From a virus (lineage: Duplodnaviria > Caudoviricetes), in IMG/VR virus record IMGVR_UViG_3300022670_001121, positions 1 through 30,691 of that record: 30,691 nt of DNA. One strand, 5' to 3'. Shown here in pieces: positions 1-30,691 of this stretch. Below the pieces are notes generated by a model. The model was not told the DNA's origin. It ran no database searches and saw only the letters and a list, made by a program, of their open reading frames with translations. The position numbers and the translations under genes were made by a program. Position 1 is the first letter of the stretch. Each line of letters starts with the position of its first letter.

Positions 1-1
1 C

Positions 2-325
2 GGCTTTCTGAAACAACTGAGTAGTCCCCTGATCCATTACAAAACCTTCCGGAGCATTCTGAAAAGCAGTGTAGGAAGCAGGTATATTCGAAGTTTTAGC
101 AGCTTCATCCTGTGGAGCCTGCTGTTCCTGAGGTACCGCTTCAGGCACTTTCCCCATAATCTCCGTAGGAGTTACAGCCTGAGTTTCAGTCGGATTTTTA
201 CCCATAATCTCTGTCGGAGGAGTTGTTTGTTCCCCCGACTGAGGAGCCTGCTGCCCGTCTGCCGGAACAGCAGGAGTTGCCTGTTGATCAGTATTATTTT
301 CAGTACTCTGTCCTTCTTCAGCCAT
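2..325 (-). CDS. Capsid scaffolding/assembly protein, N-terminal part (runs off left edge)
   Basis: Not in ORF track. ATG at 325 overlaps the end of the 318..641 ORF and reads open to the edge: MAEEGQSTENNTDQQATPAVPADGQQAP...PTEIMGK...PTEIMGK...PASYTAFQNAPEGFVMD. The acidic P/Q/T-rich N-terminus, P-x-x-Y...PEG-x-x-x-D pattern and position after portal/Bbp19-like genes fit BPP-1-type scaffold proteins. Confidence 0.7.
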   Translation of the reverse strand, partial: MAEEGQSTENNTDQQATPAVPADGQQAPQSGEQTTPPTEIMGKNPTETQAVTPTEIMGKVPEAVPQEQQAPQDEAAKTSNIPASYTAFQNAPEGFVMDQGTTQLFQKA

Positions 326-641
326 TCTTTTTTCTCACCTCTTTTAATTCGTTTTCATATTCCAGCAGCTTCAGATAACCCTGGAAGTCAGCTGCTTTAA
401 GTAGATTCATAATTTCATTATACAGACTGTGCCGTCCACATAAATAATGTGTTTTCTCACTATTGCCATAAGACACAGGAGTACTTTCAGGGACTAATTT
501 TCTTATCATCAGGATAAAATCTCTACCATAGAGATTATTCATCACAGTGCTTAAAGCCTGATTCTTTTCCTCTTTTTTTATTCTGTTTTTAGTTTTGCGC
601 TCATTAAGGTCATAATCAACTCCATAATCAGTTTCAGCCAT
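318..641 (-). CDS. Bbp19-like phage head-region protein
   Basis: 107 aa. Pattern VMNNLYGRDFI...THYLCGRHSLYNEI resembles the Bbp19 family (vm...eGRrf....T.f.eGrR.vGl.i). Syntenic position between portal and scaffold. Confidence 0.65.
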   Translation of the reverse strand: MAETDYGVDYDLNERKTKNRIKKEEKNQALSTVMNNLYGRDFILMIRKLVPESTPVSYGNSEKTHYLCGRHSLYNEIMNLLKAADFQGYLKLLEYENELKEVRKKNG

Positions 642-840
642 GATTACCTAATTCATCTATTAATGTAGTTTCCGGTCTTAAATTGATTATTTTTTGTGTT
701 TCAGGAGGTTCTTGCAGTCCCATATTTATCAACATCCGATTCTGTTTATCGAAACGCTCTTTATCATACTGAACGACACCTAAATTTTTCACTCGTCTCT
801 TTTCCCTCAAATATTCACCCCAAAAATCAGGTATATTCAT
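634..840 (-). CDS. Hypothetical phage protein
   Basis: 68 aa ORF filling the gap between portal and Bbp19-like gene, overlapping the next start. Confidence 0.55.
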   Translation of the reverse strand: MNIPDFWGEYLREKRRVKNLGVVQYDKERFDKQNRMLINMGLQEPPETQKIINLRPETTLIDELGNHG

Positions 841-863
841 TTTTGAACCTTTGATAAAAATTA

Positions 864-2507
864 TTACCTCAATACCTCATTAACAACTTCAGAATCCTTT
901 GAGTCAGCGTCAGCTACTTTACTTAAATTATCAGCTCCCTGTTTAGCAGCTTCAGCCTGAAGAGCCAAAGCCTGCTTTCTTGCTCTCTCAGTTCTGATGA
1001 CCTTTCTTTCTTTGGCATCATTAATCAGTTTGGCAGAGATAGTCTGGCCCACTTCCTCAGCGGCAGCATCAAAATTGAATGAATCCAATATCTCAGGATG
1101 ACTCTGAGCCACTGTCTGAATAAAATTCACATACCGTTCTATAGATACTAAAGCTCCGGCCTTCTGAGCCTGAGAAAGAATAGAAGTATATTCAACCTTC
1201 AGTTCCTGTCCTTGTAATTCTTCAGGTGGTTGAGGGATCAATCCTTTCTGCAATAGTATTTTAAAAACTCTGTCAAGCATAGGGTCTAAGGCTTCAGTAC
1301 TCAATCTCTCAATTACAGTTCCCAAAGCAAATAGGCTTTCCTCACGTCTGGCCTGTATCTCTGTTGCCGTCATCCGAATATCAGGGGCGCTTAATATAGA
1401 TTGGAAAAGGTCTATAAACAAGCCTTTTCTGATAGTTGACCTCAAGTCCTCTGTTTTCAATAAAGTACCCTGAATATCAGGAGCTATGGCGAAAACAGGA
1501 CGGATCAACTTGCCTTCCTCACCGTAATGAGCATTAATGGCGTTAGGTGTTACATCCAGGTCATCAGGCCCTATCATCGGCGGATTAACATGTTTATGAA
1601 TAGCCTTGACCAGTTCCTTTTCCATGATGTTCAACTGCTTGGCATCAGGATAAACATCTATAGCGGGACTGGTACCATATACATCAAACGGCTCCCATCT
1701 CGGAGCCCCGAAAGGCTTTTCATCAAAACCGGACAATCTTAAAAACTGATTAGGGTCTTCTTTTGAGGATTGCAGGTAGTAGACATCCAGAAATAACCAA
1801 GGCAGGCCTGTAACAGATGGATCGGGATTAGGAAGAACAGCGTTGACCACCTGAAAACGGGTGGTGTCTCTGGTGCCCTCATCTCTATAGGCATTCATCA
1901 CGGTCTGACTGATATTCTGTTCCTCGAACTCTTCCCATATCTGTCTGGCTGTCATGTTCAGCTCACGGATACATAAATCAACAATTCCGGCCTTATTCTC
2001 TGCAATATAATATGTCCCTATTTCCAAAGTCTTGAAACGGACATGTTTGTCATCATCAGGCAATACAAACATAACCCCACTGCCGAAAGCTCCTGACGCT
2101 TTAAAAAGAAGAAAAATATTGTCATAGAAGTTAGTCCGGGATAATATCTCAAGCTCTATCTTAGTGACTTCATCCAACCACTCCCTTACTCTTCCCGACT
2201 TCTCAAGCGATAGGTCAGTGAGTCCCCTTTTAAACCATGGTCTGCCCGGCGTAACCAATCCTGATTGCAGACCGGCTGCCATCTGACTTAAAGCCAGGAT
2301 AGGTACACTCGACATAGCCGTATTATTCAGACGGCTTTCCTTTTCGGTATTCGGGTGCTGTTCCTCATCCAAGGCCTTAATCTGTTTAGGATAGAACAAA
2401 GAAGCAATCTGTCTGCTGTCCTGAAGCCAGCTTTCTCTGTCGTTATTCAGAGATAATCTGAGCTTTTCTAATCGGATGACTATGTTGTTGCGGGTGAATC
2501 CTGCCAT
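864..2507 (-). CDS. Portal protein (head-to-tail connector, T7 gp8/BPP-1 Bbp21 type)
   Basis: 547 aa. Motifs GLQSGLVTPGRPWF, PRW...YGTSPA, MTATEIQARREE, LGTVIERLSTEALDPMLDRVF and ELKVEYTSILSQAQK are typical of the head-tail connector family. Lies downstream of terminase. Confidence 0.93.
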   Translation of the reverse strand: MAGFTRNNIVIRLEKLRLSLNNDRESWLQDSRQIASLFYPKQIKALDEEQHPNTEKESRLNNTAMSSVPILALSQMAAGLQSGLVTPGRPWFKRGLTDLSLEKSGRVREWLDEVTKIELEILSRTNFYDNIFLLFKASGAFGSGVMFVLPDDDKHVRFKTLEIGTYYIAENKAGIVDLCIRELNMTARQIWEEFEEQNISQTVMNAYRDEGTRDTTRFQVVNAVLPNPDPSVTGLPWLFLDVYYLQSSKEDPNQFLRLSGFDEKPFGAPRWEPFDVYGTSPAIDVYPDAKQLNIMEKELVKAIHKHVNPPMIGPDDLDVTPNAINAHYGEEGKLIRPVFAIAPDIQGTLLKTEDLRSTIRKGLFIDLFQSILSAPDIRMTATEIQARREESLFALGTVIERLSTEALDPMLDRVFKILLQKGLIPQPPEELQGQELKVEYTSILSQAQKAGALVSIERYVNFIQTVAQSHPEILDSFNFDAAAEEVGQTISAKLINDAKERKVIRTERARKQALALQAEAAKQGADNLSKVADADSKDSEVVNEVLR

Positions 2508-2609
2508 TATCGGTTAATAACTGCGTCAATAATAAAAAATATCAGTATAGAAAAACCAACTACTATCAATATGGTTGAATAAAACTTATCTGTTTTTTCA
2601 TTCAACATC

Positions 2610-2939
2610 CTATCTCCCCCTCAATCCACCACCATTAACTAAAGACATAAGAAGCTGATCAAAAGCACCAGGGTCAGCTCCAGCCTGAATACTACCTAAA
2701 AACCCCTGGCCTTGTCCCGGTTGAAGTGAAGCTCCACGTCCTCTTATCCGTCTGATAGCAGCTCCGCCTTGGAGTAAGGGCGCAAACAAATCAGTTATCT
2801 CACGACCACGAGCTGCTTGTATAATTCTAGGCTCCTCTTCTTCAAGAGTACCCTCAGCCGCTTGTATAATTCTGGGTCTTCCCCTTCCTGGGGATCTAAT
2901 TCCTCCTAATGGTTCCCCGCCTAAATCTACATCGCTCAT
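2610..2939 (-). CDS. Small Gly/Ala/Arg-rich protein, probable virion component
   Basis: 109 aa, low complexity with a PRIIQAA duplication. Occupies the slot just before the portal where small virion proteins are common in these podoviruses. Confidence 0.55.
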   Translation of the reverse strand: MSDVDLGGEPLGGIRSPGRGRPRIIQAAEGTLEEEEPRIIQAARGREITDLFAPLLQGGAAIRRIRGRGASLQPGQGQGFLGSIQAGADPGAFDQLLMSLVNGGGLRGR

Positions 2940-2941
2940 GT

Positions 2942-3424
2942 TTAATCTCTTTCTATGTTATAATACCTGAATGCTACACTGTTACTGGTTATCCCCATCA
3001 TCACCGGATTCTGAAAGCCTATCTTCTCAGCATACCGTTTAATTGCCTTATTTGAAGCTGAACTAAAACCGTACAGATTCAGTAAACTTTTATTTTCTCT
3101 CATACTGATTAATTGCTTTAGTATTGCTTTTCCTCTGTCAACTGAACCTCTGCCCCAATATGGAGGCCAAGTATAAAAGGTAATTTCAGCCCTGTATAAA
3201 CGCCTGTTGGTCAACACAATAAAACCGACCAACTCAGATTTAAGTCTGATTATATACGGACTTCCTGACAATAACAACCTTTCTATATGGTCTGCTCTGA
3301 TTATTTCGTCACTATCATAAAAAACCACGTCAAGCAGGTTGTATTTAATCATCCGATTATGGAATATCTCTGCATATCCCCTGTATACTTCATGGTATTC
3401 AGCGATTCTTTCAAGCTCTATCAT
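2942..3424 (-). CDS. GNAT-fold acetyltransferase-like protein
   Basis: 160 aa. ELVGFI, AEITFYTWPPYWGRG and NKAIKRYAEKIGF match GNAT motif A (W-G-R-G) and the N-x-x-x...K-x-G-F motif B. Confidence 0.75.
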   Translation of the reverse strand: MIELERIAEYHEVYRGYAEIFHNRMIKYNLLDVVFYDSDEIIRADHIERLLLSGSPYIIRLKSELVGFIVLTNRRLYRAEITFYTWPPYWGRGSVDRGKAILKQLISMRENKSLLNLYGFSSASNKAIKRYAEKIGFQNPVMMGITSNSVAFRYYNIERD

Positions 3425-4963
3425 CTAGGCACTATTCCATATATCATACTCGTTCTTAACCTTCTGTCTTTTAAACCTTCCCAGAGTATCAAGCTGGCCT
3501 GTTGCCAAGTAGTAATGCTCCAAAGCCGCTGTAGTCTTTACAGGTGCGGCAAAGGTATAAGCCAAAGCATCAGCTCTGCCGGGTGAGGATTCATTCCTCA
3601 ATCTCATTGCTGTTTTAGACTCAACCTTAGTAAATCTTTCATCGTAAATACTAAGTGGTGTAGTAAGGTCATGTACCAATACTGTATCATTAGCCGGGAT
3701 TGAGCCCCCTGTAAACAACCATTTCCGCATGTCCCCCCACATTTCGTCTTTCTTATTCTTGTACTCCAAAGGACTTTTAACATCCGTCGATTGTGAGTTA
3801 ACCATAATAGGTTTACGGCCTAACTGCTCTAACCTGTCAATAGTTCCTACACCTACTCCATGCTGGTCTATGAATGTAGCTGATGTCTCCCATTGATCCT
3901 CTAATTCGGCCACTTTAGCAGCCAGCCCCATAGTTTCATAAGAGATATGTTTTAAAGCACATAATACCCAACACTCATAACCCTGGCGCATTACTATAAC
4001 GTGTTCATCTTCACCATGTCCTGCCGGGTCAACTCCCAGCACTCTAGGTAGATGATGATATTCATGTTTCTCGATAATACGTTGCTGGGCTATTTCAACA
4101 AGGTCATTGCCTATGTATTGGTTTAAAGCTCTCTTCGGAAATAAACCAAGATAACGTACTCTGACATAATCAGAATCAAGGCCGTACATCTCAATCAGTT
4201 TGTTGATATTATTTTTATTGGTGAATGACACCTGTCTGCTGTCAACATGGAAGAGATTCCAATGAGTACGGGCAATACCAAACGCCGCTTCATAAAAACG
4301 TCCGCTGTTGAGGTTGCAGTTACCGAATATGAAGTGGAATGGTTCACCGTCTGTCTGTCCACCTTCCGCCACTTCCCATATCTTGTCAGGTATCTCACTG
4401 GCTTCGTCAAACAGATAGAATGAGCTGGAATTACGGGCATGCTGTCCTGCGAACTTCCCGGAGTTGGCTTCAGCACTGGTTTGAATGTCAAGTCTCCAGT
4501 CATCACTCTGTAGGTATTCCTCTGATAAATGCTGAATACGTCGGGCATTATATTTAAACCAATGACCTGTTATTGACAGTTTCATCCAGTTAGTCAGTTC
4601 AGGCCATGTCTTTGTTTCAAGCTGGGCAAATGTACCTGCTGTGATAGTTCCCTTACATTGTGGACGTGTAGACATCAGCCAACTACAGAGCATACCCAGG
4701 ATAGCTGATTTACCTACTCCATGGCCTGTTACAGCTCCGGCAAGTATAGGATCAACAGCCTTCTTTCCTGTAAATTTTCCTCTGATCTTTAAGTCATTAC
4801 CGAGTTTCTTCAGTAACTCAAATTGCCAGTATTCCAATTTACTGTGTTCTAATACCGTCCCTTTCTGCCCCCAAGGAAAAGCAAAGACAACAAAGCCTAA
4901 CGGATCATAAACAAAGTCCTTTATCTGTTCCACCAAAGCAATGTTTGATAATGCAAGTTTCAT
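3425..4963 (-). CDS. terL: Terminase large subunit
   Basis: 512 aa. Walker A TGHGVGKS, Walker B YLFDEAS, motif C FGN, nuclease LGVDPAGHGED and C-terminal SPGRADALA. Confidence 0.95.
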   Translation of the reverse strand: MKLALSNIALVEQIKDFVYDPLGFVVFAFPWGQKGTVLEHSKLEYWQFELLKKLGNDLKIRGKFTGKKAVDPILAGAVTGHGVGKSAILGMLCSWLMSTRPQCKGTITAGTFAQLETKTWPELTNWMKLSITGHWFKYNARRIQHLSEEYLQSDDWRLDIQTSAEANSGKFAGQHARNSSSFYLFDEASEIPDKIWEVAEGGQTDGEPFHFIFGNCNLNSGRFYEAAFGIARTHWNLFHVDSRQVSFTNKNNINKLIEMYGLDSDYVRVRYLGLFPKRALNQYIGNDLVEIAQQRIIEKHEYHHLPRVLGVDPAGHGEDEHVIVMRQGYECWVLCALKHISYETMGLAAKVAELEDQWETSATFIDQHGVGVGTIDRLEQLGRKPIMVNSQSTDVKSPLEYKNKKDEMWGDMRKWLFTGGSIPANDTVLVHDLTTPLSIYDERFTKVESKTAMRLRNESSPGRADALAYTFAAPVKTTAALEHYYLATGQLDTLGRFKRQKVKNEYDIWNSA

Positions 4964-5622
4964 TGTTCTATCTGTTCCATAGGCATGACAACATCGTTCA
5001 AGTCTTTATGCTCTACTGTTTCTATTTGTTTAATACGCTCCCTTCCTTTCCTCAATCCGTCTGCAATCAGTATATTTATGTTAAGGTCTCCTGCCTTATC
5101 TTTATTCTGGTCACTTAATCCTAAACTCTCTCTTGTTCCCTTCATAGTCCTTGTAATGGAATTGACATTGCTTTCTATAAATTTCTGACTGGTTACAAGA
5201 AACTCCATTTTCGCATTTTGTATTAAGTAAAAATTATTTATATCCTTTATATCGTCTCCCACTTCCTCAACAAGCCTGTCAGTCTCTTCAACCAATGTCT
5301 TATGTTGCATTAAGTTGTAATAAGACTGTGATTGTACTTCAGACGCACACTTAAAGTAATCTTCAGTAGCTTTATATAGTTCGTCACCACCGGACTCAAG
5401 TAGCTTCTTTTTATTCAACTCAGACAGGATAACTGATTGTTTAGCGTATGTTATTACTTCACCGCCCGGCTTCTTTCTGCTCCAACCACTTTTATTAATA
5501 TAGCTACGTAATGTACTGTTCGCTATCTTAAAATCTTTACATATCTGTCGGCAGGATACATCCCCACCTTCATAAACAATCTGTAATTGAACAAGTATTG
5601 TTGGATCTTTGATAGCTCGCAT
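4960..5622 (-). CDS. terS: Probable terminase small subunit
   Basis: 220 aa, ATGA overlap with terL. N-terminal HTH (SCRQICKDFKIANSTLRSYINKSGWSR) followed by a helical region. Confidence 0.75.
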   Translation of the reverse strand: MRAIKDPTILVQLQIVYEGGDVSCRQICKDFKIANSTLRSYINKSGWSRKKPGGEVITYAKQSVILSELNKKKLLESGGDELYKATEDYFKCASEVQSQSYYNLMQHKTLVEETDRLVEEVGDDIKDINNFYLIQNAKMEFLVTSQKFIESNVNSITRTMKGTRESLGLSDQNKDKAGDLNINILIADGLRKGRERIKQIETVEHKDLNDVVMPMEQIEQ

Positions 5623-5641
5623 AAGTAGAATAAAATAAAAA

Positions 5642-5679
5642 ATGATACAAATTCAGCACAAATCAGCACGCTACAGCAC
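5642..5679 (-). promoter_or_regulatory. Candidate activator-dependent late promoter: three CAGCAC repeats at 10-bp spacing plus -10-like TATCAT
   Basis: CAGCAC at 5654, 5664 and 5674 on the + strand. Minus-strand TATCAT at 5647-5642, about 20 nt before the terS ATG. No consensus -35. Confidence 0.45.
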
Positions 5680-5826
5680 ATGTATTGAAGCCTGGGAATG
5701 TCAAGACAGTTCTATCTTCTGCTCTTATCTTGTATTATTCTGTTATAATAGTCAAAGACTTTGTGCCGGGTTGTGCTGGGTTCAAACCTCTTTATTATTT
5801 CTCTTTCCCCCTTTTTAACTCCAATT

Positions 5827-5853
5827 CAGTTGTTCGGAAATTCCGGACAACTG
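5827..5853. repeat. 27-bp near-perfect palindrome
   Basis: CAGTTGTTCGGAA-A-TTCCGGACAACTG, 13-bp arms with one mismatch (G-U compatible), followed by TTTTCTTT on the + strand. Confidence 0.8.
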
Positions 5854-5932
5854 TTTTCTTTAAAACAAATCACTTTTTATCTCTAACCATTTCAACCACT
5901 TACTAACTTAATTCAAGTCTAAGTGATAAAAG

Positions 5933-5963
5933 TACTTGACAAATAAACTCATTCAAGTAGAGT
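5933..5963 (+). promoter_or_regulatory. Sigma70-type early promoter with overlapping inverted repeat
   Basis: TTGACA 5936-5941, 16-bp spacer, TAGAGT 5958-5963. TACTTGA-N13-TCAAGTA dyad at 5933-5959. Upstream of the + strand early cluster. Confidence 0.55.
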
Positions 5964-6046
5964 TTATGACATGTTAAAACACAAGTTAATTTCAACTTGA
6001 ATTAATTTAACAGATTAAAAAACAAACTCAGGATAAAGGATAGAAC

Positions 6047-6289
6047 ATGAAAAATGATATGAACTGGTATCCATCCATACCTTTGAGTAATGGACGGAAA
6101 GTAAAGGATATGGTGGAAATTACGGATAGTGCTTCGCTTGCTAACTGTGATTTAAAAGATATTCTTAACTGCGAAGAGTTTTATTCAGTTTTCGGCAAAC
6201 GGACACATAATTACAAGGCCGTCCTGAAAGAATCCTTTAAAAGAGGTTTGATTTACGAGGACACTTTTAAATATTTTAATGATCTGTAA
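6047..6289 (+). CDS. Hypothetical early phage protein
   Basis: 80 aa with AAGGA RBS. First gene after the predicted promoter. Confidence 0.7.
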   Translation: MKNDMNWYPSIPLSNGRKVKDMVEITDSASLANCDLKDILNCEEFYSVFGKRTHNYKAVLKESFKRGLIYEDTFKYFNDL

Positions 6290-6302
6290 AAAAAAGGATA
6301 AA

Positions 6303-6515
6303 ATGATAGATTTCCAGAAGCAAGTAATGAGTCTTGAATGGAGTATTGCAGATGTGAAATATTACGCGTCTACGGACTTCAAAATATTATTGACAGATTA
6401 TGAAGCAATGGAAATTTTATCAGACGTATACTACAGCCACGATTGTAATCAGGGAGTATGCTGGTCAACTTTTGATCATCATATTTTAAACTATCAAACC
6501 AAGGATAAAAAATGA
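6303..6515 (+). CDS. Hypothetical early phage protein
   Basis: Start reassigned to ATG 6303 (AAGGATAAA RBS). W-x3-DV...HD-x3-G-x-x-W pattern is reminiscent of small phage proteins. Confidence 0.7.
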   Translation: MIDFQKQVMSLEWSIADVKYYASTDFKILLTDYEAMEILSDVYYSHDCNQGVCWSTFDHHILNYQTKDKK

Positions 6516-6769
6516 CAGTAAAAGAATTGATAGCAGAACTGGAAAAAGTTGAGGACGTAAAGTATCCTGATGTAAGAACCGCTGAGGAATGGAAGCAATG
6601 GGCAACAGCAAAAATTAAAGATAATCCGAGACGGCTGACCTCTGAGGAAATAGATAATATGGAACTGGGAGACTGCATAGAATTTGATACAGAAAGTCCA
6701 TTTAAACAGAAAATACTAAGAGGTGAAAAACCTTTATCCCTTCCCCCGAACTTTATAGCAAAAGGATAA
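6512..6769 (+). CDS. Hypothetical early phage protein
   Basis: 85 aa. The MTVKELIAELEK start is common in small phage proteins. ATGA overlap and RBS. Confidence 0.72.
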   Translation: MTVKELIAELEKVEDVKYPDVRTAEEWKQWATAKIKDNPRRLTSEEIDNMELGDCIEFDTESPFKQKILRGEKPLSLPPNFIAKG

Positions 6770-6772
6770 ATA

Positions 6773-7048
6773 ATGCAGATTGAAGAACAGCAAACTATAA
6801 CCATCAGGTTTTGGACAGATGAAAGGAATGGCATAAAGAACCTTGATCTCAATATTGCTGATAAAGAATATCGGAAATATTTAGTTATTAGAAAACACCA
6901 CAAACATCTAATGTTGAAAGGTCATGAACATGCTCAAGCGATGATAGGGCAAGGATATAGAGAAGGCCGATTTTGTGAGTTAATATCCGATGATGATTAT
7001 GACTATGAAATAGACGGTTGGTGGAAAGTAAAAACAGTTAACTTCTGA
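6773..7048 (+). CDS. Hypothetical early phage protein
   Basis: 91 aa with AAGGATAAA RBS, tightly packed. Confidence 0.7.
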   Translation: MQIEEQQTITIRFWTDERNGIKNLDLNIADKEYRKYLVIRKHHKHLMLKGHEHAQAMIGQGYREGRFCELISDDDYDYEIDGWWKVKTVNF

Positions 7049-7098
7049 TTAATCAAAACGCCGGGTAACCGGCTTAACCTTTTGGTAAAGGAATAAAA

Positions 7099-7347
7099 AT
7101 GAACACACGGAAAAAGATAAAAATTATTAAAAGAAGTGAAGCTATAAAGATATTAAAGAGCAACAAAAAGTATTGGTCGGGCAAATGGTGTGCAGGCAAA
7201 TACAACTGGAAAGGTAGCCAGGACAACTGGATAGGCAAGGAATGGGAAGTAACAAGCGATATTCTAGCCATCTATGTTATAAGCGGAAGAGATACTGAGG
7301 GGGCATTTGCTACTATTATGTGTGTTTCAGGACGTACAATTAACTAA
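7099..7347 (+). CDS. Hypothetical early phage protein (basic, Trp-rich)
   Basis: 82 aa with AAGGA RBS. Confidence 0.65.
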   Translation: MNTRKKIKIIKRSEAIKILKSNKKYWSGKWCAGKYNWKGSQDNWIGKEWEVTSDILAIYVISGRDTEGAFATIMCVSGRTIN

Positions 7348-7355
7348 AGGATAAA

Positions 7356-7751
7356 ATGGAAAAACTACTGTTAGTCGGTGTAATTATCGAAAAAGACAAA
7401 AACGGCAGAGAGCGTTATTTATTCAAATACAGTAAAAACCGAGTTGATTTTCAGCAGTTTTTAGAAACCTCTTATGCTGATTTACAGAAAAGAGATGAAA
7501 AAACAATCCGGAAAGACAGTCCGAGCTGGAAGAAATACAAGCAGACAATGACCGATATTATGGAAATTAAAGACCAGGGGGTTAACCTTATTAGGCCAGG
7601 CTGGACAAATACGCATATCATGGTGGTTAATCTGACTTTTTTCCACGATATGCCTTTTCTAAAATTCAATAATCTTATCTCTAAAGCAATTGCCCACTAT
7701 CATAGAGAACATCAATACGGCATCATTCAACACTTTATTGAAGAGGATTAA
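7356..7751 (+). CDS. Hypothetical early phage protein
   Basis: 131 aa with AAGGATAAA RBS. Confidence 0.7.
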   Translation: MEKLLLVGVIIEKDKNGRERYLFKYSKNRVDFQQFLETSYADLQKRDEKTIRKDSPSWKKYKQTMTDIMEIKDQGVNLIRPGWTNTHIMVVNLTFFHDMPFLKFNNLISKAIAHYHREHQYGIIQHFIEED

Positions 7752-7754
7752 AGA

Positions 7755-7964
7755 ATGAAAATAAGATACATGAAGGCTGAGGACGCTGAGCAAGCAAAGA
7801 TTTATGAATGCCCTAACTTCAGCATAACAGGTTGTATTGGTGGGATGAAAAAGAAGTTCAGAGGAACAATCCAATACCATCAGAATAATGAGCAGGTGCT
7901 TTTAGTGAGGAGTGCAGGCTATATTTATCATGTGCCACGTTGTATTTATGACAAGGCTTATTAA
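7755..7964 (+). CDS. Hypothetical early phage protein
   Basis: 69 aa with GAGGA RBS. Contains CPNFSITGCIGGMKK...LLVRSAGYIYHV. Confidence 0.7.
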   Translation: MKIRYMKAEDAEQAKIYECPNFSITGCIGGMKKKFRGTIQYHQNNEQVLLVRSAGYIYHVPRCIYDKAY

Positions 7965-7966
7965 AA

Positions 7967-8088
7967 GGCTTTCCTAGCCGAACTTGGTATTTAACTTTTA
8001 CAGATATAAAAAATTATCCCGGCCAATGCTCGAAATGAGCAGGAAAGCCCTTAACCATTAATATATGACTTCTTCGGTGAGGAAGTCA
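7967..8088 (+). ncRNA. Candidate structured RNA element (multibranch plus hairpin)
   Basis: GGCTTTCCT (7967-7975) pairs with AGGAAAGCC (8041-8049). Inner pairings GCCG/CGGC and GCTC-GAAAT-GAGC. Second hairpin TGACTTCTTC-GGT-GAGGAAGTCA at 8066-8088. Family not recognised. Confidence 0.35.
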
Positions 8089-8109
8089 AACTTTAAATGA
8101 GGAAATAAA

Positions 8110-8415
8110 ATGAAAGACATCTACAAAATGAAACTGCATGAATACACAAACTCTGATAAAACAACAAAAATTACAAGAGTCCCCGGAGGATGGATTTATG
8201 AATCTATACTGATAGGATTTGGCATGACCTCAGTTTTCGTCCCTTGGCACGATTCAGGCCGTCAGATAGAGAACACCGGAAATTATGAGGAGTTGAAAGC
8301 AAAACTCCAAAAAGCTGACGATATTTTGTTTCGGCTTGATTCGAATATTTTACATACTGATGCAGGGCAAAAAGTCATCAGAAATATCATAAATGAATAC
8401 TATGGAGATAAATGA
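8110..8415 (+). CDS. Hypothetical early phage protein
   Basis: 101 aa with GAGGA RBS, ITRVPGGWIY motif and C-terminal helical segment. Confidence 0.7.
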   Translation: MKDIYKMKLHEYTNSDKTTKITRVPGGWIYESILIGFGMTSVFVPWHDSGRQIENTGNYEELKAKLQKADDILFRLDSNILHTDAGQKVIRNIINEYYGDK

Positions 8416-8657
8416 GTAAAGAGCGTCTAGTCATACTAAAAGAAGCCTTGGGATGTAAGCAGGATAACGGATTGATTCGGGTATACGGGTTCAATTATCA
8501 AACACTGTCAAACTGGAGAAAAGGGCAGATTTATAAAACCACAGAAGTCCTGCTTGATTTAGTTGTTAAACAGCATGAACTGTTGAGCGAAGAGCAGAAA
8601 GAGCAGGTAATAGAGAAGATGACCGCTCAATATTTCTCTAAAAATATGGACTGGTAG
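8412..8657 (+). CDS. Putative Cro/XRE-like helix-turn-helix regulator
   Basis: 81 aa. DNGLIRVYGFNYQTLSNWRKG resembles the XRE HTH recognition helix (x-T-L-S-N-W-x-x-G). Last gene before a terminator. Confidence 0.6.
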   Translation: MSKERLVILKEALGCKQDNGLIRVYGFNYQTLSNWRKGQIYKTTEVLLDLVVKQHELLSEEQKEQVIEKMTAQYFSKNMDW

Positions 8658-8710
8658 AAATATATCTCTCAAGATATAGTCCTGCAAAGGATTCTAAGCT
8701 AAAAGTGTTT

Positions 8711-8737
8711 AACGGCCTCTGAAGGCCGTTTTTTTTT
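8711..8737 (+). terminator. Rho-independent terminator
   Basis: AACGGCCT-CTGA-AGGCCGTT stem-loop followed by a T run, at the end of the 6047-8657 cluster. Confidence 0.88.
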
Positions 8738-8863
8738 GGAGATAGCTGAGTATAGGGTGTGGTTTAAAAAGCCTGTTAAATAAATATGACAAAGACATAT
8801 TCCTTGGGTATATTACTTAGTCATATATCTAAGTCATATCACCTTGTAACACATACTATACCA

Positions 8864-9397
8864 ATGAAAACAACTATCGGAATAACAACAGATTTACTGA
8901 AACAAATAGAGAAAAACAGCAAAGAACTGAGCTTTAAATTTAAAGGTGAAGGGGTAACTTTTCTACTGAGAAATGCTCTTAGACATATCAGAAAAAGAGG
9001 TTATGATTCTTTTCTGATGAAAAATGAAGAGGTGCAATTAACAGCTCCAATGGATATTCCAAAGGAGAAAATACAGAAGATTGATCCGGCATGGAGGATT
9101 TATAAAGAAAGTTTAAAAAGTCCTCTCTATAAAAATCCTCTAGTCTGGCGCTTATGGATGTATTGTCTGGATAAAGCGGTGAGTGTAAAAAAGTTGATCT
9201 ATATCAACTCTTCAACATCCGTTACTTTAGAGGTGGGAAGTTTCCTGTCTTCCAATGCCAAGACATCAGAGGAGACAGGATTAACTGATAAGAACTACAG
9301 GGTAGGTATTAAACTGCTGACAGAAGAAAAGATGATAGAAACCGCCATGCACCAAAGCCGGGCGGTGGGGACTGTTATTAAGATTGTGGGGTGGTAA
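8864..9397 (+). CDS. RHH-like domain fused to phage replication-organiser-type winged-helix domain
   Basis: Likely start ATG 8864 (ORF track gives 8786). N-terminal MKTTIGITTDLLKQIE...VTFLLRNALR has a ribbon-helix-helix pattern. C-terminal WRIYKESLKSPLYKNPLVWRLWMYCLDKA...GSFLSSNAKTSEETGLT...GTVIKIVGW resembles the N-terminal wHTH of phage replication initiators. Confidence 0.6.
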   Translation: MKTTIGITTDLLKQIEKNSKELSFKFKGEGVTFLLRNALRHIRKRGYDSFLMKNEEVQLTAPMDIPKEKIQKIDPAWRIYKESLKSPLYKNPLVWRLWMYCLDKAVSVKKLIYINSSTSVTLEVGSFLSSNAKTSEETGLTDKNYRVGIKLLTEEKMIETAMHQSRAVGTVIKIVGW

Positions 9398-9405
9398 GTT
9401 ACAAG

Positions 9406-9759
9406 TCAAGAAAAGGTGGTTGTTTTATTTAGATTATCCTTATCTACCTTTTCTTGTAGGTCATTCTTTTGTTGTGTAAGTTTTCGAAGATTTTCTTTAT
9501 GTCTTATGATTTCCTCTTTTTCATGAGTTATTTGTCCGGTTAATTCCTGTAATAAAAAATTATGGGCTTCTGGGTAAGTATCTAAAATAATGTAATCATC
9601 AGTATATTTTGCCCATCTGCAGTTATCAAAATAAACCATTTTTGGGGTTTCTTTCTCAATGATGATTTTATCTATTGTATTTGTCTTGTGGCCGTGAATT
9701 CCAAATGAAGGCGACCAATAACCATACCTAGCAATATATTTGTTCATTATTATCTCCAA
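9406..9759 (-). CDS. Hypothetical protein with C-terminal coiled coil
   Basis: 117 aa (start may be a few codons downstream, GGAG RBS). Contains an EKETPKMVY motif. Confidence 0.65.
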   Translation of the reverse strand: MEIIMNKYIARYGYWSPSFGIHGHKTNTIDKIIIEKETPKMVYFDNCRWAKYTDDYIILDTYPEAHNFLLQELTGQITHEKEEIIRHKENLRKLTQQKNDLQEKVDKDNLNKTTTFS

Positions 9760-9770
9760 GATTAAAATAT

Positions 9771-10250
9771 TTAAAATGGCACATCATCTTCAACAGTTTC
9801 CTCATCATCCCCTTTAACCTCAAACTTTCTGGTCGTAGTTTTTTCCGCTTGCGGCTTATCATCATACCCTGGATAATTACTCGGCTTGTCGGTTCCTGCT
9901 CCATACCCTCCGCTTTGAGATTTAGGGTCCAGTAATTGAATATTCCTTCCCAGAATCTCAGTAGTATACCTCTTATTCCCGTCCTTATCCTGCCATTCTC
10001 TGGTCTGGAGACTACCTTCCACAAACAACTGCGAGCCTTTATGACAATACTGACTGACTACTTCAGCCAATCTTTCCCATAGCACCACTCTATGCCATTC
10101 TGTACGCTCCTGTTTATTCCCTTCCTTATCTTTATAAAACTCACTTGAAGCCAATGTCACATTGAGGACTGACTTACCTGATGGGGTTGTCTTCAATTCC
10201 GGGTCTTTTCCCAGCCTTCCGATTAAAAATACTTTGTTTAAATTGCCCAT
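9771..10250 (-). CDS. ssb: Single-stranded DNA-binding protein
   Basis: [42 protein letters not shown] and acidic tail EDDVPF. Confidence 0.97.
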
Positions 10251-10618
10251 TAATCCTCCACCGGTACAAGTTTAAATTTCTGTATTTTTTTCTTACTAAA
10301 TAAACCACTCTGTTCAAATGAATCTCTCTCTTGATCTATTGTCAAATTATCTCCAGGAGGAGAATAACTACATAACCATGAGTTATTCTCCTCATTATAC
10401 TCAACCCATAAATAAAGCTCCCCCGGCTCAATTTCCCATATCTGAGCTTTCTGGTCTTCAATCGACGGCCACCAACCACCAGCAGTGTTCTGCAAATAAC
10501 CATCATCACAAGAAATATCATATCTATACCAAGTCCCTTCTCTACACCTGATTCTTTTCCTAGTCCCTACAATCTTATCCAAAGCCTCTAAAAATCTGTA
10601 CTTTTTTGAATTTTCCAT
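10250..10618 (-). CDS. Hypothetical phage protein
   Basis: 122 aa, TAATG overlap with ssb. Confidence 0.68.
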
Positions 10619-10621
10619 AGT

Positions 10622-10804
10622 TTAATTTATAATTGTTGAAGTGCCGTTCATTGTATTCTGGAGTCTCACCAGCTCTTTGACCTCTTTCAGTTCTTTTTTC
10701 AGGTCTAATACCGCTGTGCAGAGTAAATCCAGTGTTTTAGATTGTTTATCCATGATCTGTAACTGCCTTTCAAAAGTATCCAATATTCTGTCTTTAATAG
10801 TCAT
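10622..10804 (-). CDS. Small coiled-coil protein
   Basis: 60 aa with heptad Leu pattern, packed in the operon. Confidence 0.6.
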   Translation of the reverse strand: MTIKDRILDTFERQLQIMDKQSKTLDLLCTAVLDLKKELKEVKELVRLQNTMNGTSTIIN

Positions 10805-10815
10805 AATTTATTTTA

Positions 10816-11106
10816 TTATTGGTTTGTTCCTGCGTAATGTAAAATGTTAACTGGAATTACAAAATTATTATCTGCCTCCTCAAAACATAAAGTTCCGTTT
10901 GTACTGTCATCTGTATACCCTAGATCCGGCTCGTATGTTCTGATTTTACCGATCAGATTACGACATAGCAGCTCCAAGTCTTCGCCACCATAATTCATTA
11001 AAACCGTTTCCCTTGTTGAGTCTTCATCTTTCATCCAATACGCAATAAGTTGTTCTTTAAAATCTGCTGGCGCTATCGCCTGAAATATAAAAAATTGTTT
11101 GTCCAT
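10816..11106 (-). CDS. Hypothetical phage protein
   Basis: 96 aa with AAGGGA RBS. Confidence 0.68.
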   Translation of the reverse strand: MDKQFFIFQAIAPADFKEQLIAYWMKDEDSTRETVLMNYGGEDLELLCRNLIGKIRTYEPDLGYTDDSTNGTLCFEEADNNFVIPVNILHYAGTNQ

Positions 11107-11132
11107 ATTTTCCCTTTATAGTTATTATCAAC

Positions 11133-11160
11133 TGTGTGTATAATTCATTTTATACACACA
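11133..11160. repeat. Perfect 11-6-11 inverted repeat, dif-like tyrosine-recombinase site candidate
   Basis: TGTGTGTATAA-TTCATT-TTATACACACA in a 65-bp intergenic gap. Same geometry and ATAA-N6-TTAT core as bacterial dif sites. The palindrome is directly visible, but the function is inferred. Confidence 0.6.
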
Positions 11161-11171
11161 CTTGGGTTAGT

Positions 11172-11354
11172 TTATGAGCCCTCTTCAATGATCTTTTTTA
11201 GGTACTTCTTTATACTCAACATCACGCCACCGCATTTTTGACATTGATCAGGGCAATCTGAACAAAAAGCCTCTCTACAATTCGGACAAATCTGTCCGTT
11301 ATCTGTTGCAAATATTTTACCGCATTTGCACATTGTACAGTCTATCTCTGACAT
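11172..11354 (-). CDS. Small Cys-rich zinc-finger protein
   Basis: 60 aa. CTMCKC, CPNC, CSDC and CQKC motifs, with GAGGAGG RBS. Confidence 0.72.
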   Translation of the reverse strand: MSEIDCTMCKCGKIFATDNGQICPNCREAFCSDCPDQCQKCGGVMLSIKKYLKKIIEEGS

Positions 11355-11378
11355 TCGTTGTCCTCCTCAGATTGTTTA

Positions 11379-11771
11379 TTAAAATTCCAGCCCGTACTTC
11401 TCCACTAACTCCGGGTTCTGGAAGACGTTGCCTAGAATCCATATTTTCTTCCACATTATAATATGTTTATATGCCTCCGGTTTATCTCCAACCGTCACTT
11501 TAAACTGAAAACATGCTTCATGAAATACTGTAATCCCTTTCATAGATTCATCTAGGTATGGTGATTCAAGATGACAAATATCCCCTTCAAAAATCTTCTT
11601 CCCGTTGATGTCCTTTACTCCGGTGTATTGAACGGTAAAGGAATCCCCTTCTCCTGAAATTTCCGCACGTTTCTTAATATTCTGTACATTGAACGAACGA
11701 TTATATCCGCCCATATTATCAGAAATATAACGGTCTAATAAAATCTCTCTCTGTTTCCACTTTATTCCCAT
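11379..11771 (-). CDS. YopX family protein
   Basis: QYTGVKDINGKKIFEGDI and ILGNVFQNPELVE are the YopX signature motifs. Confidence 0.9.
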   Translation of the reverse strand: MGIKWKQREILLDRYISDNMGGYNRSFNVQNIKKRAEISGEGDSFTVQYTGVKDINGKKIFEGDICHLESPYLDESMKGITVFHEACFQFKVTVGDKPEAYKHIIMWKKIWILGNVFQNPELVEKYGLEF

Positions 11772-11774
11772 AAT

Positions 11775-12122
11775 TTATTTTATTATTTCAGGTTTATTTA
11801 TCAGCTGCAAATGCTCTACTATATAGTTCATCATTCTTTTATACATTTTAACAGATTCAGCATCTGTTAAAAAACCTGCGATTCTCAATAGGTTAGATGC
11901 TCTACGCATTTCTTCAATATATTCTCCACAGCTGATTTTCATTCGGAACAAATGATTATATGTACTATCTAATTCAAACCCCTGCTCTTTAAGTTGTTCT
12001 GAAATAGTTTCAGGTACTACATCGGTACTAATCACTATGGATAGCCCGACCCTTTTATATCTCTCTCTAACCGCATTCGGATATAAAATACCTCTCTCTT
12101 TACATTTCATTTTTTCGGTCAA
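11775..12122 (-). CDS. Hypothetical phage protein
   Basis: About 115 aa. Start uncertain (TTG 12122 or ATG 12110). Confidence 0.6.
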   Translation of the reverse strand: MTEKMKCKERGILYPNAVRERYKRVGLSIVISTDVVPETISEQLKEQGFELDSTYNHLFRMKISCGEYIEEMRRASNLLRIAGFLTDAESVKMYKRMMNYIVEHLQLINKPEIIK

Positions 12123-12191
12123 GGATACGTCCCATAGTCTTTTAATACTTTAAAAAGTTCATTCCTTTTTTTGTTTGTTTATATATAATAA

Positions 12192-12216
12192 GCAGAGAGT
12201 TTGTAGGTCTCTCTGC
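12192..12216. repeat. Intergenic hairpin
   Basis: GCAGAGAG-N9-CTCTCTGC just after the stop of 12223..12489, with only a weak U-tract. Possible weak terminator or processing site. Confidence 0.45.
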
Positions 12217-12222
12217 CTTCGG

Positions 12223-12489
12223 TTAATCTGATATAATGCCATGGTCGGTTAATACTACCTGTTCCTGAGTGTCCAATTCATTCCAGGTTTTATTAATCAT
12301 GGTCTCAGCTTCTGGGGTTAATTCACCGGTTGAGTGGTTTACAAACTCCTCACACATACCCAGAATGACTACTCTCACTGTCTGAGTTTCATGATCCCAA
12401 CACAGAGCCTCTGCTATATTCATCGACTCCAACATTACGAACATGTTCATTTGCCCCATCTCCGTCTTTTTTTCTCCCATCTGATTCAC
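12223..12489 (-). CDS. Hypothetical acidic phage protein
   Basis: 88 aa, GTG start with GAGGAGG RBS. Overlaps the 3' end of the upstream gene. Confidence 0.6.
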   Translation of the reverse strand: MNQMGEKKTEMGQMNMFVMLESMNIAEALCWDHETQTVRVVILGMCEEFVNHSTGELTPEAETMINKTWNELDTQEQVVLTDHGIISD

Positions 12490-12763
12490 TTCTGTCCTCC
12501 TCTATAATAGCAATTACTGTTGCTGTTGTATCCGGTTTTTTAAGATAAACCGTCTTCAGAATATAAAGATCATCACCTAGCCAGACACTATGGCAATACC
12601 GCCATTTATGCCTTGTTTCTCCGGCCACTACTACTCCGCAGCATTGAAAAGGATTTCTTCCGATAACATCTTTTACAATCTGCACCTGCTGTTCCAGCCT
12701 GCTTTTACTCAGTCCTTTTTCCTGAATAAACTCATCATCAATCCGTCGTACTTTATATTTCAT
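12389..12763 (-). CDS. Hypothetical phage protein
   Basis: Start reassigned to ATG 12763 (AAGGAGG RBS): MKYKVRRIDDEF... Confidence 0.65.
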   Translation of the reverse strand: MKYKVRRIDDEFIQEKGLSKSRLEQQVQIVKDVIGRNPFQCCGVVVAGETRHKWRYCHSVWLGDDLYILKTVYLKKPDTTATVIAIIEEDRSESDGRKKDGDGANEHVRNVGVDEYSRGSVLGS

Positions 12764-12776
12764 ATTCACACCTCCT

Positions 12777-12974
12777 TTAACCCGGTATATAATTAATAGT
12801 CTGCACTGCTCTATCCCAGCATTCATCACACTGATTATGTAATAACGGACTGTTCTGAATCTCCATTTCATCTTCTATCAGTTCAACCGCATGTTCATGA
12901 CTTGCGGCCTCTACTGTCACCTTACCTTTAAAACTGATTTCAGTCTCAAAAGTGTATTCATATAACTCCGGCAT
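12777..12974 (-). CDS. Hypothetical phage protein
   Basis: 65 aa with GGAG RBS. The VTVEAASHEHAVELIE pattern (V-x-A-x-S-x-E-x-A) is common in small phage proteins. First gene of the leftward operon. Confidence 0.7.
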   Translation of the reverse strand: MPELYEYTFETEISFKGKVTVEAASHEHAVELIEDEMEIQNSPLLHNQCDECWDRAVQTINYIPG

Positions 12975-13023
12975 TTTTTCTCCGTTGAGTTAAAAATAAA
13001 AGGTTGTGTTAAATAACAATAAT

Positions 13024-13106
13024 AAGATATTTATACAGTAGATAATTTGTCAAGCATTAAATAAATATTATTACACTTGACAATAAATTTATTTAATAGT
13101 TATTCT
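13024..13106. promoter_or_regulatory. Back-to-back divergent sigma70 promoters with operator-like inverted repeat
   Basis: Plus strand: TTGACA 13077-13082, N18, TATTCT 13101-13106. Minus strand: TTGACA 13053-13048, N18, TATCTT 13029-13024. Inverted repeat ATTAAATAAAT (13056-13066) / ATTTATTTAAT (13087-13097). Confidence 0.7.
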
Positions 13107-13136
13107 TAGTCTGTATTCAAATAAAAGGAGGTCAAA

Positions 13137-13334
13137 TTGGATGAATTTAAAAAAGAGAGAAAAGTAGTCACCCGATCAATTACCGTCGGAGATGACATAG
13201 TGCAGTTTTTTAATTGGCTGGCAGAAAATAATTATAACAGAAGTAAAGTTGTAATAAACAGTCTGATAAACCATCACGTATATAAAACATATATAATGGA
13301 GAGAAAAAAATGCCTAAAACCTGGGAAGAAGTAA
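13137..13334 (+). CDS. Putative ribbon-helix-helix (Arc/CopG-like) regulator
   Basis: 65 aa, TTG start with AAGGAGG RBS. VTRSITV (beta strand), DDIVQFFNWLAE (helix) and NRSKVVINSL (helix with conserved S). Confidence 0.62.
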   Translation: MDEFKKERKVVTRSITVGDDIVQFFNWLAENNYNRSKVVINSLINHHVYKTYIMERKKCLKPGKK

Positions 13335-13624
13335 CTGAAGATATAGCTCAACTAGAAAGGCAAGGTATTGAAAAACCAACCAGTAATGCCTTATCGTGGC
13401 AACAAGGCAGAAAGTTAGTGGCCGAAAAGGAAAGGAAAGATATTTATGTGATTGTGTCAAGCTACAGAGGCGGAAAAAATGACGCTTTAATCCATGAACA
13501 GGAAGTAAACAGCGCAGGCCTTAAGGATATCCGTAAAAGGGTTCAGTACCTGAAAAAACAGCATAAGCATAAACAATACATACTCCGTATAGCAAAACTG
13601 GTATTCATAGATGAGGAAGAATGA
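13310..13624 (+). CDS. Hypothetical phage protein
   Basis: 104 aa with GGAG RBS, coupled to both neighbours. Confidence 0.68.
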   Translation: MPKTWEEVTEDIAQLERQGIEKPTSNALSWQQGRKLVAEKERKDIYVIVSSYRGGKNDALIHEQEVNSAGLKDIRKRVQYLKKQHKHKQYILRIAKLVFIDEEE

Positions 13625-14556
13625 GAGAAGACCAGGCCTACTTCAACTCAAAAGCCATAGGAAGCAGTCTGTTATCTACCTTTATCCAAAGCCCTGACCA
13701 TGCTTTAATGCAGGTTCATCCTACTAATTATATGGAAAACGGCAGGATATGGGAAGATTTGGTGCAGTATCAGATAATCGGAGACAAAAGCGGTTTTACT
13801 GATAAATACTATCGATCTGAAACCGATAACCTGCCTGTTTCCCAAACCTACAGGTCTATTCCTGATATTATGGATGATGATGATATCACACAGGCTGTAG
13901 CAGACGGATATATTTATAGTAAGGACGGATCATTAAACGCAAGACAGAATGCCAGGCATACTCTGTTTGATGAGATAAAAGAGAACGGCTATAAAAGGCC
14001 GATACCTCTTGAATGCTGGGGAAAAATGCAGAAAATGTGGCATAATTTCTCTAAGGCTCAGTATAAAGGCCGGAATATAGTAAATATGCTGAGAAGCATT
14101 AAAGATGTGAAATTTCAGACTATCCATTACTGGACTGATATTTCAGGAGCAGAGTGCAGAATGAAGTCTGATATTGAAGCCGTTTATCCTACTGAGCAGG
14201 GACTCCAGGGAATGATTATTGATCTGAAATGTGCTTCCAATGTCACAGAGTACGGCAATAACAGAAACAGATGGCAGGAGAGACATTATGTGACCGGATA
14301 CAGACAGTATTGTCTGAAAAATAAGATTAACCCACCTCAACACATGATTTTCGCTATATCTGAACAGAAAATTCCTTATCTGACTTATGTTGATTATCTT
14401 GAAAATCCGCTGGAATATAACAGAGATTATATATTTGAGAACCAGGAAAAGTATCAGGAACATCTGGAAGCATGCCACAAATGGATCAAGGCAGGTAAAA
14501 AAAGTAAAGGGTTTAAAGAAAGAGTTTTAGATAAATATTTCAGACCTATTAACTAA
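13621..14556 (+). CDS. PD-(D/E)XK exonuclease, RecE/exonuclease VIII (DUF3799)-like
   Basis: YFNSKAIGSSLLSTFIQSP N-terminal motif, CRMKSDI, IIDLKC and WQERHY. Directly upstream of a RecT-like gene. Confidence 0.8.
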   Translation: MREDQAYFNSKAIGSSLLSTFIQSPDHALMQVHPTNYMENGRIWEDLVQYQIIGDKSGFTDKYYRSETDNLPVSQTYRSIPDIMDDDDITQAVADGYIYSKDGSLNARQNARHTLFDEIKENGYKRPIPLECWGKMQKMWHNFSKAQYKGRNIVNMLRSIKDVKFQTIHYWTDISGAECRMKSDIEAVYPTEQGLQGMIIDLKCASNVTEYGNNRNRWQERHYVTGYRQYCLKNKINPPQHMIFAISEQKIPYLTYVDYLENPLEYNRDYIFENQEKYQEHLEACHKWIKAGKKSKGFKERVLDKYFRPIN

Positions 14557-14565
14557 AGGAGAACA

Positions 14566-15702
14566 ATGGAAGATGAGAACAAAGAACTGGTAAAAAGAGA
14601 AGAAAATTCAATAGTGGTACAGGATAACAGCGAATTTGCCTGTTATCTGGATACAGGCAAATTCAATCAGACCTGGCGTGTAGCCAAGATGTTCGCAGGT
14701 TCTGCCCTAGTTCCTGCGCATTACAGAGGTAAAACCGAAGATTGTATGATAGTCTTTAATCAGGCTGTCAGACTCGGCGTTGATCCCATGCTGTTTATGC
14801 AGAAAACCTATGTCATCAGCGGCAAATTAGGTATTGAGACTCAGATGGCTATTGCTTTAACCAATAAAGCTAAAATCTTTAAGGATTTACTTAAATATGA
14901 ATATTCAGGTGAAAAAACAACTACAGGAGATACCCGGAAATGCGTAGTTTCCGCCATCACACAGAACGGGATGGAGTGTACAGCTGAGTGCAGCGTCCAG
15001 GATGCCAAAGATGCAGGATGGTGGAGCAAGCCCGGAACTCTATGGCCTAAACTCACCTCTGATTTTCTGACTTACAGAGCGGCAATCAGACTGATCAGGA
15101 GGTATTGTCCCCAAGTGCTGTTTGGTATGGAAACGGTTGAGGAGCTGCATGACTCGAAGTTAATAGACATCACACCGGAAAGCCCGGATCTACCGAAGGA
15201 AAAGAAACAGAAAAAGACTGAAAAGACTGAACCCAAATTTAAAGATCCCTGGGAAGATAAGGACAATCCTCAATCGGGATTTAAAAAAGGTAATTCAGCA
15301 CAGGTCGCTAATGATGTGAGTATACCGTCTGATACCGGAGAAAACGAAGACCGCCAAGCGGTATATGAATTAAGAAGACTCTGTCAGACCCAGACTGCCG
15401 CTGTCACAAGAGCAATGTCGGAAAGAGGAGTCGGAGTTAAAATAAAAGCGGCCCTGAAGGAAAATGATGAGGAGCTGGCCGCAACACTGATACCTCTGAT
15501 TAAAATACATATAAAACATATCGCGTTATCCATCGATGTTCTTGCTTTACAAGCGGCTTTCGCAGATAATAAATATCTGGATCATTTTGATAAACTGGAA
15601 GATGAAACAGAATATAACCATGAAAAGATTAAAGATATCATCAAAGCCGACGATGACCGCACGGCCGTGAAAGTCATGGATATCATCAGAAGTTATAAAT
15701 AG
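14566..15702 (+). CDS. RecT-like single-strand annealing recombinase
   Basis: LVPAHYRGKTEDC, LGVDPMLFMQKTYVISGK, GWWSKPGTLW and LTYRAAIRLIRRYCPQVLFG. Long C-terminal extension. Confidence 0.82.
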   Translation: MEDENKELVKREENSIVVQDNSEFACYLDTGKFNQTWRVAKMFAGSALVPAHYRGKTEDCMIVFNQAVRLGVDPMLFMQKTYVISGKLGIETQMAIALTNKAKIFKDLLKYEYSGEKTTTGDTRKCVVSAITQNGMECTAECSVQDAKDAGWWSKPGTLWPKLTSDFLTYRAAIRLIRRYCPQVLFGMETVEELHDSKLIDITPESPDLPKEKKQKKTEKTEPKFKDPWEDKDNPQSGFKKGNSAQVANDVSIPSDTGENEDRQAVYELRRLCQTQTAAVTRAMSERGVGVKIKAALKENDEELAATLIPLIKIHIKHIALSIDVLALQAAFADNKYLDHFDKLEDETEYNHEKIKDIIKADDDRTAVKVMDIIRSYK

Positions 15703-15710
15703 GAGATGTA

Positions 15711-16079
15711 ATGGTGGAAGAAGTTATTCTAATGATATCGGAATTAATCACATTGATTCTGATTATTACTTTGTTAATCAAATATATTAAAACAGTCAGG
15801 GAAGTCCGTAAATTTAAATATGAAGCGGCTATGGCTGATTTTCATCACCGCAAAAGAATGGCGGATGCGGCCTTAAAGGAACAGGAACGCAGATTTGAAC
15901 GCGATTCTGATAAATGGATGAGGATACGAAAGGCTGAAATGGCTGAAGAGATGAAAATGTGGGAAGCTGAAGCCGCTGAAGAAGAAAGTAATCAGCATCA
16001 GACTGTCAACATAACCCCGAAAACTAAACAAATAACAGGAGAAGACAATGGAAAAGAAGAACAATATGGGAATAGATAA
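15711..16079 (+). CDS. Single-pass membrane protein with charged coiled coil
   Basis: 122 aa. Hydrophobic LITLILIITLLI followed by an E/K/R-rich helix. Confidence 0.65.
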   Translation: MVEEVILMISELITLILIITLLIKYIKTVREVRKFKYEAAMADFHHRKRMADAALKEQERRFERDSDKWMRIRKAEMAEEMKMWEAEAAEEESNQHQTVNITPKTKQITGEDNGKEEQYGNR

Positions 16080-16272
16080 AATTACAGATAAAGAACAATT
16101 TCAAAAAATGGCAGATAAACTTTTTTTAGAGAATACAGTAGAATATCAAAAAGCATGGATTGAAACAGGATGCTACGGCAGTTCGGCTTTGTATATTGAT
16201 TCTGATGGTAAGGCAAAGCATGTATCTCATACAGAATTAAAACAATCAACAGGACAAAATAATGAAAAATAA
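16048..16272 (+). CDS. Hypothetical phage protein
   Basis: 74 aa with AGGAG RBS. Confidence 0.6.
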   Translation: MEKKNNMGIDKITDKEQFQKMADKLFLENTVEYQKAWIETGCYGSSALYIDSDGKAKHVSHTELKQSTGQNNEK

Positions 16273-16383
16273 AGAGCAATTACAGCACAAGCAGAAAATG
16301 CACTATACAGACAGAGCATCCACAACCAGACATAAAACCTTTACTCTATTCACTATAATTCTATATACCAACAGGACAAAATA

Positions 16384-16758
16384 ATGGAAAAGAAATTCAT
16401 AAACAGCCTTGAGAATACTCTGGCCCGGTTTGAAAGTGATAAAGTAGGGCTGAAGCCGGAATTTACAGAAGAACAGCTGAAAATAATTGAGCCTTTAACA
16501 TTCGGTTATACAAAAGCTCTGAAACTGCTTAAGGAATATTCTGAAAGACAGACAAACACCCTGTCCGGTGCCAAAGGATACCAGGGCAGCGTTGCTTTGG
16601 ATGATGATACAAAGGAATATTACGGCAGAATTATAGGCCTGAGCGATGAATTATCCTACACAGGCAAAACCATGCCTGAATTAGCCGGAAACTTTCATAA
16701 GGCTGTGGATGATTATCTTCAGTCATGTGGAAAAATAGGAAAGGAGCCTGAGAAATGA
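16384..16758 (+). CDS. HicB-like antitoxin domain protein (no DNA-binding domain, N-terminal extension)
   Basis: C-terminal half KGYQGSVALDDDTKEYYGRIIGLSDELSYTGKTMPELAGNFHKAVDDYLQSCGKIGKEPEK matches the HicB partial RNase H fold. Confidence 0.8.
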   Translation: MEKKFINSLENTLARFESDKVGLKPEFTEEQLKIIEPLTFGYTKALKLLKEYSERQTNTLSGAKGYQGSVALDDDTKEYYGRIIGLSDELSYTGKTMPELAGNFHKAVDDYLQSCGKIGKEPEK

Positions 16759-17183
16759 GCGAACACGACGAACAGGTGGCTTTCTTTGACTGGCTCAGGC
16801 TGAACATTAAAAGGTTACAGCCTGTCGCCGTCAATAACTGTTCTGTTCCAAGTCCCAACCCTGAGTTACTAAAGGCTTTGGATTTGTGTTATGCAGTACC
16901 GAATGGAGGACAAAGACATATAATGATAGCAGTAAAGTTGAAAAGAGCGGGTGTAGTAAGAGGCTTTCCGGATATTAATTTAGATTACCCCAGCAGAGAT
17001 TGGCATGGACTGAGAATGGAAATGAAGTTCGGGACTAATACACTAACCGGATATCAACAACGTAAAAAAGAACTGCTTGAATCAGTAGGCTTTAAATATA
17101 AACTATGTTATCAAGACAGAACAGCTATTGAAACTATAATAAACTATCTGCCTTTCAAGAGGCAGGATTATGTGGGGGTTTAA
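16755..17183 (+). CDS. VRR-NUC domain nuclease (putative Holliday junction resolvase)
   Basis: SEHDEQ, YAVPNGGQR, LKRAGVVRGFPDI, GLRMEMK and LTGYQ motifs. Confidence 0.9.
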   Translation: MSEHDEQVAFFDWLRLNIKRLQPVAVNNCSVPSPNPELLKALDLCYAVPNGGQRHIMIAVKLKRAGVVRGFPDINLDYPSRDWHGLRMEMKFGTNTLTGYQQRKKELLESVGFKYKLCYQDRTAIETIINYLPFKRQDYVGV

Positions 17184-17392
17184 TGAATAAAGAATTAGAA
17201 TTAATAATGCGGCCTATAGATGAATTTTTCCAAGATATTGTAGAAATAATTTCTCCAACCTTATCTCCTTCTTCAGAGGAAGATTTAATCAGCGCATATA
17301 ATAAATATATTGATTTCAAAAAAGATATCGCTAAAAAATTGGAAAAGTTACAAAAGTCCCAAAGGCCTGATCATCCATTGAACGTAGCATAA
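17183..17392 (+). CDS. Hypothetical phage protein
   Basis: 69 aa, TAATG coupling. The 3' end overlaps the convergent late-strand gene. Confidence 0.55.
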   Translation: MNKELELIMRPIDEFFQDIVEIISPTLSPSSEEDLISAYNKYIDFKKDIAKKLEKLQKSQRPDHPLNVA

Positions 17393-18259
17393 GAACTGCT
17401 GACTGCCCATATTCATCTGTTCCAGATAGTCAGAGGTGTCCACACTGGAAGTGATGATTCTGGTACCACAGCCGTATTTCATACCACTGCTCCATTTTTC
17501 TACATTCAGACCGAACATGAAAGCGGCGGAATCAGTCAGTTCTCTGTCTTCGGATTTCCTGGCGTTAGGATAGGCCTTATAATCAACTTCCTTATATTCA
17601 AGTTTCACTTCATTTCTACCTATTCCCACTTGGAAAGTCCAATGCCAGGGATCACTGATCTGACCGTTGAAAGTAACATACGGCAGAAGCAGAGAATAAT
17701 CACCTTTGGTCACATTCCCCGGAAAAAAAAGAACATCACCGCTGTTATCCTTAATCACATCAAAGTCTCTCGCTCCACTCAGACTGAACTGCTGCCATAA
17801 TACCCCGAATCCCATATTCGGGCTGACATAATATTCCCAGGCCGCACCGTTGAAAAATATCGCGTCGGGGGCTTTGGGAGCATTGAAATAAGCGGAGTCG
17901 GCTTTCAGAAAACCCATAATCTCCACTCTGAGCTGATGTTTGGTCTGTACAAGAGAGGTTACGGCCATGTCAGCATTCTCCTGCTGATTTTTACCGAACA
18001 ATCCACCAAGACCTAAAACAACATTGTTATTGCCTGTTATCCCGTTTCTGAGGTTATATTCCTGTTTGTTTATTTCCAGGTCTCTCGCCTTCAATTCCAG
18101 TGCTTTCTGTCTAGCCACCTGCTTCGCCTTATATCTGCATGTCTCTTTAGTATCCCCTGTTCCCCACCAAGGAGTATTTTTATTGAAACAGGCTGCCTGA
18201 ATATCAGGTGTAATAAACATCAGCAGCAGAAAAAATATAAAATAACTTCCGATTTTCAT
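17348..18259 (-). CDS. Exported protein, probable 8-stranded outer-membrane beta-barrel
   Basis: Signal peptide MKIGSYFIFFLLLMFITPDIQA-A and AGGAG RBS. Eight amphipathic aromatic-rich strands: QLRVEIMGF, GAAWEYYV, MGFGVLWQQF, LLLPYVTFNGQI, WHWTFQVGIG, FMFGLNVEKW, MKYGCGTRII, QFLCYVQWMI. Confidence 0.62.
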   Translation of the reverse strand: MKIGSYFIFFLLLMFITPDIQAACFNKNTPWWGTGDTKETCRYKAKQVARQKALELKARDLEINKQEYNLRNGITGNNNVVLGLGGLFGKNQQENADMAVTSLVQTKHQLRVEIMGFLKADSAYFNAPKAPDAIFFNGAAWEYYVSPNMGFGVLWQQFSLSGARDFDVIKDNSGDVLFFPGNVTKGDYSLLLPYVTFNGQISDPWHWTFQVGIGRNEVKLEYKEVDYKAYPNARKSEDRELTDSAAFMFGLNVEKWSSGMKYGCGTRIITSSVDTSDYLEQMNMGSQQFLCYVQWMIRPLGLL

Positions 18260-18268
18260 TGAACACTC

Positions 18269-18592
18269 CTAAACAACAGATGATTGGTGATAAGCAGGCT
18301 GAATATGACGGCTTCCGGCATGTTTTTTCACTTCGTAAAAGATAGTGAAAAACACTACCATGTAAAACGAAGAAATGGAAAAAATAATAACAGTTGTAAA
18401 TACCCAGCGTTTGAAACTATCACGCCCCGGTCTCGGAAACTGACGATCACACAGGCGATATAGCAACAGACAGACGGCTAACAAAGCGAAGAGTACAACA
18501 ATCAATCCGAAGTTTGCTTTCAGCAGATTAGCGATTGTATAGTACCCATACCAATTAGCAATAGTTGTGAATACTGAAAATATCAGTTCCAT
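18269..18592 (-). CDS. Small integral membrane protein (2-3 TM)
   Basis: 107 aa with AAGGA RBS, two clear hydrophobic helices and a basic loop. Confidence 0.7.
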   Translation of the reverse strand: MELIFSVFTTIANWYGYYTIANLLKANFGLIVVLFALLAVCLLLYRLCDRQFPRPGRDSFKRWVFTTVIIFSISSFYMVVFFTIFYEVKKHAGSRHIQPAYHQSSVV

Positions 18593-18605
18593 AAGTTCCT
18601 TTAAA

Positions 18606-19118
18606 TTACACCCAGTTCTTTATGTGCCAGGGAAAAATACTGTCAAGCAGAAGATGAGTGACAATACCGAAAGAAAGTCCGGTCAGTATAAACGGAATTA
18701 CTGTCTCACTGAACTCAGGTACGAAAGTCAGAATAAATCCCGGAATAAACGGAAGAATGTAATGATAATTAAGCAGCAGAGCGAATCCGTATTTATGAGT
18801 AATGCCCCGATGTTTGATCCAGCCGCTTTGAAGCAGCAGCGATAAAAGACCAAGACAGCCGGCCGGCATTAATAACTGTTCCTGTCCATATGAAACCGCG
18901 CTTATCAGACAGAATAGGACAAACACAGCCCCCAGTCTGCCGAACCATTTACGGGGAGTTGAAGCTATATCCAGATCGGGCAGTTGGGCTCCGATCCAGG
19001 TTCCGGCCGCGACAGCTGACGCTGCCCCCCAATTTTCGTAATCCGTTAAGAACAGACAGCCTGCTCCGGCTATGAAAGCGGCAGTCGTGCCTCCGATCAG
19101 ATGACCTCTGAAATTCAT
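18606..19118 (-). CDS. Membrane-bound metal-dependent hydrolase (YdjM/DUF457-like)
   Basis: N-terminal GH, LPDLD, HRGITH and THLLLD motifs separated by hydrophobic helices. Confidence 0.9.
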   Translation of the reverse strand: MNFRGHLIGGTTAAFIAGAGCLFLTDYENWGAASAVAAGTWIGAQLPDLDIASTPRKWFGRLGAVFVLFCLISAVSYGQEQLLMPAGCLGLLSLLLQSGWIKHRGITHKYGFALLLNYHYILPFIPGFILTFVPEFSETVIPFILTGLSFGIVTHLLLDSIFPWHIKNWV

Positions 19119-19120
19119 AA

Positions 19121-19618
19121 TTAAAATACCTCCTGTTTTTTATGACAGCTTCTCATCAGTCTCTTTTTCTTCAATCTGACCTGCTTGAAATAAAGCAGCT
19201 GACTATTCATCACCCAGGAGCGGTTTTTATGCAGAACCAGTTTATTAGCTCCTTTCTCTGTGGAAGCATCAAATTCCGCGTCGGGACCATACCCTCCTTT
19301 GATTACAAACAGAGTACCACTGAACCAGGCGTATCCGTCTTTATGATTCTCTATCTTCAATCCCGGCCAGACGACCTGGAGCAGAAGTTTAGTAACAGAC
19401 GGCCTTAACTCATAACGTGATCTCTGATCTCCTAAAGGAGAGCGATAATAATATTTAAGAGAGGTAGGGGACTTATCCGCTAAGGGATCATCTTTCCCGA
19501 TATCGTAGATACAGACTTTATCTCCGGGCAGAAATACAGTATCCCATTTCAGACGGTTTGCCGCTGATGCAGAGCTGTATAATACCAGAAGTATGACTGT
19601 AAGAATGAATTTCCTCAT
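19121..19618 (-). CDS. Secreted/periplasmic protein of unknown function
   Basis: Sec signal MRKFILTVILLVLYSSASA-A. Basic mature domain with two Cys. Confidence 0.72.
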   Translation of the reverse strand: MRKFILTVILLVLYSSASAANRLKWDTVFLPGDKVCIYDIGKDDPLADKSPTSLKYYYRSPLGDQRSRYELRPSVTKLLLQVVWPGLKIENHKDGYAWFSGTLFVIKGGYGPDAEFDASTEKGANKLVLHKNRSWVMNSQLLYFKQVRLKKKRLMRSCHKKQEVF

Positions 19619-19622
19619 GATT

Positions 19623-20123
19623 TTATTTTCCGAACACGAATTCCTTTGTTAAAAAAGCGGCCGCCAGCATAATCATCAGTACCGGAATATGGATCATCAT
19701 ATTTCCGTATAATTCATTGGCCCACCCGAAAGGATGGCAGGCTATAGTGGAGTCAATAAACTGTAATGAATAAAAACCATATCCCTGATATGCCAGATAA
19801 TGAGTAGATACCCCTATCCCCAATAACCGCAGTATTTTCAGTATAGTCAGCCGGATAGTAATGAATATCCAGGCACAGATACCGATTATAAACAGCAGCA
19901 GACAATAATAAATCGGAGATGTATAACTGATTTTCCCTTCACAATTACTTCCTATAAACGACAAAGCTATTCCTGAAAGTCCCGCGAAAAAAAGCGCAAA
20001 GCCGAAAGTGAAATGGGATTCCACAAACTGCGCTGAACCGCATTGAGTTTTATAAAGAGTTTCATTCCATCTTCTGATTCTTTCCCATCTGCCGGATTCT
20101 CCGATAGCCTGGACTTGCTCCAT
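19623..20123 (-). CDS. Four-TM integral membrane protein
   Basis: 166 aa with four hydrophobic segments, AGGAGG RBS and TGATG coupling. Confidence 0.75.
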   Translation of the reverse strand: MEQVQAIGESGRWERIRRWNETLYKTQCGSAQFVESHFTFGFALFFAGLSGIALSFIGSNCEGKISYTSPIYYCLLLFIIGICAWIFITIRLTILKILRLLGIGVSTHYLAYQGYGFYSLQFIDSTIACHPFGWANELYGNMMIHIPVLMIMLAAAFLTKEFVFGK

Positions 20124-20941
20124 CAGTCCTCCTGATAAGGATTATGGGGCCGCAGTACACAGAGAAATCCTAACTGCGGAGATTCATAACCATCATCCTC
20201 ATAGCGTAATTCCGTACTTGCATGCTCATAAAGCCTGTAATTATCACCATTCAGAAACCCGTTACCTTCCGGAGTTGATGTCCACAAAGGAAAGCCGGCC
20301 TGGATATCAAGCCTCAGATTAGGTTTAAGTCTGTCTCCTATTCTACCGAACGATGAGGAATTCTGTTCTGCCGTCAGGCCCGCGTAATAATCCGCCAGTT
20401 TCAATTCATTATAACTGGGAAGATCATATCCGGGACCTAAAGCGGCGCATCTCTGCGCGGCCTCACCCTGTTCTATATCGGTGATTGTATCCCATACACC
20501 CAATAAGTCCTCACTTGCGTATGTTGTCTGAATCAGAAAGCCATAACCTAACTTTTCGCCGACATTCCATAGATTAGGGCCGGATAATTCATGCCTGCCT
20601 GTCCCTACCATTGTCAGATACTGCAGATTAGTCGTTGAAAAAATTTCCGTCCAATCTATCGACAGAACATTCCTGGCGAATCTGAAACTATTGACTCCGA
20701 TACCTATCTCCTTGAATTCAGTCTCATTATTACGTTTCATATCCGGGAACAGATAAGCGCACAATACTACTATTAAGAACACAATCAAAGTGAAGATAAA
20801 CCATCCTTTTACAAAAAGCGAGGCAAAAGAAATCCATACATTCTCCGTCAGGCTGACGGCCCGAAGGTCTCCGGTATTCTCAGTATAAACAGAGGTATAT
20901 TCATCTTCTGTAGTATTAGGATCACCGGCTGATAAGCGCAT
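20123..20941 (-). CDS. Membrane-anchored FGE-sulfatase/C-type-lectin-fold protein
   Basis: Start reassigned to ATG 20941 (AAGGAGG RBS). TM helix WFIFTLIVFLIVVLCAYLF, then EAAQRCAALGPGYDLPSYNEL, LWTST and terminal LGFLCV, matching the EA-x3-C...LP-x3-E...W...GFRCV pattern of FGE/DUF1566-type domains. Confidence 0.7.
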   Translation of the reverse strand: MRLSAGDPNTTEDEYTSVYTENTGDLRAVSLTENVWISFASLFVKGWFIFTLIVFLIVVLCAYLFPDMKRNNETEFKEIGIGVNSFRFARNVLSIDWTEIFSTTNLQYLTMVGTGRHELSGPNLWNVGEKLGYGFLIQTTYASEDLLGVWDTITDIEQGEAAQRCAALGPGYDLPSYNELKLADYYAGLTAEQNSSSFGRIGDRLKPNLRLDIQAGFPLWTSTPEGNGFLNGDNYRLYEHASTELRYEDDGYESPQLGFLCVLRPHNPYQED

Positions 20942-22271
20942 TGACGTCCTCCTTGAATTCTGTTGAAGATTCTTTGAAAATTTTTCCGTAACCGCTGTTG
21001 GTACCCGCCTTCTCAGCAGCCTCGGAAGTATCATTAGCAACAATAGAGTCGATAGGCTGACATTCCAGGCGGTGATATCTGATCAGAGGATTGTTCTTCT
21101 GTGCCAGCCTGACAATCTGTGAAATTCTTTTATTATAATAAAAATAAGCAGCGTTCTGTTGGGTTACTTTATCCGCTTCAGCGTCCAGTTTATACAGTTC
21201 AGCGGCAGCGGGAGAATTTATCTTGACCGGAATTCCTATCGAAGTAATCTCAATCTCATCAATATTTTCCGAAAGCAGAAGCCCCATAGAATCATTTTTC
21301 TCAGGCGGCGACAGAAATACTCCTCCGATTTCTGCGGTGTTTTTCTGAGCGAATATCATTTTAGTGACAGCCGCATCCTCACAGGCAGTCCATAGTTCAA
21401 CTTCCGGGTGAGTTTTATTATAATACTGAGTAATACTCATATCAGCCTGGATAGCTGAAATAAAAAGTTCTGTCTGTACGTCTTTCATCCGCAGCACAAC
21501 CTTACCGTTCATAAAAAGTTTCTGAAGAGCTTTGCGGGCCTGTCCGGCATGAAATCCGGTCAGATTACGCTTCACCCTTTTTACAACCATTCTCTGAAAA
21601 CTGCGTAATACTCCGGGAGTATGTACTTCCCGCCAGTCGGTCAGCCACCATTCATTCAGTCTGTCGATAGAAATCCCGACCGCAAGTGCAGCGGCAATAT
21701 TAGCCCCATCGCCCTGGCCTGTAATTCTGCTGTAATACTCATGGAGAGGAGCCTTTAGTTCAAAACGCAGCTGTCTGGCCTTCTGAATCATACCTAAAGC
21801 CCCGGCCCAACTTCCGGCATTATCGAAAGTCAGTACTCTGCTTCCGGATAAATCCGGATGAGCCAAAGTCTGGCTTCTTATTTTGCGGACTGAATTATAA
21901 AGTTCGATTCTTTTCTTCTGTCTGCCGAGAATATCAGCAAACCGGGATTTGTAAGTAACGGGCGACGGGGGAACAACGTCTGGAATTGACAGCAGTTCCG
22001 GCTCTTCATCCGTTTTTTCTTCCGGCTGGGGAATCTCGTCAACCTCTTCATAAGTACTGAGTGTTACAAAATTGTTCGGCTGAGGCGGCTTAAACTTCCA
22101 ATAGATTTTATATTCATCATTCTTTATGTGAATAAGCCCATGTATGGTATCATCATCAGTGATACTGACGACATCTCCAAGCCCTCTGCCTTTCAGACCG
22201 GGCAGGATAAGGGACTGGAACCCGAAATTGGAAACCTGACATCTGGTTTCAGTTAATAAATTTCTCTCCAT
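20922..22271 (-). CDS. Patatin-like phospholipase-fold protein with degenerate catalytic motifs
   Basis: RVLTFDNAGSWAG (cf. ILSLDGGGxRG), YSRITGQGDGANIAAALAVG (cf. FDLIAGTSTGxIIA), LWTACEDAAV (cf. lw.a.rASsAAP), ITSIG and YHRL. Extra N-terminal domain of about 140 aa including an acidic Pro-rich linker. Confidence 0.75.
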   Translation of the reverse strand: MERNLLTETRCQVSNFGFQSLILPGLKGRGLGDVVSITDDDTIHGLIHIKNDEYKIYWKFKPPQPNNFVTLSTYEEVDEIPQPEEKTDEEPELLSIPDVVPPSPVTYKSRFADILGRQKKRIELYNSVRKIRSQTLAHPDLSGSRVLTFDNAGSWAGALGMIQKARQLRFELKAPLHEYYSRITGQGDGANIAAALAVGISIDRLNEWWLTDWREVHTPGVLRSFQRMVVKRVKRNLTGFHAGQARKALQKLFMNGKVVLRMKDVQTELFISAIQADMSITQYYNKTHPEVELWTACEDAAVTKMIFAQKNTAEIGGVFLSPPEKNDSMGLLLSENIDEIEITSIGIPVKINSPAAAELYKLDAEADKVTQQNAAYFYYNKRISQIVRLAQKNNPLIRYHRLECQPIDSIVANDTSEAAEKAGTNSGYGKIFKESSTEFKEDVNALISR

Positions 22272-22737
22272 TTTGCTTTTCCTCTTCTTTTGTTGGCAGT
22301 AAGTTATCTACAGGCCGTACAATTAATGATTTTTCAGTTTTAGGAAGCAGTTCCTTCTGATAAAAATCCAGAAAATTCAGTTTCGACAGATGAGTATCCT
22401 CCAGCCACAGAACATCCTCTTCTTTCCATCTCAACAGAAGTCCCGGTGAAGACTGCATTCTGGTCCGGATCAGGTATAATTGAGTATTAACAGCTATATG
22501 AAAATAGCCGGGAGCTGATTTCTCAAGATGGTCCAGCATCTCCTTCATATTCAAAGGCTTCAATCCTTTGTAGGCATTCATTGAAACCAGTTTATCATGT
22601 TCTACAAACCACTCTGTATCCGAATCGAAAAGGGAAAAACGGAAAGCATTATCCAAAACATGCAGCATCCAGAATTTTTTCGTATCTACGGCTTCCGGTT
22701 TAAGAGAAAGCGGTCTGAATAATCCTGTCTTTTTCAT
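22249..22737 (-). CDS. Hypothetical soluble protein, first gene of the envelope cassette
   Basis: Likely ATG 22737, 4 nt after the chaperone stop. Overlaps the patatin-like start. No motif recognised. Confidence 0.68.
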   Translation of the reverse strand: MKKTGLFRPLSLKPEAVDTKKFWMLHVLDNAFRFSLFDSDTEWFVEHDKLVSMNAYKGLKPLNMKEMLDHLEKSAPGYFHIAVNTQLYLIRTRMQSSPGLLLRWKEEDVLWLEDTHLSKLNFLDFYQKELLPKTEKSLIVRPVDNLLPTKEEEKQNGEKFIN

Positions 22738-22741
22738 TATT

Positions 22742-23041
22742 CTATCCGGGGTAAATCTCAAAAAAGGAACAGTCGGCCGGCCAGGTTACAATATCCGTGT
22801 AAGACGAATAAGTAACAGTCATATCCAACATGGCTGTACGCCATGTGGTAAATTCCGTCTGTTCAGCTGTTGTCAGATCAGTCCAGGGGCCCTGCAGCTG
22901 ATATTGATCATAAAATTCAAATCTTTTCTTACGTTCAGGGCGCAGAAACTCATCATGCCAGACCGATACATCCGCTGTCCAGGCATCAATTTTTATCTGC
23001 TGTGCGGCTGAGACAAGATTATCATCAATTATAATATTCAT
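22742..23041 (-). CDS. Tail fibre assembly chaperone
   Basis: TTWRTAMLDMT...DIVTWP resembles the W/Y-R-x-x-L-x-D...I-x-W-P motif of phage tail assembly chaperones. Follows the tail fibre. Confidence 0.72.
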   Translation of the reverse strand: MNIIIDDNLVSAAQQIKIDAWTADVSVWHDEFLRPERKKRFEFYDQYQLQGPWTDLTTAEQTEFTTWRTAMLDMTVTYSSYTDIVTWPADCSFFEIYPG

Positions 23042-23044
23042 ATT

Positions 23045-23251
23045 CTATGCTCCGGTTCCATCAGGAGCTCCTTCTGTCCCATCCAGTTTCCATTTATCCC
23101 TTTTTACTGTATCCGAAGGCAATTCTGTATCTTCAATTATCCAATAAGGTAACCCCGCAGGAACATCTTTGTCCGCCGCTGCTTGTAAATCACCGGGAGC
23201 GTTAAGAATCCCGAGCGTATTATCCGTCCTTTTATAAATAACTATCTGCAT
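23045..23251 (-). CDS. Small tail-fibre-associated protein
   Basis: AADKDVPAGLPYWII...LPSD...RDKW...PDGTG, a pattern typical of small genes following phage tail fibres. Confidence 0.72.
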   Translation of the reverse strand: MQIVIYKRTDNTLGILNAPGDLQAAADKDVPAGLPYWIIEDTELPSDTVKRDKWKLDGTEGAPDGTGA

Positions 23252-23252
23252 T

Positions 23253-24452
23253 TTATCTGGTGATAATCACATTTATATGTTCATGGGCATTAAAAAATGC
23301 TGCATCATTAGCGCCACCAGCTTGTGATGCTGTTCTGAAACGTATTTTGGTGGTTGTTTTATCTACTATCTGCACAATAAAATCGTCATTATTAGAGGAA
23401 TCATTAAATGAAAATATATGCAACGCGTAATTCGTATCTTCTATTGCCGTAGTGAAATTCACAGTATAATCAGCTGTCGCCTCTTCTATAAAACTTGACA
23501 CATTACCGCTGGCATTAATTGAGGTATCCCCAGCCGTTCCGTCCAGATTAGCCCATACCCTTACAGCGAAAACAGGGGCGCTGCCGGTTGCCCGTAAAGC
23601 CTGTCTGATTCCCAGAGGAGAAACAAATTTAGTGTCATTCGTTCCGGCTTCATTCTCAGCCTGATTAGATTTAATAGGCATCGCTCCCAACGCATCAATC
23701 AGTCCTTTCAACACAAGCCCCTGGTTAGCCGAGAGAGGATTTGTAGGGCTTGTCGATAACAGGTTGTCAATCACAGCAGGCAGATTGTCAATCAGTCCCT
23801 TAAGAATCAACCCCTGATTGGCTGATAAGGAGTTGACAGCACTGTTTGTAGTCAGATTGTCGATGACTATCGGAAGAGCGTCGATTAAAACCTGAAGAGC
23901 GTCGATTAACGCCTTAAGCACTACTCCCTGATTAGCCGACAAAGCCTGAGCCGCTTCCGTTGTAGTCAGATTATCTATTATCGCTCCGACTACTGTCGGA
24001 ATAAGCAGATTATCTACAAATTCCTGGACACTCAGTTCAGGTTCAGTTATCCCTACTTTCAATGAACGAAGATCCAGAGTCTGATTCTGTTGAACCATTC
24101 CTACCACCCGGTCTATCGCGTCTTCCAGAATTCCGGCGTTAATGATTGTATTACGGCCTAAATCAAGAAACTCCTGAGCGTAGGGAGTCTTTCTTCTTAA
24201 AGTGATTTTGGTATTGGTATCAATCGGACTGCCTGTCACCGGGAAAGTCACTGTTCCCACAGTCGGGAAAATACCGGGAGTAGCCGGATTCACCGTAAAA
24301 TTCGATAACTGCTCTGTGTCTACACCTGTCGTGATATCGGTGAGAAATACCTGCATATCGGCCAGAGCATAAATCGGGAACCCGAAATTGAAAACTTTCG
24401 TGCTGTCGTTCCCCAGAAAAGTAACCTGCGCTGTGGTGAAGCCTACCGTCAT
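23253..24452 (-). CDS. Tail fibre protein (T7 gp17-like N-terminal anchor)
   Basis: N-terminal GNDSTKVFNFGF...ITLRRKTPYAQ...LEDAIDRVVGMVQQ. Three DNL-x8-LSANQG-x2-LK-x-LID repeats. C-terminal RVWANLDG...SGNVSS...YTVNFTTAIEDTNYA tip domain. Confidence 0.88.
   Translation of the reverse strand: MTVGFTTAQVTFLGNDSTKVFNFGFPIYALADMQVFLTDITTGVDTEQLSNFTVNPATPGIFPTVGTVTFPVTGSPIDTNTKITLRRKTPYAQEFLDLGRNTIINAGILEDAIDRVVGMVQQNQTLDLRSLKVGITEPELSVQEFVDNLLIPTVVGAIIDNLTTTEAAQALSANQGVVLKALIDALQVLIDALPIVIDNLTTNSAVNSLSANQGLILKGLIDNLPAVIDNLLSTSPTNPLSANQGLVLKGLIDALGAMPIKSNQAENEAGTNDTKFVSPLGIRQALRATGSAPVFAVRVWANLDGTAGDTSINASGNVSSFIEEATADYTVNFTTAIEDTNYALHIFSFNDSSNNDDFIVQIVDKTTTKIRFRTASQAGGANDAAFFNAHEHINVIITR
23688..23981 (-). 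repeat. Three imperfect tandem coding repeats (about 30 aa) in tail fibre shaft
   Basis: IIDNLTTTEAAQALSANQGVVLKALIDAL / VIDNLTTNSAVNSLSANQGLILKGLIDNL / VIDNLLSTSPTNPLSANQGLVLKGLIDAL. Confidence 0.9.
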
Positions 24453-27400
24453 CTAAAACCTTGTGAATGCTTTACGTCCCTCTCTCCTTTGTTCAGGAGA
24501 AGGACTGAAAATATTGAACAGTTTATCGAAAGAACCGTCTCCGCTTTCATACTGTCTGAAACCTTCCTTAGTGTTTCTGAAGATTCTGGAAGCCGGTACC
24601 CGCAGAGTAAAACTGGCGAACTCAGCCAAAGCGAAGATTGCCCGCTCCTGTTTTTTCTCACTCCCCAGGTCTTTCGTCATCCGGATGATACCTTCCATTA
24701 AATCCTGTCCCAGATCCAGACCGATCAGAGCCGGGCTTTTCCAGAAAGCGTCGCTGCTCTTGCCTGTCTTGTATGTCCATGCTCCTGCGTTTATTATATC
24801 ACGTCCAAACGGAATTGTGCCACCATTATATGTAAAAATTGATAATAATACATCCTTTTCATCAATTTCATCATCTCTTGCCCATTGAAACAGCAGATAC
24901 ATCAGGACAGGAGGCATGACTGCGGCGGTCAGCACAAAATCAGCAAAATCAAAAGTACTCAGTACTCCTGATTTCCAAGCATTCAGAAAGGCACGCTGCT
25001 GATTGCCGTAAGTGAACATGAAACTTCCGAACATAGTGAAAAGCCTGATCCAGCCGTTAGGATTACGCTGGAAAGCCGACATATCGATTATCCGATTATT
25101 AGGCTGGGTAGCCGCTATCACCGCGTCGGCTCTGTTCACCGCCTCCTGAATATTGCCTCCGCTCTCAGTCATGAATTTCTGATAAGCCGCAAACCAGATC
25201 GGCTGAACCGCTACATAATCCATGGTTCTGATTCCTATCCAGTTCATAAATTCCCGGATTCTACGTAGATCATTCAGTTTAGCCGTAAATTTATTCTTAG
25301 GAATGGTTTTCAGAGACTGAGCGGATTCAAATATCTCCCTGTTCATTCCCTTGGCTCTTTCCTTCATAAACGGAGATAATTCATACACAAGCTGTGAATT
25401 TTTTATCGGGTCTTTCAGAAACATAAAAGCTCCCTTCACATAATCAGCTCTGCCGAATTCCAGAACGGCGTTAGGAATGGAAAACAACTGTTTCAGAGAG
25501 ACGGAGGGATTAAAGGCCAGAGTATAGACCGAAGCCATACTCCGCAGATTAAGCAGGATTCTGTCTCCTTTATTCATCTGTACAGCGTCAGGCACAGCCT
25601 CATGTTTATTCAGCCCGATCAGCAGATCAGCCACAGGTTTTCCTAATTTGTCGGATACCTGGTTGTAATATTCGCCATCACGGGCAAATATCCGGCTCAT
25701 ATCCCTGGTCAGTTCCGTATGAGTGATATATCTCTGATTCCAGTTCAGTTGTTTGGTCAGCACATTCCAGTCCGTCTGAGGCGGTAGCCCGCCGAAGCCT
25801 TTTCTCACCTTGAGAGAACCGCTTCTGGTGGAGGCTGTCGGGAACATAGTCGGGTACATCGCTTTCAGATTTTCAATCTCCTCATTATTTCTGATCTTCG
25901 AGGCTAAGGTCCAATCAACCACCAGAGGATGATACCCACCTTCCAGAATTTTCCCGGTAGGAGTCCTGAAAGGAGAAGCCTGAAGTTTTCTGGTAGGCAG
26001 AAATTCCACTTCGGTTCTGATCCGCTGCATTTCCGGCCAGAGAAAATCAAAAGTATCCCAAATGGTCTGTACAGCATCCCAATCAGCATCAGTCAGAATG
26101 GAGAGAGCCTGCTGAATCTCGGACATTTTTAATCCGAATCCTTCGACCACCGCTTTACGGTTGTCCTCCAGCCCCATCAGCCGGGCTATGCCGACGATGT
26201 TTTCAAATGTCCATTGCCTGCCCTGTTTAACCCAGATATCAGGACGGCGGGGCATTCCCTCCACCAGATTACCCGGAAAACTCAGGGCGCTTTTATACAA
26301 CTGATCCAAAGCCGGTTTCATTTTCGCGTCAACCTCTCCGGCCAATTCAAAACTTTTAGCGGCCGTATCAGTATAAGCATTCCACAACAACCTCTCATTC
26401 GGACCCGGTGTTCCTTTGGCTCCGATATTCTGAAAAGCATCCATAGCTCTCATCACGTAGACGAATTTATCCGTCTGCGCGAAAAAATTACTGATGTTGC
26501 CCGACAGAGTACGGGCCAGTGAACCTTCATTGAAAATTCTTCGGGTTTTCAGAATCCGACTCGGTTCCGTCAGTTCTGTTATTAATTCTCTGCGTTTTAT
26601 TTTCTGACTGAGCAGAACATCCTTCACGATAAAACGGCCTTTAGCATCCAGATAATCCACCAGGACAGCCAGTTCCTCATACTCGGCCACGGCCATATCC
26701 CTGAACGGCCTGGTATCTGTCTCATTCAACAGAAAATCATCAAAAACCGGTTCCGCCGTCAGATCAGTATCCCCTTGTTTTGAAATCAATGATTTCAATG
26801 AAGGTTTATCAGCCCGGATAACTCCATCGGTAAAGCCGTATCTGATTCCGAGAGCTTTGACATTCTCCTGATAAGCCGGAGGCATTTTCTTTTTGGATTT
26901 CACCGCAGCCCGGATTTTACTGCGGGTACGGCGGATATCATTCCGAAGATTCTTAGAGGCTCTGGCCTGTTCATAATTGAATCTGGCACGATTCATCAAT
27001 CTCTCCGCTTCCGCGAAATCACCGTTTTTTATGGACTCATCCTTCTGCCTCAAAGCCTTACGCATCGCTATCAAAGCGGTATTGGTATTCAGAATATCCC
27101 GGACCGGCTCAACCGCGATTCTTTTTTCAGCCTCCAGTTTAAAATCAGCAGCAGGTTTAACCTCCAATCCCGCTCTTTTACTGATGAAATTCCCCAGAGT
27201 CTCAAGGTAGCCTGTCAGCCCATCAGACCAGCTTAAAAATGATTCCTCGGCAGTCAGATTCTTCAGAAAATCTTTCTCGAATTCCAGAATCATCTCATTC
27301 TGTCTCAGCTCCTTAGGCGGAGCGTTCACCAGTTCCCGGATCAGATCAGCCGGTGTCTGAGGTTCAACAATGTAATCCTGGAGAGTAACTTCAGGAAACA

Positions 27401-30119
27401 GGTCTCCGAACTGAGCTACTACAAACCGGTTATTCTTAGCCTTTAATTTATCCCCTGTATTTTTCCCGTAGAGTTCATTAATTGTACCACGGTCAAAACC
27501 TCTGATCACTCCTTGAGAGAGATCATCGGATAATCTGTAGACAGGCAGTGCGTCCACCATCGTCCGGGCGGTCTCTTTCCAGAGAGGACGCCTTTTAAAC
27601 AGTTCTTTACGAATACGCCGCTCAAGGGTATTCAGCGTCCTCTCACGGCCGTTCTTTTGTAAAGAACCTCGTAATACCTGTTGTTGAGCATCTGTTAATT
27701 CTAACCCATCTACAACACTTTCTGAAGGTATAAGTTCATTATCCAAAATAAAATCATTCACCTCCTGTTCAGTTGTCAGTAGACGGTCAAATACACCCTT
27801 AATGTCAGGATTGAGTTTGATATCCTTATTCACCAGCTTACCGTAAATTTCAACCAGCCAGCTTTTAAACCGTTCAAAAACCTTCTCCAGGTTTTTCGTC
27901 GGAGCCTTGCCCTCCAGCAGATATTGTTCAAAACCTTCCGCGAATTTCTCTTCATGGGCCACAGTCGGATTGTTGTCTGAACCCAACCATTCTTTAATCA
28001 GTCCCCATTCCTTCTCAAGAGAGGGAACCTGATGTTCCAGGGCCAGACCCTTGATCTCAGAGAAAAAAACATGAGCCGTCTCATGGGAGAGAGTCGAAAT
28101 ATCAGCCCCCTCAAAAAGGGAGATAATGAATTCATCGTTGTCTTTCAACAATAGCCCTCTTGGTAAAGGAGCGAAACCGACGTCCTCAATATCCCCCTTT
28201 TCAGCCTGAATTCTTGTGACTGTCTCCAGGTCCTTTTTTGTGGCCTTCCGGATTTTAAGCCGTTTAACCAACTCCGATAATTCCTGCCCCTCCAACGACA
28301 TCCGGCGGCTATAAGCCTCCCAGATACTGCTGATGGCTCCGGAAGATTTTTTATCGAATCCAGCCTGTCTGACCTCGTTTCTTAAACGGGACAGATTATC
28401 CTGTAATTCAAGTTCCTCAACCTGGGCCTCTTTCTGAATGTCAATCTGACGGGCTACAGCCTCGTCAAGATTAAAGGCTTTGGCCTCATTGAATGATTTT
28501 CCGTTCGGGTCTTCCCTGACATGCTGAAGAAAATCTCTGATCTCCTCTTTGTTCAGTTTAGCGAAGACAGTGGACATCCTCATATCGATATCCTGTCCGG
28601 TGGTCAGTGATGTCTCAATCTCCGTCTCACTGATTCCGATTTTATCAAATAATTCCTGTCTGTTTTCCTGAAGTAGAGCCGTAGTCTCTTCAGGCGCAAT
28701 CACCACTTCTTTGTCAGCCTCAACCGTACTGAGAAGTTCCTCTGTTCTTTCAGGTGACGCTTTCTTCATTCCGGTAGTACTGATCTGATCTCCGACTTCC
28801 ACCTGCTGATTATAGAAGTTTTCCGCTCTTGCCGCCTGACCGGCGGCTATCAATACCCGGCCTCCTGTACCGAAAGAACCAAGCCCTATGCCACCCTTCA
28901 GGCCTTGTATGGATGCAGCGCCTGCTTTTTTCAGAATATCCTTCTGCGGAGTGAATGTCGGATTCTCGCCGGTCACAAACTTCAGTAATTCACCTACTTC
29001 ATCCGTCACTATCGACTGCAGGCCTTCCTCAGTAGCATTAGCGATGATAGCCGTAATATAATCCAGACCTATTTTTTTCAGTTCTTTTCTGAAGGCAGGT
29101 TTAAGCAGAGCATCTTTAACCACCTGTTTTGTTCCGAAAGATAATATCTTATTACCACCGGGAATAGTTTTCAGTACTAATCTGAATTTGGTTAGTTCTA
29201 TAGCGGCATTTATAGTACCAACTAACCCCGCTGCTATTTTAGCCTCAGTAGGAGATACCCCTTCGATTTCAGAATATTCCTTAACAGCCTGTCCCGATTC
29301 CTGAATAAAAATCTGTTCATACACTCCGGCGTTGAACCCAAACGCAAATCCTACCCCAGCAGTAAAAAGAGATAAGGGCCCACCGGAGAACCCAAGTGCG
29401 CCGCTGACTGCTCCCACTTGAAAGCCTCTTACCCCACCTCTGAGCAGAGCGGTTTCTATCTGCGGCAAAGTCTGAGCGGTTACTGAAACAATATCCTGAA
29501 ACAGATCATCGGCCTGCACAGGTTTCAACTTCAACTCCAATGAGCGTATTTTCGAATCCTGAGAGTCATCATCGTTGTAGAATTTATTATGATAGAGCTG
29601 ATTAAGCTCCATGCCGATAGTTCCCTGACGGTGCGACTCCACCACGTTCTCCGCAGTCTTCCTGAGAAATCCCGTCACCTTATTCCAGTTATTGATGATC
29701 CCGTTCCAAACCGGAGCCTCACTCTGAATTAAAGCCACATGATAGGGGCTATTGGAGCCGAAACGTTCAATTGAACTATCCAGATCCTGACCGATGCCGG
29801 GAGTGAAAGCCCGGATTTTAGCCGTTGGTAAATCCTGCTGAACCAGCTGAGGACTGAGACCGCTTTTGTCAGAAATATCAAGAATCTCTCCGGCCGACTG
29901 CTGATTGAGACCTCCGGTCAAAGTCTGATTCTGCTTGTATTCCTGTCTCGGCACACTGTTGAAATCCGCCAGATCATCAAGTTCAAAGCCTTCCTCTTCA
30001 TCAGGCAGCACGTCAGGAGCAAGGGCAGAAAGCCCCGACTCATTCACACCTGCCAGATCATCAAGGCTGATCCTTGAATCCTCTGCTGTTAATTTTTCTA
30101 TTCCCGCTGTATCCGCCAT
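24453..30119 (-). CDS. Large internal virion (DNA ejection) protein with zincin-like HExxH domain
   Basis: 1888 aa, directly upstream of the tail fibre. Gly-rich hydrophobic segment near the N-terminus. ADISTLSHETAHVFF followed by HEEKFAEGFEQYLLEGKAPT...FERFKSWL. C-terminal helical region (EAVNRADAVIAATQ...RLFTMFGSF) typical of podovirus ejection proteins. Confidence 0.82.
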   Translation of the reverse strand: MADTAGIEKLTAEDSRISLDDLAGVNESGLSALAPDVLPDEEEGFELDDLADFNSVPRQEYKQNQTLTGGLNQQSAGEILDISDKSGLSPQLVQQDLPTAKIRAFTPGIGQDLDSSIERFGSNSPYHVALIQSEAPVWNGIINNWNKVTGFLRKTAENVVESHRQGTIGMELNQLYHNKFYNDDDSQDSKIRSLELKLKPVQADDLFQDIVSVTAQTLPQIETALLRGGVRGFQVGAVSGALGFSGGPLSLFTAGVGFAFGFNAGVYEQIFIQESGQAVKEYSEIEGVSPTEAKIAAGLVGTINAAIELTKFRLVLKTIPGGNKILSFGTKQVVKDALLKPAFRKELKKIGLDYITAIIANATEEGLQSIVTDEVGELLKFVTGENPTFTPQKDILKKAGAASIQGLKGGIGLGSFGTGGRVLIAAGQAARAENFYNQQVEVGDQISTTGMKKASPERTEELLSTVEADKEVVIAPEETTALLQENRQELFDKIGISETEIETSLTTGQDIDMRMSTVFAKLNKEEIRDFLQHVREDPNGKSFNEAKAFNLDEAVARQIDIQKEAQVEELELQDNLSRLRNEVRQAGFDKKSSGAISSIWEAYSRRMSLEGQELSELVKRLKIRKATKKDLETVTRIQAEKGDIEDVGFAPLPRGLLLKDNDEFIISLFEGADISTLSHETAHVFFSEIKGLALEHQVPSLEKEWGLIKEWLGSDNNPTVAHEEKFAEGFEQYLLEGKAPTKNLEKVFERFKSWLVEIYGKLVNKDIKLNPDIKGVFDRLLTTEQEVNDFILDNELIPSESVVDGLELTDAQQQVLRGSLQKNGRERTLNTLERRIRKELFKRRPLWKETARTMVDALPVYRLSDDLSQGVIRGFDRGTINELYGKNTGDKLKAKNNRFVVAQFGDLFPEVTLQDYIVEPQTPADLIRELVNAPPKELRQNEMILEFEKDFLKNLTAEESFLSWSDGLTGYLETLGNFISKRAGLEVKPAADFKLEAEKRIAVEPVRDILNTNTALIAMRKALRQKDESIKNGDFAEAERLMNRARFNYEQARASKNLRNDIRRTRSKIRAAVKSKKKMPPAYQENVKALGIRYGFTDGVIRADKPSLKSLISKQGDTDLTAEPVFDDFLLNETDTRPFRDMAVAEYEELAVLVDYLDAKGRFIVKDVLLSQKIKRRELITELTEPSRILKTRRIFNEGSLARTLSGNISNFFAQTDKFVYVMRAMDAFQNIGAKGTPGPNERLLWNAYTDTAAKSFELAGEVDAKMKPALDQLYKSALSFPGNLVEGMPRRPDIWVKQGRQWTFENIVGIARLMGLEDNRKAVVEGFGLKMSEIQQALSILTDADWDAVQTIWDTFDFLWPEMQRIRTEVEFLPTRKLQASPFRTPTGKILEGGYHPLVVDWTLASKIRNNEEIENLKAMYPTMFPTASTRSGSLKVRKGFGGLPPQTDWNVLTKQLNWNQRYITHTELTRDMSRIFARDGEYYNQVSDKLGKPVADLLIGLNKHEAVPDAVQMNKGDRILLNLRSMASVYTLAFNPSVSLKQLFSIPNAVLEFGRADYVKGAFMFLKDPIKNSQLVYELSPFMKERAKGMNREIFESAQSLKTIPKNKFTAKLNDLRRIREFMNWIGIRTMDYVAVQPIWFAAYQKFMTESGGNIQEAVNRADAVIAATQPNNRIIDMSAFQRNPNGWIRLFTMFGSFMFTYGNQQRAFLNAWKSGVLSTFDFADFVLTAAVMPPVLMYLLFQWARDDEIDEKDVLLSIFTYNGGTIPFGRDIINAGAWTYKTGKSSDAFWKSPALIGLDLGQDLMEGIIRMTKDLGSEKKQERAIFALAEFASFTLRVPASRIFRNTKEGFRQYESGDGSFDKLFNIFSPSPEQRREGRKAFTRF

Positions 30120-30122
30120 AAT

Positions 30123-30224
30123 CTAAGCTATCCCTGATAATTCAAGTGTCAGCCATAAGTACAATGTACAGGCTCCCAGAAATATTAATCCCCATCTTAT
30201 CAACATAAATAAAAAACTGAACAT
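30123..30224 (-). CDS. Very small hydrophobic membrane peptide (33 aa)
   Basis: ATG 30224 with AAGGA RBS just after the upstream stop. Sequence MFSFLFMLIRWGLIFLGACTLYLWLTLELSGIA. Stop is 3 nt before the next start. Confidence 0.55.
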   Translation of the reverse strand: MFSFLFMLIRWGLIFLGACTLYLWLTLELSGIA

Positions 30225-30232
30225 AAATATCC

Positions 30233-30691
30233 TTATTGCAGTTGCAATGCTCTTCCGATTCCCCGGAATTTTCTGGTGACTATCAGACTGATATTCTCTT
30301 CCGTAGCCGCCCATTGTCTCGACGGGTTCCTGAGAATTTCAGGTCTTCGGTTATGAGCGGCTATCAGTTTATTAGCCCTCTGACGTTCATCATCAGTAAT
30401 ATCCTCACTTCTGATGAAAAATTCTCTTTCCTTTCCGGTTCTGACAGCTTTCTCAAAAGTAACTTCTGTAGGACCGCCGAGAAAATCAAACCCGGCAAAG
30501 CCGGTTTCAATAACAGCAGGCTTACCGATAATTCCGGTCTCAAAAAAAGATTTACCTAAATCCAGCATATCCTGTTGTGTGATATCTCTACCTGAAGGCG
30601 CGCGCTCCAGAATAAATTCCCTCAGCCGCATAGCCTCCTCTTTTTCCTCTTTGGACGTCGGAGGATCCCTTTTATTTTTGTAGAACTGCCA
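30233..30691 (-). CDS. C-terminal part of probable internal virion protein (runs off right edge)
   Basis: Frame is open from the window edge (WQFYKNKRDPPTSKEEKEEAMRLREF...). The call rests only on position before the large ejection protein. Confidence 0.6.
   Translation of the reverse strand, partial: WQFYKNKRDPPTSKEEKEEAMRLREFILERAPSGRDITQQDMLDLGKSFFETGIIGKPAVIETGFAGFDFLGGPTEVTFEKAVRTGKEREFFIRSEDITDDERQRANKLIAAHNRRPEILRNPSRQWAATEENISLIVTRKFRGIGRALQLQ

Follow-up and report, generated by a model that had tools for sequence, protein, structure and literature searches.

We characterized a block of eight co-oriented genes (g1–g8; 17348..22737, minus strand) in the window, a 30,691-nt stretch of a tailed-phage genome (Caudoviricetes), and found that its core recurs as a linked unit among virion genes. 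We tentatively read the block, from sequence, as a conserved late phage module for non-canonical lysis or exit that may act in place of holin, endolysin and spanin. A patatin-type phospholipase without its catalytic residues and several membrane proteins lie among virion genes, with no standard lysis genes recognised, and this combination argues for an exit route that has so far escaped description.

All eight minus-strand ORFs of the proposed block were found in place, preceded by late genes packed against g1 (22742..24452, minus strand), namely a tail fibre gene (23253–24452; Phage_fiber_rpt, E 1e-23) and two small genes without assignment. From the 99-aa gene (22742) to g8, the successive gaps are 4, −23, −20, −1, 4, 2, 13 and 9 nt. 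The original prediction that there is no room for a separate promoter or terminator was borne out (intergenic gaps ≤13 nt, no terminator-like site in any of them); its label of tail-fibre chaperone was not, as the genes just upstream of g1 match no family. Promoter-like sites between 16300 and 24600 were at chance level (18 observed, 16.7 ± 3.4 in shuffles), and terminator-like sites numbered 11 (7.0 ± 2.8 in shuffles). A single hairpin (17165–17148) lies about 180 nt beyond g8, which overlaps a convergent ORF (17183–17392) by 45 bp. A contig from another study carries 17361–23041 unbroken, with 388 letters differing from the window and both flanks replaced, so the block is not a mis-assembly. 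Judging from 39–46-kb relatives, the window is probably about 10–15 kb short of head and tail genes.

The central gene, g2 (449 aa; 20922..22271, minus strand), encodes a pseudo-patatin with an N-terminal β domain (residues 1–77), a linker and a CapV/CapE-like patatin fold. Its AF2 model (pLDDT 61.6) matched CapE by Foldseek (E 3e-9), and VIA gave a Z of 18.9 (rmsd 4.5, 246 aligned). The nucleophile position (Ser of GxSxG) is Gly in 35/35 aligned sequences (17/17 plus 18/18 distant rows), the catalytic Asp motif DGG is absent from 17/17 sequences and the glycine-rich oxyanion loop is replaced by FDxxx(C/S)WA in all 16 rows that cover the site. Lipid-directed lysis, once suggested for the block, cannot therefore arise from catalysis by g2 itself. 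The protein is probably derived from a CapV-type phospholipase of CBASS. Viral scans that used g2 or g8 as a single protein returned nothing, and homologues were found by alignment searches.

Immediately upstream, g1 (162 aa; 22249..22737, minus strand) encodes a predicted cytoplasmic protein of no family, present in 7/7 type-A and 1/2 type-C loci. It had no match among PDB sequences; Atlas feature matches pointed to XLF/XRCC4/PAXX (0.89), which we treat as a lead only. Complex prediction scored g1–g2 at 0.48 (best control, 0.00; g1 replaced, 0.00), with contacts agreeing at at least 12% and a partner pLDDT of at least 62. In calibration, the mark was reached by 116/157 solved and 2/215 mismatched pairs, and scores of ≤0.60 that reached it came from 18/157 solved pairs and both mismatches; the g1–g2 score falls in this zone and therefore points only weakly to contact. 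Overall, g1 is likely to be the partner of g2. A g2–g3 tail contact gained no support from this job, because the score fell to 0.00 once g1 was replaced, a result that is not evidence against the contact.

Three membrane proteins accompany g2 in the core. The product of g3 (272 aa; 20123..20941, minus strand) is a single-pass protein (TM 47–65) with a predicted periplasmic FGE-sulfatase/C-type-lectin (CLec) fold; FGE-sulfatase matches were obtained for 3/5 homologues scanned (best E 7e-7), along with a SUMF2 match (E 0.004), and Cys165 and Cys261 are invariant. Given the CLec fold, we searched for the reverse transcriptase of a diversity-generating retroelement and found none among the ORFs of the partial window genome. 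At the other two core positions, g4 (166 aa; 19623..20123, minus strand) encodes a polytopic inner-membrane protein with an invariant Cys pair and a distant homologue in L112 (E 2.9e-5), and g7 (107 aa; 18269..18592, minus strand) a holin-sized protein with two TM segments (26–44 and 67–85) and homologues in five other elements. Both are holin-like in size and TM count, with no holin family match. The type-B proteins TM161 and TM85 were rejected as homologues of g4, g6 or g7 (HHalign probability ≤2.9%), and we therefore treat them as positional analogues. The products first predicted for the block largely stand, as the patatin fold, FGE/CLec, YdjM and barrel calls hold (the barrel match just below its cut-off); g4, described as a four-TM protein, has three clear hydrophobic segments.

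The subtype in the window adds further envelope proteins. A 165-aa basic, all-β protein with a predicted signal peptide and of no known family is encoded by g5 (19121..19618, minus strand), which is subtype-specific and has a family of 37 members. Its AF2 model (pLDDT 88.4) bears a weak SH3/KOW-like resemblance. A known endolysin fold was considered for g5 and set aside: Foldseek matched nothing in PDB or BFVD at E ≤ 0.001 and VIA Z stayed at ≤3.9, with no known hydrolase matching the fold, values that show neither novelty nor absence; PDB sequences gave non-significant matches only, and the Atlas nothing usable. The likewise subtype-specific g6 (170 aa; 18606..19118, minus strand) encodes a YdjM-family membrane hydrolase (PF04307, E 2.4e-10; 40.6 bits against a curated cut-off of 29) whose predicted metal ligands (H6, D48, D50, H103, H108, H155 and D159) are invariant in 5/5 sequences. 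It is the sole predicted intact enzyme of the block, and the four-gene core has none predicted to be active. At the end of the block, g8 (303 aa; 17348..18259, minus strand) encodes a protein with a predicted signal peptide and outer-membrane β-barrel (family of ten; the homologue in G002 matches OMP_b-brl at E 4e-6, below cut-off). One phage carries g8 6.7 kb away on the opposite strand, two lack it and two others have it without g1–g7; it is a loosely linked accessory that behaves like a mobile moron.

Linkage of the core is conserved. Rather than occurring singly, g2, g3 and the two small membrane proteins were found together in 13/13 copies with context. Every one of these copies runs in the same direction as the virion genes beside it; there are about eight independent settings, and placement is often mid-operon with overlaps. 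Sharing the direction of late genes is also a tendency of morons. The window, a BPP-1-like podovirus, is one carrier; others are myoviruses of lambda/Mu-, P1- and P2-like type, two further phages with the module in their head operons, and orphan capsid loci. Several copies lie in prophages of one little-known bacterial lineage. From shared genes we infer that the window's own host belongs to the same lineage, whose phylum we presume, as a guess, to be SAR324. Gene order is maintained at 25–50% identity. The eight genes are not an obligatory trans-envelope unit, as had been proposed: g1, g5 and g6 complete the window's subtype around a core of four, one copy is without g5 and g6, and g8 is detachable. 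Speaking against an exit role, G002 tolerates the insertion of four ORFs inside the block. Placement at the end of the late operon holds in part; copies lie within late operons, but several are inside tail or head operons, with structural genes surrounding the mid-operon module of G001, G083, G094 and L112, and capsid genes immediately preceding it in the orphan loci G081 and G082. A portal scan recovered one close relative (L045, head genes only) and 12 distant ones. In the 88 host-phylum genomes, full-length matches to g2 or type B were confined to prophage-like or capsid loci, supporting a phage origin; g5 matched in 1/88 (the prophage) and g8 in 0/88. Weak host patatin matches (L092 and L096–L098) keep the dyad motifs and were rejected as unrelated to g2.

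No canonical lysis cassette was recognised elsewhere, in the window or in the module-bearing genomes scanned. Among the 55 window ORFs we recognised no holin, endolysin, spanin or wall hydrolase, and no peptidoglycan hydrolase among g1–g8; i-, o- and u-spanins gave no family match in the window and no lipoprotein spanin was seen, spanins being poorly covered by HMMs. In G002–G004 (55, 78 and 85% complete), the only 'lysis' PHROG matches shown were hub LysM domains and tape measures, and the complete 36-kb G094 had no canonical lysis gene (49 ORFs against Pfam, 37 against PHROGs). Phage lysozyme was found in 0/5 host genomes (control in 3/14). The lysis genes of so divergent a host lineage can escape HMMs, and many environmental tailed phages are without recognisable lysis genes. 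An M23 peptidase lies directly after g7 in G083 and two genes after g7 in G001, and none was found in the five records searched (G002, G003, G004, G094 and G093). All five hosts encode MraY-like proteins (172–184 bits, below the 192 cut-off) and therefore probably have a wall. Two podophages related through the ejection protein are informative about the slot: Carin1 has an annotated amidase between the tail spike and convergent RecT/exonuclease genes, which is the layout of the window, and BL94 has a glycosylhydrolase in the position of the module. An annotated peptidoglycan hydrolase occupies this slot in only two of the four cultured relatives examined.

If the block serves host exit, g2 would still bind membrane or lipid and oligomerise, acting together with g1 as a scaffold or timer in the cytoplasm; the holin-like inner-membrane subunits would be g4 and g7, and g3 would expose to the periplasm a domain that binds glycans or a signal. 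For the subtype seen in the window, g6 could contribute phospholipase-C-type membrane damage and g5 might be an exported wall-binding factor. The wall would be cut by the M23 peptidase where present, host hydrolases or an unrecognised enzyme being needed elsewhere, and g8 would be an optional outer-membrane moron. A bolder version, possible but rather doubtful, is a fourth escape route of tailed phages, in which the dead descendant of a CBASS phospholipase would form filaments that sense nucleotides or lipids and serve as the scaffold for a machine in the inner membrane (with a lectin-fold sensor and two membrane subunits). This machine would replace holin, endolysin and spanin in unrelated phages that infect one host lineage, and the hosts would have kept it to release eCIS- or GTA-like particles.

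Other explanations account for parts of these data. One might suspect a host locus captured recently, or an assembly artefact, that serves no function in the phage, given that g1–g8 belong to no PHROG family and that g2 matched none of 50,697 GenBank phage records, but the confinement of g2 and type-B matches to prophage-like or capsid loci, the scarcity of g5 and g8 in the 88 genomes, the maintained gene order and the independent contig make this very improbable. Adjacency to structural genes is constant, and in G083 the module follows the tail tube and its chaperone, the usual position of the tape measure, as expected of a membrane-anchored assembly platform or of proteins packaged and injected with the DNA. 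Such a role in morphogenesis or delivery is nevertheless improbable, as podo-, P2-, P1- and lambda/Mu-like elements with unrelated virions share the module, G002–G004 and G094 have their own tape measures and g5 and g8 have predicted signal peptides.

Two further readings, each unlikely though less so, concern defence and exclusion. CBASS is often triggered late, and the dead CapV-like g2 might work as a decoy by capturing cyclic dinucleotide or by poisoning the CapV filaments of the host; the membrane proteins would anchor g2 or protect the membrane until virion assembly is complete. CapE and CapV are the top structural matches of g2, and of 20 host patatin loci its profile matched one (E 0.0013), a CapV-like gene that itself matches solved CBASS lipases at E 4e-63; a wider profile also found intact patatins in G043, G073 and G082, of which those in G043 and G082 adjoin genes that read from sequence as nucleotidyltransferase-like. 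CapV is described, in the part of the source available, as acting as a cGAMP-induced filament (PMC12480259). However, in a low-identity alignment g2 does not retain the CapV segment that bears the cGAMP contacts F147 and K149, it is not obvious why a decoy would need an invariably present CLec protein in the periplasm plus two membrane proteins, and the missing lysis genes are left unexplained. They are equally unexplained by a superinfection-exclusion or lysis-delay sensor. In that scheme, the lectin-fold domain of g3, together with g5 and g8, would sense or hide a receptor or an arriving phage, and g4 and g7 would relay the signal to g2 and g1. The predicted architecture does run from periplasm to cytoplasm, intact copies persist in the orphan capsid loci of two genomes (g2 identity 89% and 63–66%) and g8 is moron-like; yet there is neither promoter excess nor intergenic room, and the mid-operon positions among structural genes make lysogenic expression unlikely.

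For the exit of many tailed phages from walled Gram-negative hosts, the module offers a defined, portable candidate of four to seven genes. Whichever function proves true, a patatin kept without catalytic residues across 20–45% identity, and tied to a constant membrane architecture in late operons, is a new phage use of an immune-effector fold, be it in a machine for exit or in an anti-CBASS or exclusion system of a new class.

The block shares its genomic slot and holin-sized membrane proteins with holin–endolysin–spanin cassettes, but has no sequence match to these proteins and is built around a dead patatin. We take the topology of g3, with its periplasmic domain, to resemble that of T4 holin T, the exported and cytoplasmic partners being presumably comparable to RI and RIII. 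YdjM proteins have been proposed as phospholipase-C relatives with predicted activity; g6 lies above the Pfam cut-off with predicted ligands kept, and differs from the proteins covered in the accessible text in being phage-encoded within a late module (PMC8557891). With CBASS CapV/CapE, g2 shares the fold across the whole patatin domain, and they are its best structural and profile matches (PMC12480259). Compared with CapV/CapE as far as that source describes them, g2 differs in lacking the Ser–Asp dyad, in its extra N-terminal β domain and in being always linked, within late operons, to membrane genes; no CD-NTase match was found among the window ORFs. In the openly accessible literature searched, we found no description of a matching module, and the closest system was the patatin-based lytic cassette proposed beside the tail genes of phage WO (PMC9203015). 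That cassette, in the portion of the report available, comprises a patatin, a holin-like protein with a single TM and an ankyrin-TM protein, and no ankyrin match was found in the window. Both systems place a patatin-family gene and small membrane proteins near tail genes in phages without holin–endolysin–spanin, with a lytic role proposed in each (PMC9203015). By contrast with what is described there, the patatin here is without its catalytic dyad, it is accompanied by two polytopic proteins and one TM-CLec protein, and its hosts encode MraY-like proteins.

The module is a real, undescribed, mobile and late unit with a four-gene core. In the window, the eight packed minus-strand genes (g1–g8, window 17348..22737; g1 nearest the tail fibre) have the spacing originally described, and promoter-like sites show no excess. 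A close relative was found in X2, a sequencing run labelled marine sediment from another study. A single X2 contig spans window 17361–23041, differing at 388 letters, with other sequence in place of the fibre tip and of the gene that converges on g8; the g1–g8 block is thus real and moves as a unit among close relatives. A 69-aa ORF on the strand opposite g8 (window 17183–17392) overlaps the g8 3′ end by 45 bp and is replaced in the close relative; a HicB-like gene (16384–16758) lies upstream. The window, an entire linear virus record (30,691 bp), encodes a T7-type portal and a terminase, along with a RecT/exonuclease block, a tail fibre and a protein of 1888 aa. Given that 50 phage records match this large protein, among them BPP-1, Carin1 and Caulobacter phages (39–46 kb), the window is, judging by its sequence, a partial BPP-1-like podovirus; head and tail genes expected between the contig ends are absent from the record.

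The type A order g1–g7 is shared without change by the window, three lambda/Mu-like myoviruses (G002, G003 and G004; module after the tail fibre) and a P1-like prophage (G001; among tail genes). A Mu-like prophage remnant (G083) carries g1–g4 and g7, with an M23 peptidase directly behind g7; g1–g3 are also present on a 2.5-kb contig. Type B combines a distant pseudo-patatin and a TM-CLec gene (HHalign, 94% for g2 and 93% for g3) with two membrane genes; it lies between the tail completion and sheath genes of a complete 36-kb P2-like phage (G094) and, in two copies per genome, after orphan capsid genes in G081 and G082. Type C, within head operons of two further phages, comprises a pseudo-patatin, a single-TM protein (no HMM match; a CLec-like Cys motif at its end, read by eye), a 3-TM-like gene and a 2-TM gene, and in one of these phages homologues of g1 (E 2e-7) and g4 (E 3e-5) are present as well. 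All 13 copies having context are co-oriented with adjoining virion genes. Of the proposed eight-gene unit, linkage is kept across phages, but the core is four genes (g2, g3, g4 and g7) and g8 is separate: in G002 it is inverted and 6.7 kb from the module, G003 and G004 lack it, and in G092 and G093 it precedes the terminase, with no g1–g7 found in the DNA examined around it. The equal longest contigs of three g5 and g8 homologues (27,776, 27,627 and 10,301) suggest that g5 and g8 may recur together.

One phage copy has REP-like palindromes before g1, between g4 and g5 and between g6 and g7 (L006:9450–9600, 12730–12820 and 13780–13900). Small genes sharing an N-terminal motif, two near-identical and the third similar, are scattered among the G004 tail genes (L042:6907–7128, 8138–8398 and 11809–12081). 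Between the tape measure and baseplate hub genes of G003 sits a four-gene block (L041:616–3989; 432, 219, 220 and 266 aa) that matches function-unknown PHROG families; the starts of these genes resemble type IV CRISPR Csf genes. The orphan capsid cluster of G081 and G082 consists of a 465-aa protein, the major capsid and a 121-aa gene, plus the type-B module; on G082:C98 (L019:614–11484; L076:5614–11185) and G081:C81 (L018, L100) it has an eCIS/Afp-like structural operon on one side and an eCIS-effector-like gene of 1604 aa on the other, labels that are our reading of the sequences. In both genomes the capsid genes, the module and the eCIS-like genes for sheath and tube have the same layout, which suggests that the cluster may be domesticated. 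A second capsid and type-B copy (G082:C90; L020, L074, L075) stands in divergent orientation to a long, P1-like tail region in which baseplate and fibre genes occur in two sets; the element is possibly tailocin- or GTA-like.

The predicted g2 fold joins an N-terminal beta domain to a patatin domain, with the CBASS effectors CapE and CapV as top structural matches (Foldseek E 3e-9; VIA Z 18.9, rmsd 4.5, 246 residues). Its profile, searched against 1.84 billion representatives, gave 47 matches at E ≤ 0.001 and 24 at 1e-10; 18 distant full-length matches were aligned, and of 13 further matches listed eight have an ordinary intact-patatin start. Gly replaces the nucleophile in all 17 close sequences and in all 18 aligned distant ones, and the DGG aspartate and glycine-rich loop are likewise gone. 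On the features tested, g2 does not belong among active patatins, nor the module with CBASS. The g3 product is a single-pass membrane protein of FGE/C-type-lectin fold (PF03781 is matched by three of five homologues, and the window g3 alone has no match), and g4 and g7 encode small membrane proteins. The confident all-beta g5 model (pLDDT 88) has no significant match among known structures, with weak SH3-like rows at most. A YdjM member with ligands intact, g6 belongs to a family proposed from modelling as a phospholipase-C relative (PMC8557891). No family was found for g1; the predicted g1–g2 complex scored 0.48, whereas three controls scored no higher than 0.00, and modelling weakly favours g1 binding g2. 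The g8 product looks like an outer-membrane barrel.

The corresponding slot holds an amidase in Carin1 and a glycosylhydrolase in BL94 (two of four cultured relatives examined), the retroelement and unannotated genes in BPP-1, and regulatory genes and an integrase in UFJF_PfDIW6. In the window, G002–G004 and the complete G094, no family of holin, endolysin or spanin could be recognised, nor was the canonical lysis cassette elsewhere in the genome that the original prediction had named as telling against lysis. Phage lysozyme was found in none of five host genomes. The likeliest reading, to which we give slightly less than an even chance, is that the module is a non-canonical exit system, a reading based on position and absence rather than activity. 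Counting against exit, the hosts encode MraY-like proteins, the core lacks any predicted active enzyme, and divergent lysis genes can escape recognition. Extra unassigned exported or lipoprotein genes in tail operons of module-bearing myoviruses (L038:18856–19554, L041:5295–5975, L042:8401–9009 and L068:8411–10159) are candidates for the wall- or outer-membrane-acting step otherwise missing. A gene of 60 aa in G094 (L062:8599–8781), whose product has a hydrophobic stretch at its N-terminus, stands at the position that holds the lysis genes in P2.

Since, within the host phylum, the intact proteins most closely related to g2 resemble CapV and G082 has a CBASS-like operon, descent of g2 from the CapV clade is supported, and a counter-defence role with g2 as decoy stays a live, if improbable, model; however, the CapV segment bearing cGAMP contacts (PMC12480259) is not evidently retained in the g2 alignment, and a decoy would leave the fixed membrane and periplasmic partners unexplained. 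That the module is instead a sensor for exclusion or lysis delay we also consider unlikely. CBASS-like loci with CapV-like effectors occur in host-phylum genomes (L101:2813–7415 on G082:C127, L104 and L106), the first by appearance a four-gene type II operon.

A literature search short of full texts, supplements and subscription journals found no description of the module and, as originally claimed, no named system with this composition. On the features tested, the module belongs neither with canonical lysis cassettes nor with the patatin lytic cassette proposed for phage WO (PMC9203015). The latter is the closest analogue, yet every partner differs, as does the host wall.
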